Sequence record: NC_048792.1
Length of the DNA stretch: 64,000 bases
Reading direction: 5' to 3' (one strand)
Part shown: piece by piece, positions 1 to 64,000 of the stretch
Position numbering within the stretch: the stretch's first letter is position 1
How the letters are laid out: each line of letters opens with the position of its first letter
Notes under the pieces: model-generated
What the model saw: the letters and a program-made list of their open reading frames with translations, nothing else
What the model was told of the DNA's origin: nothing
Database searches by the model: none
Position numbers and translations under genes: made by a program

Positions 1-20
1 ACCGTTTATGGAGCAATAAG

Positions 21-2135
21 ATGATACTGCACAAAAAAGATTGGGATAAGTTCCCCAGCGCAATTCCGCATATTACGACAAAAAATAAATCGTTCAAACG
101 ATTCGTCGGTGTGCTGCAGAAAATGGGGATCGAGAACTGTTGGTGGCCTTTGGCACTGCTCAACCCGGAGTTGGCTAATGTCGACCCATTCGACCCTAAC
201 CTGACTGACTCGCAGAAAGCAGCAGTCAAACTGGAAGCTGAATACAACATCTGGTATTACCTGAGGGAATGCGTTCTCGTACCTAACCCTGCAGGTGATG
301 GTGGCGATATGTTCCGTGCTAACCGTGCGAACATGTCCTTGATCTGGTCTTACATGAATCACGTAGCATATCTTCTGATTCAGCCTCGTCAGACTGGTAA
401 ATCGATTTCCTCTTATGTACTGTACAGCTGGTTACTTTACATCAAGTATCGTAAGACCCGTATCTCCCTGGTAACTAAGTCGGATGAACTGCGTGCTGAA
501 ACCACAACTAAGGTTAGACAGATTCGCGAGCTTCTTCCTCCGTACATGACCATTACGGATAAGACCGATACCATCGCAGGTGACAAGGCGACTTACAACG
601 TTCGTCAAAACTTACTGGCTGTTGCGGTATCGCGTTCTGACCCAGCGGGTGCTAACAAAGTTGGTCGTGGTAACACCTCCCCTACCGTAGGTTGGGATGA
701 GGCCCCCTTCATTACCCACATCAAGATTGCTTACACCGCAGCAATGCCAGGTATGAACGCCGCGATCAAAGCAGCGCGTGACCGTGGTATGCCATACGGT
801 ACCATCATGACAACTACTGCCGGTGAGCAAACAGACCGTGACGGTGAGTTCATCCACAAAATGTGGACTGAAGCAGCTCCATGGACTGAACACTTCCTGG
901 ACGCAGGGGATCAGGATAAACTGGAAGGGATGGTTAAGTTATCCTGTAAAGGCCGTCAGGTTCTGATCAACGGTACGTGGTCACATACTCAGGTTGGTGT
1001 TAGTGACCGTGAGCACTACGATAACATGGCACGTGCGCAGGCTGATGGCCCAGAGGCAGACCGTGACTTCTTTAACATCTGGACTTCCGGTGGTGCTAAT
1101 AACCCATTGGATAAAGGTACTCTGGCTCAGATCGTTGCAAGTCAGCGTTACTCGGATTACTCTGAAGTATTCGCTGGCGGCTACGTTATCCACTGGTATT
1201 TGAGTAAAGAAGAGCTAGAGGAACGTAGACCTAACCTTCAGATGATTGTGGGCGCCGATACCTCCGAAGGCGGCGGTAACGATGCCTTGACGCTCATCTT
1301 CACTGACCCGTATGATTTGTCGGTGCTAGGTACTTCGGTCATTAACGAGGCGCTTATTCCTAAGTACGCTGAGTTCCTCCATCAGATGTTAGTTCGTTAT
1401 CCTAAGTCAGTCTTTATCCCTGAACGTAAGTCAACCGGTCAAACCTTTATCGACTACTTGTGTATCATGTTGCACAAAGACGGTATCGATCCATTCACTC
1501 GTATTTACAACACTATCGTAAACGAGTCGGACAGTGACCGTGTTGCATTCCAGGAAATCAAAGGGTCGATGGATCATCGCGATGACTCGTTCTACATTCG
1601 TCGTAAAACGAAGTTTGGTTTCTGTACCGGTACCACAACTCGCCGTACTCTCTACAGCGAGATTCTTCAGATTGCTGGTAAGAAAGGCGCGAGTCGTGTG
1701 CACGATAAAGTACTGATCTCCGAACTGACTGGACTGGTGTCCAAGAACGGTCGTGTCGACCACGCTTCGGGTAAACACGATGATACCGTCATCGCATGGT
1801 TACTGAGCGTCTGGTTGCTCGTATACGGTCGTAACCTCGACTACTACGGCATTGATGCTCGTCGTGTAATGACACGTGCTCTGGAAAGCTCTGGGATGTC
1901 TAAGGAAGAAGAACAACGCCACATGGACATCGAAGCGTTGCAACGTCAGATTGAAAGTACCCTTGAGCAACTCAAGAGTGCAGATAGTCCAGCGTTGGCT
2001 ATTCGCTACGAGAAACGAATCACTCACCTCAGCGAGATGTTAAGTGAGATGGGTATCGATTCTGTAAACATCTCAGGTAAGATCGAAGAGATCAATGACG
2101 AGCGGAGACGTAAGGTTTACAACAACTATTACTAA
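21..2135 (+). CDS. terL: Terminase large subunit (phiKZ-like)
   Basis: 704 aa. Walker A (QPRQTGKS), Walker B (VGWDEAPF) and C-terminal RNase H-like nuclease motifs (GADTSEG, HDDTV). Confidence 0.9.
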   Translation: MILHKKDWDKFPSAIPHITTKNKSFKRFVGVLQKMGIENCWWPLALLNPELANVDPFDPNLTDSQKAAVKLEAEYNIWYYLRECVLVPNPAGDGGDMFRANRANMSLIWSYMNHVAYLLIQPRQTGKSISSYVLYSWLLYIKYRKTRISLVTKSDELRAETTTKVRQIRELLPPYMTITDKTDTIAGDKATYNVRQNLLAVAVSRSDPAGANKVGRGNTSPTVGWDEAPFITHIKIAYTAAMPGMNAAIKAARDRGMPYGTIMTTTAGEQTDRDGEFIHKMWTEAAPWTEHFLDAGDQDKLEGMVKLSCKGRQVLINGTWSHTQVGVSDREHYDNMARAQADGPEADRDFFNIWTSGGANNPLDKGTLAQIVASQRYSDYSEVFAGGYVIHWYLSKEELEERRPNLQMIVGADTSEGGGNDALTLIFTDPYDLSVLGTSVINEALIPKYAEFLHQMLVRYPKSVFIPERKSTGQTFIDYLCIMLHKDGIDPFTRIYNTIVNESDSDRVAFQEIKGSMDHRDDSFYIRRKTKFGFCTGTTTRRTLYSEILQIAGKKGASRVHDKVLISELTGLVSKNGRVDHASGKHDDTVIAWLLSVWLLVYGRNLDYYGIDARRVMTRALESSGMSKEEEQRHMDIEALQRQIESTLEQLKSADSPALAIRYEKRITHLSEMLSEMGIDSVNISGKIEEINDERRRKVYNNYY

Positions 2136-2153
2136 TCCACTTGGATTGAGATC

Positions 2154-2169
2154 TATATTACTTTAATGA
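2154..2169 (+). promoter_or_regulatory. Early (virion RNAP-type) promoter, TATATTAC-N5-TGA
   Basis: TATATTAC matches the phiKZ early promoter consensus. The same motif with TGA 5 nt downstream recurs at 17599, 25645, 34050, 39239, 49195 and 61024. Confidence 0.75.
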
Positions 2170-2175
2170 TAGCTG

Positions 2176-2197
2176 AGTAGTGGCTTCGGTCACTACT
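2176..2197 (+). terminator. Hairpin, probable intrinsic terminator
   Basis: agtagtggc-ttcg-gtcactact just after the terminase stop. Confidence 0.6.
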
Positions 2198-2247
2198 CCT
2201 ATTTTACATCCATCCTGAAATAACTATGACCAACTGAGGAGAACATT

Positions 2248-3240
2248 ATGTCTGTTATGAACTTTGAGAAATTTGTTACCCGTGAAAAGAATCGTTATTC
2301 TGTTTACAAGCTTCATGAAATGTACGTCATGAAAGATAACGATGAAATTATCTCGGTGCTACGTAAAGATCGCCCTCTGGATTCAGAAACAGAGATCGTC
2401 GTTATTACTGAGCGCGGTGAGTCGGGTATCTGGTATCTGGGCTTGCAGTCCGGCAACATGAATAACCGTAAGGAGATTAAACGTCTCCTGAAAAGAAATG
2501 CACCTAAGGGCGTTAAGTTTGAGTTCTTCGAAAAGATCCGCTTCAAAATCGACGGCAATCAACGCTTCCTGACATCTGCGGGCAATCGTATCGCAGAAGG
2601 GGCAATGAACGAAGACTTCAACAACTGGCGTGGGCCGTTCAGTGGTCGTCAGTGGAAAGAAGATCTGGGTGGTAAATTCAAAGACTACCTGAAAGAACAG
2701 TTCGACTTGCAATGGGCTCACAAAGCCATTTGTCAGCGTCGCGGTGAATATCAATATCTACCCGACGTTGCTCTGTTCTTCGATACCACTAAAGATCTGG
2801 TACTGAAGTTGATTAAGCGTCCTAATGACAAGGATAGCTGCGAAGGCTTCTACGTCGGTACGCTCTATGGTAAACCATTCGGTTACCACATAGACGGTAA
2901 CCAACCCAAGATCACTCAGATCGACGATTACGTCCGTCGGTCGGTTGCTGACATCACGCAGACTCCAATCGAATCTGTCGAACTCGAAGGCGAACGCTTC
3001 GCTACGGATGTTAACTACGATCGCGTTGCTGACCGCTGGATCCTCAACTCTACGATCGGCGAGATTGGTCACTTGGTCAAAGGGGTTCGTCCTGATAACA
3101 CTTGTGATATTCGCAAGCACGTTAAATGGACATACCGCGTTAACGGATTTGCTCTCAACGAAATTCCATTGTTGGAACCGTTGTTGGTAGAAAGTTTCCT
3201 TCGTGGTTACCATCGCCTTATTCAGCACACCACCGTCTAA
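2248..3240 (+). CDS. Hypothetical protein
   Basis: 330-aa ORF with GAGGAG RBS, downstream of an early promoter. No motif recognised. Confidence 0.75.
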   Translation: MSVMNFEKFVTREKNRYSVYKLHEMYVMKDNDEIISVLRKDRPLDSETEIVVITERGESGIWYLGLQSGNMNNRKEIKRLLKRNAPKGVKFEFFEKIRFKIDGNQRFLTSAGNRIAEGAMNEDFNNWRGPFSGRQWKEDLGGKFKDYLKEQFDLQWAHKAICQRRGEYQYLPDVALFFDTTKDLVLKLIKRPNDKDSCEGFYVGTLYGKPFGYHIDGNQPKITQIDDYVRRSVADITQTPIESVELEGERFATDVNYDRVADRWILNSTIGEIGHLVKGVRPDNTCDIRKHVKWTYRVNGFALNEIPLLEPLLVESFLRGYHRLIQHTTV

Positions 3241-3247
3241 GTGGCAT

Positions 3248-3280
3248 AAAAGAAAGGGCATTGCGCCCTTTCTTTTTTTT
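3248..3280. terminator. Bidirectional terminator
   Basis: aaaagaaagggc-attgc-gccctttcttttttt between convergent genes. Confidence 0.8.
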
Positions 3281-3287
3281 GTGTTTT

Positions 3288-4541
3288 TTAAGAGGGACGA
3301 ACACCAGTACGAGAATGAGAACTACCGCCAGCTTGATAATACTTCATCGTAACAGTACGCAGAACGATGTAGAGAATAACACCGGTACGTTCTGAACTTA
3401 CTGGGGTAGGCGGATTACGGCCCGTGGCTTTACGAACGAGATCGTCGCCGTTGGTACGCAGGAACATGACATCCGGCTCTTTGTTACGCGAGGCGTTGAT
3501 AACACCTTTCAACCCAGAGATTAACTCTGCCAGGTTTTGAGGGTTAATGCCGCGAGCATGGATAAAGTCGAAAGTATATTCCAACGTTCTCTCAACAAAA
3601 CTTTTCACCTTCTTGCCTTGTGGCTTAGAGTACATCGTAGAGATGAACGTAAGCGTCTCTGTTAAGAGTTTAGGCTGAAGGCTAGGGTTTGTCTTACTAA
3701 TCAGATCAACAAGTTCTGGTTTGATGAAGGAGCTTGTATCAGTGATAGTTTCGTTGAGGTAACGACGGTACATCGGGAACAGACGTTTAACATCGCGTAC
3801 TTCTAACGAGCCATCTACTTCAACCATAGTCGATGTAGCAATTACACGGTCGCCTGCTTCTTTGACTTGATAGTACAGCGCAGTCAGCGTCTTGATCACT
3901 ACGCGGATACGGGTCTGTATATCTGACAGGATGTATTTCACATCGTCGTCGTCATTGAAGCGAATAAAGGATTCGTAGTGAATCCCGTTAGTAGCGATGA
4001 TTGACTTGGCACGTTCCTCGATTAACTTAGCCCAGGTCTTGTATTGCTTAAGGTCGTACTTGTAGGACATTGCCTCGTAAGTACGCAGGGCGATCTGGGG
4101 ATCGGTACCGTACGGGAAGTACTGCGTTAAAATACCACAGATGAACTTAAAGTGCAGGACACGAATAATGTCGATTGCACAGTTCGTCTTTTGAGTCGGG
4201 TTCAACTTATCGCTAGTCAATACCCGGTGAACGAAGTAAATCGTTGTCAGGTTGAAAGCGTCAGTTGTAACGATGTGGTTAGGATCGATGTTGTCCAGGT
4301 TATCGATGTTGATCTTTAACGAGTCCATATCGGTCACTGCGATATTGTCGAACCATTCTTTCAGTTCGGTCATCGTCCAACGAACCTTGTGCGCTGCCAA
4401 TAGCCCTGAACCAAAGAAGGCTGAGTGCTCGCCTTTGTTCATGAATACACGGACAAAGGTATTTATTTTTTTGGCTAAGCTAGGGTCAAAGGAGATGTGC
4501 GAATAGGTGCTGTCGAAAAGCTGTTTGATTTCCACGGACAA
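3288..4541 (-). CDS. Conserved phiKZ-like protein, probable virion structural protein (start may be GTG at 4535)
   Basis: 417-aa ORF with AAAGGA RBS and an upstream TATG late-promoter-like motif on the minus strand. Position next to the terminase resembles phiKZ-like genomes. Confidence 0.6.
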   Translation of the reverse strand: MSVEIKQLFDSTYSHISFDPSLAKKINTFVRVFMNKGEHSAFFGSGLLAAHKVRWTMTELKEWFDNIAVTDMDSLKINIDNLDNIDPNHIVTTDAFNLTTIYFVHRVLTSDKLNPTQKTNCAIDIIRVLHFKFICGILTQYFPYGTDPQIALRTYEAMSYKYDLKQYKTWAKLIEERAKSIIATNGIHYESFIRFNDDDDVKYILSDIQTRIRVVIKTLTALYYQVKEAGDRVIATSTMVEVDGSLEVRDVKRLFPMYRRYLNETITDTSSFIKPELVDLISKTNPSLQPKLLTETLTFISTMYSKPQGKKVKSFVERTLEYTFDFIHARGINPQNLAELISGLKGVINASRNKEPDVMFLRTNGDDLVRKATGRNPPTPVSSERTGVILYIVLRTVTMKYYQAGGSSHSRTGVRPS

Positions 4542-4654
4542 GGTCCTTTGGTCAGTTATTCAAAAAGTTACATACCAACCGATTTCAAACAATTTTCAAG
4601 TCTATATAACCGTGGCGCAAGGGTAGAAGTAATACCTTTTGTAAATAAAACATA

Positions 4655-5495
4655 ATAGGACTTACCCCGGTTTTACCCGAGGTAAGCCTCTGTCATCAAT
4701 CAACCTTAATAAGGGAACTACTTGTAACAATGAATCAACCTAAGTTAACTCTCAGCAAAAAGGAAGTAGTTAAAGCTACTCTGTTTTGACCTTAAGGTAA
4801 TCTCTACTTAAGGTCGGAAGGCACCGCCATAAGGCCGTGTCCTACAGAGACCCCGGATGTTCTGGGGTGAGAGTGTAACGATGAGTAAACGAACCGTAGT
4901 ACCCACTAGTAAATACAACCCAGTTACGGGTCTGTCACCTATAGTTAACGGGATCAAAAAGATCTTCGTTAAACGCATAAGGCGTTTCAGGATATCAAGA
5001 TCGACCAAGTTAAGGAATAGACAACGGTCCCTGAAAATTTACGAGTCATTGAATGACCTAGATCGAGGTAAAGGTGCTGCAGCCCCCTGCTTTACTTAAC
5101 CAGATCTATTGGCGGGAGGACTGATAAGGAAGTAATGTTAATCCTAGGTAGCGCCGTAGGTGAGGTTACAAAAGCGCCTAGTTGGGCTTCGGTAATATTC
5201 TCGCCAGTGGCGCTATTCTTCGGAATACCAAAACTATTAATCAGTCTTACTTTATTAACGGTCAGCGCGATTATGCGCTATTTCCTCATCGGAAGGTGTC
5301 GCCGGCAATTAAGCGACTTCCGTAAATCCGAAAGACATAAAGCAGAAGTTAATGGGATCGTTACTACAATAACGATGGTCTTAGACTCCATGCGTCAAAC
5401 GGATTAAACTGTCGGTCAATTCTAAAACGGATTGCTCCCCGACCCATAATTCAAGGAGGTGAAAGGTGCCCGTGTTACCAGCACGGGCATCGCCC
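4655..5495 (+). ncRNA. Candidate large structured non-coding RNA (~850 nt)
   Basis: More than 12 hand-found helices, including nested multibranch domains and crossing long-range pairings. Only weak ORFs lie in the region. Confidence 0.45.
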
Positions 5496-5562
5496 AAACA
5501 CGTTTACAACCTGTTTCATAAAATGAAACTATACGTACTTTTTTAAACTGAGGATTTCGATT

Positions 5563-5895
5563 GTGGCTATCAATACTATCTTGGATGCAAAGGTTCGTCT
5601 CGAAGAACTTCGTAAAGTGGTAGGTTCCGTTTCTCTCAATAACGACGAATCGCGTAAACACGCTTTTTTAACGGTGCGTACAATTACAGTGGGTATTGCT
5701 GATGTCATCATGCATGACTTCGGTAACGATTACGCACGGCTCTTACTCAGCGCCGATCATTATCATCTTTATAGCTGGGCAACTGCTACAGCGTTCTACT
5801 GCAGTAAGATGTTAACAGAAGATAACTCTTCTAAGTTAATTCGTGCAATCCATTTCCTCGACGATCAGATTGAAGATCAGCTCGAAAAACTGTAA
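5563..5895 (+). CDS. Hypothetical protein
   Basis: 110 aa, GTG start with GAGGA RBS. Confidence 0.65.
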   Translation: MAINTILDAKVRLEELRKVVGSVSLNNDESRKHAFLTVRTITVGIADVIMHDFGNDYARLLLSADHYHLYSWATATAFYCSKMLTEDNSSKLIRAIHFLDDQIEDQLEKL

Positions 5896-5935
5896 TTCCA
5901 TTTAATCCATTTTCACTAATAAAGAGGTATTTATC

Positions 5936-6370
5936 ATGGCTATTAACTTCACTGAAAAACAAACTCGTTCTATCACTGCTGCACGTATCGCTGGTCTGGT
6001 TCAGGCATTGGCTCATGAAGTCGCAATGTTCGGTCGTGATCCACAAACTCTGCTGGAAACTGAATACCTGCCACTGTACTCTCAACTGCAGGATCTGGGC
6101 TTCAATACCAAAGGCGACATCAAATGGATGCTGCTGCAGGATCTGGAGCGCAACCATGGTATCGCGTTCCACAAAACCGATCTGGGTTTCGGCTTCCAGT
6201 TCAAAGGCCTGACTCTGGAAGTAGCTTCTAAAATCGAAGCGCAAAACTCAACTGGCGGTAAGGACTTTCCTTCCGTCATCCGTAACCGCGAAGCCAAATA
6301 CAAAGGCTACGAAGTCGTTTACGCTGTTGCAACTAAAACTGGTAGCGACCACGCGATCGTACGCGCTTAA
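5936..6370 (+). CDS. Hypothetical protein, probably highly expressed
   Basis: 144 aa, AGAGGT RBS, strong CTG/ATC/AAC/CGT/GAA codon bias. Confidence 0.75.
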   Translation: MAINFTEKQTRSITAARIAGLVQALAHEVAMFGRDPQTLLETEYLPLYSQLQDLGFNTKGDIKWMLLQDLERNHGIAFHKTDLGFGFQFKGLTLEVASKIEAQNSTGGKDFPSVIRNREAKYKGYEVVYAVATKTGSDHAIVRA

Positions 6371-6405
6371 AATCATCGCTGTTTTTCGATAAGTAAGGAA
6401 ACAAA

Positions 6406-7170
6406 ATGACCATTAACAAATTCCCTCATGAAGTCTCTGAGAAATTGGGCTGGTACGTTTATACTCTCACTAATCCTCTGAATAATGACGAGGTGTTCTA
6501 CGTTGGTAAGGGTTGTGGTAATCGCATCTTCGCTCATGTTAATGATCAACTCAAAACCAAGGATGCGAGTAACCTTTCACTTAAACTGGGAACGATTAAA
6601 GAGATTCATGAATCCGGTCTGGAAGTAGGTCACAACATCGTGGCCTACAACTTAAGGGATGAGACAGAAGCCTTTGCCGTAGAATCTGCTTTGATTAACG
6701 TCTACCCTAACTTGACAAATGAAGTCAAAGGACACGGTAATAAATTCGGCGTACTTACTGTCGAAGAAGCCATTGTCCAATACGGGGCTGAGGAAGCTGT
6801 TCTGGAAGATGACGTCTTGATCATTAAGATCAATGACAGTTACGATAAGATGAGTACTTACGACGCAGTACGTTTCTCCTGGCCGGTAGTCGTTAGTCGC
6901 GCTAGTAGAGCTAAAGCTGTGCTGGCCGTTGCTAACGGTATCGTTCGCGGCGTTTTTGAAGTAGACAGTTGGAAACCTGCTACTCCAGAAAACTTCCCTG
7001 AGATGTATCGTTTAAGAACCATCGAAGATGTTGCTAAAGAAAGCAAAAGAAAAGCTTTCTCAGGAAGGGTGGCTTCAGAGCCACTCTATTCCCGTTACAT
7101 TAACAAAAAGCTCCCTGCTGAATATTCCTTAAAAGGTTCTCAGCAATCAATCCGTTACAATTTCAAATAA
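6406..7170 (+). CDS. GIY-YIG nuclease of the LEM-3/ANKLE1-like type
   Basis: YVYTLTNP...FYVGKGCGNRIFAH, later FAVESALI and LTNEVKGHG. Confidence 0.7.
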   Translation: MTINKFPHEVSEKLGWYVYTLTNPLNNDEVFYVGKGCGNRIFAHVNDQLKTKDASNLSLKLGTIKEIHESGLEVGHNIVAYNLRDETEAFAVESALINVYPNLTNEVKGHGNKFGVLTVEEAIVQYGAEEAVLEDDVLIIKINDSYDKMSTYDAVRFSWPVVVSRASRAKAVLAVANGIVRGVFEVDSWKPATPENFPEMYRLRTIEDVAKESKRKAFSGRVASEPLYSRYINKKLPAEYSLKGSQQSIRYNFK

Positions 7171-7180
7171 GGAAACCATC

Positions 7181-7531
7181 ATGCATAGCGTAAACGCCAT
7201 TATCCGTACTATCGAAACTAACCCAGAGTTTGACAAAATCGCTGCCCCGTTCAACCGTACTTTGGTTCTGGCTCGTAAAGGCAAAGTCAAAAAGATGATC
7301 AAAATGATCGAGTCTTTGGCTAACGAGCCTACTGAGCTGTACGTCATCAGAATAGAAACTGGCGATAGCTGGTTCAAAACTCCGGTCGGTGGCGATCACT
7401 GGATCCTTAGCCGGACTGAAATCTCTCGTCTGCGTGCCGCACTTTATCGTGCGATCGAAAAGGATAGCTATCCTGTCAAGCTGAGCCGTACCATCGTTCA
7501 GTATCAGCCGATCGTAAACTTCGTAAAATAA
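7181..7531 (+). CDS. Hypothetical protein, paralog of 7553..7930
   Basis: 116 aa. Aligns by eye with the next ORF. Confidence 0.65.
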   Translation: MHSVNAIIRTIETNPEFDKIAAPFNRTLVLARKGKVKKMIKMIESLANEPTELYVIRIETGDSWFKTPVGGDHWILSRTEISRLRAALYRAIEKDSYPVKLSRTIVQYQPIVNFVK

Positions 7532-7552
7532 TTAACCTCGAGGCCAGAACAA

Positions 7553-7930
7553 ATGAGCACCATGGAAATTCTGTTATCCCACGTCGAATCTAAAGTTTGG
7601 CACAAGACTATCGATATTAGCTATCGTGAAATGAAACGCGCTGTATCGGCTTTAGAAGAGTTGTTGGATGAACCTGTACAGTTTGTCAACTTTGAAGATG
7701 GCGCGATGCGTGATCGGATTAGCGACTCTGTGAATGAGGTTTTGGAGTTGTCCACCGCTAAGTTCTGGTCTGGTTGGAAATTCATCTACAAAACCGAAAT
7801 CGTTTATACACTCAGTCGACTGGATGCAATCCGTTTAGTCGGTGAACTGAAGCGTCGTCTGGAAACCGGTAATACTTCGCCTGTAAGCTTCACTATCGAA
7901 CGCATTCGCAGACTGCCTATCATTCGTTAA
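7553..7930 (+). CDS. Hypothetical protein, paralog of 7181..7531
   Basis: 125 aa, GAGG RBS, followed by terminator ggagagggc-tacg-gctctctcc. Confidence 0.65.
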   Translation: MSTMEILLSHVESKVWHKTIDISYREMKRAVSALEELLDEPVQFVNFEDGAMRDRISDSVNEVLELSTAKFWSGWKFIYKTEIVYTLSRLDAIRLVGELKRRLETGNTSPVSFTIERIRRLPIIR

Positions 7931-7995
7931 TAAAACTATAGGAGAGGGCTACGGCTCTCTCCGCTTATTTTCTCTATTTTAAAAAGGATACTATC

Positions 7996-8316
7996 ATGGA
8001 ACAGTGCATCTTCGATTCAGTTTTGGTTGCAGACTACAAAAAGACTATCATCCGTACTTTAGATCGTAAAACTGTAGTTATTCCGCTTGACCAAATTCAA
8101 AAGGTCGCTTCTTTCGTTTCGATCACTAAAGATGAAGCTACTGGCTTTGTTCGTTTCTCTTTCTTTGGTGAGCGTAAAGATCTTTTTGTTCAAGTGGACT
8201 TCGGTAAGATGGACGAAGACACTCTGCAATACCCTGGACTGATCCGTGAAGGTATTCAAACTGTTCTGGATCGTATCATCGGCTGCTACAACGTCGACGC
8301 TATTGTTAATAAGTAA
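7996..8316 (+). CDS. Hypothetical protein, possibly PH-like beta fold
   Basis: 106 aa, AAGGA RBS, segment VIPLDQIQKV. Confidence 0.6.
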   Translation: MEQCIFDSVLVADYKKTIIRTLDRKTVVIPLDQIQKVASFVSITKDEATGFVRFSFFGERKDLFVQVDFGKMDEDTLQYPGLIREGIQTVLDRIIGCYNVDAIVNK

Positions 8317-8326
8317 GGAGTCAGTA

Positions 8327-8737
8327 ATGAGTAAGAACGAAGAACATCACAATGCGGAAGCGCGCTTAACTGTACAATCTTTCTTCGAGGCCTTGGGTCT
8401 GCGTACTCAACCTAAGTTGCCGGAAGGGATTATTGGTTACAACGGCCAAGTAAACATTTCGTTGCTCCGTGGGATTATTAACGCGCATCCTCTGCGTCAG
8501 TTGATCCAGGTTTCTAAAGCCAAGTCTGACTTCACTAGTTTGCCTATGGCCGTGCAGGATATCGTCAAGGCACTGTCTCGTTATGAAGATAGCGAGTGGG
8601 TACTCACTAAGTTTGGCGTATTCAAGTTTAAGCTGAAGAAGCCTAAGGAAGAAATTCAAACCGTGATTGAAAAATACCGGAATGAGATTCCTAACCACGT
8701 TTACGACAAACTGAAAAACGCATTGAAGTCGTGGTAG
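8327..8737 (+). CDS. Hypothetical protein
   Basis: AAGGAG RBS supports ATG at 8327 rather than 8246. Confidence 0.65.
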   Translation: MSKNEEHHNAEARLTVQSFFEALGLRTQPKLPEGIIGYNGQVNISLLRGIINAHPLRQLIQVSKAKSDFTSLPMAVQDIVKALSRYEDSEWVLTKFGVFKFKLKKPKEEIQTVIEKYRNEIPNHVYDKLKNALKSW

Positions 8738-8752
8738 ACCACTCTCTTTAAT

Positions 8753-8883
8753 TCATTTTTTACGTCGTGTCTTATAGTGTGCTAAAAGCACACAAGACAT
8801 CTCGCAAGAGGGGTCACGGCGGAGCCTGTGACTATTAGGGGTTAGAATGACTGAGGAATGTAATGACGAAAGGAATTCCCTAA
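8753..8883 (+). repeat. GA-hairpin element, copy 1
   Basis: TCATTTTTTACGT, then GGTCACGGC-GGA-GCCTGTGACTATTA, then GAAT-GA-CT-GA-G-GA-AT-GTA-AT-GA-C-GA-A-AG-GA-ATTC inside a TAGGG/CCCTA stem. Confidence 0.85.
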
Positions 8884-8950
8884 GAGTACAGCTAGTCAAA
8901 TACCCTAGATGAATTAGTGTGATTATAACTCAATAATCCACGTCTAAGAG

Positions 8951-9310
8951 ATGGAAAATACGATGAGAAGAAACCAAGCAGTAATCGATAAATCAATCGA
9001 AGAACTGAACGATCTATGCATTGGTGGTCCAGAGACTAAAGAGAAAACTCTGGCAATCAGCTCTGCTATGATGCAGATCTTTACCAACGGCTTAGGCTTG
9101 ATGGTAAGTGCCTCTGAGGAAGGGAAGTATCCTCTGGGCAAATACGATTCATTCGCTGAAGTAAGTTTAGCGTCTAGTCGTATCTACGGTCAGATCGTAG
9201 TCTTCCGTGTACGCATCGGTTGGCAGGACACGACGTTCACTCGCTTCGTGTTCCTGGATGAAGCAGGTGCTCCAGCCGCAGCCGTTGATGATATCGGTAC
9301 TCCGTACTAA
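8951..9310 (+). CDS. Hypothetical protein
   Basis: 119 aa, followed by a terminator-like hairpin at 9321-9352. Confidence 0.65.
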   Translation: MENTMRRNQAVIDKSIEELNDLCIGGPETKEKTLAISSAMMQIFTNGLGLMVSASEEGKYPLGKYDSFAEVSLASSRIYGQIVVFRVRIGWQDTTFTRFVFLDEAGAPAAAVDDIGTPY

Positions 9311-9436
9311 GTAAAATGATCCAGCTCATTCCTCTAACCGGGAGTGGGTTGGGTTATTCCTTTTATTTTTTGACGCTATGTATCCATGGTATAGCGATTA
9401 TGCTAGTTTAACTATTGAAAACAAGGGAAGAGAAAC

Positions 9437-10084
9437 ATGTCTGATACTCGTAAGCCGACTAAGATCCTGAGCATGGGTAAGCTCGTAGTAGAAGAGCAAA
9501 TGGTTCGTGTGGTCGATATTAATCTTCTGGATCAAAACGGTGCACAGCGTCCGGATATGGAAGCATTCAATCCAGCCTTCGGCTTCACTAAAGATCCGGT
9601 AGTATTCCAGAACCCAATGGCAATGTTCGGTTGCGCCAGCTCTATCGAAGAGCTGAACGAGGCGATTAAACCTCACTACGAAAACCTGCCGTGGGAACTG
9701 TTCGAACTGATCGCTACCTTCAGCGAGACGTTCCGTATCTCCATCATGGTGAGCGCTAACAAAACGATCACCGCGCTGCTGGAAAGCAACGAAAGCACCA
9801 CGCTGGCCTGGTGGGTACCTAACCAGGGCGTGATCTATACTTCCTCTACCGATCGGGTACAGGCGATTCAACGTCGTCCGCTCAACCCATCGGAAGTTCT
9901 GTATGCATTCAGCATTGCGTTGGCACAGCTCGGTATCGGCGCGCCAGCGGTTAGCATCTCTCGTACTGAAGACAACGAAGGCGTAGCGGTTACTTATATC
10001 GACCAGGAAATGGCGATGAGCAACCCAGGTGCGTGTCGTATCTCTTTCGTGTTCCCATCCATGGCCACGGAAGTAAAACACTAA
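9437..10084 (+). CDS. Hypothetical protein, probably highly expressed
   Basis: 215 aa with strong codon bias. Upstream TTTTTTGAC...TATA promoter-like motif and downstream agggag-ttcg-ctccct terminator. Confidence 0.75.
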   Translation: MSDTRKPTKILSMGKLVVEEQMVRVVDINLLDQNGAQRPDMEAFNPAFGFTKDPVVFQNPMAMFGCASSIEELNEAIKPHYENLPWELFELIATFSETFRISIMVSANKTITALLESNESTTLAWWVPNQGVIYTSSTDRVQAIQRRPLNPSEVLYAFSIALAQLGIGAPAVSISRTEDNEGVAVTYIDQEMAMSNPGACRISFVFPSMATEVKH

Positions 10085-10204
10085 TTCATTCGACATGAGG
10101 GAGTTCGCTCCCTCTTTTTGTACAGGAGGATATAAACGCGAAGTGGTAACACTCTCCTCTCGCCAAGGTACTCGTTAAACACGACTACTTGAGGAAAAAA
10201 GAAC

Positions 10205-10873
10205 ATGCGCATGGTATTCTGGACTCTTGTCCTTTGCTTGGTAACATTCAGTTTCCCAGCAACCGCATCTGTATCCGTGAACCAGGCCGGTTGGAATAAA
10301 CACAAAACCGTCTTGCTTTCTACGTCCAAACGTACGGACGTAAACATGATGGATCTAGTCATTTTGGCTAGCATCGAATCAACTATGGGTCAAAACCGTC
10401 ATAACCGTTCCAGCTCCGCCGCAGGTCTGTTTGGGTTCACCGACAGTACGTGGCGTGTAATGGTTAAGCGTTACGGTAAACAGTACGGCATTCGACCTGG
10501 TACAAGTAAACAAAACCCGCGAGCCAACGCTTTGATGGCTGCGGAATACATCAAGGAAAATCAACGATATCTTGAGAAGCAACTTCACCGTAAAGTCGGT
10601 ATCGAAGAAATCTACATGGCTCACTTGCTCGGGCCTGGAGACGCTGTCAAGATCCTCAAAGCGCGTAACAACCGTTACGCTTCTTCCGTAACGCCTAGTG
10701 CTGCTCGGGGCAATAAAGCGTTCTTCTACGATAAAGGACGTGCCCGTACTGTAGCAGGATTTAAGCAATACGTTCATTCGAAAGTTAACAGCCACCGCAA
10801 AGCTTATAAAAGCGAAGTGGTTCTCTTAGCTTACAAACATCAACTCCCCCTAACTTTAGCTGACGCAACTTAA
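10205..10873 (+). CDS. SLT/lysozyme-like lytic transglycosylase with an N-terminal signal peptide
   Basis: Catalytic ASIES, SSAAGLFGFTDSTW and IYMAHLLGPG. Hydrophobic N-terminus ending FPATA. Confidence 0.8.
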   Translation: MRMVFWTLVLCLVTFSFPATASVSVNQAGWNKHKTVLLSTSKRTDVNMMDLVILASIESTMGQNRHNRSSSAAGLFGFTDSTWRVMVKRYGKQYGIRPGTSKQNPRANALMAAEYIKENQRYLEKQLHRKVGIEEIYMAHLLGPGDAVKILKARNNRYASSVTPSAARGNKAFFYDKGRARTVAGFKQYVHSKVNSHRKAYKSEVVLLAYKHQLPLTLADAT

Positions 10874-10982
10874 GCGTTCCGGGAATAACGAAGTGACCAT
10901 GGCGAGAGTAACTCATCCTTTCCTCTAGTTAATTCTAGAGGAAAGGGATCTATTCACTATTTTGTTAAAACAAGGAAACAAA

Positions 10983-11507
10983 ATGATTCACTATTCTCTG
11001 ACTTTTCCATGTGGTTTGATCGAACGTGTCTCTAAGAAAGGAGATGCAACTATCGTCACTGCTAATATCGCCAAGGGGAATTTCCACTTTAACGTACGCG
11101 GTGTTCGGGTCTACGATTCTTCCGTAGATAAGAAGCTCCCTAAGGAACATAAGGCTGCTATCGAGAAGTGTGAGCTCTACGGAGTTTGGCTGCATGTTCA
11201 GAAACACGGCGTGCCTCCAAAGGTTCAGTTCTTCTCCGACCTGCCGTATTACTTAGACGACTCGAAAGAGTTCCCTAAGTTCGTTCAGAGTTTCTGTGGT
11301 AAAGATGCCTCTGTGGTCGAGCTCTATTTCAAGCCAGGTTATGACGATGACCTTTTCAAGTCTATCGTAGAGGCCGCAGGTCGACCGGTACCTTACCTCA
11401 ACCCGATTAACCGACCTACGCTTTATGATGCGTTGACTTTCGACGTATTCGCGTCAGCGTTCAATCCTCGTGAACTTAAACAAAACATGTCTCGTGCAAA
11501 AGGATAA
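10983..11507 (+). CDS. Hypothetical protein
   Basis: AAGGAA RBS before ATG at 10983. Confidence 0.65.
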   Translation: MIHYSLTFPCGLIERVSKKGDATIVTANIAKGNFHFNVRGVRVYDSSVDKKLPKEHKAAIEKCELYGVWLHVQKHGVPPKVQFFSDLPYYLDDSKEFPKFVQSFCGKDASVVELYFKPGYDDDLFKSIVEAAGRPVPYLNPINRPTLYDALTFDVFASAFNPRELKQNMSRAKG

Positions 11508-11513
11508 CTGAAA

Positions 11514-12122
11514 ATGAAAACTGATTATATCCAAGTCTTTAACTCCGGCTCAGTAAACGTTGAATCTCGCAGAGTAGGCAACGACCAACTCCATTATGTC
11601 ATTCGCATTGATGGTGGCGTTCAGGTTACATTCACCTCCGTAAAACTTCCACTGACCTTCGTACTCGAGCGAGCTTATATCCTGCACTACTACGAAAACT
11701 ATGGTGGTTCTAACTATTGGAAGAAAGCGGTCCCTTCTGCTATCGCGGAAGCCCTTCGTACCATCAGCACTACTCATCTGGTCGGGGAAGTTTATCTCGA
11801 TACTTTCAAGCGTCTGATCGTTTCCGGCCAGGGTCGTTTGAACATTCCCCACATGGTGAGGGAAGTTGCTAAGTTGATCGATATGGGTACCGAAGATTTT
11901 ACTGTTAGGGTACAACGTTTCGAACTGAGTACCGACAGCAAGTTCCAGGTAATTCAAACTCTGTCAGCGGTATTCGATTTCGGCGAAGATCATTTCCGAC
12001 CGACCAAAACGGTCACCTTTACTCGCGTCGTTCCACAAGGCGCTTATCCGTTTAATTACCAAGAATTGGCTCAAGCTATGCGCGCTGAAGTCAATTTAGT
12101 TATCCGTGACATCAACGGCTAA
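11514..12122 (+). CDS. Hypothetical protein
   Basis: 202 aa, AAGGA RBS, terminator cgcctaggg-aatt-ccctaggcg downstream. Confidence 0.65.
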   Translation: MKTDYIQVFNSGSVNVESRRVGNDQLHYVIRIDGGVQVTFTSVKLPLTFVLERAYILHYYENYGGSNYWKKAVPSAIAEALRTISTTHLVGEVYLDTFKRLIVSGQGRLNIPHMVREVAKLIDMGTEDFTVRVQRFELSTDSKFQVIQTLSAVFDFGEDHFRPTKTVTFTRVVPQGAYPFNYQELAQAMRAEVNLVIRDING

Positions 12123-12182
12123 ATAACAACATACTCGCCTAGGGAATTCCCTAGGCGTTTTATACCGTATATCGGAGTAGTC

Positions 12183-12761
12183 ATGAAAGATTCAATTAAG
12201 CACGCGTTTCGTACCATACTTGAAACATACCGTACTGAGATAGAGCCATCTCGAGTCATTAGCGACCATGGCGGTATTGCCTTATTCCACCAATTTGAAA
12301 CTGATTTACCAGAAGAACACATCCATACGGCTGCATTGATTAACATTACAGATCACGTAGATCTCTTCGACATTGATCCTCTACGTGGTATCTGCCTACC
12401 CTGTGCATTATTCGTTACTGCCTATATGCAGGATGTTTACGGGTATGGCGTAGTTAGGCAGGATCTTAAAGTACCGAATGAAGACTTCAGTGATTCGGTA
12501 TTCCTTCACACTTTCATCTTGGAAGACGGTCTGCACTTCGATACATGTTACGTCGAGGGTCTGCGCTATATCCACGATCACCCTTTACTGCGCCAATTCG
12601 ATGAAGATGAGGATTGGTGGTTATCATTCTCGGATACTAAAGAAGATTATGGTATTATCCATAAGGGTACGGAACTTAGTGACTTCTTCGTTAAATGCGC
12701 TGATTTGATCTACCCTGCCGCGTGCTCCCGTACGGAATTCAAAAAGATATTCCTTAACTAA
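12183..12761 (+). CDS. Hypothetical protein with a possible Cys-His-Asp (papain/transglutaminase-like) triad
   Basis: GICLPCALFV ... LHTFILEDGLHFDT. Confidence 0.5.
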   Translation: MKDSIKHAFRTILETYRTEIEPSRVISDHGGIALFHQFETDLPEEHIHTAALINITDHVDLFDIDPLRGICLPCALFVTAYMQDVYGYGVVRQDLKVPNEDFSDSVFLHTFILEDGLHFDTCYVEGLRYIHDHPLLRQFDEDEDWWLSFSDTKEDYGIIHKGTELSDFFVKCADLIYPAACSRTEFKKIFLN

Positions 12762-12850
12762 GTTACGTAAAAAATAAACTCATCATCGTAGTCTATGTAC
12801 GGGATTCTCTTTAGAGTATCCTTTAGTTCATTAACGAAGAGAGATTTCTC

Positions 12851-13450
12851 ATGGCTAAAAGTAATGAGAATGAAGTAGCGTTCTTCTTCCAGATTACGCC
12901 CGAAACACGGCAGACTCTGTTGGAGACACCAGACTACCTCATCATCACTCAGTCGGAAATCCAAACCGTAGCCGACAACGGCCTGCGGTTAACTAACCGT
13001 GTTCGTCGTACCGAAGCTGTTCAGGCTAAGACCTCAGTTGGGGTTGTGTTTGAGTGCGCGACTAAATATCGGTTCCCTGGTAAACCCGGCGATATGACTT
13101 CTCGTTGTCTGGAACGTGAATTCCAAGTTAGCGAAGAAGAATACGAACTTGCGTTGCCTTTTGGTGAGCGAGTTTACCACAAGCGTCGTTTCTCATTCAA
13201 CTTAGCTGGATTTGAAGCAGACCTTGACTGGTTCGTCGAGAAAGAGTCTAACGACTTCGGCGAATGGGTTAAACTGGATATCAATGTTCCTGAGGAAGGC
13301 ATCACTGACAGTAAGCTCTATCAGTTACTGACTAAGTTGCCGCAATCAGGCATCACTATTGCAAACCTGATTAACCCACCTGGTATTTACAACGAACGTA
13401 TCAAATCCACTATTAGTGACCTGATGCAGAATACCTGGAACCTGGCATAA
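12851..13450 (+). CDS. CYTH-like (triphosphate tunnel) protein
   Basis: N-terminal ENE motif, later YHKRRFSF, DLDWF and WVKLDINV strands. Confidence 0.55.
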   Translation: MAKSNENEVAFFFQITPETRQTLLETPDYLIITQSEIQTVADNGLRLTNRVRRTEAVQAKTSVGVVFECATKYRFPGKPGDMTSRCLEREFQVSEEEYELALPFGERVYHKRRFSFNLAGFEADLDWFVEKESNDFGEWVKLDINVPEEGITDSKLYQLLTKLPQSGITIANLINPPGIYNERIKSTISDLMQNTWNLA

Positions 13451-13520
13451 AGCCAACCGCACGGCGTAGGGGAATTCCTCTACGCCAAAACACCCATTTA
13501 TTTTTGAGGAGTATATCTCC

Positions 13521-13961
13521 ATGCGCAAACAATGTATTATTTGTAACGTAACCTTCGATCTTTCCCAATTCATGCGTGACGGTAAAGAACATGCCGATTG
13601 CAATGGTTGCAACTGCTTCCAAAAAGCGAAGCCTGCTGCCAAAGTATTTGAACGTGTTACTGAGGTAAAAGATACCTGCAAGTGCCCGACGTGTTTAGAA
13701 GAGAAATCGATTAAAGAGTTCACAAAGGACTACAAGGTATATCGTTATTGCAATACCTGTCGTACCGAAGCACTCGAAAAACGAAGTGCAAAAAACAAAG
13801 AACTCTTGGGTGCATTCGCGCCCAAATCTCAAACGCTTTGCCGCTGTTATCGTTGCGGTCGCATTAGTGCCACAACGAGTGGAGATTTTAAAATATCAAC
13901 AACCTCCGAAACAGGGTATAGCTTTTACTGTTATACGGTTTGTAAAGGGAGACGTGGATGA
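13521..13961 (+). CDS. Multi-zinc-finger protein
   Basis: Six CxxC-type pairs (CIIC, CNGC, CPTC, CNTC, CYRC, CYTVC). Confidence 0.7.
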   Translation: MRKQCIICNVTFDLSQFMRDGKEHADCNGCNCFQKAKPAAKVFERVTEVKDTCKCPTCLEEKSIKEFTKDYKVYRYCNTCRTEALEKRSAKNKELLGAFAPKSQTLCRCYRCGRISATTSGDFKISTTSETGYSFYCYTVCKGRRG

Positions 13962-14419
13962 AAGTCACCGTTAAACTTTCTGAAGGTATTGTTCAGAACG
14001 TTTCAGTGATCGATGATAGTAACGACGTAGTGCTGAACATCGCCCGTCGTTCCTCGGTAGCCAGACATTGTTTAATCGTTGGTACCAAAGACGGTTTACA
14101 AGTTTACCGCATTACTCGTACGCAGGCTGGTCGTAAGTTACCGATCCGCCCACTACTTAATCTCATCGAAGAAGATCTGAAAAGCCACTATAACTTAATG
14201 TTCCGTGGCGTATGCTGGGGTAAGCCGTCCTACTCTGTTTACAATGGCGTTAACCACTTCGTACTCAATACCTGTTTTATTAGTACCTGGGAAGGCGAAA
14301 TCACCGAAGTCTTTAAAGAGACTCTGGAAAAGGCTGGGCTAGACACAGTTCCCAAAGCTGGACTTGTCGAGTTCATCAAGTACTTTACCTTCCAAACACC
14401 TGAGCCAGAAGAAGAATAG
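13958..14419 (+). CDS. Hypothetical protein
   Basis: 153 aa, ATGA overlap with the upstream stop. Confidence 0.65.
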   Translation: MKVTVKLSEGIVQNVSVIDDSNDVVLNIARRSSVARHCLIVGTKDGLQVYRITRTQAGRKLPIRPLLNLIEEDLKSHYNLMFRGVCWGKPSYSVYNGVNHFVLNTCFISTWEGEITEVFKETLEKAGLDTVPKAGLVEFIKYFTFQTPEPEEE

Positions 14420-14494
14420 AGAGAGCCTCTGCACACTTTGTGTGCAGAGGTTTTTCTTTCTGTTACCCTCTTTTCTTTTTTGTTAGGAGTGCCC

Positions 14495-15301
14495 ATGGAA
14501 CAAGTCACCTCAGCTATACCTGAGTCTACTGTAGATGAAAACAAGTATGCCATGACCTTCATGCTTTCTTTCAAACCAGAGAATGTAACACCTGGGTCAT
14601 TGATTATCGACTTGTATGCCAATGGGGAAACTTACCCCGTACTGCTCTCTGTACCGCTGGGCTATGAAGTTCCATTTGAGAACACCGGGGACGTTAAGAA
14701 GATTATTGAAACGTTGATGAAAGGTGGCGCTAAGTTCACGGATGATTGGAGGATTGTTTCTACTTTCCTGGTCCACAAGGTCAGCCTCATCGACGATATG
14801 TATCGCTTTGAGTTTGGTGAAGTCGTTTGCGTTCCACACGTAGACGAAGATGGGTTCGTTAGCGACTATCAGGTTTTGGCTGACGATACTGAACTCGATA
14901 TGTCGGTTCACCGTATTGATCGTCATCTCATTGTTGTTCACGATAAAGTCAACAGTGAAGATATTACCGTCCACATGGTGACTGAAGATCAACCGGTTAA
15001 AACTGGAGACTGTATCGCTACAATCTTTGATATCGATACCAAGGAGAACTTCATCTACAACCTTTACAACTACAAACGTAAAGACGATGAAGAAAAGACC
15101 AACTACATCTGCGCCATGGTTTGGTTGACTCAAACTCAATCACTTGGTCAGTTTAGTTTCATGACAGGTAACTTCAGTTTGGCTAAGAGCGACTTAGGTG
15201 ATATTGACCCAGGTTACCTTGCAGCGACGGTAACAGAACCAGACGGAACTGAGTACGATTTCGAAATTCCTAAAGAGCACTATATCGCCTCACTTCACTA
15301 A
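14495..15301 (+). CDS. Hypothetical acidic protein
   Basis: AGGAG RBS supports ATG at 14495. Confidence 0.65.
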   Translation: MEQVTSAIPESTVDENKYAMTFMLSFKPENVTPGSLIIDLYANGETYPVLLSVPLGYEVPFENTGDVKKIIETLMKGGAKFTDDWRIVSTFLVHKVSLIDDMYRFEFGEVVCVPHVDEDGFVSDYQVLADDTELDMSVHRIDRHLIVVHDKVNSEDITVHMVTEDQPVKTGDCIATIFDIDTKENFIYNLYNYKRKDDEEKTNYICAMVWLTQTQSLGQFSFMTGNFSLAKSDLGDIDPGYLAATVTEPDGTEYDFEIPKEHYIASLH

Positions 15302-15341
15302 AACAAAATAGGTAGGAGGGTTTCCCCTCCTACTTGTGACC

Positions 15342-16175
15342 TTACATGAATCCGCCGATAAGGTTTCGGTAATAGTTCCCAGCTGCACTGGCATCCGAAA
15401 GGAAGTTGACAGCTTGCCATTCTTCCCTGAAGTATTCTTTATAGAGCTCTGCTGCATCCGAGTATCCGTCGACGAACTCTTGGATGACTGGCATTTCACT
15501 ACCACCTTCCAAGTAGCCCTGATTAAGACTTACCTTCAGATTATTATAGATCCATGCTTTCGTTGCATAGACGCACAGCTGAACAAATTGTGGAACAGCC
15601 CTAGGTGGCAGGGTATTCATATCAGCGTCATGGGAAACACGGCAGGTAATAGAGCCTTGTTTAACAGAACCCATGTAGTCCGTGATGAGAATCGTATTCT
15701 CACCAATCAGACGGACAGCTGCTGAACCCGTAAGACCACCTGGGGCGGCGGAGGTGAGGATTTTAGATGCGTAGTTCATCAACTGGGAGTTACCACAGTT
15801 GTTCATCGAGTAGTCGTTGTTCAACGTACCACCGATCATGGTTTGTGCACCCAGGTTATACGTATAGTTGAAGTACAACGTTTCAACAATAGTACGACCC
15901 TGAGTTAAACGTTTAGGGATACGTACCACGGTACGATAGTCACCAGTTGGATCAGGGATTACTTCCGCTTGAGCTAATGGGATGTTAATCTCAAGAGCAC
16001 CGAGAAGGTTACAATCTGCCCTGACTTTCGCATCGATAACTTTGTTACGGATCTCCCAGTCCAATGACCCCGGAGAGATTCGTTCCCTTCCTCGTTTACC
16101 GAGAAATGCTATTTCAAGGACATCGGTTGGAATTTCAAACCGAATATCCGAGATAACTTTATGAAGGACTGACAT
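15342..16175 (-). CDS. Conserved phiKZ-like protein, probable virion structural protein
   Basis: 277 aa, AGGAGG RBS, transcribed divergently from phuZ as in phiKZ-like genomes. Confidence 0.6.
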   Translation of the reverse strand: MSVLHKVISDIRFEIPTDVLEIAFLGKRGRERISPGSLDWEIRNKVIDAKVRADCNLLGALEINIPLAQAEVIPDPTGDYRTVVRIPKRLTQGRTIVETLYFNYTYNLGAQTMIGGTLNNDYSMNNCGNSQLMNYASKILTSAAPGGLTGSAAVRLIGENTILITDYMGSVKQGSITCRVSHDADMNTLPPRAVPQFVQLCVYATKAWIYNNLKVSLNQGYLEGGSEMPVIQEFVDGYSDAAELYKEYFREEWQAVNFLSDASAAGNYYRNLIGGFM

Positions 16176-16281
16176 GGGCTACCTCCTAGTAGGATCCGTC
16201 AGGTTATTTTTTACATCTCTTCTGAAGATGTGTAGCAATTACACAGATAAAGTAGTTTTTTCTTATCAGTAGTGAGGAAAT

Positions 16282-17244
16282 ATGCAAACTCGTAATAGCG
16301 TCTCTATCTATGGTTGTGGCGGTGCCGGTATCGACCTGGTAAACCGTCTGCTCGATCAAGACCTCAGTGGTCTGGCTTATGTCAACGCTGCCTTCGTAGA
16401 CAGCAGCAAATCCAACTTCAACGGCCGCTACGATCCTAAGACGTGTTACGTCCTGGAAGGCGTAGATGGCTCCGGTAAAGAGCGTTCGATCAACTACCCT
16501 CTGATCGCTCGTGCAGTAGACGATGTTCTGCTGTCACACAAACCATCCGACCTGAACATCCTGGTCTTCTCTGCATCCGGCGGTACTGGTTCAGTATTCT
16601 CACTGAAAATCGCCGAAGCGCTGTGGGAACAAAACAAAGCCGTTCTGCTGTTCGTCGTCGGTTCGACCGAAAGCGGTAAAACCACCGGTAACGTTCTGGA
16701 TACTCTGTATTCGATCGATACCATGGCTCGGAAGAAAAACGTCTCTGCGGTTGTCTACTACGACACCAATGGCAGCAACGTCCGTAACTCTGAAGTCGAC
16801 ATCAACATGCTGACCGGTATGCGTTGGATCCTGGATCTCTACGCAGGTACTCACCACGGCCTTGATAGCGCCGATGTTCTCAACTGGGCTCGTCCTACTA
16901 GCGGCGCCAAAGTAACACCTCAGCTCTGCCTGCTGGACATCACCGAAGATCGCAACGAAGCGATCGAAATCGAAGCACCAATCTCTGTTGCTGAACTGCA
17001 CGGTGACGACTATCGTGGTGAAGGTACTATCGCCGCTGACTACAGCGCGTATGGTAACCGTCGCGAAAGTGGTAAAGGTTCTCTGTACTTCAGCATCTAC
17101 ACCCATGGCCTGGGTTCGCTGATGGATGAACTGAAAACCATCAAGGACGATTACGAGCGTCGTAAGGCCTCTCGTGAGAAACTGACTTCTTCTGTAATGA
17201 AGAACTCTGGGCCGTCCGAAGACGACGGGATGTTTTTCTCCTAA
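16282..17244 (+). CDS. phuZ: PhuZ tubulin-like spindle protein
   Basis: GCGGAG, tubulin signature SASGGTGS, and acidic C-terminal tail EDDGMFFS. Confidence 0.93.
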   Translation: MQTRNSVSIYGCGGAGIDLVNRLLDQDLSGLAYVNAAFVDSSKSNFNGRYDPKTCYVLEGVDGSGKERSINYPLIARAVDDVLLSHKPSDLNILVFSASGGTGSVFSLKIAEALWEQNKAVLLFVVGSTESGKTTGNVLDTLYSIDTMARKKNVSAVVYYDTNGSNVRNSEVDINMLTGMRWILDLYAGTHHGLDSADVLNWARPTSGAKVTPQLCLLDITEDRNEAIEIEAPISVAELHGDDYRGEGTIAADYSAYGNRRESGKGSLYFSIYTHGLGSLMDELKTIKDDYERRKASREKLTSSVMKNSGPSEDDGMFFS

Positions 17245-17518
17245 TAGTATGTAGAAAACATTCTTCGTGTTTCAAAGTAGTTCAATCTTGATCTTCGGCA
17301 GTTAACGCTGCGCTTGGATTCGGATAAAACTCTGGGCGGGGTTAACCTCCCGCTCCGTTTAACAATTTGGAAAAGGTCTGAAGAAGACCAACCCCTCGCG
17401 GATTAAGTTCCGTACATTAGCCGACTAAATCGTATTCGGCTCTAAACAAGATATACCGCACTATAGATCTGCAAACAAACGTTGAACGATTGAACGCTGT
17501 AGCGTCTTCCTTCCGTAG

Positions 17519-17560
17519 CTATCTCCCTCGGCGACCTTAACCGGTCGTCGGGGAGAGATA
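17519..17560 (+). terminator. Long hairpin terminator
   Basis: atctccctcggcgacc-ttaacc-ggtcgtcggggagagat. Confidence 0.7.
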
Positions 17561-17598
17561 TGCTATTATGACTTTTTTGCTCGAAATGATTTCAGAAC

Positions 17599-17614
17599 TA
17601 TATTACTACAATGA
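17599..17614 (+). promoter_or_regulatory. Early promoter TATATTAC-N5-TGA for the orphan-ORF array
   Basis: gaaatgatttcagaacTATATTACtacaaTGA. Confidence 0.75.
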
Positions 17615-17731
17615 TAGGAGTTTTATACTCTAGAACTTACTGTATCAAATTGTACGTAGCTTTCACTTATAATGAGGGTAGTTGCTGCACATTTGGTATT
17701 AAATTGAATCTGGTGGATTACAGGGACAATT

Positions 17732-18124
17732 ATGATTGGGCAAACTACAGTAGTAGGTAACGTACCATTGCTGTTACGTTCTATCACGAAACCTTATCCT
17801 TACTTAGTCCATGAGAACACGATCTTCCAATTGATGTTATTCACTTGGTGGAGCGTAGGTGACCTCGGCTGGGCAGAGCAGTTGTATACCTGGGTAATCA
17901 GGACGGGTAAGGATGAGCTTCCTCGAGCAGCCATGCTACTACCGGGAAGGAACCCGGTCGATTACGATAGGATGTTATTCGAGATATTTGATAACGTCTG
18001 TAATCACGAAGACATCCTCACTGACTACATGATCTCGAGCTTCGACCATTATCGACATCTGTACATTGAGGAAATCTATTTTAGGAAAAGGGAATTCACA
18101 CTGAAACTAGCGGTGAGAAAATGA
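17732..18124 (+). CDS. Array protein 1 (hypothetical)
   Basis: 130 aa, first of ten tightly coupled ORFs. Confidence 0.65.
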   Translation: MIGQTTVVGNVPLLLRSITKPYPYLVHENTIFQLMLFTWWSVGDLGWAEQLYTWVIRTGKDELPRAAMLLPGRNPVDYDRMLFEIFDNVCNHEDILTDYMISSFDHYRHLYIEEIYFRKREFTLKLAVRK

Positions 18125-18486
18125 TTATACTTTACGACATCAGCACGATGATCAGTATAGCGAGAAAGATAGATCCAGAACTGAGCCAAGGAGACTTGCT
18201 TGAAATATTCATATTTTGCATTACGAAAGACAATGATCTAAATTTGGTACATCCGACTTATATTGACGGATCCAACAGAAGAGTAGCTGAGACAGTCAGG
18301 AGATTATGGCGGTTCATGCCAGGTTATAATTTCTTGGATATAGAGGATGTTCAACTCGCTCCATTCGGTCGTGTAGCAATACACGTAGATGAAGAGGAGT
18401 TCTACGACAGAAACCCTAATGCAATCCCTAGGAGTAAGTCATGGAGAGAATATATCGTCTCGACTACCCAATGTCTGTTCAAGTAA
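18121..18486 (+). CDS. Array protein 2 (hypothetical)
   Basis: 121 aa, ATGA overlap. Confidence 0.65.
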   Translation: MIILYDISTMISIARKIDPELSQGDLLEIFIFCITKDNDLNLVHPTYIDGSNRRVAETVRRLWRFMPGYNFLDIEDVQLAPFGRVAIHVDEEEFYDRNPNAIPRSKSWREYIVSTTQCLFK

Positions 18487-18857
18487 TCCTGAATAAACTG
18501 GATGGTTTGGAAGCTAAATACCGATTCCTTTATTCGTTAGTGAACACCGCTATATGGACAGGGATCTACGAAGGGGAATCGGATAAAACCCTTTCCTTCA
18601 ACGAACATTATTACAACGATCACATCGAGTACGTATACGACGACGAAGAGATGTCTGAAGAAACTCTACAGGCTAGGATGAAGGAGTTGGATTTCTTATC
18701 TGACTTATTCGCCCGGCCTGAGGGAATCAATCTCTTCGAGAACAGCCTGGCTACAATGGGTCGTTCTTTGTCAGATATCGTAGACGGTTTAGCCGATCCA
18801 GTTCTGGCTGTAGAAACCGCCTTGATTAGTCACTACGATGTTTCAGTTATGGATTAG
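18441..18857 (+). CDS. Array protein 3 (hypothetical)
   Basis: 138 aa, AGGAG RBS. Confidence 0.65.
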   Translation: MERIYRLDYPMSVQVILNKLDGLEAKYRFLYSLVNTAIWTGIYEGESDKTLSFNEHYYNDHIEYVYDDEEMSEETLQARMKELDFLSDLFARPEGINLFENSLATMGRSLSDIVDGLADPVLAVETALISHYDVSVMD

Positions 18858-18866
18858 AGGATTGCA

Positions 18867-19346
18867 ATGGGCAAGTTAGTTGTCGTAGATAGTTATTCGT
18901 TAACCGGGTTCTTGCTCAGTACAATACGACAGTTTATCCGTCGGTATCCTGAGTACCGTGAACGAATCGATCCGAACATTTCGATAAACAATTTGCAAGA
19001 AACTACCGAGCGCATCATCTGGAATATCATTCAGAAGGACAAGCGTTTCGGTTCCCCGGAGTATTGGGATGAGGTTCAGGAAATCGGGAAGTGGTTCAAG
19101 GGCTACGATCCCGAAGGCGTCTATATAGACGACCGTGGTGAAGAGCAAAATAGCGATGAGATGTCAGGTGAATTCTTCCGTGAAGTTATCGACATGTACG
19201 AAGTTCGTATCCGGTCAGTATTGGGATCGATCGGCGTAGATCTCAGCTGGGAATATTTGGAGTACGAGAAATCTACACCAACCGCTCTTCTATTACGGAG
19301 TCACGGTGACTATCGTATTTACGATTATCACAAACGTAATGGGTGA
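18867..19346 (+). CDS. Array protein 4 (hypothetical)
   Basis: 159 aa, GAGGA RBS. Confidence 0.7.
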   Translation: MGKLVVVDSYSLTGFLLSTIRQFIRRYPEYRERIDPNISINNLQETTERIIWNIIQKDKRFGSPEYWDEVQEIGKWFKGYDPEGVYIDDRGEEQNSDEMSGEFFREVIDMYEVRIRSVLGSIGVDLSWEYLEYEKSTPTALLLRSHGDYRIYDYHKRNG

Positions 19347-19349
19347 GTT

Positions 19350-19697
19350 ATGAGGACATGGTTGATTCCAGTAGAAACGCTACGGGCAAGATACACGAGG
19401 TTACTCGATAATGTAGATCGGGATGCGAAGAACTCAGTTAACGTTGAGGTGCATCTGAAATACTTGTTGGCTAACCTCATGGAACCCGATCTCTTCTCCT
19501 ACCGTGTTGATGAGATAGCGAACGACTTGAGTATGTTTGGTTTCGACCATATTGTCTTTGATTGTTTGGTCTTGGAGGTTAGTGATTTCTTCAAGAAACA
19601 AATAGTCTATCACACCGGATTACCCCCGCATCTTTTCGAAGGAAACTGGCACCTTGACTTCCCAACAAGAACGTTATCGGTCAGTGCATATTGTTGA
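19350..19697 (+). CDS. Array protein 5 (hypothetical)
   Basis: 115 aa, starts 3 nt after the previous stop. Confidence 0.65.
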   Translation: MRTWLIPVETLRARYTRLLDNVDRDAKNSVNVEVHLKYLLANLMEPDLFSYRVDEIANDLSMFGFDHIVFDCLVLEVSDFFKKQIVYHTGLPPHLFEGNWHLDFPTRTLSVSAYC

Positions 19698-20157
19698 TAT
19701 CTCGAACCTGCTCAGTCTATTTAAAGTCATGGTGAGTCCGTATGGGCTCTCCGTGGCTGATTGTGTTCGGGTAGCGTTCCTTTATGCCATGACCTATTCA
19801 GTAAACAGCGACGGTTCCTCTGTCTTTGACATGAGGTTACGTTATCGTATCGTTAATGAGATGGAGGTACTGGTCGAGAAATCGTTGATCAAACATCCAC
19901 TTAATAACGAAGAGGAGTATGAATTACATCGGACTAATATCTACCTGATGATTCAGAAAATGTCTCGTAATCTAGGGCCGCAATCCTCAGGGTACTTCGG
20001 CGTTATTGATTCTATAGAGGATATAATGTTCGATTTTGATCTCACCTTAGGAACGCTCTATGTTAGATTTAAGAAGCCCGCCTGGGAGGCATTCAAAGAG
20101 AATAGTTCTATATCTCGACTACAAAGAGGAAATCCACGATCTCTATCTCAGCCTTAG
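19684..20157 (+). CDS. Array protein 6 (hypothetical)
   Basis: GTG at 19684 is the probable start; the ORF track uses 19654. Confidence 0.6.
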   Translation: MHIVDISNLLSLFKVMVSPYGLSVADCVRVAFLYAMTYSVNSDGSSVFDMRLRYRIVNEMEVLVEKSLIKHPLNNEEEYELHRTNIYLMIQKMSRNLGPQSSGYFGVIDSIEDIMFDFDLTLGTLYVRFKKPAWEAFKENSSISRLQRGNPRSLSQP

Positions 20158-20467
20158 TAAAGACTGGGGGATCATTGGAGCACCTCGATTGTTGATCGAA
20201 GGGGCTATCAACTCTATTACGGCCTCTACGCCTCCTAAGGTAATACTTAAGGAACTCTCCGAAATCATCATGTTAGTTCGTAATCCGTTCTTCCAGAAAG
20301 AGAATTGGGACATGAACAACTGGATGTCTGACGCACTCGTTTTTTACGGCATGTTTCAAAAGTTCTATGCGCATGTTCTGATTGCCAGGAACTTAACCGG
20401 GGAGTACTCCGTATCATCTATCGACTTCAGTCAATCTTCAATAAGGTTGATGTTGGAGAAACCATGA
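20060..20467 (+). CDS. Array protein 7 (hypothetical)
   Basis: 135 aa, start uncertain. Confidence 0.55.
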   Translation: MLDLRSPPGRHSKRIVLYLDYKEEIHDLYLSLSKDWGIIGAPRLLIEGAINSITASTPPKVILKELSEIIMLVRNPFFQKENWDMNNWMSDALVFYGMFQKFYAHVLIARNLTGEYSVSSIDFSQSSIRLMLEKP

Positions 20468-20904
20468 TTAACCGTAACTTCACTTCCACGGCACTATTCG
20501 AGATTCGTGGATGGAATGCAAGTGTTCTAGATGCATTCGTAAAGAGGCACGCTCCGGATCTAACTGGCCCGGAGTTACTTAAGTATGCTGCTCAGTTGTC
20601 TTTGGATTACTACATCCATCCCAATGGAGAAGCGTTTGATAATCTCCAGGATAATCTTGAAGAACAGTTTGGTTATAACGAGTTGACGGAAGATAGCCCG
20701 GATTACGTTTATGAGCAAATTGAACGTGAAGTGCAAGTATATGTGGAAATCGTATCTGACTTCGCAAGGTATCTTGATAAAGAAATCGAACGCATCGCCA
20801 ACCGTATCGACATCCCGTTGAGCCGAGTCAGTATTGATCGTGCTTTCGTACGCGGGCACACATTCGGTTTACAGTTAGTCGATTATGACCGGGAGGTTTG
20901 GTGA
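20464..20904 (+). CDS. Array protein 8 (hypothetical)
   Basis: 146 aa, ATGA overlap, GGAG RBS. Confidence 0.7.
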   Translation: MINRNFTSTALFEIRGWNASVLDAFVKRHAPDLTGPELLKYAAQLSLDYYIHPNGEAFDNLQDNLEEQFGYNELTEDSPDYVYEQIEREVQVYVEIVSDFARYLDKEIERIANRIDIPLSRVSIDRAFVRGHTFGLQLVDYDREVW

Positions 20905-21356
20905 GCACCGTAGCTAAAGTAATTGTCTTTGAAGCACTTGAGTATTTAAGGCTGTTGGAAAACCTGTGTTCTGTAGTAGAAGCCTCTGACGAAATGGTAT
21001 ATGTCAGCCGTGAAGGTATTACCCATTGTATTCTGGATGATATCATGAGCGGCGGCACATTCGAGGGTTCTATGCGGGGCTATGTGTTTGCCGATAGTAA
21101 ATGTAAAATGGATGTTGCTCTTGAAATAATCGAAGAGCAGCGTGAGTTATTAAGGAATGAATTGACTCAGGTAATGATGCGTCAGTGCATGGGTGTAATC
21201 AAAGATGCCTCTTTCATTGATAACTTCACCATACTCGGGTTAACTAAATCCATTGCGATGAGATACCTGACAAATGATTCTGAAATGTTACCACAGCAGC
21301 GTATATCTCCCCGTCGTAATTGGGGAATACGTAGACGCGATAACCGGGCGTATTAA
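20901..21356 (+). CDS. Array protein 9 (hypothetical)
   Basis: GTGA overlap, GGGAGG RBS. Confidence 0.65.
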   Translation: MSTVAKVIVFEALEYLRLLENLCSVVEASDEMVYVSREGITHCILDDIMSGGTFEGSMRGYVFADSKCKMDVALEIIEEQRELLRNELTQVMMRQCMGVIKDASFIDNFTILGLTKSIAMRYLTNDSEMLPQQRISPRRNWGIRRRDNRAY

Positions 21357-21654
21357 GAAAGAGGCTAGCGAGTCTGGGGAAGATCTGGAGATCGACCCCG
21401 TCTTCGTCATGGAAGAAGCCGTTAAAGAGATTGAATGGTGTTTCATTGAACTGTTGTCTCTCGAGGAAGGAGCGCCGCCTACTTTCGATTGGTTAATTAA
21501 CTCGAGTTTACCTGCAATCAACTTCTATCGTTCTTTGATGGATACCGATGTCTTCACCCATCTACGCAATGAGGAGTTCGACTTCGTAAGTCTGGATGTT
21601 ATGAATTCTTGCGAAATCTTAGTAACTCTGAAATGGAGAAGTAAAAATGGCTGA
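21274..21654 (+). CDS. Array protein 10 (hypothetical)
   Basis: 126 aa, overlaps the previous ORF. Confidence 0.6.
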   Translation: MILKCYHSSVYLPVVIGEYVDAITGRIKKEASESGEDLEIDPVFVMEEAVKEIEWCFIELLSLEEGAPPTFDWLINSSLPAINFYRSLMDTDVFTHLRNEEFDFVSLDVMNSCEILVTLKWRSKNG

Positions 21655-22072
21655 AGCAGGTAACAAGATCCTGGGTAAGTTTAACCTGGGTGATCGGGTT
21701 ACGTTCCAGATTTACCCGGTGACACTTTACGGTGACATTTTCCGTAACTGCGTCCCTACTGACCTTATCTCGTTCAAGTCAACGCCTCGCTTTAATGTCG
21801 ATGCTGCGGCTGAACACGCTAAGGTCTACAACTTACTTCCACCTGGCCAAGCGCCAAATGACCCTGCGGGTTATAAGTGGTTAGTAGTTACTCTGGAGAA
21901 CGGCGATGAGCGCGTAATCGGGTTACCTTGGATTAAGGTTGATACAATCCAGGTAATCCAGGTAGTTAACACCTACGTGACTATCCCGAACACTGCCCCA
22001 GAAGATCAAGAGAAGATTCGACTGGCACTCTCTGCCGCAGGTTTCAACGACGTCGAAATCAATCAACGATAA
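21647..22072 (+). CDS. Conserved phiKZ-like hypothetical protein
   Basis: 141 aa, GGAG RBS, followed by a terminator. Lies immediately upstream of the DNA polymerase. Confidence 0.7.
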   Translation: MAEAGNKILGKFNLGDRVTFQIYPVTLYGDIFRNCVPTDLISFKSTPRFNVDAAAEHAKVYNLLPPGQAPNDPAGYKWLVVTLENGDERVIGLPWIKVDTIQVIQVVNTYVTIPNTAPEDQEKIRLALSAAGFNDVEINQR

Positions 22073-22188
22073 CATACTCCTCCCTCTGCCTAATGGCAGA
22101 GGGAGGGCTATTTATTCTCTTTCTTTTTTCTTTTACGTCATGGGCTGATGGTATAGATGAAAGTTTAAGATTAGAAAAAGGGATTAAC

Positions 22189-24417
22189 ATGTCCGCTAAT
22201 ATTCAGAACCCATTTAATCGTCCTGCGTCACACTACACGCGTAACATCGATGTCATTACGGGTTACATCGAACAGAATACTTTACTCCTCCATAAGTCAA
22301 CCGGACTTCCGATGGATGAGTGCGAAGCTTTCGTAAGGGAAGAACTCTTCGAAGGCCCGAATAAAATGAAGGATCCTGAGTTCCTGTTATTGGAAAGGGA
22401 CGACGAACTCGATCAGCATCCTAAAGCAGTGAAGTTTACTCAGTACATCAGTACAGTGACTTCAAACGGCTGGTTACTGGCACCTACCTTCACTACGGTA
22501 CTGCCACCGCACATCAAACAGTCTCTGCTTTCTGAATACATCAAAGGAAACTTGAGCAAACGTTCCGCTGAGAAGCACTTGATGTTTGAAGCCGAGCGTA
22601 AAGGTAACGGGTTTAAAGCAACGTTCCACAAGAACAACCAGAACAACAAAAAGATCCTGAACAACGCCATCTCAGGCAACCACCGTTCTGAGCACAGTCC
22701 GTTACATGACCGTAGTACTCACCCGGTGTTGACTTCGTGCTGTCGTATTGCTAACGGTAGTGCTAACTCCAACGATGATCGGTTGTTGTCCGGTAACCGT
22801 CACTATTGGAAGCCTGAAGTTGTACTGAACAATATCAGTAGTATCCTCAGCCTGAGCAATTGGGACGAAGTGGAAGAAGCGGTAGTGAAGCATAACCTCC
22901 ATATCCCGACAGTGGATGAAGTTATGGAAGTTATCCGTTGGGGTAGTGACCTTTATTGGGGTCGTGGTAACCCTGACTCACCAGCTCACCGTACGATCCG
23001 TAAGTACGTAGAGGGTTGCACGGATATCGAGCGTGCAGGTATTGTTTATACCGGCGACCTTTACCACTTACGTAAATACAACGAACCGTTAGTACGTGAC
23101 TTCATCTCTGGTTTGGTTACTCCAGCTACCGAGATCGATCCTGATCACGAAGCGTGGCTGAAACACGTAGATGATGACACCATCGCACAGATGAAAGTTA
23201 TGTTCCCACACATTCTCTTGGAAGAGGATCTTTGGGACGACTACGAGGAAGTGAGTCAACGTGAAGGCTTTGGTCTGATGGGCACAACGTGCAAACAGAT
23301 CTACCAGAAGCTGGACAAGTATAAGGAGATCATCAACGTCTTCTTCATGTCTAAGAACATTCCGTTCCTGACGTGTGACTTCCCTCACTCCATCCGTCGT
23401 AGTGGTGTAGGTTCAGATACAGACTCCGCAATCTTTACGGTGCAGGATTGGGTACAATGGTATTCTGGTCACAACCGCGTGAACCATGAGAACATCATCA
23501 TAGCCGAATCTATGGGCTTCATTGTATCTCAAACCACAACACACAACCTGGCTAGCTTGGCGGGTAACATGGGTGTTGTAGAACCTAAAGAAGTATTCCG
23601 CCTCTCAATGAAGAACGAATACCTGTTCCCTATCTTTACTCTTACGTCTCGTGCTAAGCACTACTTTGCTAACATGGCGGTACAAGAGGGGGTAATCTTT
23701 AAGAAGTATAAACGTGAGAAGAAAGGTGTGGAGTTAATCGCATCTAACTCACCGGCCGGGGTACGTGCTGACCTTGACAGAATCATCGAGGAAATCACTG
23801 ACCTGGCTACGGAAGATAAAAAGATTAACCTCGCTCGTTACTTACGCTGGGTAGCTCGTTGGGAATACACCATTTACGATTCTATTCGTAACGGTGAAGT
23901 AACTTACCTGAAAGCTGCTCGTGTAAAAGAGGAAGATGGTTACGAAGGTGAAAACACCCCTTACCTGAACTATGAGTTGTGGCAGGAAGTGTTCGCGCCT
24001 AAGTATGGTTTGATCGAACCACCTCCGTATTCTGCTTTGGCGTTTAGCATTATTCATGACACCAAGAAGAAAACGGATAACTGGTTGAATACGTGGGAAG
24101 ATCAGGAGATGGCTGGTCGCTTCCGTAAATGGTTAGCGTCTAAAGGGAAGAGTTACGTTGGTCGTATGTTGCTGCCTGAGAGTATCATTATCTCCATGGG
24201 TATTCCATCAGAGATTCTGGATGCAATCGACGTTCGCAAGATTATCGGTTCAGCAATGAGCCCGATGTACCTGGTCTTAGAGAGCCTGGACTACTATCTG
24301 TTTGACAGTAACCAGACTCGCCTTATCTTTGACCACATCGACCGTGACGTAGCCTTTATGGACGTAGACCAAGTGGACTCAGCACTTCGGACTCAAGTAG
24401 TTGAAGAGTTCGATTAA
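22189..24417 (+). CDS. DNA polymerase, polymerase-domain subunit of the split B-family enzyme (phiKZ gp50-like)
   Basis: Palm motif GSDTDSAIF, KNEYLF and TSRAKHYFA. AAGGGA RBS supports MSANIQ at 22189. Confidence 0.85.
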   Translation: MSANIQNPFNRPASHYTRNIDVITGYIEQNTLLLHKSTGLPMDECEAFVREELFEGPNKMKDPEFLLLERDDELDQHPKAVKFTQYISTVTSNGWLLAPTFTTVLPPHIKQSLLSEYIKGNLSKRSAEKHLMFEAERKGNGFKATFHKNNQNNKKILNNAISGNHRSEHSPLHDRSTHPVLTSCCRIANGSANSNDDRLLSGNRHYWKPEVVLNNISSILSLSNWDEVEEAVVKHNLHIPTVDEVMEVIRWGSDLYWGRGNPDSPAHRTIRKYVEGCTDIERAGIVYTGDLYHLRKYNEPLVRDFISGLVTPATEIDPDHEAWLKHVDDDTIAQMKVMFPHILLEEDLWDDYEEVSQREGFGLMGTTCKQIYQKLDKYKEIINVFFMSKNIPFLTCDFPHSIRRSGVGSDTDSAIFTVQDWVQWYSGHNRVNHENIIIAESMGFIVSQTTTHNLASLAGNMGVVEPKEVFRLSMKNEYLFPIFTLTSRAKHYFANMAVQEGVIFKKYKREKKGVELIASNSPAGVRADLDRIIEEITDLATEDKKINLARYLRWVARWEYTIYDSIRNGEVTYLKAARVKEEDGYEGENTPYLNYELWQEVFAPKYGLIEPPPYSALAFSIIHDTKKKTDNWLNTWEDQEMAGRFRKWLASKGKSYVGRMLLPESIIISMGIPSEILDAIDVRKIIGSAMSPMYLVLESLDYYLFDSNQTRLIFDHIDRDVAFMDVDQVDSALRTQVVEEFD

Positions 24418-25453
24418 CATCGACGCCGGTAATCCCATTGAAGTAGTTACCGTTCTTTAACCGATTGAAATAGCGATCAAGGTATTGAGCAACGCGGGTA
24501 TTGTTCTGCGTCTTAGTCTCTTTACCTGCCCAGGCAAGGAACGCCAGGTATCGCATATAAGCCAAGGTATAAATACCTAGGTTCTGTCGGTTGAAGAACG
24601 TATCCGGGATTCGCAGTTTATCTGCGAGGTTATCCAGGAAGATCAGAGGGATCTGAGCTGGCAAAGTAAGGAAGTCTTTGTTGGCAGTACGTAACCGATT
24701 GATCAAGTCGGCAATAACTGAATCTGCAGGTGTGTTTAAATCCACGGAGGCCAGTCCAATTCGTTTGGGTTGGCTTACCATGGGTTTATGCTCCCATCTC
24801 GCTACCAGACGGTTAAAGAAGCAAGTATCGATATCGCTACTGATCATGTTCACCAATGGGTATTGATAAACGAACTGAGTAACTAGCGGTTTGACTTCGC
24901 TATATGCCTGGACATTAGCTTTCCATTTAACGAACTGGAGAGCAAGTAAACCGATGTCCAATTCTAGGAAAGCACCGGCCTTACCGATCGGATAATCTTC
25001 ACCGTTACGAGTCTGCATGGTCAAGTCGGTAAATGGATGAGATATTACCTTAATAGGTTCCAAGTCCATCCAGATGTCTGTCACGTCCAAATTGGTTGGG
25101 TAGCGACGCTTGACGCAGATAATGAATTCGCGAACGCTTTTAGGGAAGAAAGAGTTCTTACTCAGCGCACCTGAGAGTTGAACTTCATTGTTCAGCCCAA
25201 GTGCACGGATGATCTTATCAGCCTGGGTGTTAACACGGTAATAAAAGTCTTCATCATTACCCAGGTACTGGACTGCTACGTGCTGAAGAACCTGGACCAG
25301 GATATGGTCTGACTCCACTGCGTGTACAGATTTACGGTACCAGTATTTGGTACGAACCAAATTCGATTGAGCATTGTTCCTGAGGAGATTCATGGCGCCA
25401 GGCGTATAATCCCTGACGTTATCTGTCCTTAGGTCTTTGAATATTTCGATCAT
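24356..25453 (-). CDS. Conserved phiKZ-like protein between the DNA polymerase and chimallin, probably virion-associated
   Basis: 365 aa, GAGG RBS, upstream TATG on the minus strand, and synteny. Confidence 0.6.
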   Translation of the reverse strand: MIEIFKDLRTDNVRDYTPGAMNLLRNNAQSNLVRTKYWYRKSVHAVESDHILVQVLQHVAVQYLGNDEDFYYRVNTQADKIIRALGLNNEVQLSGALSKNSFFPKSVREFIICVKRRYPTNLDVTDIWMDLEPIKVISHPFTDLTMQTRNGEDYPIGKAGAFLELDIGLLALQFVKWKANVQAYSEVKPLVTQFVYQYPLVNMISSDIDTCFFNRLVARWEHKPMVSQPKRIGLASVDLNTPADSVIADLINRLRTANKDFLTLPAQIPLIFLDNLADKLRIPDTFFNRQNLGIYTLAYMRYLAFLAWAGKETKTQNNTRVAQYLDRYFNRLKNGNYFNGITGVDVNRTLQLLESEVLSPLGLRP

Positions 25454-25644
25454 CGTTTACCTCATGGGTAAAGGGTTAGGTAATTTTTTACATACGATCC
25501 ATTAGATATGTAAAAGTAACTATTCCGATTGGAATTGTTGCTAGGTACGTATAATCTATTATATGTACAAACTATTCTTGGGTGCCTCGGGGTGCTCAGG
25601 TCGTACTATAGGCTATATAGCCGAAATGAAACTTTTTTCACGTC

Positions 25645-25660
25645 TATATTCCTACTATGA
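25645..25660 (+). promoter_or_regulatory. Early promoter variant for chmA
   Basis: ttcacgtcTATATTCCtactaTGA. Confidence 0.65.
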
Positions 25661-25741
25661 AGATAAACAAAGATGTTTGTTCTTCAACTAATTACTTTCA
25701 TTGCAATGAAACAATAAACAATGCTTTTAAGGAGCAAAACA

Positions 25742-27574
25742 ATGAGTCTGTCTGACCAAAACGTTAACGAAGCTAAAAACACCCAACGCGCTGCAGCTGC
25801 ACAGGGTCAACAACCTCGCGAACAAGCAGGCCGTCGTCTGAACACCAACATCTTCGAAAGCGGCCAACTGGTACAAGCCGGCGTTTCCGGTAACGAACTG
25901 ACCACTTTCATCGAGCGCTTCAACGCTTATCACGACGCAAACAAAGCTGCTCTGTCCGCCGGCGGTCAACTGACCTGGGCCGTAATCCCAGCATCTTCTG
26001 GCGAAACCAAAATGAAGCTGGATGCAGCTGTCGTTGTCGGTAAAGCCACTACCTCCGAAGGCGTGATCACCACTGCACTGACTCTGCTGTTCACCGGCGG
26101 CCAGCCTCTGCCGAAGCAAGTCGTAGAGATCAGCAACCGTAACGAGCGTCAGTACTCTGCCGTCGCGAACGATCAGTTCACCGAAGCGTATCAGAAAAAG
26201 CTGACCGAAATCATCAACCGCAAAGCTCCTTACATGGGCGAAGCTGAAAACATCGTTCTGATGGGCGCCGTGGCAGTAACCAACGCGCAACTGAGCGAAG
26301 CGAAGTGTGAAGACCTGATCATCTCCGCGGTGAACTCCGTCTTCGGTTACCTGGGCAACATGCTGCGTACCGAACACTTCTCTCTGACCGATGCGATCGA
26401 CTCTCAGCGCAGCGAGTTCGTTTCTCGCGTGATCTACAATCAGGGCGATGCCCATGACGAAATCACCGAGCGTCCTCGTCGTCGCGATCTGGCCGTCGAA
26501 GTATCTCTGGCAACCAAAGGTCAGCGTAACCGTGTGTCTAACGCACTGGAAAACGCTGAAGGCGCAATGGACATCGCAACCATCGAAGGTTACGTTGATC
26601 TGCTGTTCCTGGGTCGTCCGGATGGTCAGCAACGTCGTTCTCGCTACCGTTCTCAGCGTGAAGAAGACGCAGCGCGTCAGATCTACGGTAAAAACCTGGT
26701 CATCACCCACATGAAGCACGAAGCTTCTCCTGAGCACCTGTGCCTGGCACTGGCCCAGATCCCTGTACTGATCAACGAAAACGTTCTGACCACTGGCCTG
26801 AAGCCAGCCGGCGACAACGCGAAACTGCGTACTCCGGTTGCTCTGACCTACGAGCTGGACGAAGAGTTCGAAGCAGTGCCGGACGTTCTGGACGATGCAG
26901 AGTGGGCTGACCTGACCGACGTAGTGATCCAACCGGATCAGAACTTCGTAACCGTACTGATCGACGAAACCGGCATCACCACCCAACAGCAGAAACTGCT
27001 GCTGCAAGCGACCGACCGCATGAACCCGAACCGCGACCTGTTCGCAGACATGCTGGTACAAGCGGCTGATAACCTGACCAAAGGCGCCTTCATGGAAAGC
27101 CTGGGCGCAGCGCGTATCAACCCGCTGGATATCGGCGAACGTCAAGACCGTATCGTCCTGCTGGGCGAATGGACTGACGACCGTGGCCAAATCCGTTCTC
27201 TGACCGAAATCGACTACTACGCGATCCTGACTGCCTTCGGCCAGAAAGATCGTCGCATCGTAGAAGACTGGGATCGTTGCCAGAACGATGTAAGCCTGCC
27301 GATCGAAATCCGTCTGGCGAAAATGGAAGAGATCATCGACCAATTCACCGGCGGTTCCTATCGCATCACCGGTCACGGTGTTCCAGTACTGGTTAACACC
27401 CAGTGGCTGTTCACTCTGACCAACGCCGCCGAGCGCGCTGGTATGGTTACTCAGGCTGACGGTATCTATCAGGATACTCGTTTCCGTCGTGGTTTCCAAT
27501 CTCAGTACGCTACTTCCGGTTACGCCGGCAAAGCGTTCCGTATGCGTGGTACTGGTCGCAACGATTACTTCTAA
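25742..27574 (+). CDS. chmA: Chimallin, the phage nuclear shell protein
   Basis: About 610 aa with extreme high-expression codon bias. Lies directly upstream of the nvRNAP beta-prime N-terminal subunit, matching phiKZ gp54-gp55 order. AAGGAG RBS before 25742. Confidence 0.85.
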   Translation: MSLSDQNVNEAKNTQRAAAAQGQQPREQAGRRLNTNIFESGQLVQAGVSGNELTTFIERFNAYHDANKAALSAGGQLTWAVIPASSGETKMKLDAAVVVGKATTSEGVITTALTLLFTGGQPLPKQVVEISNRNERQYSAVANDQFTEAYQKKLTEIINRKAPYMGEAENIVLMGAVAVTNAQLSEAKCEDLIISAVNSVFGYLGNMLRTEHFSLTDAIDSQRSEFVSRVIYNQGDAHDEITERPRRRDLAVEVSLATKGQRNRVSNALENAEGAMDIATIEGYVDLLFLGRPDGQQRRSRYRSQREEDAARQIYGKNLVITHMKHEASPEHLCLALAQIPVLINENVLTTGLKPAGDNAKLRTPVALTYELDEEFEAVPDVLDDAEWADLTDVVIQPDQNFVTVLIDETGITTQQQKLLLQATDRMNPNRDLFADMLVQAADNLTKGAFMESLGAARINPLDIGERQDRIVLLGEWTDDRGQIRSLTEIDYYAILTAFGQKDRRIVEDWDRCQNDVSLPIEIRLAKMEEIIDQFTGGSYRITGHGVPVLVNTQWLFTLTNAAERAGMVTQADGIYQDTRFRRGFQSQYATSGYAGKAFRMRGTGRNDYF

Positions 27575-27675
27575 GTAATAGTTCGGAAGTAATTGAAGTA
27601 CTCCCGTAAGGGTGAGAAAGGGGGCGTTTGCCTCCTTTCTTTTTTTCTATCTTTTCAGAAAAGAGGGGAAAGTAA

Positions 27676-29127
27676 TTGGGTGTTTATCTGTTAAATCCGG
27701 ACTATGACAGGGATATCGCAGCTCTGCCTCGTCCTCCAATTATCCTCAATGATATCGACCCGGCGCATTATGAAGGTACTGATCCAGTCAAAGAACTGAC
27801 CATGACCGAATATAGCGACGACTTCATTGAGACATTACCGGCGTGTGAGTGTGGCCACACCCATGGTCGGTATAATTCATCGAACGACCCAAGTATCCCT
27901 AACACGGTATGTCCGAAATGTCAGACTGAAGTGATGAGCCCAATCGATCGAGGGTTTAAATCTTCTGTGTGGCTGAGAGCACCTAACGGTGTTCGTGCGT
28001 TCATCCGTATCAATGCGTTGGTCATGTTGCTGAAGAACTTCACCCAGGAGAACTTCTCGGCAATTGAATGGCTCTGTAACACCAAATATAAGCCAACCAA
28101 CGATACCAGTGCCACGTTCCGTCGGTTCAAAGAACTGAACATCCCTCGTGGCTATAATCACTTTATCGAGAACTTCGATGACATCCTGGGAGCGATGGTG
28201 GATAGTAAGATATTCAAGCCATCTGCTAACCGTAACGATGCGTTGGTGTATTTCGATAAGTTCAGGGATCTCCTGTTCCCAACCGTCCTCCCGTTGCCAT
28301 CTCGCCGGTCTATCATCACGGAGCTTAGTAACAAAACTCGCTTCTGCGCTGAAGGCTATGCAGATGTTGTCGATGCTGCACGAGCTATTTATAGCTTGGT
28401 CGGTAAAGATGAACCGCGTTATCAAGTGACTAAGGAATATCACGTATTCCGAGCACTGATGATGTTGGTGAAGTATCGGGAATATATCGACAAGAACATC
28501 CTGGGTAAGAAAGAAGGCTGGTTCCGTAAACAGATCTATGGATCTCGTACCGGGCCAACTTATCGTGGCGTAGTAACGTCTATCGCGGGATCTCACGACT
28601 ATGAAGAAATGCATATGCCGTGGGGGATTGCGTTAGGGGTTTATCACACCCACTTGATCGGAAAGTTAGTTCGTCGCGGATTCACCATCCAAGACTCTGA
28701 GGATCTACTGATCTCTTCGGTAGGGCGTTATAATCCGCTGATCTCCACACTGCTGGATGAGCTGATTGACGAATCTCCGTTTACGACAATTAGCGGTAAA
28801 CGTGGGCTGCCTCAGTTGCTGGGTCGAAATCCAACGTTGAACTTACGTTCGATTCAGAACCTGTTTGTCACCAAAATCAAAAGGGACGTGCACGACAATA
28901 CTATCGGCCTATCGCTGCTAGTACTCAAAGCTCCGAACTGTGACTTTGATGGCGATATGCTCGGTGGGATGCCTATCCTGAGTAAGGCGGATTATCATCG
29001 TGTGCGCAAATTAGCGCCTCACACGGGTACATTCGATCTGAACAAACCGCACGCCTTGAACAACAATATGGCGTTGGGTGCTCCGGTAAGGGCTACGATA
29101 AACAACTACCTTCACAGGAGGAAGTAA
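27676..29127 (+). CDS. Non-virion RNAP beta-prime N-terminal subunit (phiKZ gp55-like)
   Basis: Zinc-binding CECG...CPKC, RNPTL, and catalytic NCDFDGD (NADFDGD variant). Confidence 0.9.
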   Translation: MGVYLLNPDYDRDIAALPRPPIILNDIDPAHYEGTDPVKELTMTEYSDDFIETLPACECGHTHGRYNSSNDPSIPNTVCPKCQTEVMSPIDRGFKSSVWLRAPNGVRAFIRINALVMLLKNFTQENFSAIEWLCNTKYKPTNDTSATFRRFKELNIPRGYNHFIENFDDILGAMVDSKIFKPSANRNDALVYFDKFRDLLFPTVLPLPSRRSIITELSNKTRFCAEGYADVVDAARAIYSLVGKDEPRYQVTKEYHVFRALMMLVKYREYIDKNILGKKEGWFRKQIYGSRTGPTYRGVVTSIAGSHDYEEMHMPWGIALGVYHTHLIGKLVRRGFTIQDSEDLLISSVGRYNPLISTLLDELIDESPFTTISGKRGLPQLLGRNPTLNLRSIQNLFVTKIKRDVHDNTIGLSLLVLKAPNCDFDGDMLGGMPILSKADYHRVRKLAPHTGTFDLNKPHALNNNMALGAPVRATINNYLHRRK

Positions 29128-29748
29128 TTGAAAATTTCTATAGTTAGCGGAGATGAGCGATCGTTCCGAGCGGCTGCGTTCGGGATGCCTGATCGTGACT
29201 CCGTAGAGCGGACATATTCTCGTCTGGAAGAATTCAGTCGTGGGTTGTCTTCTCGGGCAAGGGAAGGTCTGGAGCGTACTCGTGGGTTGATTGAATCCAT
29301 GTATGACGATACGGTGCGTAACTCGCTACGTATTCTGGGCCGGGTTAAACGCGGGCTGTTCCGTGATGACGTTATCCAGTTCTTGGATGATCAGACGGAA
29401 ATTGCCACAGCACCGATGACCATGCGTCGTTGGATTCTGGCGCACCCATTCATCCGTAGTCGTTATGATACCCAGTCCATTGATGCTTGGGGTAGTAAAC
29501 CCGGTCAGTGGGATCTGGAAGGTAAAGGCTATGAAGATCTCTTCTATCGTGCAGCGACCAATGGTCTGGCAACGAAGAACGAGAAAGGTGAATGGTGGAG
29601 CGAATATACGTTTGGCGGTTGTTCTGTTCCTGGTGCGGGTACTATCTCTCTGGAAGAGCAGATGGATATCCTGGCTACCTGGGATATTATTGACGACTGC
29701 ATCGCAGACGGAATCGATCCGACTTCAGTAATGAAAGAGCGTCTTTAA
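29128..29748 (+). CDS. Conserved chimallivirus hypothetical protein
   Basis: 206 aa, TTG start coupled to the RNAP stop, followed by a terminator. Confidence 0.65.
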   Translation: MKISIVSGDERSFRAAAFGMPDRDSVERTYSRLEEFSRGLSSRAREGLERTRGLIESMYDDTVRNSLRILGRVKRGLFRDDVIQFLDDQTEIATAPMTMRRWILAHPFIRSRYDTQSIDAWGSKPGQWDLEGKGYEDLFYRAATNGLATKNEKGEWWSEYTFGGCSVPGAGTISLEEQMDILATWDIIDDCIADGIDPTSVMKERL

Positions 29749-29830
29749 TAGACGAAGAAGAGGGGCGTTTGCTCCTCTTCTTTTTTTGTTCGAATTCTAT
29801 GGACAAGTAATCATTCATTAGGAGTTCTAG

Positions 29831-30226
29831 ATGGCAACTGTACATGCCTCTTTAAACGGGTACGGTTACACCAAAGACCCAACTATCATTGCCGATGAGT
29901 TATTCGGCGAGAGCATCTATAGCAGGCGCTCTCAGACCGAGATCTACTTCGGGAAGATCGTCTCCTTGGACGACATGATTCGACAATTCAGCGATCGACC
30001 TACTGAGCTTTGTAAGGAGTTGGAAGATCAATACACTGAGTTGTTTGGTCGTCACTTTGTGGACGTACGGGTTCAGGCTACTTCCGAGGAACCTGAAGGT
30101 AAAGACGCTTTCAACGTAGTGTTAAAAATTAGATATCTGCGAGATGGTATACGGTACGACTTCGCGCGTGTCATCGAGCACTACGATGGCGTCGTTAAAG
30201 AGATTACAAGGATACTTGACAAATGA
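29831..30226 (+). CDS. Conserved hypothetical protein, possibly gp25/gpW-like
   Basis: 131 aa, AGGAG RBS. The fold guess is weak. Confidence 0.5.
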   Translation: MATVHASLNGYGYTKDPTIIADELFGESIYSRRSQTEIYFGKIVSLDDMIRQFSDRPTELCKELEDQYTELFGRHFVDVRVQATSEEPEGKDAFNVVLKIRYLRDGIRYDFARVIEHYDGVVKEITRILDK

Positions 30227-30786
30227 CCGATCTCACCCCTCCAATTCCTCAGGAAGATACTAGCTTCCTGGATGCGATCTTAGACTGGAGCGAAGCCTCC
30301 ATCGGATCCATCGATAAAGAAACCTTTGCTCGTACCTGGCTCCCTGCCTTGACCAGCGAAGATAAAGTTATTCGTGAAAACGCCTGGCGTGCTTGGGAAG
30401 CTGACGTTGCTAAAAGCTTCTCCTTGCCGGTCTATGTTACCGAAGACGGCGAACGTAAGTGGTTAGTTCCCCCTGTCATTGGTACCATTAACTCGGGTTA
30501 CACTGCCAACCCGATGTCAGTAAATACTCAGAACCAGATGGTAGCAACTATGCGTAACCGTCTGCTCGCCAACGGCGACATTGCCCAGGACAAAATGTTC
30601 GAGGGTATCGCCAATGCAGATGGCACTGCCGCAGATATCAATAAGTTCTATCAGCTGAACTGGTTTGTTATTCTCCGTGACTTCGGTCACCTGAAAGATG
30701 AATCTGGAAAGGCGGTTGCTGCTACTAATGTAGACGCGGCTAATGGTACTGATGATGTCTACGAAGAAGGCGAGTATGATTTCTGA
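30223..30786 (+). CDS. Conserved hypothetical protein
   Basis: 187 aa, ATGA overlap. Confidence 0.7.
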   Translation: MTDLTPPIPQEDTSFLDAILDWSEASIGSIDKETFARTWLPALTSEDKVIRENAWRAWEADVAKSFSLPVYVTEDGERKWLVPPVIGTINSGYTANPMSVNTQNQMVATMRNRLLANGDIAQDKMFEGIANADGTAADINKFYQLNWFVILRDFGHLKDESGKAVAATNVDAANGTDDVYEEGEYDF

Positions 30787-31900
30787 CGAAAAAGGCCTGC
30801 GTATTGGGCTCGTCAGTGATGTTCACTTTTTCCATAAACGGACTCGGTCGCCACGTATGTTGGCGGCCATCCGTCGTCTATTTCCGGATAATGACGAAAC
30901 GGGAGAATTAGACATCATTGCGATTACCGGTGACTGGACAGATCACTTGGTATCGTTAGATGATCCCGATGTATATTTCGCCCAGGAAGCGGCGATTTAT
31001 TTGATGCGCCTCTGCGCCAAACGGGACATTGATCTTATCGTCCTGGAAGGTACCAAATCCCATGACCGAAACCAAAACATCATGTTCGATAAATTGAACA
31101 AGATACTGGAATTAGGTTGTAACGTTATCTACCGAGACACGCTGTGTATTGAGTATCTGGAAAAGCACGGGATTAACATTCTGTTCTTACCTGATGAATG
31201 GTCGCCTAATGCTGAGGTTACTCTGCAACAGGCCAAAGACTTGATTCACTCTCGTGGCTTGGCAAAAGTTGACTTTGTCTTTATGCATGGCGGATTCACT
31301 TACCAATTACCCGGCATCCCATCTCCAGCGTTGCACGACGCAGTAGCATGGAGTGAGTTAGTTGAGTATGCGGTATTTAGTGGGCACATCCACACTCACT
31401 CTCGTTATCTTAACGTCATGTCTGTAGGCTCTCTGGAGCGACTTGGGCACGGCGAAGAAGAAAACAAGGGCGTAGTCTACATGACCTATGCAAATGGGCG
31501 TGAGGCTGACTATGTGCGTAAAATCAACCATGATGCTAGGATTTACCGTACTCTTGATGTTCAGGGTATGGAGATCAATGACGTCTTACAGATTATTGAT
31601 TCAGAGGGGCCGTGGGAACCCGGTTCTGCGATTCGTCTTCTGTTCGATCCTGAAGATCCTAAGATGGCTATAATGGAGGCGGTAAAAGCAATATACGGAG
31701 ATATTGAGTTTACTGAGAAAGTCAACGGTAAGAAGTTAAAAACAATGCATCGTGGTACTGCGTTTGTCCAGCAGAAATACGTAGCTACGCCGATTACTCG
31801 TGCAAACGTATCTTCTCTTTTAGAGAAACGTTGGTCTGATCGCGGTACTGATTCAGCAACCATCGAAGAACATCTTGATTTGGTAAGGGGACTTTTGTGA
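30776..31900 (+). CDS. SbcD/Mre11-like metallophosphoesterase nuclease
   Basis: SDVHF, TGDWTD, EGTKSHD, MHGGF and SGHIH motifs. Confidence 0.85.
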   Translation: MISDEKGLRIGLVSDVHFFHKRTRSPRMLAAIRRLFPDNDETGELDIIAITGDWTDHLVSLDDPDVYFAQEAAIYLMRLCAKRDIDLIVLEGTKSHDRNQNIMFDKLNKILELGCNVIYRDTLCIEYLEKHGINILFLPDEWSPNAEVTLQQAKDLIHSRGLAKVDFVFMHGGFTYQLPGIPSPALHDAVAWSELVEYAVFSGHIHTHSRYLNVMSVGSLERLGHGEEENKGVVYMTYANGREADYVRKINHDARIYRTLDVQGMEINDVLQIIDSEGPWEPGSAIRLLFDPEDPKMAIMEAVKAIYGDIEFTEKVNGKKLKTMHRGTAFVQQKYVATPITRANVSSLLEKRWSDRGTDSATIEEHLDLVRGLL

Positions 31901-32301
31901 AGGCAATTGTTAGAAACTCAATGGAGGTCACCGTAGACAATACGGTGCCTTATATCCTACTTTTGGTTTTGTCGCCTGTATTGGGACTTATCGCTAAGGT
32001 AACGTTCTGGTCGTTTTACGGCGGCTCCAGTATTTTGATCTTCGGGGCAGGTGTTGGGTTAATCGTTCACTGGTGTTCGTGGGTGATGACTAACACTACT
32101 GAAAACGACGGTATCCCTGGCTGGTTAGCTGGGGTAATGTCTTACCTGGCTGTCAGTATTGGTTTTGTTCTGATCAACTGGGGACTCCACCTTATCGACT
32201 ACAGAGTACGAGTTGATACAGCTAACGCATCTATCGTCTGTCTGTTAGCGGCATCTGCCGTACCGTTGATTCGCTTATGGTTCGATAAACGAAAAGGGTA
32301 A
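31897..32301 (+). CDS. Small multi-pass membrane protein
   Basis: About four hydrophobic segments. Confidence 0.65.
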   Translation: MKAIVRNSMEVTVDNTVPYILLLVLSPVLGLIAKVTFWSFYGGSSILIFGAGVGLIVHWCSWVMTNTTENDGIPGWLAGVMSYLAVSIGFVLINWGLHLIDYRVRVDTANASIVCLLAASAVPLIRLWFDKRKG

Positions 32302-32304
32302 GTT

Positions 32305-33129
32305 ATGAACGCATACGACGTCCTTTCTCAGCGGGCTGTCGGCGAACTTCCGATTTCTATAGGCACGGCTCTAGCTCTTGAGGGGCTAGAGAAAAACATT
32401 AGCGCTGGTGATTCTGGTAATCAGCGCTATGGTGCTTTGTGGATTAACATTCGCACGCTGTACCGTAACATCTACGAATCGGTGGAGAATATCCGCCGAC
32501 CTTTATTAACGCCAAAAGCAATTGCGGATACATTGATCGAAGAAGTTCAGTATATTCGTCGTTTTGCTAGCGGTAAGATTGATCACGTTCAGTTGTACCA
32601 CCGTGAGTACGCAGATCTACTTCGTCGGTTCCCGAAAGCGTATATTAAGGTTCCTAATACCCCGTTGCAAAAACAATACGATGCGTTCATGAACAAGACA
32701 CTGGACATTGTCATTGCTCGTGATGTCGACCAAAGTATTGAATGGGATAAGGGATCGATATTGCGCGGTGAGCCTACCAAAGCGTTGATCATTACTCACT
32801 ACCCGGTTGACTTACTTTCTCGTACCAAGTTCACTCAGCTACGTTTGCTGGAGTCGTACACGGCTGCGATTAAGTCTAAGTCGCAATGGAACACGAAGTT
32901 GACGGAAGGTAAGAACCTCAAGAACATGCCTTTCAACGATTTCACTATTCAGGTGTTTGGCGATGGCCCGACGCAGTTCTTGCGTATGCCAATTGCAATT
33001 CGCCGAGCGGTTATCGATTGTGCAATTAAGTACAAATGGACACCGATGACTACCACTGAAAAGATCCGTCAGAACATCCAATGGATACCTGACAAATCGA
33101 TCGTGGAGCTACTCAGAGAGGCCCTCTAG
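32305..33129 (+). CDS. Conserved chimallivirus hypothetical protein (possibly a degenerate PIN/FEN-like fold)
   Basis: 274 aa. LWINIRTLYRN resembles the first PIN strand and helix with Asp replaced by Asn. Confidence 0.55.
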   Translation: MNAYDVLSQRAVGELPISIGTALALEGLEKNISAGDSGNQRYGALWINIRTLYRNIYESVENIRRPLLTPKAIADTLIEEVQYIRRFASGKIDHVQLYHREYADLLRRFPKAYIKVPNTPLQKQYDAFMNKTLDIVIARDVDQSIEWDKGSILRGEPTKALIITHYPVDLLSRTKFTQLRLLESYTAAIKSKSQWNTKLTEGKNLKNMPFNDFTIQVFGDGPTQFLRMPIAIRRAVIDCAIKYKWTPMTTTEKIRQNIQWIPDKSIVELLREAL

Positions 33130-33206
33130 TAGTATTTTACGCCGGCTCTAGTGATATGAGCCAACTTACAAATTTATCTTCAAACCGAATATTAAGGGTT
33201 TACCAA

Positions 33207-33992
33207 ATGGCAGAACAAAAGTCTTATAGCCTGGGTCGTCGCGAACGTGCACTCGATGATTGGGCATGTCGCCTGTTTGCTCCGGCTACTCAAAACAGCG
33301 ATGGTAAAGAACCATTCCTGTTTATTGATTTCCGCTACAATCATCAGGATAAAGTTCGCGATATCCAGATGGGTGTAAACCTGCGCAAAGGCGGTAAAGA
33401 CGGTAAGATCGACTTCTTCCCTAACCTGGTTCAGTTCAACGCGCTGTGCGAAGCTATCCGCATGGTAGCTAACGACCAGATCCCTGACGGTATGGTCAAA
33501 ATGGAAGTCATGACTACGTTCATGTTCGGTAAGAAACTGGATCGTCCAGAAACCGAATTCATGATCGTGGTCGGGAAAGACCAGGAAGGTGTATTCATCG
33601 GGATCACTCAGAAAGGCCGCGATAACGTGAAGTTCTACTTCACCGGTCCGCGCATGACCGTTCTGCGCAACCGTGCAGGTGAAGTGTTCGATAACTCGGT
33701 CACCAGCAAAATCTTCGCAATCGCTCGTGCGAACATGTGGGAAAGCCACATCAACTATCTGATGCAAAGCGCATACCTGGACGCTCCTGAACTGGAGCAA
33801 GCAAAGGAAGCGAAGAAACGCGCCAACCAAGCACGCTTCAGCCAGAACCAAGGTCGCCAGGGCGGCGGCGGAAATTCATGGGGCGGAAATGGTGGTGGTA
33901 ACGGCGGCGGCAATAGCTGGGGCGGCGGTCAGCAACAGCAACAATCTGCTCCTCCAGCCGATGGCGGCTTCGATAACGACATTCCGTGGTAA
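33207..33992 (+). CDS. chmC: Probable ChmC-like nucleic-acid-binding protein with a Gly/Asn/Gln-rich tail
   Basis: Lies immediately upstream of the gp68-like subunit and has a low-complexity G/N/Q tail. Assignment is by synteny from memory. Confidence 0.6.
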   Translation: MAEQKSYSLGRRERALDDWACRLFAPATQNSDGKEPFLFIDFRYNHQDKVRDIQMGVNLRKGGKDGKIDFFPNLVQFNALCEAIRMVANDQIPDGMVKMEVMTTFMFGKKLDRPETEFMIVVGKDQEGVFIGITQKGRDNVKFYFTGPRMTVLRNRAGEVFDNSVTSKIFAIARANMWESHINYLMQSAYLDAPELEQAKEAKKRANQARFSQNQGRQGGGGNSWGGNGGGNGGGNSWGGGQQQQQSAPPADGGFDNDIPW

Positions 33993-34049
33993 TACGGTAA
34001 AGCTGCTGAGGGCAAGTAGCCCTCAGCAGTCTCTACTATTTTTCACGTA

Positions 34050-34065
34050 TATATTACCTAATTGA
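34050..34065 (+). promoter_or_regulatory. Early promoter TATATTAC-N5-TGA
   Basis: ttcacgtaTATATTACctaatTGA. Confidence 0.8.
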
Positions 34066-34095
34066 TAACAAACCAAATGGTCTACAGGAGACTTC

Positions 34096-35613
34096 ATGGA
34101 AATCTATTTTGATCCGGAAATCGACGAGAAACAAAAGCTCGTTTTGATGGGACATCCCGGAGAAGAGCCGTTGGTCTGGGACATGCGTTATTACAAGAAG
34201 GTAAACGCGGAAATGTTTCGGGACATCAACGATTTCTGGCGGTGGCGTCCAGAAGAAGAGCAGGCTGCGATCTTCCAGGCGTTCAGGAATATCCGCGATG
34301 TGCTCGGTGTAGTATTCGATCCAAACGTCCTGTTCAGTATCATCAACAAGGAAGTCATTAAGATCGCGAAGTATCATCCGATCGACCTGGTTGATCACTG
34401 GGTAAGAACGCGTTCTCAGATTCGTTTTCCAGATAACCTGAAAGACGAAATGGATGAGCGTGACCGACCTGAGCAAACGTATCTGCGTGACGACTATCGT
34501 CAGCTGACGTCTCTGTCGGTAATCCTGAAGTTCATGTTGCCGATCTGGTCTGAGTATACCATGCTCAAACTGGGGTTGCGTGAGAACCAGCAGGAAGTAG
34601 TATCCATGGCGTTGCTGCAACGTAGTGGTATTGAAGAGAGTGCTCCATTCCAGCGGTTCCGCGTATTCGTGGATTATATCGCATCGGATAACGATCCGGG
34701 CATGAGAAACATTCTCGAAGGTATCGGGACGTTGGACATGCCGGAGTGGATCTTCAGTCTGATGATGGTAGAACGACTGGCAGCTGCGGTAGTGTCTCAC
34801 AACGACGATGCGAACAAAGAGCAAACAGTTAACCTGATCTCTACGCTCTGGGCACAAACTCGGGCTAAACTGAGCCCTGACCAGAACCGTAAGAAAGGAG
34901 ATGTTCGTCCTAAGACGTTTACGTCGGCGAACGGTAGCGAAGAAGACAACTCGTCTACAGCGGAAAGTTATAAGCCCAAGGAACGTATCAGTGATGGTAC
35001 TCGAATTGAGTTCGACTATTCTGCAGCAGATGCGGCGTTGATGGGTCGTCGGTTGATGAACGATATCGATCTGGATCTGTTGAAACGACTGGTTCGTCGT
35101 AACTCGCTCCGTAAGTATTTCAACCCGACCGAAGAGCAAGTTAAGTTAACGGCACTGACGTTAGCGAAAATTAACCCGACTCGTGCAATGCCTCACACCG
35201 ATCGTACCGGTGCGATTAACATGTTGTCGGTAGCTCAGACCTATCTGCATCAGAAAGGGTTCTCTACTCTGGCTGATCTGTTAGGTGCAAGTCGCGGTGA
35301 GCCGTGTAATACGATCTCTGGTAGCGAGCAGATCAAAGATCACCACAAAACTATACTGGCAACCATCTATCCATATCGTCGCCAAGTAAAAGCGGGTACT
35401 GGCTCTAAGACGGTATTGAAAGATCCGGGCACAATTGCCATTGAAACATTAACAAGTAAATTCGCAGGCTATTATTGGTATCGTGATACCGATGACGTCA
35501 TTGCGGAAAGCTCCAAGATGGTTATTCGGGAAGGCGGTATGGTTATCCCTAGCGATATCCGACTGATCCTGGCTGACTTCATCATTGCATTAAACGGCCC
35601 AACTGGCCTGTAA
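34096..35613 (+). CDS. Non-virion RNAP promoter-specificity subunit (phiKZ gp68-like)
   Basis: 505 aa helical protein at the expected syntenic position, with its own early promoter. Confidence 0.7.
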   Translation: MEIYFDPEIDEKQKLVLMGHPGEEPLVWDMRYYKKVNAEMFRDINDFWRWRPEEEQAAIFQAFRNIRDVLGVVFDPNVLFSIINKEVIKIAKYHPIDLVDHWVRTRSQIRFPDNLKDEMDERDRPEQTYLRDDYRQLTSLSVILKFMLPIWSEYTMLKLGLRENQQEVVSMALLQRSGIEESAPFQRFRVFVDYIASDNDPGMRNILEGIGTLDMPEWIFSLMMVERLAAAVVSHNDDANKEQTVNLISTLWAQTRAKLSPDQNRKKGDVRPKTFTSANGSEEDNSSTAESYKPKERISDGTRIEFDYSAADAALMGRRLMNDIDLDLLKRLVRRNSLRKYFNPTEEQVKLTALTLAKINPTRAMPHTDRTGAINMLSVAQTYLHQKGFSTLADLLGASRGEPCNTISGSEQIKDHHKTILATIYPYRRQVKAGTGSKTVLKDPGTIAIETLTSKFAGYYWYRDTDDVIAESSKMVIREGGMVIPSDIRLILADFIIALNGPTGL

Positions 35614-35645
35614 AATAAATCGACTAAGAAAAGGAAAGACAATAA

Positions 35646-37139
35646 ATGAAACCTCAAGTTATCGACGCAATCTTCTTCGAATCTTCTAACTACGATGATC
35701 AGTTCTCTCGTTCTTTCGATACTCACTTCGACGGAGATGTATCGAATGACCTGTTGCGTAACACCAACAACGGTCGTAACTTGTCACCGACTGCATTGTC
35801 CCGTTCTGTGGGTTCTGCGATCACGATGCAATCTCGTCACCGTGGCGAAATCGTAATCCCAGGCGGCTGGGGCGAAAAACGTCTCAGTTTCATCATCACT
35901 GTACTGATCGACGATTATAATGGTCGTAGTCGTCGTCAGGTATTGACTGGCTATACTGACTATAACGGCGTGTCTCGTGTAAGTGGTTCTCTGGATGATG
36001 AGATGTTGCTGTATGTCAACAACTCCACCACTATCGCAGATACCGTGTTCAGCACCGGTCGTGGTAATACTCGTCGTTCTCGTATTGAGAGCAACGATTA
36101 CATCATCCGACCAAACGCGCTGCGTAACGACCGTACTCGTCGTCTGGGCTTTGACGAACCTGAACGTCTGCTTCGTCCAAACGATATCTTCAATAACCGT
36201 TCTATTGCAGAACAAACTCGCTTCCTGGGCGGTAGTGACGAAATCATCGATACTCGTGGCGATCTCGGTAACGAAATCAAACTGGGTCGTCGTACTGATA
36301 ACAATGCGTCCAACTATCTGTCTCGCGTTCTTCGTGCAGGGATCATGGCTGAAACTAACACTCAGCCGGAGTTCAATGTCGAATCTCGTTTTGCGGCAGA
36401 AGAGCTGACTCCAGCAGAACATGCAGCAGCGGCAACTATGCCGAACGATATCGGTTCAAACACACTGTTCATGGAATTCCTGGCCAGCTGTGATTTCGGC
36501 GTAAGTGGTTCCATCACTCTGCGTGAGTTTGCAGACTGCACCGATTGGGATGAGCGTGCAACGCGCTTCATCGATGCCGGCGAAGTGGGTAAACGTGGCT
36601 ATACTGGTTACGAACGTGGTCGTGGTAGCGACTGGAAAGGCTCTGACCGTAAGACCATCGCAGCATCTATCATCGCGCAATCTGTTCCGGCGTTGATGAT
36701 GCAACACTTCATCTCCGATGCTATCATTAAGATCACTAATGATACATTGACTGGTGAAATGAAAGCGCTGGTAGAAGGCCCTCGTGCAATGATCCCAGGT
36801 ATGGACGTAACTCCGTATCTGACTCCGCTGGAAGACCTGCTGGTTCTGCAAGTCGGCGAAGTGGTATCGCACAACAACCAAATGTTGATCGATGTTCAGA
36901 TCGACTGTTCTGTCATCACCGATATCAAAATCACCATCAGCATTGAAGGTGATGAGGACGAAGAGTTCGTAGCTCCGTGCTTCTGTGATGGTTTGACTTC
37001 TCCGATGAAAACTCCTGACTACGATCAGGCAGCTAAGATCGGTAACGATCTGAGTGCAATCATCGACGATGTCGTAGACCAAATGCGTGCTGAAACTGAT
37101 GAGCCAACTCGCGACTACTTCGACCGCGACGGTTATTAA
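35646..37139 (+). CDS. picA: Probable PicA/Imp1 nuclear protein-import factor (phiKZ gp69-like)
   Basis: 497 aa directly after the gp68-like gene. Assignment is by synteny from memory. Confidence 0.6.
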   Translation: MKPQVIDAIFFESSNYDDQFSRSFDTHFDGDVSNDLLRNTNNGRNLSPTALSRSVGSAITMQSRHRGEIVIPGGWGEKRLSFIITVLIDDYNGRSRRQVLTGYTDYNGVSRVSGSLDDEMLLYVNNSTTIADTVFSTGRGNTRRSRIESNDYIIRPNALRNDRTRRLGFDEPERLLRPNDIFNNRSIAEQTRFLGGSDEIIDTRGDLGNEIKLGRRTDNNASNYLSRVLRAGIMAETNTQPEFNVESRFAAEELTPAEHAAAATMPNDIGSNTLFMEFLASCDFGVSGSITLREFADCTDWDERATRFIDAGEVGKRGYTGYERGRGSDWKGSDRKTIAASIIAQSVPALMMQHFISDAIIKITNDTLTGEMKALVEGPRAMIPGMDVTPYLTPLEDLLVLQVGEVVSHNNQMLIDVQIDCSVITDIKITISIEGDEDEEFVAPCFCDGLTSPMKTPDYDQAAKIGNDLSAIIDDVVDQMRAETDEPTRDYFDRDGY

Positions 37140-37171
37140 TCCAACCCAATTTTAAAAGAGAGTAAAGTATA

Positions 37172-38497
37172 ATGAGCGCAGAGAACAAAAAGAAACTGAC
37201 TACGATCTATAAAGAGATCATGATCGCATTAGGTTTCGAAGTTGATTCCAAGATGCACGTACTACTGAACGAGGCCGGGGTGAAAACCCCGTTCACGATC
37301 AAAGGTAAGCAACTGACCATCCCGACCGATGAGTGGTTGAAGAATCCGGACTACGATAACCAGATCCCGTTCCATCCTCTGTCTGAGAACGTACGTCGTA
37401 AGAAATCCGAAGTCCAGGAACGTCTGGCGCTGGCGGTTTCTAATCGGGTATATCGCGTAACCTGCACTCTGCTGAACTTCATCTTCACGCTGGCGCTGGA
37501 TACTGACAAACACCCGCAGTTGACTCCGGAACAACGTGAGTATCTGCGCGACGTGCCGGACGTGACCAAGAAGACGCTGACTGCGGTGCAAAAACTGATC
37601 CAGGAGAAAGTAGACTTCAAAGGTCAGTATGCCCTGGTCAACATGTTCGTGAAACGTAGCGGCCTGTGGAAGGGTGAGGAATATCCTCGTGTCTGTACGA
37701 CCACCTTCCCGATCATGGATGAAGAACATTCTCCGGAAAAGAAAATCTTCGACGTACCGTTCCTGGTTCGTGATCGCAGTACTTTCTTCAAGGTGATGCG
37801 TCGGATCTTCCCGAACATCGATACTTCCATGGACGACTATTCTTACGGTAGCCGTTCTCAGGTAGCGCCAAACTTCCACAGTTTGATGATGGCGTTCTCT
37901 CTGCTGGCCAATGACCTGAACAAGGTCACCAAAGTATTCTGCGAAGACTTCGCGGAGCTGGAAGGTTGTATCATCCAGACCAACTGGGTGAAAAACATGG
38001 CCGACCTGAACGACTACAAAAACGATATCCCGCCACTGGACGGTAATATCGGTGAAGCGAATGAAGATGAACTCGCTGAGATGAAGTCTCGTCAGGAAGA
38101 GAAAGTTAAACGTGAAGAGCGTCGTACTCTGCGTCGTGAAGTGTCTGCAGGTCGCCAGAGTATCCTGCGTCCTCGTGACGAAGGTAACCGCTTCGTGCGT
38201 CAGGAAGAAAGTCGTGAAGATGAAAGAACTGTTAGCTGGCGTGGTCGCGCTGGTCGGGACGACGATCGCGGATATGGTCGTGAAGATCGTTATCGCAGCC
38301 GTCGTGATGACCGCTACGACGATCGTGATCGTGGCCGGGATAGTCGCTATCGTGATGAACGTGATGACCGCGGATTCGGTCGTCGAGACGACCGCTATAG
38401 CCGTGAAGACCGGTTCAGTCGCGATGATCGCCGAGATACTCGCGGCGGTAATGACGATTCCTGGTTCGACAACGTAAGTACTCGTCGCCGTTGGTAA
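37172..38497 (+). CDS. Conserved protein (phiKZ gp70 position) with an Arg/Asp/Glu-rich low-complexity C-terminus
   Basis: 441 aa. The last ~120 aa are RD/RE/GR repeats. Confidence 0.65.
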   Translation: MSAENKKKLTTIYKEIMIALGFEVDSKMHVLLNEAGVKTPFTIKGKQLTIPTDEWLKNPDYDNQIPFHPLSENVRRKKSEVQERLALAVSNRVYRVTCTLLNFIFTLALDTDKHPQLTPEQREYLRDVPDVTKKTLTAVQKLIQEKVDFKGQYALVNMFVKRSGLWKGEEYPRVCTTTFPIMDEEHSPEKKIFDVPFLVRDRSTFFKVMRRIFPNIDTSMDDYSYGSRSQVAPNFHSLMMAFSLLANDLNKVTKVFCEDFAELEGCIIQTNWVKNMADLNDYKNDIPPLDGNIGEANEDELAEMKSRQEEKVKREERRTLRREVSAGRQSILRPRDEGNRFVRQEESREDERTVSWRGRAGRDDDRGYGREDRYRSRRDDRYDDRDRGRDSRYRDERDDRGFGRRDDRYSREDRFSRDDRRDTRGGNDDSWFDNVSTRRRW

Positions 38498-38550
38498 GTT
38501 AAACATAGAGGAGGGGTAAAGCCCTCCTCCCTATTTTGTTCGAGGAAACT

Positions 38551-38760
38551 ATGTCTGGATGTAAAGAAGTTAGCGGTATTGTGAAAGAAGCTGTTCTGTT
38601 ATACGGGGAAGTTCTTGAGCTATCTCTGTGGCGCCAGGTTCAGGTTGCAAAAGAGAAATCGATTGACGATGAAACTATCGCAGCCGTATTGGATATCTCG
38701 GTTGAAGAAGTCCAACAGTATTCCAACTCCACCGAAGCAGAAGTCGTTCGTTGGTTCTGA
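38551..38760 (+). CDS. Small helix-turn-helix protein
   Basis: ETIAAVLDISVEEVQQY. GAGGA RBS supports ATG at 38551. Confidence 0.55.
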   Translation: MSGCKEVSGIVKEAVLLYGEVLELSLWRQVQVAKEKSIDDETIAAVLDISVEEVQQYSNSTEAEVVRWF

Positions 38761-38863
38761 CATAGCCCTCTCTACCTATTAAGGTAGAGAGGGGATCTAT
38801 GCTTAGTCGATTTATTTTTTTTACGTAAATAGGTCGCAATTTACGCCGGCTACACTTGATTTG

Positions 38864-39211
38864 TTAACTGGCTTTAAAGGCCAAATACTTTTCCATCAGG
38901 GTTTCAATCTTACCATCTTTAGGGATGAGTATCTCATGCCAATTCTCATCGAACTGAATCGGTGAGGTCATGTTATTAACTCTGAGGATCGTGTAGTAGT
39001 ACTCCGGTTTATTGGCGTTCACTACATCGCGAAGGAATGCATAAAAGCGGCCGTAATAACGGTGAGCTTCCATCCCGCTGACTTTGTGAAGATTAGAGTT
39101 TGCCGGATCTTGGAGCCACTGCAAATGATCTTCTACGATATTGTAGAACCCGCGTTCGTAGTAGATAGCTGGCCCAGGATTATTCATTGCGTCGATTAAG
39201 TTAGTCGCCAT
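38864..39211 (-). CDS. Small conserved protein, LysM/T4 gp53-like (tentative virion protein)
   Basis: YYYTILRVNNMTSPIQFDENWHEILIP. Confidence 0.5.
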   Translation of the reverse strand: MATNLIDAMNNPGPAIYYERGFYNIVEDHLQWLQDPANSNLHKVSGMEAHRYYGRFYAFLRDVVNANKPEYYYTILRVNNMTSPIQFDENWHEILIPKDGKIETLMEKYLAFKAS

Positions 39212-39238
39212 GATGATTTCCTAAAATGATTTCATGTA

Positions 39239-39254
39239 TATATTACCTAAATGA
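39239..39254 (+). promoter_or_regulatory. Early promoter TATATTAC-N5-TGA
   Basis: aaaatgatttcatgtaTATATTACctaaaTGA. Confidence 0.8.
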
Positions 39255-39331
39255 TAGGTAAATCAAAACAAAAGAAAGGTGTTGGTTTAAAAGCCAACAC
39301 CCGTATTATTCACTATTCCATCGAGGAGCGT

Positions 39332-41581
39332 ATGACTGAATATCAGATGTCGGAACTAGAGCAAGGACAAGTGGACGTAAGGGTAGCGGGAACAGCGACC
39401 AACTTGGCACCGTATGCTCCGTGTACATCTCCAAGTCGTCTGGTGATGTTAGGTTCTCAGATTCAGCAGAAGCTGTTGACCAAAGGACTGAAGCGTCAAC
39501 GATTCTTCACCGGTGTTGAACACGAATATGCCAAGTATACTTTTGGCGTTAAAGTGGACGAGCCGGTAGAGATCATCGCAGCAATCGATAAATATAATGT
39601 CGGGTTCGGTGAGCGTAGTTTCAAATATAACCCAACTCGGTATCTGTTCGTCTTCAACGTGAAGAAGCAAGAATATGACTTGATGGAAGTCACTAAGTAT
39701 TGCTCTCATCACAATAACTTTGGTTTTGAGTTCGACATCAATGAAGAAGCGATGTTCCGTACTCAAGCGGGTAACGTACTTCAAGCAAATACCTGGTTGA
39801 CAAAAAGTCCTGGTGTTATGCCTGAGGGCGACTATATCTTCGGTACCCCAACCAAAACGGCGTTCATGTCGTCGCACTATGTTACCGAGGATGGTTTCAT
39901 GGTGTCTCAGGAGTGGTGTGAGGAAAACACTACGACTGGCTATGGCGAGATTGTCATCAACGTACCTAAGGGTAAGTATCTGACTAACAGCTATGGGTCG
40001 AAAGGATCGTATATTCCGTTCCCAGGTCCGGGTGATAAGATCCGTCCAGATGGACTGATTGCATCTCTTCGGGATTATGACGATATCCTGGGTGCGGTAG
40101 AGATGACCGAAGACGCCATGGGTACAGTGGATCACTTCTTCGATGAGCGTTATTACATCGAGGCGGGTTCTCTGAATGCCCGTGTACTGGATGTCGATAT
40201 CTGGTGTACTGATGGCGACGGCGTTGATAAGATGCCGACGTTTGAAGCCACTGGTCCGAATGAGTCTGACTATATCGACAAGTTCTGGAAAGCTAAGCAG
40301 AAGTTCCACAAGCAAGTGGATGCTGCCTATACGCTGATCAAGAACCGTAGCCGTGGGAAACCTCGTCTGAGCCGTGCACTTCATCGGTTCATTACAGACT
40401 CCCGTGACTTCATGCTGACCAAACCAGGGAAGCGTCGTTATCGTTACAAGAACACTCCGATCCCAACGGTGCGTATTGCGATTCGTTTCATGTACGATAT
40501 CGTGCCGACGATCGGTTTCAAATTAACCAATATGTACGGTGGCAAGGGCGTAATCTGTCGCATTAAACCGCGTTCGGAGATGCCAACTTATCCTGATGGT
40601 ACAGTTGCTGATTTCATCGGCGATGGCTTAAGTACTATCAACCGTATGAACCCGTCGGTCTTGTTCGAGCATTACATGAACTATAAGGCCGAAGAGGTTG
40701 AGAAGAAAGTCCGGGACTTCGTTGATCAGGATCGTTGGGAAGATGCCTTCGATATTCTGATGACGTATTATCGGGCAGGTGTTCCGCTGTATTACAACAA
40801 GATCGTTTCTCAGAACTGGTCGGAGAAGCGTCGTCGTGAGCATGTGAAAGCTGTCTATGACGATAAGATCTTTGCGTATATGCCGCCGAATACTCCTGGG
40901 TTAGGTATTGAGCAAATTGGTCGGGTTGAAGATGCGTTACCTTCTAAGGTAGAGCATGTAACCTGGATCGGCGATTTGGGTCGTGAAGAACGTAGTGTTG
41001 ATCCAGTAATGATCGGAGACATGTATATCATGGTGCTCGAGAAAACTGGTCACGACTGGTCTGCAGTCGATGTACCGAAACGTCAGGTACACGGCGTTCC
41101 AACTAAGGTGAGTGCTCGCGATAAGCACAACTTACCATATCGTCAGTCTCCGCTCCGATTCTTCGGTGAAGCAGAGATCCGTAACTATTCAGGTATCCTG
41201 GGTGGTGACTGGGCTGCCGATATGTTGGATCGTGCAAACAATCCGAAAGCTCAAGAAGCAATCTGGAAACAGGTTATCGAGAATGAACGTCCAACCGATC
41301 TGGACATCACTATCGATCGTAATCAGATCCCAGTCGGCAACTCGTTGTCTCTGAGTTATCTGAACAATGCGATGTATTGTAACGGCGCTCAGTTCGCATA
41401 TGCTGAAGTCGATACTGCATCGGATCTGGAAATCGAGATGCTTCGTAAATACCCTGATCCAATCAACCGCCCACGGGTAAGTTCATTGGCTAAGTCCTTG
41501 GAAGAAGTCGTCGAGGATGAGGACGAAGAAGAGTACATTGAACCTGAAGCTGACTACGACGATGAAGGTGAAGAAGAGTGA
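39332..41581 (+). CDS. Non-virion RNAP beta C-terminal subunit (phiKZ gp71-73-like), uninterrupted
   Basis: GFKLTNMYGGKGVI, NPSVLFEH, GDMYIMVLEK and RFFGEAE. GAGGAG RBS before 39332. Confidence 0.9.
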   Translation: MTEYQMSELEQGQVDVRVAGTATNLAPYAPCTSPSRLVMLGSQIQQKLLTKGLKRQRFFTGVEHEYAKYTFGVKVDEPVEIIAAIDKYNVGFGERSFKYNPTRYLFVFNVKKQEYDLMEVTKYCSHHNNFGFEFDINEEAMFRTQAGNVLQANTWLTKSPGVMPEGDYIFGTPTKTAFMSSHYVTEDGFMVSQEWCEENTTTGYGEIVINVPKGKYLTNSYGSKGSYIPFPGPGDKIRPDGLIASLRDYDDILGAVEMTEDAMGTVDHFFDERYYIEAGSLNARVLDVDIWCTDGDGVDKMPTFEATGPNESDYIDKFWKAKQKFHKQVDAAYTLIKNRSRGKPRLSRALHRFITDSRDFMLTKPGKRRYRYKNTPIPTVRIAIRFMYDIVPTIGFKLTNMYGGKGVICRIKPRSEMPTYPDGTVADFIGDGLSTINRMNPSVLFEHYMNYKAEEVEKKVRDFVDQDRWEDAFDILMTYYRAGVPLYYNKIVSQNWSEKRRREHVKAVYDDKIFAYMPPNTPGLGIEQIGRVEDALPSKVEHVTWIGDLGREERSVDPVMIGDMYIMVLEKTGHDWSAVDVPKRQVHGVPTKVSARDKHNLPYRQSPLRFFGEAEIRNYSGILGGDWAADMLDRANNPKAQEAIWKQVIENERPTDLDITIDRNQIPVGNSLSLSYLNNAMYCNGAQFAYAEVDTASDLEIEMLRKYPDPINRPRVSSLAKSLEEVVEDEDEEEYIEPEADYDDEGEEE

Positions 41582-43569
41582 AAACCCGTTACGCTCGTGA
41601 ATTAGTTAACTGGCAAGAACGTGAGATCTGGGCACACGCAGAAGACCCAGAGGAATTCATTATCGTCTTTGATGATGGTGAGTTACCAACTCATTGGGAA
41701 CAGGTTTTAGTATCCTGGTATTTCTGGCAGTATCACCGGGAATATCCGAACGTACCATTGGAACTGAAGCACTTCCTTTGGGACGATCGACTGGAACCTG
41801 GCATGGAAGACAAGCTCCGTAACCGCGGCATGAACTCTGTTCTAGCGGTGCATCCGGAAACCGATCGTGAAGATCTGCAAGCGACTGCATATCGGTTGTC
41901 TAACATGCTTCACAACGCATTCTCGTCTGAAGGGGAAAGTTATCAGGCTTCTGTAGATGCACTGGCGTTGTTGCAAATCCACAGAGATCCGGATATCTCT
42001 AAAGCGTTGAACGAAACCCGCCACACCAAGGCGGGGATTAACGAACTGTACTCTCGTATCAATAAGGTCTTGATGGATAAACCGAGTCTTCGGTTCAATC
42101 CGATGGTTGCAGCTAACCGCAACAAACAAATCAAGATCGCTCAGTTTGACCAGGTAGTCGGCGCCAGGGGATTCTGTTCTGAGATCGATCAGACCATTTT
42201 CCCAACCATGGTATCGTCTGGGTTCTCTCGCGGTCTACATCGACTGTCTCATTATCTGATGTGTAGTCGAGATGCATCTAAAGCGATGCAAGCAACCGAT
42301 GACCCGGTAAAACAAACTGAGTATTATAACCGAGAGCTGCAGCTCTTTACGTTCGTCGTGAAAAGTATCTGGGTTGGTGACTGTGGTTCCACCGAGACAG
42401 TTCCGTGGTTAGTGGAAGCTGATGAGCTGGATACAATCCTGCCAGGGAAACGCTATGTAGCAGAAGACGGCACGTTGAAGATGATCAAGCCGAGCGATCG
42501 TCATCTCCGTGGTAAAGTCATTCAGCTGCGTAACGTAGCCAGCTGTTGGCATCCGGACGATGGGGTAATCTGTAGCACCTGTATGGGTGATATCGGTGAG
42601 TCCATCCAGCGCGGTACCAACCTCGGTCATGCCTGTACTGTAACTCAGAACGAACGTGTATCTCAGGACGTAATCTCAACGAAGCACTTATTGATCTCTG
42701 CGACCAGTGAAGGCTTTGAAGTAGATCCGTTCTATTCGGAGTATCTGGTTAACGCCGGTGACATCTCCGAGATCATGTTCTCCACGGGTGTTTGGGATAA
42801 ACGCGTAGAGATCGAAATTGATCTGGCTGATATCCCTCGTCTGTCCGACATCACTGTAATGAAGAACCTGAGTAACGCAGAGCTGGCACGCTTCTCTGTT
42901 ATTCGTAGTTTGACATTGCTGATCCATAACGACGATGAAGATAAGTCTATCACGACAGTCATCGTACCTACATCCCATGGCTCCTATCGTCCGTTCCTGA
43001 CGGAAGTGATGGTTAAGCACATGCTGGATTACGGTTATGAAACGTTAGGGAAGAAGATTAAGATCGACATGACTAACTGGGATAACACAGAGTCCATCCT
43101 GCGATTCCCAGAACGTCACCAATCTACCCTGGAGCTGATGGCTGAACTGAAGTCTGCATTGTTCATGTCTACCAAAGAATCGAAAGCTAAGCTGCGCTAT
43201 GACCTGACTGACCCGGACATTCTGTCCATGGCCATGAAGGACATGTGTGAGATGACTAACCGTAAGTTCTCGGTTAACTTGGCAATCGTCGAAATGGTAC
43301 TCTATGCGATGATGTCTCGTGATCCTGCCAACGGCGATTATCGTCTGCCGAAGAAAGGAACTGGGCGTTGGTTTGATTCTAAATCCAACATTATGAACGG
43401 GCGCTCCTTGTCCGTTAAGTCCAGTTACGAGCAGCAGTATGAAATGCTTCAGTCTGCGAGCAGTTACACGAACCCAGTTAGACCTTCGCATCCATTTGAT
43501 TATCTACTTGTGGATGTAGAGGGTTGGCGTCGTAAGCATCGCCGTAACGGTACTGAGATAAAGACGTAA
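41578..43569 (+). CDS. Non-virion RNAP beta-prime C-terminal subunit (phiKZ gp74-like)
   Basis: VGARGF, GDCGS, zinc site CWHP...CSTCMG, and trigger-loop-like SQDVISTKH. Confidence 0.88.
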   Translation: MKTRYARELVNWQEREIWAHAEDPEEFIIVFDDGELPTHWEQVLVSWYFWQYHREYPNVPLELKHFLWDDRLEPGMEDKLRNRGMNSVLAVHPETDREDLQATAYRLSNMLHNAFSSEGESYQASVDALALLQIHRDPDISKALNETRHTKAGINELYSRINKVLMDKPSLRFNPMVAANRNKQIKIAQFDQVVGARGFCSEIDQTIFPTMVSSGFSRGLHRLSHYLMCSRDASKAMQATDDPVKQTEYYNRELQLFTFVVKSIWVGDCGSTETVPWLVEADELDTILPGKRYVAEDGTLKMIKPSDRHLRGKVIQLRNVASCWHPDDGVICSTCMGDIGESIQRGTNLGHACTVTQNERVSQDVISTKHLLISATSEGFEVDPFYSEYLVNAGDISEIMFSTGVWDKRVEIEIDLADIPRLSDITVMKNLSNAELARFSVIRSLTLLIHNDDEDKSITTVIVPTSHGSYRPFLTEVMVKHMLDYGYETLGKKIKIDMTNWDNTESILRFPERHQSTLELMAELKSALFMSTKESKAKLRYDLTDPDILSMAMKDMCEMTNRKFSVNLAIVEMVLYAMMSRDPANGDYRLPKKGTGRWFDSKSNIMNGRSLSVKSSYEQQYEMLQSASSYTNPVRPSHPFDYLLVDVEGWRRKHRRNGTEIKT

Positions 43570-43686
43570 TAACGTCATAAGGGGAGCTTCGGCTCCCTTT
43601 CTTTTTTTGTTTTCACCATGAGGGAGGGCGTAAGAAAGCACGTATCCGCTTCTAGTTATGGAGCGATATTTTCTACGAGGACTGTT

Positions 43687-45204
43687 ATGGTAGAGTTTAA
43701 GATCACTCGATACAGTCACTATTTCTCAGTGGCGGCGATAACTGCCAAGGCTCGCGGATTCCGTAGGTCTATAGCAGAGACGCTTATCGAGAGTAACCTA
43801 ACCAAGAAACGTGGACGCTTTGTCCAAGAGCAAAAAAGGATCTATGCTCGTCGTGACTTGGAAAGAGAAGAAATCTGTTTCCATGATAACCTCTGGGAAG
43901 AGTTCTATCAAAAGGCGATGTATGAGGGATTCAATGAAGACTCTTTTGAGATTGACGTTGTCCCGATGTACGAGCCTGTTAAGTTTGAGATGTCAATAGA
44001 TGCAACGCCATGGCCAGAGCAATTACCTGTAATTGATTTCTGTCTTGCAGAAGGGAAACAGAAAGTCGTAACCGCCCAGCCTGGGTTCGGTAAGACGATG
44101 ATCTCCCTTTACGTTGCCGCCCAGATGGGTGTACGGTTCGCCGTCGTTACATTAGGTGGCTACGAAGACCGATGGGTTCCTGAGATGTATCGTCTCTTAG
44201 GATTTGAGCCTAGCGAAGTTCGGTCTTGTTGCGGTTGTACTAAACTCTATAAGCTTCTGCGTGAAGTTAAAGAGACTGGGATTCCCGATGTTAAAGCAAT
44301 CTTCCTCTCCACTGCAACGTTGCGTGATTTCTTCAAGAATTACAAAAACGGTAAGGTGGTAGGTACGGGTTGCGAAGATATTGATCCCCGTGACATTTGG
44401 GAAGTACTGGGCGTTGGTCTAAGGATCACTGACGAAGCTCACAAAGACTTCCATGCAAACTTTATAGCTGATCTCTTTAGCCATGTTCCTAGGACTATTT
44501 ATCTGACCGCTACGTTGTTCTCTAATCAGGACTTCATGAAGCGAATGTACGAGATTTTACTCCCTCGTAAGTTCCGGAAAGAAGGCGGTAAGTTGAATGT
44601 CTACGTTGAGACTGTTCGTGTTCTGTATCGTCTCAAAGACCCTAGTAAGGTTAGGTTCAATGGCGGACAAGGGAGTTATTCCCACACGGCTTATGAAGCG
44701 TGGATAATGAAAGATGCCGAAAGAGAAAAGAACTACATCGAAGCTATCTATAAGTACGCTTTGAATCAATGGGTTCTGAGTAAACTAGACGGCCACAAAC
44801 TACTGATCTTTGCTGCTACGATAGAGCTTTGTCAGAAAATCAGGGACTTGTTACAACAACGACTACCTGACCTGATTATCAATAGTTATACGGCTGGGGA
44901 CGATTATCAGATTCTTCTGGATTCTGACATCATCGTTTCTACAATCGGTAAATCCGGTACTGCAGTAGATATTCCTGACTTGACTCAGGCTATCATGACC
45001 GTAGCTATCGATTCACCGAATGCTAACGTTCAGGCGTTGGGTCGTTTACGTGAACTGAAGGGTGACAAGAAGTTCCCTCAGATCTTCCATTACTTTGTCT
45101 GTATGGATATTCAGAAACAGATCGACTATGCCAAGAGTAAGGAACGGCTGTTCAGCAATCGTGTAACGAAGGTTAGGACAGAACACTTACCTGGTGTCAT
45201 TTGA
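43687..45204 (+). CDS. SF2 helicase (phiKZ gp75-like)
   Basis: AQPGFGKT, DEAH, YLTAT, STIGKSGTAVDIP and QALGRLR. Confidence 0.85.
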   Translation: MVEFKITRYSHYFSVAAITAKARGFRRSIAETLIESNLTKKRGRFVQEQKRIYARRDLEREEICFHDNLWEEFYQKAMYEGFNEDSFEIDVVPMYEPVKFEMSIDATPWPEQLPVIDFCLAEGKQKVVTAQPGFGKTMISLYVAAQMGVRFAVVTLGGYEDRWVPEMYRLLGFEPSEVRSCCGCTKLYKLLREVKETGIPDVKAIFLSTATLRDFFKNYKNGKVVGTGCEDIDPRDIWEVLGVGLRITDEAHKDFHANFIADLFSHVPRTIYLTATLFSNQDFMKRMYEILLPRKFRKEGGKLNVYVETVRVLYRLKDPSKVRFNGGQGSYSHTAYEAWIMKDAEREKNYIEAIYKYALNQWVLSKLDGHKLLIFAATIELCQKIRDLLQQRLPDLIINSYTAGDDYQILLDSDIIVSTIGKSGTAVDIPDLTQAIMTVAIDSPNANVQALGRLRELKGDKKFPQIFHYFVCMDIQKQIDYAKSKERLFSNRVTKVRTEHLPGVI

Positions 45205-45256
45205 ATCATAGGCGGAGGGGAAACCCTCCGATCTATTTTGTTTTAGGAGAAATAAC

Positions 45257-45688
45257 ATGATCGATCGTATCAAACTTAAAATATTGGGTAGAGTGGGTTC
45301 TGGTAAGACTTCCGTATTGCGATTTATTAAGCATAAGCACGGACTGGTCTCTAATGATCCTAATGTTAACGCTATTTCACTGGAGCGGGCATTGGGCGTT
45401 ATGGATGAGATTAAACGAGGTTTGCTCAAAGAGATTAATGTTAAGATCGTGAGCAAGTCAGAACCTGTGTCCGGATTAAAGAATGGAGATATGGTATTGG
45501 CTATTGAAGGTAATTTGTCCCGTGCCATTAAATGCCAATTCATGCTGGATGTAATTATCCCAGCATTAACTAGTCAGGGAATTAAATTCTCCATTGCTAG
45601 CGATCTTTCTGCTCACGTAGATAATCCTGCTGTCTTCCCTCTCGATAAAATCGATGTCTCCTACGAAGAATTATACCCAAGGAACTAA
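45257..45688 (+). CDS. Hypothetical protein with an N-terminal P-loop
   Basis: GRVGSGKTS. Confidence 0.55.
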   Translation: MIDRIKLKILGRVGSGKTSVLRFIKHKHGLVSNDPNVNAISLERALGVMDEIKRGLLKEINVKIVSKSEPVSGLKNGDMVLAIEGNLSRAIKCQFMLDVIIPALTSQGIKFSIASDLSAHVDNPAVFPLDKIDVSYEELYPRN

Positions 45689-46181
45689 CATGTTCGATTA
45701 TGTTGAATGCAATGATGCTAACCAATTCTTTATTCTGGCTTCGGAAAACAGCTTACATCTCCCTCGTGGGATTATGATGCGTACCATCAGAAGTGCTGCC
45801 GATGAGCCTGATTATAGTTTCAAAGGTGTCTTAGTTTACGCTAATGGTAAATGTTGTGCGCTCGGTTGTATTACCAGGAAGAAGCCAGAGGCTGCGTACA
45901 GTCTTATGCTTTACGTAAAGACCTGGTTACGCGGCATGGGTATCGGTTACGAATTAGTCCGGCAGTTAATCAAAGCGGCAGAAGGTCGTCGTGTATTCTG
46001 TTTTCCTTGGGATAGCAGAAGCGTTATCTTCTATCGTAAATGCGTCGATAAAGAAATCGTTACGTTAGATAACTTCCAGGCGTATGAACGAAGATTAGTT
46101 AGCGATGAAAGTCTTCAATGGACTTTAGGCTCGGGGGATAATAATGGCAATCGTAAGGGTGTTGAAGTCCAACGTATTTGA
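45654..46181 (+). CDS. GNAT-family acetyltransferase (start may be ATG at 45690)
   Basis: [17 protein letters not shown] acetyl-CoA motif and IFYRK. Confidence 0.7.
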
Positions 46182-46599
46182 AAGTGATCGGGAGATCATC
46201 GGAGTTACAGTTAACTGCGTCGGTGTTGCCGGGGCGGGGAATGCTAAAGAATGGAAGGAGCGCTATCCTGAGCAATATGCCAGGTACAATGCGCTATGTC
46301 GTAAAGGTAAGTTTTTCCCTGGTAGTCTCTTGTTGATGCCAACTAACGACGGGTCTGGTAAAAAGATCCTCCTGATGGCGACCAAGAAACACTGGAAAGA
46401 TAAATCTGAAATGGAGTGGGTGGCTCGTATATTCTCGGCGCTAGCGGCACGATGTGAGGAGTTTAACATCGACGAGCTGGCTATACCCTATCCCGGCTGC
46501 GGTCATGGTGGATTGAAACGTAGTGAGGTCTTCGATGTCATTCACAAGGCTATGGAAGATACGCTCGTAGAAATCGATCTGCACGATTATCGTTCTTAA
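46144..46599 (+). CDS. Macrodomain ADP-ribosylhydrolase (DarG-like)
   Basis: [18 protein letters not shown] and [10 protein letters not shown]. Confidence 0.8.
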
Positions 46600-46660
46600 A
46601 CAACAAACGAGTAGGGCAAACGCCCTACTCTATTCACAATCGCTTATAGGGCGTCTAATC

Positions 46661-47719
46661 ATGGGTTATTACTCAGTCCTTATCTTCTTTCCTGGTTTAT
46701 TAATTATTCTGGGATCTAAGTATTTCTTTCCTCGTCAAATTACCAGGAAGGAGTTCATGGTTCAGCTGGGATGTCTTGTTGTCTCGACTGCTATAGCGAC
46801 TGCAGCATTGTCTGCCGGTCAGTTATACAAGACATCTGATTTCAATATCCTAAACGGCGTAGTTACTGATAAGAAGCGGGTAGAAGTTTCATGCGAACAT
46901 CAGTACCAGTGCGACGAAATATGCTCAGGTACCGGTAAAAATCGAAGCTGTACTCCAGTCTATTGCGATGAGCACGATAACGACTGGGATTACAACGTTT
47001 ACACTACCGTCGGTAAGTTTGAAATAAAGCGACTGGATGATCAGGGAGCTCGCACACCGCCTCGTTGGTTAGCGGCTAAGATTGGCGAGCCTGCTGCCAA
47101 AGTAGAATCGGTCACCAACTATACGTTAATCGATGATGAGCGTTATAAGGCTGAGGAAGCGAGTGAACTTAAGTACAAGGGTAAGTTACCTGATTATCCT
47201 AAGACTGAGGATTACTATCGCTATAATCGTATCGTAAATACCACCCCGTTCTCGTTCGGTTATTTGAACAACTACCTCAATCGAATGCTGATTGAATACG
47301 GTGCGAAGAAACAATTGAATGTTATCCTGGTTATTACAGAAAACGATCCTGATTACTGGAAGGCACTTCGTAGCCACTGGAAAGGGGTTCGGAAAAACGA
47401 TGTTGTATTAGTTTACGGTATCGGGGATAATAATGAGATCAAATGGTTCGAAGCAGAGACATTCGCTGACGGGGAAGGTAATCGTAGATTGATTACTGAT
47501 CTGGAAGGGATGGCGCGGAACAATCGTTTGGGTTACGATCTTGTACATCATCAGTTTGAACATATCGTTACCGAGTATGTCCGTAAACCGAACGCCGAGT
47601 TCGCGTATATGGCCAGTAATTACTCACCGCCTATTTGGTGGATTGTTCTAATCATTTTCATCAACATGCTCGTCACTGGTGGCGTGGCTATATACTTCAA
47701 AGACAACAGAGTCTTTTAA
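46661..47719 (+). CDS. Membrane protein with a Cys-rich periplasmic segment and a TPM-like domain
   Basis: Two N-terminal TM helices, CEHQYQC...C...C motif, WKGVRKNDVVLVYG, and a C-terminal TM helix. Confidence 0.6.
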   Translation: MGYYSVLIFFPGLLIILGSKYFFPRQITRKEFMVQLGCLVVSTAIATAALSAGQLYKTSDFNILNGVVTDKKRVEVSCEHQYQCDEICSGTGKNRSCTPVYCDEHDNDWDYNVYTTVGKFEIKRLDDQGARTPPRWLAAKIGEPAAKVESVTNYTLIDDERYKAEEASELKYKGKLPDYPKTEDYYRYNRIVNTTPFSFGYLNNYLNRMLIEYGAKKQLNVILVITENDPDYWKALRSHWKGVRKNDVVLVYGIGDNNEIKWFEAETFADGEGNRRLITDLEGMARNNRLGYDLVHHQFEHIVTEYVRKPNAEFAYMASNYSPPIWWIVLIIFINMLVTGGVAIYFKDNRVF

Positions 47720-47736
47720 TTAAGGAATAAAATACC

Positions 47737-48318
47737 ATGGGCGTTTCTGCAGATAAAACCGCTTTCTCTTTCGCTAAAGCTTTAGTAGTAGCGATGTTAC
47801 TTTCCGGTGCTGTGATTGTAGGGGTTACAGTCGCGTACGTATCCGCTTACAACGAAGGTAATAAGAGCGAAGAACAGATCAAGTATCTGAATACTGAATC
47901 AGAGAACCGTCTTAGCTCCTACACGAACTCTGTGCTGGAGCAAGCGCAAATTCCAGAGAAGTACAAGGACAACTTGAAAGACGTCCTTAAAACGGCTCTG
48001 GAAGCTCGTTATGGCGATACCGGTAATAAGTCTGCTATCTCCTTTATCCAGGAGCACGCAGTTAACTTCGACAGCAAGATGTACGAAAACATTCAGGCGA
48101 CTATCAAGTCTGGTCGTGAAGAGTTCCGTATCTCTCAAACTCGTAAGATTGAAACCTGCCGTAACTATCGGACTTCCCTGGGTTACTTCTGGAAAGGGAC
48201 TTTCTTGAAGTTTGCTGGTTATCCGAAAGTTAACCTGGACGATGTCTGCGCCCTGGTGAGCGATGAGCGCTCCATGGAAGCATTCAAAACCAAAAAGACA
48301 TCACCAATCAAACTGTAA
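47737..48318 (+). CDS. LemA-like single-pass membrane protein
   Basis: N-terminal TM helix, AYNEGNKSEEQI, helical body, and GTFLKFAGYP. Confidence 0.5.
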   Translation: MGVSADKTAFSFAKALVVAMLLSGAVIVGVTVAYVSAYNEGNKSEEQIKYLNTESENRLSSYTNSVLEQAQIPEKYKDNLKDVLKTALEARYGDTGNKSAISFIQEHAVNFDSKMYENIQATIKSGREEFRISQTRKIETCRNYRTSLGYFWKGTFLKFAGYPKVNLDDVCALVSDERSMEAFKTKKTSPIKL

Positions 48319-48384
48319 TAATAAAACCCTCAGAGAGTCGCTTACGCTCTCTGAGGGCCTATAACGTTTAATAGAGGACGTGTA

Positions 48385-48942
48385 ATGGAAACTCGTATGG
48401 TCTTTAGTAATCTTCGTCGTACTGCGGGTAAGTTGTTCCGCAATGTAGGCTTTCGTGAGGAGGGTGCGCAAACTAACCTCAACTCACTGAATACGGCTCA
48501 GTACGAAGTAGTGACTTTCTTGAATCAGTCACTTAATGGTGGCGTTAACAATATTATCAAAAGTATTGCCAGTGAGTCCACTGTAGAGGAAATGGCGCAT
48601 TTATTCCGTCATGCCCATACGTTGGGTTTCCTCAAGTGTGACGTCGCCGTCCTGACCTGTAAGCGAGGTTTTCAGAAGGGGTCGTTCTACGTCTACCTTC
48701 ATGAAGAAAGCCTGAGTAAGAAAGTTTACCTGGAATGGGTAATTCACCAGGTAGGGCTGATGTGGGGAGTTAACCTTCCGATTAAGGTTGTAACCGATTG
48801 TCAGTACGTTAGTGACACTCGAGTTAACCCTAATGAACTAAACGATCTTGATCACTTGAGTTTGTACTTTCAACTCATCTCGTTCGGGGTAGATGTTTAT
48901 CCTGGTAATGCGGGTAAAGAATCGGCATTTCTGATTAAGTAA
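48385..48942 (+). CDS. Hypothetical protein
   Basis: 185 aa, GAGGA RBS. Confidence 0.65.
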   Translation: METRMVFSNLRRTAGKLFRNVGFREEGAQTNLNSLNTAQYEVVTFLNQSLNGGVNNIIKSIASESTVEEMAHLFRHAHTLGFLKCDVAVLTCKRGFQKGSFYVYLHEESLSKKVYLEWVIHQVGLMWGVNLPIKVVTDCQYVSDTRVNPNELNDLDHLSLYFQLISFGVDVYPGNAGKESAFLIK

Positions 48943-48953
48943 TTAGTTAGCTC

Positions 48954-49074
48954 TCATTTTTTACGTACGTTTCAATTATGTGTCAGAACTTGGTCACGGC
49001 CCGGAGGGTCTGTGACTATTAGGGGTTTTAGAGTGAACTAGGATGACCAAAGGGAAGACGAAGTGAGCTCCCTA
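48954..49074 (+). repeat. GA-hairpin element, copy 2
   Basis: TCATTTTTTACGT, then GGTCACGGCCC-GGA-GGGTCTGTGACTATTA, then GAGT-GA-AC-TA-G-GA-T-GA-CC-AAA-GG-GA-A-GA-C-GA-A-GT-GA-GCTC inside TAGGG/CCCTA. Confidence 0.8.
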
Positions 49075-49109
49075 AACGCGTGGATAATTAACCCCATTTA
49101 AACTAAATT

Positions 49110-49149
49110 GATACTCACTGGTAGAATAAGTTCTACCAGTGAGTATTGA
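49110..49149. terminator. Perfect 16-bp inverted repeat
   Basis: atactcactggtagaa-taag-ttctaccagtgagtat. Confidence 0.65.
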
Positions 49150-49194
49150 TCTATTTTGTAAAATTACCAATATACCTCCATTGGATCTTAGGTA

Positions 49195-49210
49195 TATATT
49201 ACCAGATTGA
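49195..49210 (+). promoter_or_regulatory. Early promoter TATATTAC-N5-TGA
   Basis: ggtaTATATTACcagatTGA. Confidence 0.75.
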
Positions 49211-49244
49211 ATAGATTACTACTTGGATAACAGGAGAAAAGATT

Positions 49245-49988
49245 GTGGCTATCGAATTAAATAAAGAAACGGGTAAAGTTGAGATGGATCTTGATACGTA
49301 CCGCTCACTGATCATCGGAGTTCCAAAGCAGATATTCTCCCCTGCTAAGTTTGAGAAATTCTTGGAAGTTCGTTACCCTGATGCTAAGAACTATAGTACC
49401 CTTGGCAATGAGATGGGCGTGGAAATACACGACTTGATAAAAGGCCGTAAAAATCCGTCGTGGAGACTATGCGAAAGACTCATTGAGAAATTCAGCACCG
49501 ATGTCTTCATGATCACTTTACCTACGTTCAATCAAAATAATCCTTGGGATCTTAATGGCGAGTTTCTTAGGATATTCGCACTAGACGAAGTTAAGGACCA
49601 TTACCTTAGGGTTAAGATAGGGACTGTTGTTACAAACAAAAATACTTCGATGAATCTAGCTACGGTTTGTGAGATAGCTAAGGCTATTGGGTGCGGTTTA
49701 GATCGCCTTTATATCGGCGGCGCAAAGCTAGTTAAAATACCTAACAATGAATTGATTGCGATTCTTAAAGAAGCTGAGACATCTACTAAAAATATCTTCA
49801 GTCATTTGTTAGACTACCGCGGAATAACTCAGCGCCATTTGGCGACATTATTAGGTACCGATCAAAGTAGCGTCTCTGGTTGGAGTAAAGGCGGACGCCG
49901 ACCTAAATCGGATAACTACTACAAAATTTGCTCCATCATGGGGACACCTATCGATTACTTCAGCGATTGGCTCACCGGCGAAGAATAA
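49245..49988 (+). CDS. Multi-HTH (XRE/Cro-C1) DNA-binding protein
   Basis: Three HTH-like units; the clearest is TQRHLATLLGTDQSSVSGWSKGGRRP. GTG start with AGGAG RBS. Confidence 0.8.
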   Translation: MAIELNKETGKVEMDLDTYRSLIIGVPKQIFSPAKFEKFLEVRYPDAKNYSTLGNEMGVEIHDLIKGRKNPSWRLCERLIEKFSTDVFMITLPTFNQNNPWDLNGEFLRIFALDEVKDHYLRVKIGTVVTNKNTSMNLATVCEIAKAIGCGLDRLYIGGAKLVKIPNNELIAILKEAETSTKNIFSHLLDYRGITQRHLATLLGTDQSSVSGWSKGGRRPKSDNYYKICSIMGTPIDYFSDWLTGEE

Positions 49989-50016
49989 GCCTTAACTAAA
50001 AATCAGGAGAAGGAAA

Positions 50017-50559
50017 ATGAAACACTTATCAATTACCGCTGGTTGGGGTAGCGTTAAGAACACTACGATCATCAGCTACGAAGATAACGATACTTTATCT
50101 CGTGGATTACTCCATACGTTCATTAACGAAGCAGGTGGAAGTTTCTGCCTGGATCATCTGGAAGCTATCGCTAAAGTGGTACGCGGTATTGTTAGCGGTG
50201 AACTGCGCACAGATGAGGATATCATTGTAGTCCCTTCTTATCTCACTGTTTCATACAGCCAAGAACGTTCAGTTTGGACCAGGGCCCGTTACCAGATTTT
50301 CTCAGGTGGCGAGTTAATCTGGAAAGGGATTTTCGCATTAGATAGTAATGGCGACTTCGATACTGCATGGATGGTGCGCGCTTGGGTATCGAAAGCACTT
50401 ATTCGCGTCGACCATAATTTGATAGGCTATGCTGCTGACATCATGGAACGTGTCCGGAGTAGCGATAACCTCAAGAAAGAATTGGTAATAGAGCGCTTTG
50501 TCTTTGAAGGCAAAGAGATTATTGTCAACGTGTCTAAAAGCTACCAAGGAGCTAAGTAA
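50017..50559 (+). CDS. Hypothetical protein
   Basis: 180 aa, AGGAG RBS. Confidence 0.65.
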   Translation: MKHLSITAGWGSVKNTTIISYEDNDTLSRGLLHTFINEAGGSFCLDHLEAIAKVVRGIVSGELRTDEDIIVVPSYLTVSYSQERSVWTRARYQIFSGGELIWKGIFALDSNGDFDTAWMVRAWVSKALIRVDHNLIGYAADIMERVRSSDNLKKELVIERFVFEGKEIIVNVSKSYQGAK

Positions 50560-50819
50560 TGTCCAGAGAAAGTATCGTTAGTGTTACACTGAAATCCGAA
50601 TACTGCGATGTTAGTGAGAAAGAGTTTTCTTACTACTGCGGCGAAGAGCGTTCTCTCATGTGCGTTGCTGATGAGATTGCTGAATGGATCGAAGAGTGTA
50701 GCGTAATGCTCTGTCCTGAGCCAGACGACATCCAAGAGGCGTTGGAAAACCTTTATCTCAACGGCTCGTCTAAAATGGATACACTGGATGAAACGGAAGT
50801 CTTGTTCCGGAAAGTTTAA
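50559..50819 (+). CDS. Hypothetical acidic protein
   Basis: 86 aa, TAATG coupling. Confidence 0.6.
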   Translation: MSRESIVSVTLKSEYCDVSEKEFSYYCGEERSLMCVADEIAEWIEECSVMLCPEPDDIQEALENLYLNGSSKMDTLDETEVLFRKV

Positions 50820-50830
50820 AGGAGCCTGTT

Positions 50831-51403
50831 GTGAAAAACAAAGAATACATTTTAACGGTTAAAGAAAACGTTATCCGCGTTAAGTTGCCGGGCGAGACTA
50901 CGAAAGAAGAGTTCGTTCGCAAAGTCTCCAAAGAAATCCGTAAACAACTCAGCCGCGTGGCAAGTAAAGTCATCGTGGAAGGGTTGACGTCCCAATTACC
51001 GGAGTACCTGGGTAAGTATTATCAGGAAACCGAGCAGTACAATTACGCGATGCTCTCAGCGGCTTATAACCTGTCGCTGTACGTTATCCCTATCGATGAT
51101 ACTCAGGTAGAATTAAAACCGGTTATACGTTCTCTGGGAGCGTGTCGTGGGTACATTACGTACAAAGGTCAGAAGAGTCCGTTCATCCTCATGGAAGGCG
51201 ATAGCCTGGAAGAGGCGGTAACAAAAGTCCATCGTCGCTTGGCTACTAAAATCAAGGAAACTAATTTCCCTGAAGATCTGGAGCTAATCGAGTCAGGTCT
51301 AGCTAAAGATTCCATTACGGAAATCCTGAGCTACTTTGCAAACGATGGTGAGCGCGGGTCAACTATCGAACACCCGTGTGGCATCATTCTCTTTATCGAA
51401 TAA
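50831..51403 (+). CDS. Hypothetical protein
   Basis: 190 aa, AAGGAG RBS. Confidence 0.65.
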   Translation: MKNKEYILTVKENVIRVKLPGETTKEEFVRKVSKEIRKQLSRVASKVIVEGLTSQLPEYLGKYYQETEQYNYAMLSAAYNLSLYVIPIDDTQVELKPVIRSLGACRGYITYKGQKSPFILMEGDSLEEAVTKVHRRLATKIKETNFPEDLELIESGLAKDSITEILSYFANDGERGSTIEHPCGIILFIE

Positions 51404-51415
51404 TTACCTGGAGCA

Positions 51416-52570
51416 TTGAAAGTGAAAAAAGAAAAGATGGTTAAAGTAGAAATCGTAGTTAATGGTCAGCATCGCATGACTCGTATTTTTGACGTCGATG
51501 ACCTTAACGCTGTGTCAGATGCCATTGTGGAAAACAAAGAAGTATTCTCCGGTGACGAATTTAAACAATTAACCGATAACTACATGGAAAGCGTCAAGTG
51601 GCGTATTCGCGATGGCTTTATCGGTGTAATTGGACTCGGTACTTCACTGAACATTTCCGCCTGCGTATCCAAACCTACCGATCTGGAACTACAGCGCGTT
51701 AGCGTTTCTCTCCGAGCCCCTGGGAATCTATCGACTCGATTGATCCGCACGATCTGCTATCGTGGTGAGATCCGCGATATGTTCTCGCTGTTTAAAGTTA
51801 ACTTACTTCGTAGACTGTCTTTGACGGCCAGGGCGTTTTTGAGCTCACTTAAGTACGAAGACTGGAGCAAACTACGTTCTGGGGATAATGAGTTAGCCCT
51901 CATGGGGAGTGACTACACTCTGGTAGTTACACCGGTAGGCCAACCTGCTGAGAAAATCGTTCAGATCTTCACGCCTGTGGAAATCAGAGAAATCATCGAG
52001 AGTCCGCAGGCAATTAAGAAGGATACTATCGATTTGCCTCCGGAATTACTTGAGGCGATCGGTACGGTTTCTGAGTTACATCGCCGTAAAGCTCAGAACG
52101 GTGGTCGTTGGGAACTTCGGGAATTAGCTAACCCTGAATTACAATTGAAGGTATGTTCGGCCGCTGTTTCGCCAATCACCGACTGGGCCAGTAGTACACT
52201 GCAATATCTCGTGTCCCCACGTCGGGTCGGTAAACATTCGGTGGAAGAGGTATTCAAAAAGCTATCGGCTCGGCACGAGGAACTTCAGGCACTATGTAAA
52301 CGCGGCGAAGACATGAGTAAGGTCATCGTCTATCGTGGCTCCGCCGAGGCCAATGGTAAGAAGACCAACTTCGTTTTGACCTACGATATGGTCTACGGTA
52401 AACAAGAGGGGTTTAGCTGGGTCATCGACCGCGTAGCTCGCCAGATTAAACGTAACTTGGGCGAAGACATTTCTCCTCCTATCCTCTATCATGCGTTCCA
52501 TATCACTAACTTGGGGCACTGGGTAGAATTAGTCCCTGGACTTAATATCCGCATTGAAGCTGTACTTTAA
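51416..52570 (+). CDS. Hypothetical protein
   Basis: 384 aa, followed by terminator gcccgtagg-attaa-cctacgggc. Confidence 0.7.
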   Translation: MKVKKEKMVKVEIVVNGQHRMTRIFDVDDLNAVSDAIVENKEVFSGDEFKQLTDNYMESVKWRIRDGFIGVIGLGTSLNISACVSKPTDLELQRVSVSLRAPGNLSTRLIRTICYRGEIRDMFSLFKVNLLRRLSLTARAFLSSLKYEDWSKLRSGDNELALMGSDYTLVVTPVGQPAEKIVQIFTPVEIREIIESPQAIKKDTIDLPPELLEAIGTVSELHRRKAQNGGRWELRELANPELQLKVCSAAVSPITDWASSTLQYLVSPRRVGKHSVEEVFKKLSARHEELQALCKRGEDMSKVIVYRGSAEANGKKTNFVLTYDMVYGKQEGFSWVIDRVARQIKRNLGEDISPPILYHAFHITNLGHWVELVPGLNIRIEAVL

Positions 52571-52634
52571 ACCCGTCATAGGCCCGTAGGATTAACCTAC
52601 GGGCTACTATAATCTTTTTTAGAAGGAAAATAAA

Positions 52635-53228
52635 ATGAACTATCGTGGCAAAGTAAATGGCGATGAATACCTGGCATCTGTAGTTAAGTCTGTTCTGTTC
52701 TCTGGCTCGGTACCTGATGCAGATTCCCGCAGTGAACTTCATTGCGTTTCAGTTGCAATCCCTAAGTTCGATGTCATCAAAGAAGTTAAGTTCAACTTCG
52801 CTGGCGGGGCATCTTGCTTGGATGAATATCAATACCCCGTACGTGAGGTCTGTGAGACGCTACAGGCCATGGGTGTTAAAGGTGTCACTCTGGTAACCCA
52901 GCGACTTGTTCGTGCCTTAGAGGCTCGTCTGACGACGATTGTGCCGAACATGGATGACTTCTCCGTCAAGCAGTATTGCGAATGGTTGAAAGTTACCATC
53001 CGTGAAAAGATTGCGTTGTGCTATCCGGATATGTTAGCCGTGTATGTCGAACCTAACCCTGATCTGTTCGTTGAAGATGAGTTTGAACAACCTTGTCCTA
53101 CTGGTTCAGTCAATGTGGTTATGGCTGATATGGTTGGTTCAGTATTCGGTTGTGAATTGTATTCGTGTACTTACTTCACGGATGATGGCGTTATCAATCC
53201 GATATTCAAGTTTGTACTTAAACAGTAA
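52635..53228 (+). CDS. Hypothetical protein
   Basis: 197 aa, AAGGA RBS. Confidence 0.7.
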   Translation: MNYRGKVNGDEYLASVVKSVLFSGSVPDADSRSELHCVSVAIPKFDVIKEVKFNFAGGASCLDEYQYPVREVCETLQAMGVKGVTLVTQRLVRALEARLTTIVPNMDDFSVKQYCEWLKVTIREKIALCYPDMLAVYVEPNPDLFVEDEFEQPCPTGSVNVVMADMVGSVFGCELYSCTYFTDDGVINPIFKFVLKQ

Positions 53229-53235
53229 TAATCTC

Positions 53236-53362
53236 TCATTTTTTACGTCACTTCTCTTTAGTTTGTCAAAACAATACCACTCAGGTCACGGCCGTAGGCC
53301 TGTGACTAATAAGTACCCGTATGACTGAAGAACGTAGTGATGAAAGGAATACATCTTGGGTA
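53236..53362 (+). repeat. GA-hairpin element, copy 3
   Basis: TCATTTTTTACGT, then GGTCACGGCC-GTA-GGCCTGTGACTAATA, then GTAT-GA-CT-GA-A-GA-AC-GTA-GT-GA-T-GA-A-AG-GA-ATAC inside TACCC/GGGTA. Confidence 0.85.
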
Positions 53363-53414
53363 AAAAGAGAGTTAAGTAAGGTTAAATTAACTCTATTGAT
53401 AAAGAGTAATAATC

Positions 53415-53969
53415 ATGAATAATACTCATTTAGTAATAACTGTAACTAATGGAATGAGCAGTTTAACAGATACATTACGAGTAGAGCTAGATAACTTTCC
53501 AGTAGCTCGTATCAAGGGATGGGTAAAGAGCATCAGTGAACGATATGGATTAGCTACTCTACCTACGCTGTACTACATGGACTGGGGGAAGGTGGTTGAT
53601 GACATTAACGAACACCCTCATACCGTTCTCAATGTAGGAGGAGACAGCAGTATTACCTGGGAAGCGGGTAATACATGGCCAAAGGGTGTAAACTCTGATG
53701 GTACGTTATCGGCTGGACGTAATATTAAGTTCCATCCAACCACCTGGTCAGAAATCATGTTTGCTACCCAGGATAACTTTTTAGAAGTAGAAGGTTTCAT
53801 TCTGGTAGATAAAACCGGGGCTGTTTATGAGTACGGTATCTTAAAGGAACGTAACTTCATTAACCTGGGTGGATTTGATTTCCTCTCTAGCGATTACAAA
53901 GCGTTTGCTTACCATCGTAGAGAAGGAGTGGTCACCCTGATCGAACGCCATAGTCCACCAACCGCTTAA
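53415..53969 (+). CDS. Hypothetical protein
   Basis: 184-aa ORF directly after element copy 3. Confidence 0.65.
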   Translation: MNNTHLVITVTNGMSSLTDTLRVELDNFPVARIKGWVKSISERYGLATLPTLYYMDWGKVVDDINEHPHTVLNVGGDSSITWEAGNTWPKGVNSDGTLSAGRNIKFHPTTWSEIMFATQDNFLEVEGFILVDKTGAVYEYGILKERNFINLGGFDFLSSDYKAFAYHRREGVVTLIERHSPPTA

Positions 53970-53986
53970 TTAATTAGGAGCACGAC

Positions 53987-54277
53987 ATGATCGAAGTAAC
54001 TTGTGATTCAGTAGCAGATAACTTATTCTCCGTGACGTTGAGTAAGCCGTCTGAGGGTAGACTTAATTCTAGCTACTCCCGTAAAGTTTCTTTCTGTATC
54101 GATACGAAAGTATACTCCATTCGCTTAGCGAGCATCTCTGCCGTTCACCAGGCTGCACGCAACGGCGGTGAAGGGGTGATTACTATCATCACCCAATCAG
54201 CGAAGTACACGTTCAACTACCGCAAGGGCGCCCAGGAAGCAATCAATGAGTTCTTGGCTGCATGGGAACAGATCTGA
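53987..54277 (+). CDS. Hypothetical protein, bacterial-PH-like
   Basis: 96 aa, AGGAG RBS. Confidence 0.6.
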   Translation: MIEVTCDSVADNLFSVTLSKPSEGRLNSSYSRKVSFCIDTKVYSIRLASISAVHQAARNGGEGVITIITQSAKYTFNYRKGAQEAINEFLAAWEQI

Positions 54278-54531
54278 TGGAATACTCCATTATCAACCCT
54301 AATGGGAAACTCCCCGTACTACGCATCAAAGTCAGTGGTGTTTTGAGCCATTACTCGATTATGGGTATTACGGGTATCAGCTACGCCAAAATGGCCATGC
54401 CGTTAGGTACCGTACAAGTGACGATTGACCGGGAAGGAACAACTAATATCTTCCAGGTTCCGGCAAAAGATGTCCCATTAGTAGATGAGATCGTTACTCT
54501 CTGGGTAAATATCATCAACGGTATCAAGTAA
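54277..54531 (+). CDS. Hypothetical protein, bacterial-PH-like, paralog of the previous ORF
   Basis: TGATG coupling at 54277, with a downstream terminator at 54546-54572. Confidence 0.6.
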   Translation: MEYSIINPNGKLPVLRIKVSGVLSHYSIMGITGISYAKMAMPLGTVQVTIDREGTTNIFQVPAKDVPLVDEIVTLWVNIINGIK

Positions 54532-54654
54532 GTAATTTGTCATAAACCCACCTACCCTAACCGGTAGGTGGGAGTTGTATTATCCTAAATCTTTTTCTTT
54601 TGTCCTTACGTTAAAATGTACGCATGTTTGACTTAATGTAGACATTAGGGAATT

Positions 54655-55569
54655 ATGAGGGAGTTTCGGAAAATGGCCGGGACAAAGAAATTAATCATTA
54701 CACCAACCTTCAAACTAAAAAAGTTATTGAAGGATATGGTAGGCTCAGAGCCAGGTTTTAATCTAGTCTGGCAAATGGCCGTAGACTACATGGTGAAATG
54801 CATCTTGTCTGGTGCCCGTAAAGAAACGCTTCCCGAATTCATGCAGGAAGCATACGGCGAATTAGATGCTTCCACGAGTTATTACTTCGCAGATCTGTTG
54901 GGATTCAAATTGGTTGAGTCCTCGTACAGAAAAGATTCATTTACATTCTCCTTGGCATTATCTGGGGAATCTAAAAACGTCCCTGATCTTTCTAAGGTTA
55001 CGAAGATCTCTCGTACACCTTACGATAACGGATGGATGAATGGCGTAGTTTGGTTCCGACCTGTACACTGCGCATTTTACTACGTTAAAGCAACCCGTAA
55101 CCCATTAGCTGACTTTGTACAGGAAAGTGCATATCTGGTCGGCAAACACCACAAGGTGAATATCTACCAAAAGATATTTGATGCGGGTGATGATAAACGT
55201 ATTAAAGGGATTTACTTTGAAGTATCCGATCGGAAGGAATCCGAAGATGTAGGTAGTCAGATGTCTAACTACGTCAGAAACAATAGAGGGATCTACGAAG
55301 AGGGAGAAAGACGCGTTGGGGAGTTATTACCTGACCGTAAAGATCAACCCAATACCCAACACCAGGGGAATGGGAAGAAGCCTGACTTTGGTATCGGGAG
55401 AAATCAGGTATGTGTAAAAGGTAAGGAATACCGTAATGTAGTTTCGTACCACAAAGAGACTCGTTTACCGATGCCGCAGATCTACCGTCGATTGAACTCC
55501 CGTCATCCTGAATGGATTGATTGGTTCTTCATCGGCTCTCCTAAAGATACTAGAAGGAAGTCAGTGTGA
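54655..55569 (+). CDS. Hypothetical protein with a C-terminal homing-endonuclease-type (NUMOD-like) DNA-binding module
   Basis: QVCVKGKEYRNVVSYHKETRLPMPQIYRRLNSRHPEWIDWFFI. Confidence 0.55.
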   Translation: MREFRKMAGTKKLIITPTFKLKKLLKDMVGSEPGFNLVWQMAVDYMVKCILSGARKETLPEFMQEAYGELDASTSYYFADLLGFKLVESSYRKDSFTFSLALSGESKNVPDLSKVTKISRTPYDNGWMNGVVWFRPVHCAFYYVKATRNPLADFVQESAYLVGKHHKVNIYQKIFDAGDDKRIKGIYFEVSDRKESEDVGSQMSNYVRNNRGIYEEGERRVGELLPDRKDQPNTQHQGNGKKPDFGIGRNQVCVKGKEYRNVVSYHKETRLPMPQIYRRLNSRHPEWIDWFFIGSPKDTRRKSV

Positions 55570-55820
55570 AAGTATTGGAAAGTAAAGAAGGACACGGTGT
55601 TTTCCTCATCCAAACGTACAAGTGCGTTTTCGATGCAATCAAGTGGTTCGCAGACCAACTAGGTTCAGAAGACCTAGATGAAAGCATCTTAGAGAAATCA
55701 CTGACCGGGATCGCTATAGAGACAGGGGTAAGCTTGTTTCCTGCGATCTTAGAAGTCATGGAGACGGACAAGGTAATGTCCTACCGAGTCATTAATCTCG
55801 ATGGTCTTAAACTTAGCTAG
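55566..55820 (+). CDS. Hypothetical protein
   Basis: 84 aa, GTGA overlap. Confidence 0.55.
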   Translation: MKVLESKEGHGVFLIQTYKCVFDAIKWFADQLGSEDLDESILEKSLTGIAIETGVSLFPAILEVMETDKVMSYRVINLDGLKLS

Positions 55821-55888
55821 TCCATAAGCCGGCTGGGGAAACCTGGCCGGTCTATGTTGTTTATGTACAATTAAGAGGAAACACCACC

Positions 55889-56047
55889 ATGCCTAGTACC
55901 AGTAAGAAACAAGAGCAATTCATGGCTGCCGCTGCCCACGACAAAGAGTTCGCTGAAGAAGCAGGCATTCCCCAGAAGGTTGCTAAAGAATTCCATAACG
56001 CCGATAAGCGTAAGAAGAACAAGAAAGCGATCTTGGCAAAACGTTGA
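55889..56047 (+). CDS. 52-aa basic protein missing from the ORF track (MPSTSKKQEQFMAAAAHDKEFAEEAGIPQKVAKEFHNADKRKKNKKAILAKR)
   Basis: AAGAGGA RBS and good codon bias. Resembles a small phage protein family of the MPSxSxxQxxFMAAxAH type. Confidence 0.7.
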   Translation: MPSTSKKQEQFMAAAAHDKEFAEEAGIPQKVAKEFHNADKRKKNKKAILAKR

Positions 56048-56055
56048 TTTAGATC

Positions 56056-56082
56056 TTTTTTTACGCAACAAGTTTAAGTATG
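56056..56082 (+). promoter_or_regulatory. TTTTTTTAC-N~14-TATG promoter (middle/late type) for the RNA island
   Basis: tttttttacgcaacaagtttaagTATGtag. The same architecture occurs at 25486, 33136 and 48957. Confidence 0.55.
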
Positions 56083-56350
56083 TAGAAGCTGCATCAAGTA
56101 ATCATTTAGTTCAATTAACTCCAGGGTCGATTGTCGGTAACTAAGTGAGATTCAGCTACAAGCGGGGATGGATCCCCACTAACTATTGGAGAGCTTTAAG
56201 GGTACGATCTCAATCGTCCGGGTTGTGGAACAACTTCCGCACACTAGTGCGTTGGTTTAGGGTTCGAATGCCTTAAAGGTAGCGCATGATAGATGCGAGC
56301 AACTAACACGAGGCGACATTACGCGCCTACTCCAATCAAGACGAATTCCT

Positions 56351-56435
56351 GGTAGGTTACTCAAGCGGCAACGAGAACAGACTGTAAATCTGTCGCCTTC
56401 GGGCTTCGATGGTTCGAGTCCATCACCTACCACCA
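56351..56435 (+). tRNA. trnY: tRNA-Tyr (GTA)
   Basis: Acceptor GGTAGGT/ACCTACC, anticodon arm ACAGA-CTGTAAA-TCTGT, long variable arm, GTTCGAGTC T-loop, and encoded CCA. Confidence 0.95.
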
Positions 56436-56443
56436 AATCAATG

Positions 56444-56521
56444 AACCGAGTAGCTCAACTGAATAGAGCACCGTCCCGCTAAGACGGCCGTTGGAGGTTC
56501 AAATCCTTCCTCAGGTTCCCA
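56444..56521 (+). tRNA. Atypical tRNA, anticodon GCT (nominally Ser) on a short-variable-arm body
   Basis: D arm GCTC/GAGC, anticodon arm CCGTC-CCGCTAA-GACGG, T arm GGAGG-TTCAAAT-CCTTC, and CCA. It has C33 and a bulged A in the acceptor stem. Confidence 0.7.
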
Positions 56522-56822
56522 AACAAAGCCCGAAGACGTTCGGGTAAAGTCGTCCCATTTAATTCCCTACTACTTAAGTTACGGTAGATACAGTTAATTG
56601 GGGTGCGATAACAATGACACTTGTCCCCCAAAGCCCTGGGTACTGCACCCAGAAAAAGAGGACTGGCAGCCAATACATAGCGACCAATGGTTAGCTAGAG
56701 CAGCCTTTATAACTCCGTGAAATTCGGAGGAGTGTCTCCCATGATGTCCTCATTGTAGAGGGAGGTTGATTGTAGTCAACCTGTTGTGAAACGAATCTGC
56801 AGTGAGGACTTCTTAACGTTTT

Positions 56823-56910
56823 ATCGAGATAGTCTACTTAAACCTAGTGAGGAATTCGACGGCGGATACGTCCGTAAGACTACGTAGGTTCGATCCCTAC
56901 TCTCGATCTA
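56823..56910 (+). ncRNA. tRNA-like RNA 1 (acceptor and T arm, no anticodon arm)
   Basis: ATCGAGA/TCTCGAT, GTAGG-TTCGATC-CCTAC, and central stem TAGTCT/AGACTA. Confidence 0.6.
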
Positions 56911-57217
56911 GTTAATAGACATCCTAAGAGATCGGTGAAATGACTGCTACTAATCATAGCGGTCTGCCCCCGTTACTACCTGAGAACGGAAGATGTCTGG
57001 GGTACGATATTACACACTACGTTAATCAACCGGGGTGCAACAGGTCAGGGCTTAAACGCATACCTGAGATCCACTTACCATCTATCGGGTGTTGTGGTGT
57101 GTAATCCATTTAGCTAACATGAAGATCGCTATCTACTATTTAAGGTTTTTGATAGCCAAACCATGAGGAAGTTAAACTGATCGGTAAACAACTTCTGTTT
57201 GTCGGTTAAAAGAACAA

Positions 57218-57345
57218 TGACGCCTGCACGTAAAAAGCAGCCTGCGCCAGCTGGGCGCGGTGGGGGCTAAGTGCCAGCAACTGTTGTGGCGAGATCGCGG
57301 CAACAGCACCGGAAAGCCAGGTGCGATTCCTGGGGGCGTCACCCA
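57218..57345 (+). ncRNA. 128-nt expanded tRNA-like RNA ending in CCA
   Basis: TGACGCCT/GGGCGTCA followed by C-CCA, T arm CCAGG-TGCGATT-CCTGG, and three or four internal hairpins. Confidence 0.6.
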
Positions 57346-57347
57346 AT

Positions 57348-57424
57348 TAGGTACGTAAGTCTCAAGTGGCCGCATTCATCTGCCCGCTGCCTAAAGACTT
57401 TGTGGAATGGATTCCGCGTACCTA
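57348..57424 (+). ncRNA. tRNA-like RNA 2, same topology as 56823..56910
   Basis: TAGGTAC/GTACCTA, central stem AAGTCT/AGACTT, and T-like arm GTGGAA-TGGA-TTCCGC. Confidence 0.5.
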
Positions 57425-57460
57425 AAAACCAGTAAGTTAAACTAATAGGACGATTCTACG

Positions 57461-57970
57461 ATGACTATCCTTAATCGCGATATGATCATGCAAGAACTCT
57501 TAAACTCAATAGATCCTGATGCAGGCCCATGTCTTGGGCTTAGCAGGGAAAAAGAGTTAGCCGAAATTTATACGCTAGGATTCAAGGCACCTCGCCAAAC
57601 GGGGTCTACGTATTGGCTTATCGAAAAACTCATTGAGGATCGTAACTCAATTGTAATTTTGATTAATAGCGACTTTAAAGAACACTTCCTAGCGGATGTT
57701 GAGAAATACCCTAAAGTCATTTTCGACAAGTGTCTTAAATATGGACCATCTGTTGAACGGGGTATTCTTAATGGCGACAAAGACAATATAGTCGATCGTT
57801 GCTTCACTGCCAGGGAATTCTTAAACGCTGACCTAGAACGTCACCGCTACGCCACATCGGTCTTCTTTGATGGCGCGTCGACGATTGCTAGTAAGATTAA
57901 TCTTAATGCGTATTACCGAAAGTTGGCCAAAGAAGTAAAAGGTTATCCGGTTACTTGGCTGATTAACTAA
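57461..57970 (+). CDS. Degenerate P-loop protein with a terminase-like Walker A
   Basis: KAPRQTGSTYWL and VFFDGAS. Confidence 0.6.
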   Translation: MTILNRDMIMQELLNSIDPDAGPCLGLSREKELAEIYTLGFKAPRQTGSTYWLIEKLIEDRNSIVILINSDFKEHFLADVEKYPKVIFDKCLKYGPSVERGILNGDKDNIVDRCFTAREFLNADLERHRYATSVFFDGASTIASKINLNAYYRKLAKEVKGYPVTWLIN

Positions 57971-58062
57971 AGAACACTTGATGTGCTGGTAAAGGTTTAG
58001 TCACCTTTTTTAAGATCGTCCGCTAACGATTGATACTAGCGCATCTTTTTTATTGAAGAATC

Positions 58063-58280
58063 CCGCCGATCGGGTAGTGTACGTCTGGCGTAGCCATTAC
58101 TCTAATTGAGTGGGGCTACGAGGGGTTTACCAGTCGATCGGTGGTACCAAACTCTGAGCAGGTTGCAGCCGGCTGGAGTAAATAGGGGACTGCGAGTCCC
58201 CAGGTGCATAAAGGCCCAGAAATGGCGCCCGGCACAAGACGCAGCGCGTCGGTATCGAGAGGGGCTTCGGCCCCTCTCTT
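58063..58280 (+). ncRNA. Candidate ~200-nt GC-rich structured RNA followed by a terminator
   Basis: CCGCCGATCG/CGATCGGTGG, CGTAGCC/GGCTACG, GGGGACT/AGTCCCC, GACGC/GCGTC, then agaggggc-ttcg-gcccctct. Confidence 0.55.
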
Positions 58281-58304
58281 TATTTTCTTCAACGGGAAAC
58301 TGTT

Positions 58305-58781
58305 ATGAAATTCATACTGGCATTGAATCCTAAAGATCCGGCAATTAAAGGTTACGAATCAGATCTTCTTAAGATGATCCAGATTATGGATAAACGAGAA
58401 GCTACTTACTGGAAAGAGTCAGCTAACTTAGATATCCTTAGTCGTGAGATGGAGTGTAAAACCTTAGAGGAACGTTGGGTGGACGATACTCAAATACTAA
58501 TGCTCCTTGTGAGGGGTAATCCTGTAGGTTTCGTTGAGTACACGACCGCAGTAGTTAACGCTAGTTCTAAGTGGCTTTCTATATGTTATCTGTACGTACA
58601 ACGAGAGTACAGAGGGTTTGGATATGGATCTGCACTAGTTGATCAAGTAAGGAACTTTGCCAAGATCCAACAAGTAGATCAATTGTCACTTTCAGTCAAG
58701 TCAAGAAATAAACGAGCCATTAAGTTTTACAAGAGATACGGTTTCTCGGAACAGACTAAGTACTTCTGTATGAAACCTTAA
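58305..58781 (+). CDS. GNAT-family acetyltransferase
   Basis: LYVQREYRGFGYGSALV, NKRAIKFYKRYGF. Confidence 0.88.
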   Translation: MKFILALNPKDPAIKGYESDLLKMIQIMDKREATYWKESANLDILSREMECKTLEERWVDDTQILMLLVRGNPVGFVEYTTAVVNASSKWLSICYLYVQREYRGFGYGSALVDQVRNFAKIQQVDQLSLSVKSRNKRAIKFYKRYGFSEQTKYFCMKP

Positions 58782-58795
58782 TTAGGAGAGTAACG

Positions 58796-58996
58796 ATGAT
58801 TATCTTCCCTGGGATTACTGCGGTAGAGAAAAGTCAACTGAGCGTCGGTACGCTCATTAATTATACCGGGCTAGGACTCAAGTTTAAATGTGATGTCTGC
58901 GAAGAGAAGTTAACCGTAAGCTATTACAAAGACAGTAAACCCGAAGATCGGATTATCTGTTCAAAGTGCAGCGGTTCTTCTTTCAGCACCTACTAA
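58796..58996 (+). CDS. Small zinc-ribbon protein
   Basis: CDVC...CSKC, AGGAG RBS. Confidence 0.65.
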   Translation: MIIFPGITAVEKSQLSVGTLINYTGLGLKFKCDVCEEKLTVSYYKDSKPEDRIICSKCSGSSFSTY

Positions 58997-59037
58997 GCAA
59001 ACATAGGGAGAGGGAAAACCCTCTCCCTATATAATGT

Positions 59038-60963
59038 TTAAACGCCGTCAGGAATATTGAGCATGGAGTTAACCTGATCCGTAGACCACTCGAGAATATC
59101 GAATGTACGGGAGTTAATGTTCTCCTGGTCACCGGTATCTAAGACGAACTCAAATACGAACGTAGGAGCGTCCTGATCAATCCTGTCAATACGACCTATC
59201 GCTTGTTCCATGTTGTAGCTACGGAACGGCACGTTCAATGCCAGGATGGTATTTGCCATTGTCATCGGTACGGCACTGGAAAGAGATTGGAATGTAGTAA
59301 CCATCGCCCGCTCTTTACCCGTTTCGAACTTCTTGACTTCACTATCAGCAGTACCTTCAGAACTACCGTGAACTACCAGTGGTTGAATGCCTTTACCTTT
59401 AAGATATTTGGCACACTCATCAACTACCTTAACGTACGAAGTAAAGACGACAGTTTTCTTCTCAGCCTCCTCGATATACTTCTCGATTTTAGCATGACGC
59501 ATAACTGCCTCAACTGCTTCCTCACGCCGTTTGGATACAAGTGACCCAAGACACTCCCCTCTGACTTTCAATTCAACATACTTGATTACAGAGAGATAGG
59601 ATCGCAGTTTCTTCCTACGTTCATTATCCAAAGCAGGTAAAAGAACATTCTTCTCGTACTTATTAACAAATACGATAGTGTCCCGGATTTTAGGATAATC
59701 AGTAGTCTTAACTATCACGTTGAACATCTTACGATAAAGCGCGAACTGTTGCTTCTGCTGAGGACTCTTCAACGCCTTCTCAAAGATGGCAAGGGACTCG
59801 TTGTAATACTTCAGAGCATTACCTCGCTGACCTTCCCAGTACTTCAAACGATCCTTGATAAACTTCTCCATATCTTTCTTGAGAGTAGTCAACAAGAAAG
59901 GAGTTGGGTCGGGTATCTTAACAGGGACACGTTCGATCTTAGGTTCGGTTTTAACAACCTCAGCTTTGAAGACGATATTACCCAGACGATGACTAATGAT
60001 GTCGAATACCTTATTACTGGACTTACCGTATAACTTACGGAAAGCCTCTGCAACATCATCGTTCATGAGCGGATCGATTGTCCTTAGCATGGTGATCGCT
60101 TCAGTACCGTATGCCTTAAGCGGGGTTGCCGATGCCCAAATAGTCGACATGGGTTCGATGATCTTCCATGCTTCGTACATGATGTTATTTCGACCACTTG
60201 TCTCTTCGTTCAACGTGTGGGATTCATCGAGTATTAGCGTGACTTTCTTACCACGGAACTTACTCGCAATCTCTTTGAAATAACGTAGGTCTTCTACGTG
60301 GAAGATCAGGAAAGGAGGGGGATTTCCTTTTAACTCTTTGTCCCGATCGTAGATCCAGTACTTAGGAGGATTACGAAAATCTTCCTTCATCGACTTTTCC
60401 CAAACACGATAAACCGCACGTTTGAGTGTTATGATAATCGTGAAGTCTGACCCTAACATCTGGGACAGAGCCAACGAGGTATAGGTCTTACCAGTACCAG
60501 TTCCCATAGCCAACGTATAGCCACGAAGACGGAATCTTGGTACTACGTTATCGTATTTATCAAAGAACTCATCCTGGTGTTCCTTAGGCGTGAATTTGAA
60601 CAATGATAACTTAGAACGATTAAGGATTGGATCGTGTTCTTCTTGAGTACTCTTCAGCCAGGTATTTTCTAACATGGCGTTTTTAACGGACACCAGAGAT
60701 CGTTTGGAGGTCTTGTTTAACTTAGGGAACTCCAATAACTTGTCGACAATGTAAACGAACTCTACTGCGAAGAAACTATAAAACTCAATCTCGTAGGGAG
60801 AGACTTTAATGAACATCGATTTGGCGATCCTGTTTGTCCGCCACAGAGAATAGATGTCCGCAAACATGTTCTTGGTTTTCAAAGCCGAAACAGTAATCTT
60901 CCCATTACTCTCCACGACCTTAACCGAACCAATTAAAGAACGAATTGGGTTAAGAATGCCCAT
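59038..60963 (-). CDS. SF2 (SNF2/RAD-like) helicase, probably late-expressed or virion-associated
   Basis: MGTGTGKT, LDESH, ASATP and QAIGRIDRIDQ. TATG motif upstream on the minus strand. Confidence 0.85.
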   Translation of the reverse strand: MGILNPIRSLIGSVKVVESNGKITVSALKTKNMFADIYSLWRTNRIAKSMFIKVSPYEIEFYSFFAVEFVYIVDKLLEFPKLNKTSKRSLVSVKNAMLENTWLKSTQEEHDPILNRSKLSLFKFTPKEHQDEFFDKYDNVVPRFRLRGYTLAMGTGTGKTYTSLALSQMLGSDFTIIITLKRAVYRVWEKSMKEDFRNPPKYWIYDRDKELKGNPPPFLIFHVEDLRYFKEIASKFRGKKVTLILDESHTLNEETSGRNNIMYEAWKIIEPMSTIWASATPLKAYGTEAITMLRTIDPLMNDDVAEAFRKLYGKSSNKVFDIISHRLGNIVFKAEVVKTEPKIERVPVKIPDPTPFLLTTLKKDMEKFIKDRLKYWEGQRGNALKYYNESLAIFEKALKSPQQKQQFALYRKMFNVIVKTTDYPKIRDTIVFVNKYEKNVLLPALDNERRKKLRSYLSVIKYVELKVRGECLGSLVSKRREEAVEAVMRHAKIEKYIEEAEKKTVVFTSYVKVVDECAKYLKGKGIQPLVVHGSSEGTADSEVKKFETGKERAMVTTFQSLSSAVPMTMANTILALNVPFRSYNMEQAIGRIDRIDQDAPTFVFEFVLDTGDQENINSRTFDILEWSTDQVNSMLNIPDGV

Positions 60964-61023
60964 TACAGTTTACCCGATAGTTGATTAGCCTAGACATAGA
61001 AAATCTCGAAAAGTATTCACGTA

Positions 61024-61039
61024 TATATTACTACCATGA
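61024..61039 (+). promoter_or_regulatory. Early promoter TATATTAC-N5-TGA
   Basis: ttcacgtaTATATTACtaccaTGA. Confidence 0.8.
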
Positions 61040-61065
61040 TAGAGGCCATTAGTAGGTAATGTCAG

Positions 61066-61734
61066 ATGGGCAATCTAATAGTTAAGTTCGATTACCCAGC
61101 GGGTATACGGGCTAAGATAAAAGAATGGGTTAAGAATAATCCGTTCTTCGAAGCATTGATCTTTTCGATGGTAATCGAATCTAAGATCGATACCATGTTC
61201 GCTTGTCCTGAAATAGAAGGGCTCGCAGATAAGTTTAAAGGTAACTACGAATCCCTAGAGGATCACCTTGACGGTAAAGAATTCAGTCATGCTAAACCGA
61301 CTGAATTAGGATTGGACGTAATAGCTAACAAGGATAAAGATAAACTCCTTGACTATTCTCCGATGAGGTCGATAAACGATATCCGTTTCTTCAAAGACCA
61401 AGAAGAGATGAAGAAGTGGTTTAAAGGCCCAGGTAAACACTGCTCCAGATTTATCCTGATTTGTTCAACTGTGGTATTAAAGGAATATGGAGTAGTAAAC
61501 TCCAATCAAGGAAACGACCTGGAAGAGTGTTTAAAGATCAGCGGCAAGATGTTTGATTACATCACAGCCAAGAAAGCGCAGTGGGCAGTATTGAACTTTA
61601 ACGTGAATGGAAATGAGGGAGCGATCAATAATTCGTCTAGAGTTATCGAACGTTTAATCACCTTAACCATGAACGCTAAGAGAAAAGCACGCGGCAGAGA
61701 CGCCGGTAAATTAATCGCACCAATCGAAAACTAA
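61066..61734 (+). CDS. Hypothetical early protein
   Basis: 222 aa downstream of an early promoter. Confidence 0.7.
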   Translation: MGNLIVKFDYPAGIRAKIKEWVKNNPFFEALIFSMVIESKIDTMFACPEIEGLADKFKGNYESLEDHLDGKEFSHAKPTELGLDVIANKDKDKLLDYSPMRSINDIRFFKDQEEMKKWFKGPGKHCSRFILICSTVVLKEYGVVNSNQGNDLEECLKISGKMFDYITAKKAQWAVLNFNVNGNEGAINNSSRVIERLITLTMNAKRKARGRDAGKLIAPIEN

Positions 61735-61744
61735 GGAAATACAA

Positions 61745-62152
61745 ATGAAAAACATCACCAAAACTATCGCAGCTATCGCATTCGCAACCGGCGCTATGTT
61801 CGCAGCCAATAACGCATATGCCGCAGACGGCTACAAATCTCCAGATGTGAAATACGCCAAACCATGCGTAGCCGACGCTCGCCAGAAGGCGCAGCTTATG
61901 GCTAACACCTACCAGGAAATGAACCAGCTGGATTACGAAGCTGAACTGAAACTGGTCGACCCTACCTTCCCGGCGGCATTCCGCAACCCAACTCGCAAAG
62001 AGCAGTTCGTTCACCCGATCGAATTCAAAGTGTTGTTCGTCCGTGGTTTCGAAACCCGTATCCGCGTGATGTACTCCAACTCCTCAGCCACTGATCCTAA
62101 CATGTGCGTATTCCAGGGCATCGAATTCCTCGACCTGACCGACGCAAACTAA
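61745..62152 (+). CDS. Exported (signal peptide) hypothetical protein, probably highly expressed
   Basis: MKNITKTIAAIAFATGAMFAANNAYA-A signal peptide with an AYA cleavage site, and strong codon bias. Confidence 0.75.
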   Translation: MKNITKTIAAIAFATGAMFAANNAYAADGYKSPDVKYAKPCVADARQKAQLMANTYQEMNQLDYEAELKLVDPTFPAAFRNPTRKEQFVHPIEFKVLFVRGFETRIRVMYSNSSATDPNMCVFQGIEFLDLTDAN

Positions 62153-62179
62153 TTCTACCAATCCGAAATAGCGGTCTTA

Positions 62180-62722
62180 ATGGCCGCTAATAAATTTAAG
62201 GAGCTTAACGTGACTAAACGATTTATTCTGCTGAAGGACATCTTTGGTGAAAGTTGGAAACGAGGTGGCGTAGTAGACTTAGCCGAAGTGACCATGATCG
62301 CACCGGCTAATATCGCTGTACCGCGTACTCTCAACGATATCCGCATCATCACTCGTGGCGGTGCAGAAACTCGCATCATCGTTGAAGATTTAAATCAGTC
62401 CTCTATCGTAGCCGCTAACGATAAGTTGGTACAGGCCTTCATGGATTACGTTACCGCTCAAGCAGAGGGGCCGGAACTTCCCCCGGAACAAATTAAACCA
62501 ACACGGGAAGAAAAGCTGGCTCGGTTCAATGAAATGGTCATTGCTGAAATTTCAAAGTTAACTGACTATGGTCGGTTAAGCGCATTTCACCTGAGCATTA
62601 CTGAAACAACGGAGTGGAATCAAAAAGATCTCAACGATCTTGATTCCTTCCTTAAGTATCGTCCGGGTGCGTGGACTAACCAATATCGTAAAATCATGGA
62701 GTGCGAAGATGATCTTTGGTAA
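62180..62722 (+). CDS. Hypothetical protein
   Basis: 180 aa. Confidence 0.65.
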   Translation: MAANKFKELNVTKRFILLKDIFGESWKRGGVVDLAEVTMIAPANIAVPRTLNDIRIITRGGAETRIIVEDLNQSSIVAANDKLVQAFMDYVTAQAEGPELPPEQIKPTREEKLARFNEMVIAEISKLTDYGRLSAFHLSITETTEWNQKDLNDLDSFLKYRPGAWTNQYRKIMECEDDLW

Positions 62723-63011
62723 CTACAAATCAGCCACGATCCAACGTTCAGACGTACCTGATCTGAGATCGCTGTACATCATGGTACTGCTCAACTCCCA
62801 CGCTGTCGACCATCTGGCTGAATACGCTATGGTGCGCGATGAGACAACCGTCGGCGTATTCGCTGTTAAACCAACTGGCGAGACTGTAGAAGACTCGCTC
62901 ACCATTATTCGTTTAACCGGCGGGGCTGTTAAGTTCATCCTTTCCGAATCCATGATTGAGTTTACCGTCGATCAATCCTTCCTCAAACGTTTTATCTCAG
63001 GAATTCAATAA
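62706..63011 (+). CDS. Hypothetical protein
   Basis: The ORF track starts at 62640; ATG near 62709 (MIFGNY) is more likely. Confidence 0.55.
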   Translation, partial: KMIFGNYKSATIQRSDVPDLRSLYIMVLLNSHAVDHLAEYAMVRDETTVGVFAVKPTGETVEDSLTIIRLTGGAVKFILSESMIEFTVDQSFLKRFISGIQ

Positions 63012-63487
63012 TGGCCAGAAAAGTAGAAGTTACTTCCCTTACCGATGATGCCGGTGAACTAGCCTTAACGCTGACCTACGAAGGCCACTCGGAAACTGCG
63101 CGTTTTACCACCGAAGAGTTGAAACCTCTCGATGGATTAAAGTACGCGCTCTGCCTTTTATTTGCAGACGATTGGAAAGAAGAAGGTTTCATTCGCCGGA
63201 TGCATATTACTGAGATAGTAATCAAGTACGATATTACTATCTCTAAAGAAGCGGAGCTTGCGGCGATCCAGTTGAACAATGGTTTCAAAGAACTCTTCCG
63301 TGAATTCCCAGGCTCCGTCGGCAGCAAAGAAGACCGCGTTGACGCACTGATCCAGGCTCTGGTGGCGGACATCAACACTCGCGCCCTGCACAATCATCAA
63401 CACGGCGATCCTTGGACTCTGGAAGACTGTAAGAAAGGTGCCGACCTGGGCCGCAAAGTAGCATTTCAGTTGAAAGAACTATTGTAA
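63011..63487 (+). CDS. Hypothetical protein
   Basis: 158 aa, TAATG coupling, terminator gcagagtaccc-tta-ggggtactctgc. Confidence 0.65.
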   Translation: MARKVEVTSLTDDAGELALTLTYEGHSETARFTTEELKPLDGLKYALCLLFADDWKEEGFIRRMHITEIVIKYDITISKEAELAAIQLNNGFKELFREFPGSVGSKEDRVDALIQALVADINTRALHNHQHGDPWTLEDCKKGADLGRKVAFQLKELL

Positions 63488-63558
63488 CATAATCGCAGAG
63501 TACCCTTAGGGGTACTCTGCTTCATCTAAAGTAACTATTTCTTTTTTTGGAGAATTCA

Positions 63559-64000
63559 ATGAAAACTAAAGTCGAACGTATAAAGGCTGTGTGCGATAAA
63601 CTGAATCCCGAAAAAGAATACTTCTTTACTGGGATCGGTTCAACCGAAGTAACCGAAGACGAGTTCTCTTTAATGAAAATGCTCGCCTCAGTAATCTCAG
63701 TTACTTTCAGAATCGGAGTTCGTTCAGGCCGTGCTCCTGGATCGGACCAAGCCTTCCAAGCTGGCGTGGAGTATTCCAACCATAAATGTAGTTTGAACAA
63801 TCTCCCCTTAGCTCCATTGGAGATTTATTTACCCTGGAAAAAGTTTGAGCTTGATAACCCGAATACCTCTAAGGATAATTCAATTTGGGAAATGGATCAC
63901 TACGACAAAGCCTCAGAGATCTGCTCAACTATTCACCCTATCTTCGACAGACTCACGGATGCCCAACGTAAGTTCCATGTACGTAACGTTTATCAGACCT
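63559..64000 (+). CDS. Hypothetical protein, truncated by the window end
   Basis: GGAG RBS, ATG AAA ACT AAA GTC, open to the end of the window. Confidence 0.55.
   Translation, partial: MKTKVERIKAVCDKLNPEKEYFFTGIGSTEVTEDEFSLMKMLASVISVTFRIGVRSGRAPGSDQAFQAGVEYSNHKCSLNNLPLAPLEIYLPWKKFELDNPNTSKDNSIWEMDHYDKASEICSTIHPIFDRLTDAQRKFHVRNVYQT

What the first reader, a model, noticed from the sequence alone, without database searches (positions are those of the whole stretch)
8753..8883. Three-copy element with GNA triloops and tandem G.A mismatches: a probable structured ssDNA signal (copies at 8753, 48954, 53236)
Seen: three intergenic sites 4-40 kb apart share the same layout. Each has TCATTTTTTACGT, then 38-59 nt later hairpin 1, GTCAC-GGC(n)-GNA-(n)GCC-T-GTGAC-TA(T/A)TA, whose loop is always C-GNA-G (GGA, GGA, GTA) while stem length varies by whole base pairs. 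Hairpin 2 has short Watson-Crick blocks separated by three or four GA/GA tandem mismatches and a 3-nt loop. The paired positions co-vary: GAAT/ATTC, GAGT/GCTC, GTAT/ATAC; G-C, T-A, A-T; AT-GTA-AT, CC-AAA-GG, AC-GTA-GT. The GA dinucleotides stay nearly invariant. Known: C-GNA-G triloops and tandem sheared G.A pairs are exceptionally stable in DNA, as in d(GCGAAGC) and N4 virion-RNAP hairpin promoters, whereas RNA favours GNRA/UUCG tetraloops, which this phage uses in its terminators. The fold can form only on the + strand. Inference: this is a dispersed, strand-specific ssDNA or cruciform signal coupled to a promoter-like motif. Possible roles are transcription-activated replication or priming origins, recombination or packaging sites, nuclear-shell tethering sites, or a non-autonomous mobile unit. 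I know of no description in chimalliviruses.
Basis: partly seen in the sequence, partly recalled or inferred. Interest (0 to 1): 0.88.

Follow-up and report, generated by a model that had tools for sequence, protein, structure and literature searches.

The report
Conserved structured RNA in jumbo phage
The three copies of a two-hairpin element in Serratia jumbo phage Moabite are real and evolve like a folded single strand, but their setting (sense strand, behind a phage promoter-like motif, one copy ending in a terminator) suggests an undescribed small structured RNA rather than a single-stranded DNA signal.

Summary
The window is bases 1-64000 of Serratia phage Moabite. There are exactly three copies in the 273,933-bp genome, at 8753, 48954 and 53236. 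All lie on the + strand, and their stems are maintained by compensatory changes.

An outer stem encloses hairpin 2. Orthologues in phage Totoro carry further compensatory changes. A shorter homologue lies in the syntenic gap of Klebsiella jumbo phages: it keeps hairpin 1 (bulged U, GNA triloop), the UAUUAG linker and a short covarying hairpin 2, but has no G.A ladder.

The ssDNA reading is not favoured. The element always lies on the sense strand. It follows a two-part motif (T6AC, then ATG 12-17 nt on) that resembles phiKZ middle promoters. Copy 2 ends in an intrinsic terminator. Close relatives switch between Watson-Crick and G.U pairs. RNA energy parameters recover the G.A ladder as the minimum-energy fold, and DNA parameters do not.

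No Rfam family matches. The best reading is a new phage structured RNA: 5' leader in copies 1 and 3, a roughly 175-nt sRNA in copy 2, probably a protein- or polymerase-recognition module. Its function is unknown and no transcript data were available.

The parts
8753..8765 (+). Copy 1: T-tract motif TCATTTTTTACGT, the upstream half of a putative phage middle-type promoter
   Evidence: Exact in all 3 copies. TTTTTTAC is 11-fold enriched in intergenic DNA. ATG lies 12-17 nt downstream at 9 of 18 such sites, p=6e-6. In copy 1 the homologous position reads AGT. The promoter role is inferred by analogy to the phiKZ middle motif (PMC8244752, PMC7598289).
8777..8793 (+). Copy 1 only: 5' hairpin GTGTGCT-AAA-AGCACAC, at or near the predicted 5' end of the transcript
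   Evidence: Read directly. Identical in Totoro, whereas the would-be lower stem upstream of it is not kept.
8812..8833 (+). Copy 1, hairpin 1: GGTCAC-GGC-GGA-GCC-T-GTGACT, with a bulged U and a GNA triloop
   Evidence: 22 of 22 bases identical in Totoro. The lower stem covaries against the Klebsiella phages: GUCAC/GUGAC versus CGCAC/GUGCG.
8835..8883 (+). Copy 1, hairpin 2: outer stem TTAGG (8835-8839) with CCTAA (8879-8883), enclosing the G.A ladder at 8845-8878
   Evidence: It is the RNA minimum-energy structure. Totoro has three compensated pairs.
48954..48966 (+). Copy 2: T-tract motif. TTATG at 48976-48980 is the predicted start element, with the start near G48980
48992..49017 (+). Copy 2, hairpin 1, with a 5-bp upper stem that contains a G.U pair
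   Evidence: 26 of 26 bases identical in Totoro.
49019..49075 (+). Copy 2, hairpin 2: outer stem TTAGG/CCTAA around a longer G.A ladder (49031-49070) with one extra GA/GA module
   Evidence: It is the RNA minimum-energy structure. One pair is U.G in Moabite and U-A in Yaphecito, and another is A-U in Moabite and G.U in Kodama.
49107..49158 (+). Intrinsic terminator after copy 2, which would end a transcript of about 175 nt
   Evidence: Annotated in the record. Found by the scan: 20-bp stem with tail CTATTTTG. The stem is kept in relatives through G.U-compatible changes.
53236..53248 (+). Copy 3: T-tract motif
53284..53307 (+). Copy 3, hairpin 1, with a 4-bp upper stem and a GUA loop
53314..53362 (+). 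Copy 3, hairpin 2: outer stem TACCC/GGGTA, compensatory to copies 1 and 2, around the G.A ladder at 53319-53352
   Evidence: It is the RNA minimum-energy structure. Hairpin 1 through the outer stem is 79 of 79 bases identical in Totoro, while the next 52 nt match at 35 of 55 aligned columns.

Best explanation
The element is a transcribed, strand-specific structured RNA module: hairpin 1, a UAUUAG linker, then hairpin 2.

Inferred: it is made from a chimallivirus middle-type promoter (T6AC, then 11-16 nt, then ATG) that lies 8-16 nt after the stop codon of the preceding gene. It would then sit near the 5' end of the transcript. In copies 1 and 3 it would be the leader of genes 014-015 and 069 onward. 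In copy 2 it would be a stand-alone sRNA of about 175 nt that ends at the terminator at 49107-49158.

Shown: the fold is maintained by selection. Hairpin 1 is held constant in sequence: lower stem, bulged U, and a GNA triloop closed by C-G. The G.A dinucleotides of hairpin 2 are invariant, while the Watson-Crick rungs between them covary.

Inferred mechanism: hairpin 1 and the G.A ladder form a recognition surface for a phage or host protein, or for the transcribing phage RNA polymerase. Binding there would set the fate of the RNA that carries it: stability, read-through of downstream terminators, translation or localisation. The ladder is a Moabitevirus-specific extension of the tip of an older, shorter hairpin 2.
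For: Fold and selection:
- 94.6% of cells pair, and 7 pairs change on both sides.
- The helix table shows compensation in every helix of hairpin 2.
- Chance probabilities for the substitution patterns are 2.6e-5 and 7e-6.
- Hairpin 1 is 100% identical between Moabite and Totoro in all three copies. Copy 3 is 79 of 79 identical, while the flanking tails are 49-66% identical.

Deeper homology:
- The syntenic gap upstream of the gp015 homologue in Klebsiella phages FBKp24, Centimanus, KpLz-2_45 and LPKP23 holds hairpin 1, the linker, a short covarying hairpin 2 and a third covarying hairpin. All are on the sense strand.

RNA rather than DNA:
- Every copy in every phage is co-oriented with the flanking genes.
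- The two-part promoter-like motif is enriched: TTTTTTAC 11-fold in intergenic DNA, with ATG at +12 to +17 in 9 of 18 sites, p=6e-6. It matches the published phiKZ middle motif, a TAC core about 22 nt upstream of the start (PMC8244752, PMC7598289). FBKp24 and Centimanus keep it.
- There is no sigma-70 match at the T-tract motif.
- Copy 2 is closed by a + strand terminator.
- Close relatives switch between Watson-Crick and G.U pairs: U.G to U-A in Yaphecito, A-U to G.U in Kodama, and G.U in hairpin 1 of copy 2.
- RNA parameters give the ladder as the minimum-energy fold in 4 of 5 sequences. DNA parameters never do.

Precedent:
- phiKZ makes 17 candidate short structured RNAs from 5' UTRs, and these are conserved within its genus (PMC10914365).
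Against: - No transcript data were available for any of these phages. The start site is inferred by analogy only.
- Copies 1 and 3 have AGT where the motif has ATG.
- The Siatvirus homologue (KpLz-2_45) lacks the T-tract.
- Nearly all neighbouring genes are on the + strand, so co-orientation of three copies is weak evidence by itself.
- GNA triloops closed by C-G are a hallmark of unusually stable DNA mini-hairpins. Hairpin 1 of the Klebsiella phages contains exactly GCGAAGC.
- DNA nearest-neighbour parameters probably undervalue sheared G.A tandems, so the energy comparison is biased towards RNA.
- Three substitutions do not fit the fold: GxG in Totoro copy 2, C to A at the base of the ladder in ParM-25 copy 2, and GxA in the Totoro copy 1 outer stem.
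- No binding partner is identified. The flanking proteins match no family.
Confidence: 0.6

Rival explanations
1. Single-stranded DNA or cruciform signal. The + strand DNA folds when unwound and serves as a priming, origin, packaging, recombination or hairpin-promoter site.
For: The fold is strand-specific. All hairpin 1 loops are C-GNA-G, and the Klebsiella-phage version is exactly GCGAAGC, the classic stable DNA mini-hairpin (own knowledge). Sheared G.A tandems are also stable in DNA (own knowledge). Jumbo phage AR9 non-virion polymerase can use single-stranded promoters (PMC7598289).
Against: With DNA parameters the ladder scores -0.4 to +5.0 kcal/mol and is never the minimum-energy fold. 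G.T wobbles appear and disappear among close relatives. The promoter-like motif and terminator bracket fit a transcript. The cumulative GC-skew curve shows no local turning point at the copies. The annotated polymerase genes are multisubunit and no N4-type enzyme is annotated. The ladder is absent in the Klebsiella-phage homologues.
Confidence: 0.1
2. Intercistronic RNA processing or stability element. The T-tract is not a promoter. The element is read as part of long early polycistronic transcripts and is cut or protected there, like the RNase III hairpins between T7 early genes.
For: Each copy starts 8-16 nt after a stop codon, inside a run of co-oriented genes. Early TATATTAC promoters lie well upstream, at 2154 and 49195, with no terminator before copies 1 and 3 except the one at 52582. 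Copies 1 and 3 lack the ATG of the start motif. The Siatvirus homologue lacks the T-tract.
Against: The 13-nt T-tract motif is identical in three otherwise diverged paralogues and is kept in FBKp24 and Centimanus. The two-part motif is statistically enriched. G.A internal loops every 1-3 bp are unlike known RNase III substrates (own knowledge).
Confidence: 0.15
3. Trans-acting sRNA or decoy. The scaffold of hairpins 1 and 2 carries variable single-stranded parts that base-pair with targets, or it titrates a host RNA-binding protein.
For: Copy 2 has sRNA architecture: promoter-like motif, structured body, AU-rich stretch and intrinsic terminator. The leaders and tails differ between copies.
Against: The variable parts give only chance-level antisense matches within the phage genome. 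Host targets could not be searched. GGA motifs of the CsrA-sponge type are not conserved between copies. Copies 1 and 3 have no terminator.
Confidence: 0.1
4. The region is not a folded nucleic acid. It is a short protein-coding gene inside hairpin 2, a duplex-DNA operator (the hairpin 1 inverted repeat), or a non-autonomous mobile unit.
For: ATG-initiated frames in copies 1 and 3 give similar peptides, MTEECNDERN and MTEERSDERN (read). An HTH protein gene lies next to copy 2. Different extra genes are inserted just upstream of copy 2 in different phages.
Against: The frame stops after 4 codons in Totoro copy 1 and after 7 codons in copy 2. The differences between copies are paired changes, not synonymous ones. 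The spacing between the hairpin 1 half-sites is 10, 14 and 12 nt while complementarity is preserved, which rules out a fixed dimer operator. No terminal repeats or target duplications were seen when reading the copies and their flanks.
Confidence: 0.03

Closest known systems
5'-UTR-derived short structured RNA candidates of phiKZ (ONT-cappable-seq and Grad-seq; PMC10914365)
   Same: They occur in a chimallivirus-type jumbo phage. They are short structured transcripts that start at a phage promoter upstream of a gene, some are ended by a terminator before the gene, they are conserved within the genus, and their function is unknown.
   Different: No sequence relation was tested or is expected. 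The Moabite element is a three-copy paralogous family with a G.A ladder, and it has no transcript evidence yet.
put RNAs of phage HK022, promoter-proximal two-hairpin RNAs that make RNA polymerase terminator-resistant (own knowledge)
   Same: Both are two adjacent hairpins just downstream of a promoter, present in a few copies per genome at the heads of operons, and acting in cis. Copy 2 is followed directly by a terminator and then a gene.
   Different: There is no sequence similarity and no Rfam match. The polymerase here would be the phage multisubunit enzyme. Antitermination is pure conjecture.
N4 virion-polymerase hairpin promoters and the d(GCGAAGC) DNA mini-hairpin (own knowledge; PMC4496689 was listed but not read)
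   Same: Both have a short G+C stem with a 3-nt GNA loop closed by C-G. The Klebsiella-phage hairpin 1 contains GCGAAGC exactly.
   Different: No N4-type single-subunit polymerase is annotated in the genome. The hairpin lies on the sense strand more than 100 nt from the next gene. It belongs to a larger covarying fold that DNA parameters do not support.
Kink-turn and box C/D (K-loop) motifs
   Same: Both have tandem sheared G.A pairs. Copy 3 even contains GUGAUGA and CUGA.
   Different: There is no 3-nt bulge 5' of a GA. Covariation supports a register in which the rungs between the GA tandems pair, and these would be loop residues in a K-loop. There is no Rfam C/D match over the elements.
RNase III processing hairpins between T7 early genes (own knowledge)
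   Same: Both are conserved intercistronic hairpins with internal loops in phage polycistronic mRNAs.
   Different: The G.A tandems interrupt the helix every 1-3 bp, a separate sequence-invariant hairpin 1 is present, and a promoter-like motif lies directly upstream.

Membership tests
Any Rfam 15 family | Covariance-model score at or above the gathering threshold | tested here: not met
   The gathering scan of the window found only two tRNAs. An E<=10 scan of four loci carrying the Totoro and Yaphecito copies gave no match over the elements.
N4-type single-stranded hairpin promoter | Hairpin with a 5-7 bp stem and a 3-nt loop | tested here: met
   Hairpin 1 has 3-5 bp closing a GNA loop, on top of a 5-bp lower stem.
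N4-type single-stranded hairpin promoter | The phage encodes the cognate single-subunit virion RNA polymerase | tested here: not met
   The whole-genome annotation lists only multisubunit alpha/beta-like virion and non-virion polymerase genes. This rests on annotation. No dedicated homology search was done.
N4-type single-stranded hairpin promoter | The hairpin lies just upstream of the start of an early transcript | tested here: inconclusive
   No start-site data exist. The next genes begin 53-170 nt after the fold ends, about 110-230 nt after hairpin 1. The early promoters of this phage are linear TATATTAC motifs.
Kink-turn / box C/D K-loop | A 3-nt bulge immediately 5' of the tandem G.A on the same strand | tested here: not met
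   The only bulge (a single A) is 3' of a GA. The other tandems are symmetric 2x2 loops.
Kink-turn / box C/D K-loop | C box (RUGAUGA) and D box (CUGA) pairing register | tested here: not met
   The boxes occur exactly only in copy 3. The covarying pairs s and e lie where a K-loop would be unpaired.
Hammerhead ribozyme | CUGANGA and GAAA core flanking stem II in a three-way junction | tested here: not met
   CUGAGGA and CUGAAGA are present, but a GA-N precedes GAAA after the stem, there is no three-way junction, and there is no Rfam match.
phiKZ-type middle promoter | AT-rich element with a TAC core about 22-24 nt upstream of the start, and a TATG-like start element | tested here: inconclusive
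   T6AC with ATG 12-17 nt downstream occurs at 9 of 18 sites, p=6e-6. Copy 2 fits, while copies 1 and 3 have AGT. The published motif is in PMC8244752 and PMC7598289. No start-site data exist for this phage.
Phage 5'-UTR-derived or stand-alone small RNA | A discrete transcript with its own start and a terminator | not testable with these tools
   Copy 2 has a promoter-like motif and an intrinsic terminator. Copies 1 and 3 have no terminator. RNA data are needed.
CsrB/RsmZ-type GGA sponge | Repeated GGA in hairpin loops, conserved between members | tested here: not met
   The hairpin 1 loop is GGA in two copies, but GUA in copy 3 and GAA in the Klebsiella phages. The GGA motifs in hairpin 2 vary.

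The most novel reading that the evidence does not exclude
The module of hairpins 1 and 2 is a cis-acting RNA signal read by the machinery specific to these jumbo phages. One possibility is a put-like element that makes the phage multisubunit non-virion RNA polymerase read through terminators. Another is a tag that directs transcripts for retention in, or export from, the phage nucleus. In either case the G.A ladder would be a new protein-recognition architecture. The ssDNA reading also remains possible, at about 0.1.
Probability: 0.12. Interest if true: 0.8.

Novelty: new member of a known kind. Interest (0 to 1): 0.45.

Why it matters
Little is known about RNA-level regulation in nucleus-forming jumbo phages. 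phiKZ has many short 5'-UTR RNAs, and none has a known function.

This element comes with unusually clean comparative support:
- three paralogues in one genome;
- orthologues with compensatory changes;
- a shorter homologue in two other genera.

That gives a defined, mutable target (invariant hairpin 1, G.A ladder) for asking what binds it and what it controls. A helix built from three or four stacked sheared G.A tandems separated by one to three base pairs is also an unusual RNA architecture that merits structural study.

If it turned out to be a DNA signal, it would be the first structured ssDNA signal described in this phage group.

Tried and rejected
- Rfam: no family matches at gathering threshold or at E<=10.
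- Hammerhead, kink-turn/box C/D and CsrA-sponge readings of the GA-rich strands fail on register, bulge position and lack of conservation.
- Small ORF inside hairpin 2: Totoro copy 1 stops after 4 codons and copy 2 after 7 codons.
- Duplex-DNA operator for the neighbouring HTH protein: the half-site spacing is 10, 12 or 14 nt while complementarity is preserved.
- Origin of replication: the cumulative GC-skew curve shows no local turning point at the copies.
- Antisense targets of the variable leaders and tails within the phage genome: only chance-level matches of 8-12 nt.
- Paralogy or known domains in the flanking proteins: gp014 and gp069 are unrelated. There are no Pfam or PHROG hits except the HTH domain in gp063. 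gp015 has no PDB or database relatives beyond these phages.
- Wider homologues:
  - IMG/VR pattern scans returned only the isolates 2050HW, FBKp24 and KpYy_2_45, plus chance hits.
  - Two metagenome scans returned nothing.
  - The GTDB genome scan gave 41 hits in unrelated taxa, scoring 14-29 bits against 74-90 for true copies.
  - A protein-anchored search for syntenic loci found only the two isolates.
- Sigma-70 promoters: none at the T-tract motif.

Full report
**Identity of the window.** The window is bases 1-64000 of Serratia phage Moabite (MK994515, 273,933 bp, genus Moabitevirus). Window and genome coordinates coincide. Eight near-identical records (seven other phages) and one relative at about 80% identity (Totoro) are public.

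- All three sites read as described.
- TCATTTTTTACGT is exact at 8753, 48954 and 53236.
- GGTCACGGC-N-CTGTGACTA occurs three times against zero expected.
- I assembled the rest of the genome and searched it with regular expressions and a covariance model. There are exactly three copies, at 74-90 bits, with nothing else at E<=10.
- All three are on the + strand within the first 54 kb.

**Anatomy.**
- Hairpin 1 is GGUCAC / upper stem of 3-5 bp / GNA loop / bulged U / GUGACU.
- A UAUUAG-type linker follows.
An outer stem encloses the ladder: UUAGG/CCUAA in copies 1 and 2, UACCC/GGGUA in copy 3, which is compensatory.
- The ladder runs as follows in copies 1 and 3: a 4-bp stem, GA/GA, a 2-bp stem with a bulged A, GA/GA, a single pair, GA/GA, a 2-bp stem, and a 3-nt loop.
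- Copy 2 has a 3-bp stem in place of the 2-bp one, an A/GA position, and one extra GA/GA module.
- Copy 1 has its own 5' hairpin at 8777-8793.

**Evidence that a folded single strand is under selection.**
- On the model-fitted alignment, 94.6% of cells pair, against 33-45% when partners are slid. Seven pairs change on both sides, against 0-1 in the controls.
- The inner rungs, which the model did not include, also covary: G-C/A-U, then AU/AU, CU/AG and AC/GU.
- Moabite and Totoro copy 1 differ at 7 ladder positions, six of them in three compensated pairs (P=2.6e-5). Copies 1 and 3 differ at six positions, all compensated (P=7e-6).
- The GA dinucleotides do not change.
- Between Moabite and Totoro, hairpin 1 is 100% identical in all copies. 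Copy 3 is 79 of 79 identical from hairpin 1 to the outer stem, while the downstream tails are 49-66% identical.
- Three substitutions do not fit: GxG in Totoro copy 2 (an alternative register exists there), C to A at the ladder base in ParM-25, and GxA in the Totoro copy 1 outer stem.

**A deeper homologue.**
- gp015, the second gene after copy 1, has homologues at about 30% identity in Klebsiella jumbo phages.
- In the syntenic intergenic gap of FBKp24 (Maaswegvirus), Centimanus, KpLz-2_45 (Siatvirus) and LPKP23, on the sense strand, I found a related element.
- FBKp24 and Centimanus have TCATTTTTTAA, then TTATG. All four then have hairpin 1 as CGCAC-GGC-GAA-GCC-U-GUGCG.
- Against Moabite that gives two compensated pairs, with the bulged U and the GNA loop kept. 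The Moabite model scores it at 22 bits, E=2e-4.
- The linker follows, then a short hairpin 2: GGGG/CCCC, GGUGAC-GUA-GUCACC or GACC-GUA-GGUC.
- Next come a conserved AUCCUUAGAG and a third hairpin with five compensated pairs.
- There is no G.A ladder. The core of hairpin 1, linker and hairpin 2 stem is therefore older, and the ladder is a Moabitevirus extension of the hairpin 2 tip.
- No further relatives turned up in IMG/VR, metagenomes or GTDB genomes by pattern or protein-anchored searches.

**RNA or DNA.** The evidence for RNA is contextual.
1. Every copy in every phage is co-oriented with its flanking genes.
2. The T-tract belongs to a two-part motif. TTTTTTAC is 11-fold enriched in intergenic DNA. 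Nine of its 18 genomic sites have ATG 12-17 nt downstream (p=6e-6). Most of these ATGs are not start codons, for example ATGTAA and ATGTAG. This resembles the phiKZ middle promoter, which has a TAC core about 22 nt upstream of the start (PMC8244752) and a TATG start element (PMC7598289). It is distinct from the phage's early TATATTAC promoters and from sigma-70 promoters.
3. Copy 2 is followed by a + strand intrinsic terminator, and then by an early promoter for gene 063. This gives a self-contained unit of about 175 nt. Copies 1 and 3 run into genes 014 and 069 with no terminator.
4. Close relatives switch between Watson-Crick and G.U pairs.
5. With RNA parameters the ladder is the minimum-energy fold in 4 of 5 sequences. 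Hairpin 2 scores -2.4 to -13.2 kcal/mol. With DNA parameters it is never recovered and scores -0.4 to +5.0. DNA parameters probably undervalue sheared G.A.

Three points favour DNA. The loops are C-GNA-G, GCGAAGC occurs exactly in the Klebsiella phages, and no transcript data exist. The cumulative GC-skew curve shows no local turning point at the sites, and no N4-type polymerase is annotated.

**Mechanism.** Shown: a conserved strand-specific fold, with a sequence-invariant hairpin 1 and invariant G.A steps. Inferred: it is RNA, placed at the head of middle-class transcripts, and serves as a recognition module for a protein or for the transcribing polymerase. The outcome (stability, terminator read-through, translation, localisation) cannot be decided here. 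Rivals are an intercistronic processing site, a trans-acting sRNA or decoy, and the ssDNA signal.

**Comparison with known systems.**
- No Rfam family matches.
- The closest known kind is the set of short structured RNAs derived from phiKZ 5' UTRs (PMC10914365).
- HK022 put RNAs are the closest functional analogy, but there is no evidence of membership.
- Kink-turn/box C/D, hammerhead, CsrA-sponge and N4 hairpin-promoter memberships each fail a defining test.

**Verdict.** The finding is real and well supported as a conserved structured element. It is a new family within a known kind, of moderate interest, and needs transcript mapping.

Noticed in passing
window 2154, 17599, 34050, 39239, 49195, 61024; further sites at genome 65137, 106101, 145049, 204688, 217073, 257708: There is a strongly conserved extended motif, ttTCAcGTaTATATTACytaaaTGATAgg, upstream of + strand genes. 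Twelve of its 15 genomic TATATTAC sites are intergenic. It looks like the early (virion polymerase) promoter class of this phage.
   Followed up: partly
window 16204, 25481, 56054; genome 216970, 169229, 171476, 231394(-), 251820(-): The two-part motif T6AC, N11-16, (T)ATG recurs outside the three elements (9 of 18 sites, p=6e-6). One site is about 300 nt upstream of the tRNA pair at 56351-56517. It is a candidate middle-promoter class.
   Followed up: partly
between gene 062 and copy 2 (window 48942-48954); L018 751-1131, L019 694-1200, L177 651-1034: Relatives carry an extra gene exactly here, just upstream of the T-tract. Yaphecito and Haymo have one gene and Kodama and Totoro have a different one. 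Moabite, 2050HW, BUCT660 and ParM-25 have none. This is an insertion hot spot at a transcription-unit boundary.
   Followed up: partly
genome 251820 to about 251620 (-) and 231394 to about 231200 (-), in L016: There are two more candidate small transcription units on the minus strand. Each has the same T-tract/ATG motif, a structured stretch and a terminator-like hairpin. They are antisense to, or lie between, + strand genes.
   Followed up: no
genome 216970-217080 (L016): This unit has the same layout as copy 2: a T-tract motif, a short unit (annotated 30-aa ORF 242), a hairpin terminator, and then an early TATATTAC promoter at 217073.
   Followed up: no
window 49107-49158 and orthologues in L011, L018, L019, L177, L178: The terminator stem after copy 2 differs between phages by changes that keep pairing only on the + strand RNA: C-G to U.G and G-C to G.U. 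This fits a working + strand terminator.
   Followed up: partly
window 56444-56517: The second tRNA (annotated Ser) scores only 41 bits and has mismatches in the acceptor stem. The first (Tyr, 56351-56432) has a long variable arm.
   Followed up: no
L179 2787-2815 and the same stretch in L180-L182: Downstream of the Klebsiella-phage element there is a conserved GGUGAAGUnGUUGACCUUGAC with a tandem TTGAC repeat. It may be another promoter or a protein-binding site.
   Followed up: no

Follow-up and report, generated by a model that had tools for sequence, protein, structure and literature searches.

Ten consecutive open reading frames (ORFs) of Serratia phage Moabite, a chimallivirus, form one operon of real, fast-evolving genes under purifying selection. 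We see about an even chance that they constitute the Moabitevirus version of a pan-chimallivirus slot occupied by a tandem array of private-fold proteins, which would most likely serve the phage nucleus as adaptors for specific cargo or as accessory factors. The window analysed comprised bases 1-64000 of the phage, and the ten ORFs (o1-o10; 17732-21654), all on the + strand, encode 115-167 amino acids each (Table 1). An initial annotation had proposed ten coupled ORFs on one strand, and these were present, but their size extends to 167 residues and not to 160 as it had stated. Neighbouring ORFs overlap by up to 98 nt or are separated by up to 9 nt, and an eleventh gene, o11, whose start overlaps the end of o10, lies in the same operon.

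Table 1. Positions and properties of the array genes and flanking elements in the Moabite window
Feature	GenBank gene	Position	Strand	Description
Promoter-like motif		17585..17620	+	GATTTCA, TATATTAC (17599-17606) and ATGATAG, in this order
o1	CPT_Moabite_027	17732..18124	+	130 aa; first of the ten, upstream of the gp43-like gene
o2	028	18121..18486	+	121 aa; AlphaFold2-modelled
o3	029	18441..18857	+	138 aa; acidic
o4	030	18867..19346	+	159 aa; phiKZ gp43 family, short form limited to the N-terminal domain
o5		19350..19697	+	115 aa; absent from the Moabite GenBank record, annotated in Totoro
o6	032	19654..20157	+	167 aa, starting at TTG; EaH1 gp029 orthologue
o7	033	20060..20467	+	135 aa; 98-nt overlap with the tail of o6; genus-restricted orphan
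o8	034	20464..20904	+	146 aa; reference fold of the array
o9	035	20901..21356	+	151 aa; genus-restricted orphan
o10	036	21274..21654	+	126 aa; directly upstream of the gp49-like gene
o11	037	21647..22072	+	141 aa; phiKZ gp49 homologue; last gene of the operon, outside the ten
Terminator-like hairpin		22078..22107	+	closes the operon; 13-pair stem, then T-rich tail; annotated as terminator in GenBank

All ten ORFs were found at full length in phage Totoro and in the Logan contig L095, with 40-77% amino-acid identity, and dN/dS against relatives was 0.1-0.36 wherever dS could be computed. Since all ten are intact in both of these diverged genomes and evolve under purifying selection, o1-o10 are genes and not chance ORFs. 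This includes o5, which is full length in both relatives with 73-75% identity. For o1, identity was 65% to Totoro and 52% to L095 (dN/dS 0.17), and o3, the fastest-evolving of the ten, showed 45-46% identity to either. The dN values of o1-o10 were 2-6 times those of o11, PhuZ and the polymerase.

A promoter-like motif lies 126 nt upstream of o1 in Moabite and is kept in Totoro and L095, there 132 nt ahead of o1. The window contains six copies of it, all on the + strand and with an extended context common to all. An AT-rich motif type is reported upstream of early operons in jumbo phages with RNA polymerases of their own (PMC7598289). The Moabite motif fits this type and is a putative promoter, in line with the single early promoter that had been proposed ahead of the ten genes. 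The terminator-like hairpin comes after o11.

All ten genes lie in a co-directional block extending from a gp42-like head gene or PhuZ to the gp49-like gene and the DNA polymerase, with o1-o3 upstream and o5-o10 downstream of the gp43-like o4. The same slot, bounded on one side by a gp42-like head gene, PhuZ being present or absent, and on the other by a gp49-like SH3 protein and DNA polymerase, was found in FBKp24, EaH1, SPLA10, Eowyn, PCH45, RTH11, phiKZ, PhiPA3, PS119XW, Psa21, 201phi2-1, Viktualia, Desertfox, Noxifer and Goslar, and in 80 IMG/VR loci. Plain phmmer suffices to detect tandem array paralogs in other chimalliviruses, with up to four copies per locus. These phages carry 2-4 recognisable array copies, whereas no two array genes of Moabite are recognisably alike by sequence.

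Mutual blastp of o1-o10 gave nothing below E 0.8, and their profile-profile scores equalled those of reversed decoys (Mann-Whitney p 0.23). A hairpin regular expression built from the ten was only weakly enriched in the arrays of other phages (18% versus 8% of clusters), and it matched 15% of shuffled array proteins. The annotation had proposed a single, extremely diverged paralog family; sequence similarity among the ten did not rise above decoys, but fold and profile comparisons support the proposal for part of the array. At a threshold of hhsearch probability ≥70 over ≥40 columns, the profile network contained 101 real edges and no decoy edges. One component joined 261 of the 821 interval proteins, from positions 0-7 at 87 loci, and included o4 and o5, which profile comparison thus shows to be members of this array superfamily. 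The other eight (o1, o2, o3 and o6-o10), whose profiles contain only 2-8 sequences, had no link at this threshold. Cross-family links that appeared after merging profiles covered mainly the first ~45 residues, with probabilities of 50-77%. This tandem-paralog superfamily, which is unnamed and defined here from the 87 loci, resembles the Moabite array in slot and in protein size; its consensus has an 'IILDT'-like strand, helices and a C-terminal hairpin, and profiles link both o4 and o5 to it.

Individual genes differ in how far they can be placed. The uncharacterised, pan-chimallivirus phiKZ gp43 family contains o4 at the equal array position and none of the other nine: an iterated HMM recovered 69 loci including phiKZ gp43, hhsearch gave 97% over 141 columns, and the family of o4 is conserved across Chimalliviridae. 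With 159 aa, against 357 aa in phiKZ gp43, o4 therefore has only the N-terminal domain. GenBank labels o4 'thymidylate kinase-like', which Pfam does not support; both a thymidylate kinase/P-loop fold for this protein and a PIN-like fold, considered for the strand-Asp-helix start, were rejected, with neither a Pfam match nor a structural match to solved members. Downstream, o5 falls into the 'position 1 after gp43' family (hhsearch 84%), and o6 is linked to EaH1 gp029 by phmmer and an iterated HMM. An orthologue of o1 exists in the FBKp24 group; this gene is otherwise an orphan, and profile comparison revealed no link to other families for o1, nor any family for o3 or o7. Relatives of o9 amounted to three clusters among 5.8 billion proteins, and a full scan of 1.84 billion representatives with its HMMER profile returned only its own cluster. 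The ESM Atlas neighbours of o10 were uninformative.

Outside the ten, o11 is a clear homologue of phiKZ gp49 (phmmer 2e-17), and its L095 orthologue matches PF20287, the DNA-polymerase-associated SH3 protein SH3DP. It is co-transcribed with the ten genes but differs from them in its fold family and its slow evolution. In phiKZ, gp49 is described as a DNA-polymerase interactor whose knock-down had a strong plaque-formation phenotype. Linkage of the array to gp49 and the DNA polymerase would fit a role in replication equally well.

AlphaFold2 models were obtained for two of the ten proteins, o2 and o8. The o8 model (pLDDT 88, pTM 0.83) has a strand at residues 5-12, four helices and a hairpin at 122-130/133-144, while the confident o2 model has a strand at 2-6, three helices, a hairpin at 73-80/84-89 and a disordered tail. 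The order of elements, N-terminal strand, helices and C-terminal hairpin, is the same in both. This topology had been guessed beforehand from the sequence, and the peptides read as strands coincide exactly with the modelled strands of o2 and o8. Across the ten ORFs, all quoted N- and C-terminal peptides were found at the ends to which they had been assigned; o3 is the only one for which no hairpin had been claimed.

In BFVD, almost all matches of the o8 model were small chimallivirus proteins, often several from one phage, and every match that could be mapped (11/11) was an array gene of another phage. The EaH1 orthologue of o6, gp029 (W8CZK8), matched o8 with TM 0.52/0.54 and probability 1.0. 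Array proteins at other positions were also matched in Eowyn, Desertfox, Mortimer, Noxifer and Psa21, and cross-position TM reached 0.52-0.61 (EaH1 gp029, A0A7D3UCU4, Eowyn gp082), with many further matches only at TM 0.3-0.45. The o8 model had no match in the PDB, AFDB clusters or ESM Atlas, and searches including AFDB clusters and the ESM Atlas found no array homologues outside chimalliviruses. For o2, cross-position TM was at most 0.49, and the BFVD matches common to o2 and o8 were few and all weak. If the array fold is defined by an N-terminal strand, 3-4 helices, a C-terminal hairpin and TM ≥0.5 to other array proteins, the structural comparisons make o8 itself a predicted member and o6 one by way of its orthologue in EaH1, and the o2 model shows the same topology. 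Counting o4 and o5, at least four or five of the ten appear to have a common fold known only from nucleus-forming phages, so that a single fold is supported for part of the array.

The only members of this slot with known function come from phiKZ, where Imp2 (orf47) and Imp4 (orf48) are cargo-specific import factors and Imp2 is itself imported through Imp1/PicA. The statement in the initial annotation that some phiKZ import mutants map to small genes of this area proved correct, since both genes occupy the homologous slot, from the gp43-like gene to the gp49-like SH3 gene and DNA polymerase. Imp4 (127 aa) and the conserved Imp2 core (~140 aa) are close in size to the Moabite proteins, although Imp2 homologues reach 309 aa, unlike the Moabite ORFs. 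The Imp4 family has a hairpin-like motif at its end, and Imp2, Imp4 and the Moabite array genes each form their own positional family with narrow sequence conservation. Imp2 and Imp4 have been reported as restricted to Pseudomonas phages, with phiKZ alone having genetically defined cargo-specific factors, and tblastn with phiKZ gp47 matched only Pseudomonas phages. Neither a six-member Imp2 profile nor the Imp4 family gave a profile link to any Moabite ORF, even to o10, which holds the position of Imp4 (gp48) in phiKZ. Proteins of both families were among the top 50 of ~350,000 BFVD entries for o8, as weak matches with TM 0.21-0.31: Noxifer gp041, assigned to the Imp2 family by hhsearch at 93.6% (E 7e-3, probability 0.72, TM 0.31), PhiPA3 gp044 (E 0.88, TM 0.21) and the Imp4-family protein 201phi2-1 gp80 (TM 0.28/0.30). 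A complex prediction for o8 against PicA (35646-37139), o7 and o9 scored 0.51, 0.00 and 0.05, respectively, and yielded no answer on binding. The array adjoins the DNA polymerase gene where phiKZ keeps two import adaptors, and its proteins may therefore be the same kind of factor. A more general proposal, that every nucleus-forming phage has a polymerase-adjacent tandem array of private fold licensing clients via PicA/Imp1, with phiKZ Imp2 and Imp4 as its diverged local members, appears unlikely at present.

Other accounts of the array have to be weighed. The ten might be unrelated small early proteins that share a generic strand-helices-hairpin pattern, with only neighbours such as o6 and o8 being true paralogs and with no family-wide function. 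The lack of similarity above decoys would then be expected, as would the absence of any link for o1, o3, o7, o9 and o10, a hairpin expression barely commoner than in shuffled sequences, and BFVD matches that differ between o2 and o8. We nevertheless consider this account somewhat unlikely, given the plain tandem paralogs of other chimalliviruses, a profile network free of decoy edges, and a topology that was predicted blindly and matched in both folded proteins; moreover, searches with the o8 model retrieve proteins from several array positions across many phages, but no entry of the PDB, AFDB or ESM Atlas.

A functional alternative is that the array encodes replisome accessory factors and not import adaptors; these would be co-expressed with the gp49-like SH3 protein and the divergent DNA polymerase encoded downstream, and would act on both. 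Linkage to gp49 and the polymerase is invariant across the family, o11 overlaps o10 within one operon, and phiKZ gp49 has the polymerase interaction and knock-down phenotype described above. However, the elevated dN of the array relative to o11, PhuZ and the polymerase, together with genus-restricted families and variable copy number, would be unusual for core replication factors, and Imp2 and Imp4 act in import, which makes a replisome role quite improbable. Cytoplasmic early proteins engaged in host takeover or counter-defence, diversifying through an arms race against Serratia and further hosts, would account for the early-type promoter motif, the fast evolution with lineage-specific expansion, and the failure to find homologues outside chimalliviruses. 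Against this stand the slot and gene order kept across Pseudomonas, Erwinia, Klebsiella, Xanthomonas and Escherichia phages and dN/dS values well below 1, and we regard it as very unlikely.

In the favoured reading, that of a private-fold array serving the phage nucleus, a single small alpha/beta fold, known at present only from chimalliviruses, would make up most of the array. In this fold an N-terminal strand precedes three or four helices, and a hairpin lies at the C-terminus, the hairpin and first strand apparently forming one small sheet. The fold would have been duplicated in tandem and the copies would have diverged past sequence recognition, with gene order, and hence positional orthology, being kept. 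We infer that o1, o7, o9 and o10 belong to this fold as well; o3 probably differs from it. Expressed from the early-type promoter, the proteins may assist the phage nucleus as adaptors, each specific to a cargo, or as accessory factors, and rapid lineage-specific turnover would arise because each paralog would serve a different client.

The array bears on the way in which a protein-walled phage nucleus selects its cargo. Should the Imp2/Imp4 slot prove to be an array common to chimalliviruses, made largely of one private fold and with clear positional orthologues, it would supply concrete adaptor candidates in every nucleus-forming phage, with six to ten testable genes per genome, and its members would form a natural series in which to follow one scaffold acquiring new client specificities. 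Even with another function, the array presents a fold that lacks relatives in the PDB, AFDB and ESM Atlas and has undergone expansion within a single virus family.

The ten small genes o1 to o10 (CPT_Moabite_027 to 036), which encode proteins of 115-167 aa, share one strand of the window, which matches Serratia phage Moabite (MK994515), a nucleus-forming jumbo phage, at 100% identity over phage bases 1-64000. Neighbours among the ten overlap by as much as 98 nt or stand up to 9 nt apart, and an eleventh gene, o11, overlaps o10 and is followed by a strong terminator hairpin. Upstream of the array, the gene for the tubulin PhuZ is followed by a terminator and then by a promoter-like motif, GATTTCA, then TATATTAC, then ATGATAG, and two relatives retain this motif 132 nt ahead of o1. 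Six copies of TATATTAC occur in the window (at 2154, 17599, 34050, 39239, 49195 and 61024), all on the + strand, and they share a wider context of GATTTCA upstream and (A/T)TGATAG downstream. Jumbo phages with their own RNA polymerases carry an AT-rich motif type of ~10 nt upstream of early operons (PMC7598289). Judged by sequence, the motif at 17599 fits this type, and the six copies are probably early-type promoters of the phage.

Features of the array and of related loci in the window
Feature	Position	Strand	Remark
PhuZ (tubulin)	16282-17244		upstream of the array
Conserved non-coding stretch	17245-17580	+	phuZ to operon promoter
Terminator hairpin	17516-17569		end of the non-coding stretch
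Promoter-like motif	17599	+	contains TATATTAC
o1-o10	17732-21654		ten small genes
o4	18867-19346		phiKZ gp43 family
o5	19350-19697	+	absent from the Moabite GenBank record
CPT_Moabite_031	19434-19613	-	59 aa, annotated in place of o5
o11	21647-22072	+	overlaps o10
Strong terminator hairpin	22078-22107	+	after o11
phiKZ gp68, gp69, gp70 homologues	34096-38497		order as in phiKZ
PicA (Imp1, gp69) homologue	35646-37139		497 aa

Between phuZ and the operon promoter, the non-coding stretch is more conserved than the adjoining genes: in three phages with saturated synonymous sites, its mean column identity is 87%. Of the 86 pairs in its predicted structure, 8 show compensatory double changes. A comparison with Rfam gave no match; the stretch may be a structured 3' UTR or a small RNA. 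Four wastewater runs labelled RNA-seq (X1-X4) yielded scattered contigs of 150-270 nt identical to window 17500-22100. These contigs probably represent DNA carry-over and therefore provide no evidence of operon transcription, though they show that the phage is present in wastewater.

All ten genes are full length in the relatives Totoro and L095, with amino-acid identities of 40-77%. L095, a Logan wastewater contig (SRR22103703, 58.7 kb) located through o9, represents a third lineage of the genus. Where dS was unsaturated, dN/dS of o1-o10 was 0.1-0.36, and their dN was 2-6 times the values for PhuZ, o11 and the polymerase, which makes them fast-evolving yet constrained. These sequence comparisons indicate that the ten reading frames proposed in the initial annotation are genuine genes. 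They include o5, which is annotated in Totoro and is 73-75% identical in the two relatives; the minus-strand frame recorded in its place is not kept open in L095. The L095 lineage is itself an undescribed Moabite-like one, with an unchanged operon architecture and identities of 64% for o9 and 72% for PicA, and PicA homologues of 39-52% identity are present on several other Logan contigs.

We gathered related loci with the DNA polymerase as query. A common order, namely a gp42-like head gene, PhuZ (in some lineages), 1-3 small genes, a gp43-like gene, 5-9 small genes, a gp49-like gene and DNA polymerase, was present in FBKp24, EaH1, SPLA10, Eowyn, PCH45, RTH11, phiKZ, PhiPA3, PS119XW, Psa21, 201phi2-1, Viktualia, Desertfox, Noxifer, Goslar and IMG/VR loci. 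As o4 is a member of the phiKZ gp43 family that has the N-terminal domain only (hhsearch 97%), and o11 is homologous to phiKZ gp49, o5-o10 occupy the place of phiKZ gp44-gp48. The gp49 protein is described as an SH3 interactor of DNA polymerase, with a strong plaque-formation phenotype on knock-down (PMC12571901). The GenBank name of o4, 'thymidylate kinase-like protein', was rejected in favour of a short gp43 family member (HHpred probability 61, no Pfam support), and a PIN-like or kinase-like fold for the array proteins was dropped for want of a match of any kind. An unannotated FBKp24 ORF between gp320 and gp321 (L003:10606-11022) is an o2 orthologue (hhsearch 92%).

The initial annotation had read the ten proteins as one extremely diverged paralog family. 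Among the ten themselves, mutual similarity did not rise above decoys: all-against-all blastp gave nothing below E 0.8, and hhalign of the ten among themselves, first with profiles of 2 to 8 sequences and then with profiles of 3, gave scores equal to those of reversed decoys. Pfam and PHROGs matched none of the ten, o9 had no relative beyond its own genus even when 1.84 billion representatives were scanned in full with HMMER, and a hairpin regular expression was dropped as a family signature, its signal being too weak. The slot as a whole, however, gave partial support to the proposal. When every ORF from 87 loci (821 proteins) was clustered and compared all against all by hhsearch with reversed decoys, 101 real links and 0 decoy links reached a probability of at least 70 over at least 40 aligned columns. 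One component of 261 proteins, spanning array positions 0 to 7, unites the gp43 family (with o4), a 'position 1' family (with o5) and a superfamily of plain tandem paralogs, which in other chimalliviruses stand in up to four consecutive copies. With merged profiles, links between the big families drop to 50-77%, mainly over the first ~45 residues. The superfamily consensus, an 'IILDT'-like strand followed by helices and a C-terminal hairpin, is the architecture that had been proposed. The remaining eight Moabite ORFs link to positional orthologues only, with o2, o6 and o8 linking to those of FBKp24 and EaH1.

We modelled one gene on either side of o4, and both models were confident (upstream o2, pLDDT 80, pTM 0.73; downstream o8, pLDDT 88, pTM 0.83). 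They share an N-terminal strand, three helices and a C-terminal hairpin, to which o8 adds a long fourth helix, and in both the modelled strands coincide exactly with the peptides picked out blind from the sequence (2/2). In BFVD, the o8 model matched nearly exclusively uncharacterised small proteins of chimalliviruses, with a single phage often contributing several, and all 11 matches mapped by exact-sequence look-up were array genes: EaH1 gp028 (o8 orthologue, TM 0.79), EaH1 gp029 (o6 orthologue, TM 0.52/0.54, probability 1.0), Eowyn gp079 and gp082, Desertfox gp213, Mortimer 222, Noxifer gp039 and gp041, Psa21 gp040, 201phi2-1 gp80 and PhiPA3 gp044. Apart from itself and its EaH1 orthologue, the o2 model retrieved a few weak array matches. 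The ESM Atlas, searched by features or shape, returned noise-level neighbours only. The proposal of a single diverged fold is upheld for o4, o5, o6 and o8 and is likely for o2; the fold may extend to o1, o7, o9 and o10 and is doubtful for o3.

The initial annotation was correct in placing phiKZ import genes in this area: orf47 (Imp2) and orf48 (Imp4), which serve the import of specific cargo into the phage nucleus, lie in the gp44-gp48 interval. Both are reported to be conserved in Pseudomonas phages only, and hhsearch found no profile link between them and the Moabite families. Noxifer gp041, which hhsearch assigns to the Imp2 family (93.6%), is the fifth-best BFVD match of o8 (E 7e-3, TM 0.31), and 201phi2-1 gp80 (Imp4 family) and PhiPA3 gp044 (Imp2) are within the best 50 matches of o8 (TM 0.2-0.3); these model-based matches are a weak lead and do not demonstrate homology. 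A four-chain complex prediction of o8 with the Moabite PicA homologue, o7 and o9 returned 'no answer', and gp43-gp48 receive no mention in the main text of two phiKZ papers, on proteomics and transposons. Readings of the array proteins as replication-accessory factors or as having an early role in the cytoplasm, and of the operon as plain heterogeneity, are live alongside a role in import. From genomic position, the best available inference is that the array proteins may act as import adaptors.

Follow-up and report, generated by a model that had tools for sequence, protein, structure and literature searches.

An SSB-like C-terminal tail on the ChmC protein of Serratia phage Moabite and its relatives

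Background

ChmC is an essential protein that is conserved in nucleus-forming phages, and in Serratia phage Moabite it ends in a tail whose likeness to the tail of bacterial SSB is, as far as the compared sequences tell, both specific and conserved. What is new here is an SSB tail on a phage protein of non-OB, Whirly fold, together with evidence of module exchange between phage and ssb genes. The DNA under analysis, called the window below, comprises bases 1-64000 of the Moabite genome, and its coordinates are the same as those of MK994515 / NC_048792.

We consider it reasonably probable (about 0.6) that the tail works as it does in SSB, with a linker that serves reach and condensation and a docking, self-restraining tip, the reader of which would more likely be encoded by the phage than be the host partners alone. 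The Moabite ChmC is a Whirly-fold protein whose orthologs are homotetramers that bind single-stranded RNA and DNA at the phage nucleus, and its last ~46 residues have the build of an SSB tail, in which a disordered G/N/Q-rich linker leads to F-D-x-D-[ILVM]-P-[FW]-COOH. The linker is predicted to give reach and to drive condensation, and the tip would act as a short docking peptide by which partner proteins are anchored on nucleic acid coated with ChmC or on the nuclear shell. When unbound, the tip would fold back on the basic nucleic-acid-binding face and restrain binding. A conserved phage factor seems a more likely reader of the tip than the host SSB partners only, and the candidates include Imp1/PicA, the RNase H-clamp protein together with the DNA polymerase, the flap-nuclease-like neighbour of ChmC and ChmA.

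We infer the docking function of the tip, as well as the identity of its partners; the tail may be how ChmC connects to them, because the whole ChmC family shares a linker and a docking-type peptide. An SSB-type tip would thus offer a deletable handle on the link between ChmC and other machinery, as it predicts which eight residues to remove and what pockets to seek, and it also predicts a link between mRNA export, protein import (through Imp1) and DNA replication. In addition, ChmC becomes a candidate for the SSB that has so far escaped notice in this phage family. A trap for host enzymes is one of several live readings of the tip, which are weighed below.

Results and discussion

Moabite gp048 is a ChmC/Imp6 ortholog

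The gene, its parts and its neighbourhood in the window are as follows.

25742..27574, + strand: gp040, the nuclear shell protein chimallin (ChmA), from the record annotation
30776..31900, + strand: gp045, SbcD-like nuclease in the conserved block upstream of ChmC (phrog_100, E 2.5e-57; record annotation)
32305..33129, + strand: gp047, ortholog of Goslar gp177 and phiKZ gp66 (BLASTP E 2e-39 to Goslar gp177)
33207..33992, + strand: gp048 (HWC48_gp048), the ChmC/Imp6 gene, 261 amino acids plus stop (ORF list, GenBank CDS, homologs)
33207..33851, + strand: residues 1-215 of gp048, predicted Whirly-fold core and two C-terminal helices (AF2 model, VIA-align)
33852..33965, + strand: residues 216-253, G/N/Q-rich linker predicted to be disordered (pLDDT), which starts GRQGGGG and contains QQSAP
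33966..33989, + strand: residues 254-261, the acidic-aromatic, SSB-Ct-like tip GFDNDIPW (sequence)
33996..34037, + strand: strong predicted hairpin just 3' of the gp048 stop (RNA fold -27.8 kcal/mol, z -6.1)
34096..35613, + strand: gp049, non-virion RNA polymerase subunit, ortholog of PHIKZ068, PhiPA3 gp062 and Goslar gp175 (tblastn)
35646..37139, + strand: gp050, ortholog of Imp1/PicA (BLASTP E 3e-47 to PHIKZ069)

The presence of gp040 marks Moabite as a nucleus-forming phage, and gp048 is a true ChmC/Imp6 ortholog by sequence, synteny and fold, so that the protein which had been assigned to the ChmC position in the preliminary description is a genuine ChmC. A word-indexed phmmer search of 5.8 billion proteins found 82 relatives of gp048, including PhiPA3 gp61 (E 7e-9), by which ChmC was defined. 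In a search with an HMM of 81 relatives, PhiPA3 gp61 scored E 1e-95, phiKZ gp67 6e-85 and Goslar gp176 2e-50, and gp048 itself matched phrog_3284 at E 1e-63. The gene order SbcD - gp66 - ChmC - nvRNAP gp68 - Imp1/PicA gp69 is common to Moabite, phiKZ, PhiPA3 and Goslar, with gp045 at the same place in the block as its counterparts in phiKZ and PhiPA3. Matches to gp049 extended over 95% of its length in 153 phage records, among them phiKZ, PhiPA3 and Goslar, in the tblastn search. The product of gp047 had no Pfam match; its ortholog Goslar gp177 has been described as related to T4 RNase H / flap endonuclease (PMC13648698, preprint).

The reading frame of gp048 is open over 33156..33992 (+), with the stop codon at 33990-33992, but translation probably does not begin at its in-frame ATG at 33156. 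We placed the start at 33207 because the GenBank CDS and the homologs begin at this Met and a ribosome-binding site precedes it at 33196-33199.

An AlphaFold2 model of gp048, built on an 81-sequence alignment, had a mean pLDDT of 83.6, with residues 6-219 modelled confidently and residues 220-258 below 50. When the model was compared with known structures by VIA-align, the highest scores were those of WHY2 (Z 9.7), PBF-2 (9.1), StWhy2 (8.9), MRP1/2 (7.8) and PURA (7.5), and the top 15 rows were all Whirly, MRP or PUR entries (Z 9.7-7.2); its BFVD matches were chimallivirus proteins. The Whirly fold is the published fold of ChmC. The Pfam Whirly family PF08536 had no match in gp048, nor, at E up to 10, in the genome of a close relative; the likeness of the Moabite ChmC to Whirly proteins, as modelled, is structural only. 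Plant WHY1-3, StWhy2 and PBF-2, which are its best structural matches (Z 8.4-9.7), are tetrameric ssDNA-binding proteins of organelles, but they differ from the Moabite ChmC in having no detectable sequence similarity to it and in lacking both a long G/N/Q linker and a D-I-P-[FW] terminus. As gp048 has no match to the SSB family PF00436 at E up to 1 and has a Whirly fold, it is not a member of the SSB family.

The Moabite tail resembles the SSB linker and tip

The tail as quoted in the preliminary description is exact in the sequence: at the end of the ORF at 33156..33992 (+), the C-terminus runs from the G/N/Q-rich stretch through QQQQQSAPPADG to GFDNDIPW and the stop codon. The likeness to SSB that was drawn there is borne out by the E. 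coli gene, read from NC_000913, the product of which holds QQSAP and ends in DFDDDIPF. In a set consisting of this gene and 80 further SSB genes, 75 of the 81 gamma-proteobacterial SSBs end in DFDDDIPF, that of S. marcescens included.

The tails of the Moabite ChmC and of E. coli SSB have similar compositions (G18 Q10 N7 vs G17 Q11 P10) and share the opening GRQGGG as well as QQSAP. When GFDNDIPW is aligned to DFDDDIPF and the first position is set aside, F, D, D, I and P are shared, which makes five identities in seven positions, and Trp takes the place of the terminal Phe. When the last 48 residues were aligned to four SSB tails, z scores of 3.6-6.0 were obtained, and 0-4 of 2000 composition-preserving shuffles did as well. 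With the last eight residues taken off both sides, the Moabite linker alone matched the SSB linkers marginally (z 2.2; 11 of 400 shuffles), and this drop in z indicates that the order-specific likeness of the Moabite tail lies mostly in the tip. The alignments thus place the match beyond chance, and they support a resemblance of the Moabite tail to the SSB linker and SSB-Ct in composition, order and tip.

The resemblance extends to architecture. Bacterial SSB is a tetramer on single-stranded nucleic acid, as has been shown for the orthologs of the Moabite ChmC, and the SSBs of E. coli and Serratia share with the latter a disordered linker rich in Gly and Gln and an acidic tip that has Phe at -7, two Asp (-6 and -4), Ile, Pro and an aromatic last residue. 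On the other hand, the Moabite ChmC has a Whirly core where SSB has an OB fold, its linker is rich in N and poor in P, its last residue is Trp, and the ChmC orthologs prefer RNA, unlike bacterial SSB.

The tip is a family trait of ChmC

Rather than a local mimic of the Serratia SSB, the tip is a trait of long standing among ChmCs, found in phages that infect many different hosts. ChmCs of named phages were taken as the gene upstream of each gp68 ortholog, and each was confirmed by HMM. Among 94 distinct ChmCs, 44 end in the canonical tip [DENS][DENSA][ILVM]P[FW] and 92 have a hydrophobic or aromatic last residue, and the last ten residues contain on average 3.0 acidic and 0.03 basic residues. 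Canonical or near-canonical endings are found in the ChmCs of the following phages.

Serratia PCH45, YDEDIPF; Klebsiella Centimanus, DFDNDVPW; Erwinia Ea277G, DFDSDIPF
Erwinia RAY, DFADDLPF; Salmonella SA002, GFDESIPF; Salmonella SPLA10, FDDTLPF
Burkholderia FLC9, SEDLPF; Ralstonia RP12, SSDDIPW; Xanthomonas LucasX, DDDIPM

The conservation is strongest in a 27-member clade of enterobacterial phages, in which core identity falls to about 35% and the linker varies from 10 to 44 residues in length; the clade ends in F (24/27), D (27/27), any residue, D (25/27), [ILVM] (27/27), P (27/27) and [WF] (27/27). In the Moabite subclade (n=16), the corresponding counts are F 14, D 16, any residue, D 16, [IVLM] 16, P 16 and W 16. 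Even at core identities of only about 35-60%, the tip is fixed among the relatives, and the alignment of tails across ChmC homologs, which had been proposed as a check on the motif, speaks for its conservation. No deep lineage of the core-domain tree is without canonical tips, although the deep nodes of this quick IQ-TREE reconstruction are weak. Furthermore, in the complete 276-kb genome of a close relative, ChmC is the sole real gene ending in [ILVM]-P-[FW] among 596 ORFs of 60 amino acids or more. On these sequences, the SSB-like tip is a trait of the ChmC family and no oddity of Moabite.

The tip has also changed in places. The Pseudomonas-phage clade has derived tips (IPxF in phiKZ and PhiPA3, LPSFD[FW] and VMAF), that of Goslar is strongly derived, and the ChmCs of Vibrio phage Yong XC31 and Klebsiella phage Eowyn have no canonical tip; some lineages, then, can do without the tip or replace it. 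PhiPA3 gp61, phiKZ gp67 and Goslar gp176 agree with the Moabite protein in their sequence, their place in the gene order and their Whirly fold, and their C-termini are likewise disordered, rich in N and G, and acidic at the end; whereas Moabite and most non-Pseudomonas ChmCs end in D-[ILVM]-P-[FW], the endings among these three are FDDEIPNF, FDEDMPSF and VAFDGLAF. These three are the ChmCs that have been studied experimentally. The only terms used in the ChmC papers are 'N/G-rich' region and 'S/D/E-rich electronegative cluster', SSB is never mentioned in them, and full-text searches of the literature on Chimalliviridae and on jumbo-phage Whirly proteins gave no mention of SSB. The tip may have gone unnoticed because the ChmCs of phiKZ, PhiPA3 and Goslar carry derived tips that are the least SSB-like.

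Exchange of tail sequence between ChmC and ssb genes

The preliminary description had taken the tip to be either a convergent or a captured SSB-Ct. Capture from ssb is well supported by sequence in a sister ChmC lineage, and for Moabite itself it is only marginal, with the linker at z 2.2. The evidence comes from metagenomic contigs, the gene neighbourhoods of which look like chimallivirus loci. One ChmC of the sister lineage (P0024) ends in EPPMDFDDAIPF, a near-exact host-type 12-mer, to be compared with the SSB ending EPPMDFDDDIPF (z 8.6-10.5), and its linker plus EPPM still matches SSB at z 6.6. Over its last 41 nt, the P0024 gene shares 90% identity with several ssb genes at their 3' ends, a suggestive match which covers identical amino acids and is the best of 81 genes. 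Another ChmC (P0026) runs past IPF with APIGLQY..., which matches the ending IPFAYIGLQY... of a rare, extended SSB variant encoded in a Mixta genome (z 13); an extension that is shared beyond the functional tip would be hard to explain by convergence. From these cases we conclude that tail sequence has passed between ChmC and ssb genes at least once.

At the DNA level, the Moabite gene has only collinear exact matches of 17, 15 and 12 nt to Salmonella ssb, which lie in G-rich codons and were not counted as proof of capture. The genes of P0024, P0026 and a third ChmC (P0021) are too diverged (about 70-80% DNA identity) for recombination breakpoints to be mapped. An HNH gene is located exactly at the ChmC stop codon in the P0026 contig. 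No HNH gene lies within the 300 nt downstream of the five ssb loci with the extended variant, which leaves a homing element shared by the two genes unsupported.

What the tip may do

Experimental studies of the orthologs and of Whirly proteins provide the frame in which the tail has to be read. The PhiPA3 ChmC forms homotetramers, with affinities of 58 nM for ssRNA and 184 nM for ssDNA; it is located mainly on the shell and in the cytoplasm, and in cells ChmC crosslinks to mRNAs. Mutation of six PhiPA3 residues abolishes nucleic-acid binding; two of the six align to identical residues in the Moabite protein, at ~26% identity and in an alignment that may be shifted, and we therefore infer RNA and ssDNA binding by the Moabite ChmC from its orthologs. 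When residues 204-251 of the PhiPA3 protein are deleted, tetramers and RNA binding are kept, and condensates and shell localisation are lost; this deletion takes linker and tip together, so that the tip is not separated from the condensate-forming linker. ChmC condensates thus depend on the tail, as is the case in SSB, which also forms tail-dependent condensates. Proteins that co-purify with the Goslar ChmC are Rhc (the RNase H-clamp protein), polymerases including DNA polymerase subunits, and PicA, and knockdown of the Goslar ChmC results in small nuclei. The phiKZ protein gp67 (Imp6) binds the importer Imp1 directly in a stable complex; the position of the FLAG tag in the Imp1 pull-down is ambiguous, and if it is C-terminal, Imp1 binding needs no free C-terminus (bioRxiv 10.1101/2024.03.27.586873).

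The docking reading preferred here, with a phage-encoded reader, has to be set against host mimicry, in which the tip copies SSB-Ct and the abundant, early ChmC binds host enzymes that interact with SSB (ExoI, RecQ, RecJ, PriA, Pol III chi, RNase HI and Topo III), so as to sequester them, to recruit them to the shell or to hand them to the Imp1 importer. The tip does equal SSB-Ct at F, D, D, I and P and in having an aromatic last residue, and the near-exact host-type ending of the sister lineage, with its DNA-level identity to ssb, is the best support for such a copy. It is also in line with mimicry that ChmC/Imp6 binds Imp1 and that import into the phiKZ nucleus extends to at least one host protein, TopA (bioRxiv 10.1101/2024.03.27.586873). 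Against it stands the way in which the tips evolve: SSB-Ct is nearly invariant, but ChmC tips drift by clade (the Trp of the Moabite clade; IPxF, LPSFDW and VMAF), which co-evolution with a phage-encoded reader would fit better. Moreover, TopA is, to our knowledge, not among the partners of SSB-Ct. We hold mimicry as the main function of the tip to be rather unlikely, though it and a phage-encoded reader are not mutually exclusive. Our leaning towards the latter has two grounds, namely that host SSB-Ct is essentially invariant, whereas each clade of ChmCs tends to have its own form of the tip and to keep it, and that loss of the tail removes ChmC from the shell, the seat of phage proteins.

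The drifted tips of the Pseudomonas phages and the fixed Trp of the Moabite clade weakly point to a phage-encoded reader or to an autoregulatory role, and the latter might be the whole story: the acidic end would shield the basic RNA-binding face and tune condensates or solubility with no specific partner, and the likeness to SSB-Ct would reflect convergent physics plus occasional recombination. An 'electronegative cluster' is the reading of the ChmC paper itself, varied acidic-aromatic endings are tolerated across clades, and plant Whirly proteins have a Glu-Trp at the C-terminus that touches the DNA-binding face and restrains ssDNA binding, which is raised when the Trp is mutated. The tails of SSB, T4 gp32 and T7 gp2.5 likewise fold back on the DNA-binding surfaces. 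In T4 gp32 and T7 gp2.5, the acidic tails recruit proteins of the phage replisome and compete with DNA binding, and the terminal aromatic residue is essential in T7; these are OB-fold proteins, unlike ChmC, and their families were not found in the close relative of Moabite. However, charge shielding would hardly need a D-[ILVM]-P-[FW]-COOH that is invariant within clades while the linker is free to change, and the lost shell localisation of the C-terminal deletion suggests a docking role, so that a purely autoregulatory or solubilising tip seems to us improbable. Far less credible still is coincidence, i.e. a glycine-rich, low-complexity tail that ends like SSB by chance. It could appeal to the Pfam search, in which gp048 had only a sub-threshold match to 'glycine rich protein', and to a phmmer search of the tail against PDB sequences, which returned only Gly-Ser antibody linkers and is uninformative for low-complexity sequence, but it is contradicted by the shuffle tests, the conservation of the tip across the family and its uniqueness in the genome.

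ChmC as a possible SSB equivalent

A further question is whether ChmC is itself the replicative SSB equivalent of these phages, with the Whirly tetramer coating ssDNA at the fork as well as mRNA, and the tip organising the replisome and repair enzymes of the phage within the nucleus. In the complete 276-kb genome of the close relative, no SSB of the PF00436, gp32 (PF08804) or gp2.5 (PF10991) type was found by Pfam matches, which leave room for a divergent SSB elsewhere in the genome. In a comparative survey of jumbo phages, the classic OB-fold SSB is listed under group 2 and not under the phiKZ group, and the known replication proteins of the family have been listed without an SSB (PMC13648698, 2026 preprint). 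The ssDNA affinity of the PhiPA3 protein, the SbcD-like and flap-nuclease-like genes that adjoin the ChmC gene, and in Goslar the co-purified Rhc and DNA polymerase subunits and the small nuclei upon knockdown would all suit such a role. It is weakened by the preference for RNA, which is bound about three times tighter than ssDNA, by the mRNA crosslinks and by the location of the PhiPA3 protein mainly on the shell and in the cytoplasm, and we regard the role as possible but doubtful. Equally tentative is the wider proposal that ChmC is the missing SSB, on nascent mRNA and on fork ssDNA both within and at the phage nucleus, with a real SSB tail, which would be kept ssb-like by repeated recombination and would organise the polymerase and RNase H-clamp, nucleases and the Imp1 gate, possibly hijacking host SSB partners as well. 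The product of gp044 was considered as an alternative SSB, as its acidic tail ends in Phe; a search of 5.8 billion proteins gave only two homologs and no family was matched, so it does not qualify as a conserved candidate.

The 3' flank of gp048

The hairpin just 3' of the gp048 stop codon did not pass a simple terminator scan, because its T run is set back from the stem; GenBank annotates this hairpin as a terminator at 34003-34032.

C-terminal extensions of SSB and of a ChmC relative

Among the 81 SSB genes compared (E. coli ssb and 80 others), five run 16-19 residues beyond the usually terminal DDDIPF (e.g. ...IPFLGHGYG...AIYAIS), and these belong to the following loci:

L037, L059, L063, L076 and L084: extended SSB genes of Chimaeribacter, Mixta, Scandinavium, Pseudomonas lundensis and Trabulsiella, respectively

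Such an extension would bury the carboxylate that is recognised by the SSB partners, and the extended genes may be paralogs carried by mobile elements. A similar C-terminal end is found in P0026, a ChmC relative encoded by the metagenomic contig L086, which continues for 16 residues past IPF; this extension is brought by an HNH-like insert, the insertion point of which is exactly the ChmC stop codon:

L086, 2060-2640: HNH homing-endonuclease-like ORF with the motif HHDDYNYP...CESCH

The same contig contains a second additional ORF of 210 aa, located after the HNH-like ORF and 5' of the gp68 ortholog.

Other features around chmC

Two further genes in the Moabite window flank the SbcD-like gene (gp045), i.e.

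30223-30786, + strand: gp044, 187 aa, immediately 5' of the SbcD-like gene
31897-32301, + strand: gp046, a small, hydrophobic, membrane-like protein, the gene of which lies 3' of the SbcD-like gene and 5' of the gp66 ortholog

The C-terminus of gp044 is acidic and its last residue is Phe (...DDVYEEGEYDF), and this type of ending is shared by gp044 and ChmC alone among the ORFs of the window. Only two homologs of gp044 were found in a collection of 5.8 billion proteins, one of which terminates in ...GDYDI, and gp044 has no match in Pfam. For gp046, Pfam returned only transmembrane families, all weak and below threshold, and no counterpart was found at the same position in phiKZ or PhiPA3.

Downstream of chmC, a very stable hairpin (33996-34037, -27.8 kcal/mol) is followed by a T run set back ~10 bases from the stem, and is therefore missed by a simple terminator scan; the same spacing may be common to other 'terminators' annotated in the Moabite record.

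What the first reader, a model, noticed from the sequence alone, without database searches (positions are those of the whole stretch)
56056..57430. 1.4-kb ORF-free RNA island: two tRNAs among about ten closed RNA modules
Seen: after a TTAC/TATG promoter the sequence divides into consecutive self-closing units separated by short A-rich linkers. These are AGCTG/CAGCT with TCATTTAGTT/AACTAAGTGA (56087-56157); ATTGGAG/CTCCAAT (56185-56337) enclosing CTTTAAGG/CCTTAAAG with three inner hairpins; tRNA-Tyr; the odd tRNA; a 14-bp GTCCTCATTGTAGA/TCTGCAGTGAGGAC (56746-56809); tRNA-like 1; AGACATC/GATGTCT (~56917-56998); ATTACACACTAC/GTGGTGTGTAAT (~57009-57104); the 128-nt CCA RNA; and tRNA-like 2. Known: phage tRNA clusters are polycistronic and cut by RNase P/E, and T4 encodes extra stable RNAs of unknown function in its cluster. 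Inference: this is a polycistron of novel small RNAs, possibly decoys for anticodon nucleases or other RNA-sensing defences, which the DNA-protecting nucleus cannot block.
Basis: partly seen in the sequence, partly recalled or inferred. Interest (0 to 1): 0.8.

Follow-up and report, generated by a model that had tools for sequence, protein, structure and literature searches.

The report
Phage island of tRNA-like RNAs
A 1.4-kb protein-free stretch of a Serratia jumbo phage holds two tRNA genes and about a dozen folded RNA modules; at least four belong to unnamed RNA families shared with the tRNA clusters of unrelated phages, and their function is unknown.

Summary
The window is Serratia phage Moabite.

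Pairing alone is not above chance. Coding DNA from the same window gives as many "closed" local folds. The real evidence is comparative:
- **M2 (56184-56337)** belongs to a four-way-junction RNA family with 93 distinct copies in phages, metagenomes and three bacterial genomes. Of its cells, 97.9% are paired, and 16 of 23 pairs show compensatory changes. Most copies (64 of 93) lie within 500 nt of a same-strand tRNA gene. It matches no Rfam family.
- **tRNA-like 1 (56823-56908)** is a covarying family also found in T4-like Klebsiella phages and in other jumbo phages.
- **M8 and a newly delimited module M4** have homologues in other jumbo-phage genera.
- **M1, M5b, M7, the CCA RNA and tRNA-like 2** remain confined to the genus and are unvalidated.

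The island is a mosaic, tRNA-type array of stable RNAs, of the same kind as T4 rnaC and rnaD. The decoy idea is untested, and the anatomy gives it little support. I rate it a new variant of a known kind, interest 0.65.

The parts
56056..56084 (+). Candidate phage promoter motif, T-run-AC, 14 nt, then TATGTA
   Evidence: Present as described. The same motif type is found only at 25484-25515 elsewhere in the window. There is no sigma-70-like promoter or + strand terminator inside the island. Its function is inferred only.
56087..56157 (+). M1: closed module with a 5-bp outer stem and a 10-bp inner stem
   Evidence: Stems verified; module-aligned z is -3.2. Found only in Moabitevirus. In Totoro it carries 10 substitutions, including one A-U to G-C compensatory change and one mismatch. 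Weak support.
56162..56179 (+). Short GC hairpin between M1 and M2
   Evidence: Fold. 100% identical in all relatives, including Totoro. No run of U follows it, so it is not an intrinsic terminator.
56184..56337 (+). M2: member of a widespread four-way-junction RNA family. It has P1 (7 bp), P2 (8 bp) with a variable tRNA-like insert at its tip, P3, an invariant 14-nt junction and an invariant P4.
   Evidence: Scores 122 bits against model R1, and it is the only copy in the window. Family covariation is shown. The Moabite and Yaphecito copies have a 12-nt deletion that removes half of a T-arm in the insert.
56351..56435 (+). tRNA-Tyr (GUA), class II, with CCA encoded
   Evidence: ARAGORN, and Rfam at 52.9 bits.
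56443..56521 (+). Odd class-I tRNA with a GCU anticodon, a bulged 8-bp acceptor, and C33
   Evidence: ARAGORN tRNA-Ser(gct); Rfam at 41.4 bits with two acceptor mismatches. Relatives have U33.
56528..56609 (+). Two stem-loops (56528-56544 and 56549-56609) in the strain-variable segment
   Evidence: Fold. This segment is replaced by unrelated sequence in the other Moabitevirus genomes. Unvalidated.
56616..56736 (+). M4: large module closed by GACAC/GUGUC, ending in a hairpin with a UGRRAUU loop
   Evidence: Shared framework with Erwinia phages Kwan and pEa_SNUABM_29 and with the 2050HW-type island. Blastn also hits Asesino, phiEaH2, Stratton and pSal-SNUABM-04. One compensatory pair in the 3' hairpin and one inner stem swap (GUCC/GGAC to GCAC/GUGC). 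Moderate support.
56746..56809 (+). M5b: 14-bp hairpin enclosing an 8-bp hairpin
   Evidence: Stem verified; z is -4.0 for 56700-56812. Relatives change U-G to C-G and U-A to U-G, which keeps pairing on the + strand only. Confined to the genus.
56823..56908 (+). TL1: tRNA-like RNA with a 7-bp acceptor, a 6-bp second stem, a UACG-capped hairpin, an invariant internal loop and a canonical T-arm
   Evidence: Scores 110.5 bits against model R2; ordinary tRNAs score 28 bits or less. In 8 distinct sequences, 98% of cells are paired and 11 of 25 pairs are compensatory. Homologues are in N1M2, SXP01, JD18 and about 59 T4-like Klebsiella phages.
56917..56998 (+). M7: cloverleaf-like module with a 7-bp closing stem, an 8-bp arm with a 7-nt loop and a 5-bp arm next to the 3' strand
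   Evidence: Fold (z -2.8). Part of a 297-nt insert found only in Moabite and Yaphecito. No homologue found. It could be a decayed tRNA.
57009..57105 (+). M8: long-stem RNA with a conserved interior
   Evidence: Homologues in Klebsiella phage N1M2 (next to tRNA-Asn) and Erwinia phage AH04 (after tRNA-Cys). 31 consensus pairs, 3 of them compensatory.
57109..57208 (+). M8b: two hairpins, the second with a 13-bp stem at 57178-57208
   Evidence: Folds. One weak match in Shewanella phage SXP01 (78% over 63 nt). Unvalidated.
57218..57345 (+). CCA RNA: 128-nt tRNA-like RNA with a 7-8-bp acceptor, a 5-bp T-stem with loop UGCGAUU, two expanded arms and an encoded CCA end
   Evidence: Coordinates checked. 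The acceptor/T-arm fold is within 1.6 kcal/mol of the MFE. Found only in Moabitevirus. Its middle arm is replaced, with a 1-nt indel, in 2050HW-type genomes.
57347..57425 (+). TL2: three-way junction with a 9-10-bp closing stem, a 6-bp arm and a T-arm-position hairpin
   Evidence: Fold (z -3.1); stem confirmed. Found only in Moabitevirus. Motif hits in IMG/VR are chance matches.

Best explanation
The island is a tRNA-type gene array that produces non-coding RNAs. It encodes two decoding-type tRNAs and about a dozen other structured RNAs, laid out head to tail like tRNA genes.

At least four modules (M2, TL1, M8, M4) are portable RNA genes. They circulate among the tRNA clusters of large lytic phages and are kept by selection on RNA structure.

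**Inferred biogenesis.** The array is transcribed rightward from a phage promoter near 56056-56084, or by read-through. The host tRNA-maturation enzymes then cut it up, because most modules present a 7-bp terminal stem stacked on a 5-bp hairpin, which is an acceptor/T-arm mimic. RNase P would make the 5' cut, 3' trimming would follow, and CCA would be added where it is not encoded.

**Inferred function.** The products are stable tRNA mimics, like T4 rnaC and rnaD. They would engage tRNA-binding host or phage factors through invariant single-stranded cores: the 14-nt junction plus P4 in M2, and the internal loop in TL1.

The array is a recombination hot spot. Cassettes are gained, lost and swapped independently of the flanking genes.
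For: **Shown: the stretch is non-coding and holds only two canonical tRNAs**
- No conserved ORF.
- Only two canonical tRNAs, and no other Rfam family.

**Shown: the M2 family**
- RNAalifold recovers P1-P4 from 15 sequences, with 13 compensatory pairs.
- There are 101 cmsearch matches, 93 of them distinct. Of cells, 97.9% are paired against 71.6% in shuffles. 16 of 23 pairs carry double changes.
- The covariation score is 0.566, against 0.115 for shuffles and 0.03-0.08 for slid controls.
- 64 of 93 copies lie within 500 nt of a same-strand tRNA, many only 1-15 nt away.
- In Erwinia phage Ea21-4 a strong sigma-70-like promoter ends about 10 nt before P1, and a second one follows the element.

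**Shown: other families**
- TL1 scores 60-110 bits in ten loci from three phage lineages, with 11 of 25 pairs compensatory.
- M8 has three members with compensatory pairs.
- M4 shares its framework across genera.

**Shown: cassette behaviour**
- N1M2 carries M8 and TL1 in the opposite order.
- The 297-nt block holding M7, M8 and M8b is present only in Moabite and Yaphecito.
- In Totoro the flanking genes are 70-77% identical while the RNA modules are 87-100% identical. In close relatives the flanks are 98-100% identical while the odd tRNA is 90%, M5a is 76%, and the CCA RNA is 88% in 2050HW only (98.5% in Haymo and Kodama).

**Precedent**
- T4 carries rnaC (with a T-arm) and rnaD (ending in CCA) at the end of its tRNA cluster, annotated as small stable RNAs.
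Against: - There are no expression or end-mapping data for any module.
- Thermodynamic structure in the island is no greater than in coding DNA.
- M1, M5b, M7, M8b, the CCA RNA and TL2 have no homologue outside the genus, and little or no covariation, so they may be inert.
- The high identity of the modules in Totoro could reflect recent recombination rather than selection. Even its non-conserved spacer matches the 2050HW type.
- The invariance of the M2 junction and P4 is partly built in by the search pattern used.
- The M2 P4 loop is not a T-loop, and one or two unpaired nt separate P4 from P1, so recognition by RNase P is a guess.
- No binding partner is indicated: no protein family recurs next to M2.
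Confidence: 0.6

Rival explanations
1. The non-tRNA modules are decoys that soak up anticodon nucleases or other RNA-sensing defences such as PrrC, PARIS, retron effectors or Cas13.
For: - Phage tRNAs do rescue infection from tRNA-cleaving defences: tRNA-Tyr against retron-Eco7 PtuAB and tRNA-Lys against PrrC (PMC11555353); tRNA-Lys against PARIS (PMC11464382); and anticodon-loop variants (PMC10264068).
- The one canonical tRNA kept by this genus is tRNA-Tyr.
- Several modules keep the acceptor/T-arm shape of a tRNA.
Against: - Known anticodon nucleases read the anticodon stem-loop. TL1, TL2, the CCA RNA and M2 have no 7-nt loop with U33 resembling tRNA-Lys, tRNA-Tyr or other targets.
- The M4 hairpin loop (UGRRAUU) has G at position 33.
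- M2 is conserved in phages of Enterobacterales, Alphaproteobacteria and Acidobacteria hosts, which suggests a universal partner rather than a patchy defence system.
- Nothing has been tested.
Confidence: 0.12
2. The island is a decaying tRNA cluster. Most modules are tRNA pseudogenes and recombination scars with no function of their own.
For: - The syntenic clusters in related genera hold 8-10 canonical tRNAs (ChrisDB, Kwan), against two here.
- Several modules keep T-arm or acceptor remnants. M7 has a cloverleaf layout.
- The M2 insert in Moabite has lost half a T-arm to a 12-nt deletion.
- A homing-type HNH gene has destroyed tRNA-Tyr in Totoro.
- Segments are replaced or absent between near-identical genomes.
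- The island is no more stable than coding DNA.
Against: - M2, TL1, M8 and M4 coexist with intact tRNAs in other phages. They keep non-tRNA structures through compensatory changes and have invariant non-tRNA cores.
- Relaxed ARAGORN runs recover no credible tRNA from them.
- The TL1 model scores real tRNAs at 28 bits or less, against 60-110 bits for family members.
- This explanation remains open for M1, M5b, M7, M8b, TL2 and the CCA RNA.
Confidence: 0.18
3. The modules act in cis on expression of the array. They would be processing punctuation, protection against exonucleases, or anti-termination elements that keep RNA polymerase going through a long untranslated transcript.
For: - 53 of 93 M2 copies have a same-strand tRNA within 300 nt downstream, and M2 often opens the array: Ea21-4, Wc4, Moabite, and the Bosea, Limoniibacter and Acidobacteriaceae loci.
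- Untranslated arrays are exposed to Rho (established knowledge).
- No trans partner is evident.
Against: - M2 is a closed domain with its own promoter in Ea21-4, followed by a second promoter that serves the tRNAs.
- About a quarter of copies have no tRNA in the fetched locus.
- The phages that carry it use host RNA polymerase (Ounavirinae) or, probably, their own (jumbo phages). A polymerase-binding element would not be expected to stay invariant across both.
- TL1 and M8 sit in the middle of arrays.
Confidence: 0.08
4. The island encodes small proteins, as annotated in GenBank (CDS 075, 078, 079, 080).
For: Four small CDS with putative ribosome-binding sites are annotated. ORF 075 stays open in close relatives.
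Against: - ORFs 078 and 080 acquire stops or frameshifts in near-identical genomes, and ORF 079 is absent from them.
- ORF 075 overlies M2, whose substitutions across 93 sequences preserve base pairs, not codons.
Confidence: 0.02

Closest known systems
Phage T4 stable RNAs species 1 and 2 (rnaC, rnaD)
   Same: They are non-tRNA genes of 119-139 nt at the end of a phage tRNA cluster, on the same strand as the tRNAs. rnaC has a canonical T-arm beside a terminal stem, and rnaD ends in CCA. This matches the Moabite CCA RNA, TL1 and TL2 in size, placement and acceptor/T-arm theme. Their function is also unknown.
   Different: No sequence or model-level similarity was found. Blastn of all modules, and models R1 and R2, find nothing in the T4 cluster apart from ordinary tRNAs. 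The Moabite island carries many more such genes than T4.
YrlA / bacterial Y RNA (Rfam RF02553)
   Same: A long terminal stem carries a tRNA-like domain. In some M2-family members (for example L016) the insert has the same permuted order as YrlA: T-arm, capped acceptor hairpin, then D-arm (PMC4201824).
   Different: Rfam scores are 22-29 bits against a gathering score of 69. No Ro60/Rsr gene, or any other recurrent gene, lies nearby. The conserved core sequence is unrelated. The tRNA-like insert is optional, ranging from 15 to 211 nt.
Canonical and intron-bearing phage tRNAs
   Same: M2 has cloverleaf topology: a 7-bp terminal stem, a 2-nt linker, three further arms, and a 5-bp arm next to the 3' strand. 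TL1 has a true T-loop. Spacing to neighbouring genes is that of tRNA genes.
   Different: There is no D-arm/T-loop elbow and no 7-nt anticodon loop. ARAGORN and RF00005 reject them even at relaxed settings.
GOLLD and ROOL large RNAs of phages
   Same: They are structured non-coding RNAs of phages that often lie beside tRNA genes, and their function is unknown (own knowledge; papers listed).
   Different: They are several times larger than these modules (own knowledge). No Rfam match was found even at E up to 10.
HDV-like 'theta' and other self-cleaving ribozymes next to phage tRNAs
   Same: They are small conserved RNAs placed directly beside tRNAs in phage genomes. The invariant junction nucleotides of M2 are what a ribozyme core would look like.
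   Different: No match to any Rfam ribozyme family. M2 is a plain four-way junction without the nested pseudoknot of HDV-like ribozymes. Cleavage has not been tested.

Membership tests
Canonical tRNA (RF00005 / ARAGORN) | Cloverleaf with a D-arm, a 7-nt anticodon loop and a T-loop, scoring above the family threshold | tested here: not met
   Only 56351-56435 and 56443-56521 pass. Relaxed ARAGORN runs give only inconsistent calls on both strands.
T4 rnaC/rnaD-type stable RNAs | Non-tRNA gene inside a phage tRNA cluster, on the same strand, 80-140 nt long, with tRNA-like terminal features | tested here: met
   Placement and anatomy of TL1, the CCA RNA and TL2, compared with the T4 annotation and folds.
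T4 rnaC/rnaD-type stable RNAs | Sequence or structure homology to rnaC or rnaD | tested here: not met
   No blastn or covariance-model hit in the T4 cluster, L011.
T4 rnaC/rnaD-type stable RNAs | Accumulates as a discrete stable RNA processed from the tRNA precursor | not testable with these tools
   No transcriptome for Moabite or its relatives was found.
YrlA / Y RNA | Match to RF02553 at the gathering score | tested here: not met
   22.6-29 bits against 69. The window hit spans two adjacent tRNAs.
YrlA / Y RNA | Encoded next to a Ro60 (TROVE) gene | tested here: not met
   Among 1034 neighbouring ORFs, no family recurs in more than 4 loci. The ORFs were not scanned for TROVE domains themselves.
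tmRNA | tRNA-like domain plus a tag reading frame, detectable by ARAGORN or Rfam | tested here: not met
   None at default settings. Only implausible permuted calls appear at a 70% threshold.
Self-cleaving ribozymes, GOLLD, ROOL and other curated RNAs | Match to any of 4227 Rfam models | tested here: not met
   Nothing but tRNA in the island at E up to 10, and nothing in 8 related loci.
M2 family (defined here, model R1) | Four-way junction with covarying P1-P3, an invariant J3/4 and P4, and placement in a tRNA array | tested here: met
   Window copy scores 122 bits, E 2e-25.
TL1 family (defined here, model R2) | Acceptor, second stem, UACG hairpin, invariant loop and T-arm | tested here: met
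   Window copy scores 110.5 bits.
Anticodon-nuclease decoy (functional class) | Anticodon stem-loop that mimics a targeted tRNA | tested here: not met
   No such loop in the non-tRNA modules (folds). Only the two real tRNAs have anticodon arms.
Anticodon-nuclease decoy (functional class) | Protects infection from a tRNA-targeting defence | not testable with these tools
   Requires plating assays.

The most novel reading that the evidence does not exclude
M2 would be the first recognised member of an undescribed, ancient class of phage RNA. It is a roughly 100-nt four-way-junction core with an invariant junction, often carrying a tRNA or tRNA-like domain on one arm. It is embedded in tRNA arrays of phages infecting hosts from Enterobacterales to Acidobacteria.

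It would act on the tRNA system itself. It could be a ribozyme, or a scaffold that presents a tRNA-shaped handle to a universal tRNA-binding machine. TL1, M8 and M4 would be further classes of the same hidden layer of 'tRNA-array RNAs'.
Probability: 0.3. Interest if true: 0.85.

Novelty: new variant of a known kind. Interest (0 to 1): 0.65.

Why it matters
Phage tRNA clusters are usually annotated as tRNAs plus empty gaps or spurious small ORFs. This island shows that the gaps can hold conserved RNA genes. One family (M2) has about 90 distinct copies, textbook-quality covariation, an invariant core, no Rfam entry and no literature hit for its core sequence. A second (TL1) is present in dozens of sequenced T4-like Klebsiella phages.

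The function of T4 species 1 and 2 RNAs is still unknown (own knowledge). These families give that question new, tractable handles. They occur in easily handled phages (Felix O1-like Salmonella phages, Erwinia phage Ea21-4, Klebsiella phage JD18), and natural variants exist, such as the 12-nt deletion and cassette presence or absence between near-identical genomes.

If the RNAs manipulate tRNA processing, tRNA-binding proteins or tRNA-directed immunity, they would add an RNA-level layer to phage takeover of translation.

Tried and rejected
**Detector searches that found nothing**
- Relaxed ARAGORN (60-90% thresholds, introns, mitochondrial models, permuted tmRNA) gave only inconsistent calls.
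- Rfam at E up to 10, on the island and on eight related loci, found only tRNAs and sub-threshold noise: YrlA, mascRNA and miRNA models.

**Tests of structure by energy or stem counts**
- These do not separate the island from coding DNA, so module-aligned z-scores were not used as evidence.

**Searches for homologues of individual modules**
- The CCA RNA and TL2 have no relatives outside Moabitevirus by blastn. Exact T-arm motifs in IMG/VR gave only chance or unrelated hits.
- The flanking 169-aa protein finds only 2050HW in IMG/VR. In GenBank phages (14 records) it finds mainly Moabitevirus, plus four distant jumbo phages at 25-33% identity that were not examined, so it did not yield a wider set of syntenic islands.

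**Searches for clues to M2**
- No protein gene recurs next to M2.
- No match in 5,426 complete E. coli genomes.
- No relevant paper contains its core sequence; the only hit is an unrelated weevil microsatellite paper. The supplement of the viral structured-RNA catalogue is not held.

**Readings considered and dropped**
- M2 as an HDV-like ribozyme, a hairpin ribozyme or a SAM-I-like aptamer. The topology is wrong or there is no model match.
- TL1 as a homologue of T4 rnaD. They share only a short AGGAAUU stretch, and there is no model hit.

**A technical failure**
- The first MAFFT alignment of TL1 was out of register for the JD18 group and gave a misleading consensus. It was replaced by a model-based alignment.
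Full report
**What the sequence is.** The window is the first 64 kb of Serratia phage Moabite (MK994515.1), with identical coordinates. Moabite is a 274-kb jumbo myovirus of the genus Moabitevirus. The finding lies between a 52-aa CDS (55889-56047) and a 169-aa CDS (57461-57970), both on the + strand.

**Checking the observation.**
- ARAGORN and Rfam find only tRNA-Tyr (56351-56435) and an odd class-I tRNA with a GCU anticodon (56443-56521). No other Rfam 15 family matches at E up to 10, apart from noise. Relaxed ARAGORN settings add nothing credible.
- The longest ORF in the 1.41 kb is 67 aa.
- GenBank annotates four small CDS here. Two are disrupted and one is missing in genomes that are 98-100% identical in the flanks. 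The fourth overlies an RNA whose helices covary.
- The stretch is therefore non-coding and holds two tRNAs, as described.

**Is the folding more than chance?** On its own, no.
- Module-aligned folds give z-scores of -1.8 to -4.0, and +0.5 for tRNA-like 1. Those boundaries were chosen to close stems.
- Unbiased 120-nt windows give a mean z of -0.6 in the island and -0.68 in 236 coding windows.
- Local folding finds 10 closed units covering 68% of the island, against a mean of 10.0 units and 67% in 43 control segments.
- Stems of 12 bp or more are only about twice as frequent as in the window overall.
- The case therefore rests on comparative evidence.

**Close relatives.**
- Six Moabitevirus genomes align across the island. 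56040-56340 is almost invariant, except for a 12-nt deletion in Moabite and Yaphecito that removes half of a T-arm-like hairpin.
- tRNA-Tyr exists as two alleles. 56522-56700 is replaced by unrelated sequence in the other genomes. 56909-57205 (M7, M8, M8b) is an insert found only in Moabite and Yaphecito.
- The middle arm of the CCA RNA is swapped, with a 1-nt indel, in 2050HW-type genomes.
- In near-identical genomes the flanks are 98-100% identical. The odd tRNA is only 90% identical and the 3' end of M4 (M5a) only 76%. The CCA RNA drops to 88% in 2050HW but is 98.5% in Haymo and Kodama.
- In the divergent phage Totoro the flanking genes are 70-77% identical (43% at the amino-acid level for the downstream protein), while the RNA modules are 87-100% identical.
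- The history of the island is thus decoupled from that of its flanks. This fits cassette exchange, selection, or both. The non-conserved spacer in Totoro also matches the 2050HW type, so recombination is certainly involved.
- Totoro also has an HNH nuclease gene in place of most of tRNA-Tyr.

**M2 (56184-56337): distribution.**
- Its 3' half matches 51 GenBank phage records from unrelated groups: Ounavirinae of Erwinia, Salmonella and Pectobacterium; Machinavirus; Seoulvirus; CBB; and KEY. The match always lies in a gap of a tRNA cluster.
- A 19-base core pattern finds 11 IMG/VR loci and 81 metagenome loci, several on contigs of 100-355 kb.
- In 185,579 bacterial and archaeal genomes it finds only three genuine sites (Bosea, Limoniibacter, an Acidobacteriaceae MAG), each just upstream of tRNA-Pro.

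**M2: structure and covariation.**
- RNAalifold on 15 sequences gives a four-way junction. It consists of P1 (7 bp), two unpaired nt, P2 (8 bp), four nt, P3 (often capped by GNRA), a 14-nt junction, P4 (5 bp, invariant), one nt, then the 3' strand of P1.
- A covariance model (R1) scores the Moabite copy at 122 bits and finds no second copy in the window. It collects 101 matches, 93 of them distinct.
- On that alignment 97.9% of cells are paired, against 71.6% in shuffles. 16 of 23 pairs carry changes on both sides, in 490 cells. The covariation score is 0.566, against 0.115 for shuffles and 0.03-0.08 for slid controls.
- Two caveats apply. The alignment is fitted to the model, and the invariance of P4 and the adjacent junction is partly imposed by the search pattern.

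**M2: variable insert and context.**
- The tip of P2 carries an insert of 15-211 nt (median 89). About half of the inserts have a T-loop-like motif. Some are a permuted tRNA body (L016) or a complete tRNA that Rfam calls (L019). The shortest members lack the insert altogether.
- 64 of 93 copies lie within 500 nt of a same-strand tRNA, often 1-15 nt away.
- No protein family recurs nearby.
- In Ea21-4 a strong sigma-70-like promoter ends about 10 nt before P1, and another follows the element, so there M2 is its own transcription unit.
- There is no match in E. coli genomes, and no relevant paper contains the core sequence.
- In layout M2 resembles a heavily remodelled cloverleaf: a 7-bp terminal stem, a 2-nt linker, and a 5-bp arm next to the 3' strand.

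**tRNA-like 1 (56823-56908).**
- Blastn finds it in 89 records: N1M2, the Shewanella jumbo phage SXP01, Citrobacter CF1 and about 59 T4-like Klebsiella phages.
- In JD18 it lies between tRNA-Leu and tRNA-Thr.
- Individual folds agree on a three-way junction: acceptor stem, second stem, a UACG-capped hairpin, an invariant internal loop and a canonical T-arm.
- A model built from four sequences (R2) scores ten loci at 60-110 bits. Ordinary tRNAs reach at most 28 bits, and T4 rnaC and rnaD are not hit.
- In eight distinct sequences, 98% of cells pair and 11 of 25 pairs are compensatory.

**M8, M4 and the rest.**
- M8 (57009-57105) has homologues next to tRNAs in N1M2 and Erwinia phage AH04, with three compensatory pairs. 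In N1M2 the order is M8, another T-arm module, then TL1, which is the reverse of the order in Moabite.
It is closed by GACAC/GUGUC and ends in a hairpin with a UGRRAUU loop. It shares this framework with Kwan, pEa_SNUABM_29 and 2050HW-type genomes, and shows blastn similarity in Asesino, phiEaH2, Stratton and pSal-SNUABM-04.
- M1, M5b, M7, M8b, the CCA RNA and TL2 were found only in Moabitevirus. Support for them is limited to a few wobble or compensatory changes.
- The CCA RNA can adopt a 7-8-bp acceptor plus 5-bp T-arm ending exactly in CCA, at 1.6 kcal/mol above the MFE.

**What it most likely is.**
- It is a tRNA-type array of stable non-coding RNA genes, of the same kind as T4 rnaC and rnaD, but richer and mosaic.
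- Shown: several modules are conserved, covarying RNA genes that travel among phage tRNA clusters.
- Inferred: co-transcription from the motif at 56056-56084, which recurs only at 25484-25515, with no internal sigma-70 promoter or + strand terminator.
- Inferred: maturation by RNase P, 3' trimming and CCA addition, by virtue of the acceptor/T-arm-like ends.
- Inferred: action as tRNA mimics through their invariant cores.

**Rival explanations.**
However, the non-tRNA modules lack anticodon-loop mimicry, and the breadth of M2 suggests a universal partner.
- The retained tRNA-Tyr is the better candidate for counter-defence.
- Decay of a larger tRNA cluster remains plausible for the genus-limited modules, since ChrisDB and Kwan have 8-10 tRNAs at the syntenic site.

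**Novelty.** Extra stable RNAs in phage tRNA clusters are long known (own knowledge). The specific families are absent from Rfam 15, and I found no description of them. I therefore rate this a new variant of a known kind. M2 is the part most likely to prove a genuinely new RNA class.

Noticed in passing
L003 (Serratia phage Totoro) 1947-2552: An HNH nuclease ORF occupies the place of the 3' two-thirds of tRNA-Tyr. Only about 27 nt of the 5' part of the tRNA remain. This looks like homing-endonuclease activity in the tRNA cluster.
   Followed up: partly
L007 (Serratia phage Kodama) about 1955-2049: An extra 95-nt tRNA-like gene lies between tRNA-Tyr and the odd tRNA. ARAGORN calls it only when introns are allowed (Arg tcg with a 17-nt insert in the anticodon loop).
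   Followed up: partly
L006 (Serratia phage Haymo) 1862-1941: The tRNA-Tyr allele lacks 8 nt of the anticodon loop and is annotated as tRNA-Asn.
   Followed up: no
window 56443-56521: The odd tRNA has a class-I shape with a GCU anticodon and no long variable arm. It has an 8-bp acceptor with a bulged A and a D-loop without the GG pair. Position 33 is C in Moabite but U in Haymo, Kodama and Totoro. Its best match outside the genus is JD18 tRNA-Arg(UCU), so it may be an Arg-type body reading Ser codons, or a non-decoding mimic.
   Followed up: partly
window 57971-58304: A second ORF-poor gap of 334 nt lies after the 169-aa gene. It has two tiny overlapping annotated CDS and a strong terminator at 58257-58278. 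It is 83% identical in Totoro, against about 70% for the neighbouring genes.
   Followed up: no
window 25484-25515: The same T-run-AC ... TATGTA motif as upstream of the island occurs here on both strands, as if it were a divergent promoter pair.
   Followed up: no
L019 8866-9083 and 9282-9460; also L059, L068, L071, L080, L107: Some contigs carry two M2-family copies in tandem. One copy in L019 has the compensatory P1 core GUG/CAC, lacks P3, and holds an Rfam-callable tRNA at the P2 tip.
   Followed up: partly
L024 (Klebsiella phage N1M2) 2086-2200: Between its M8 and TL1 copies, N1M2 has a further module with a terminal stem and a T-arm-like hairpin (loop UUAGAGU) that no tool calls as a tRNA.
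   Followed up: no
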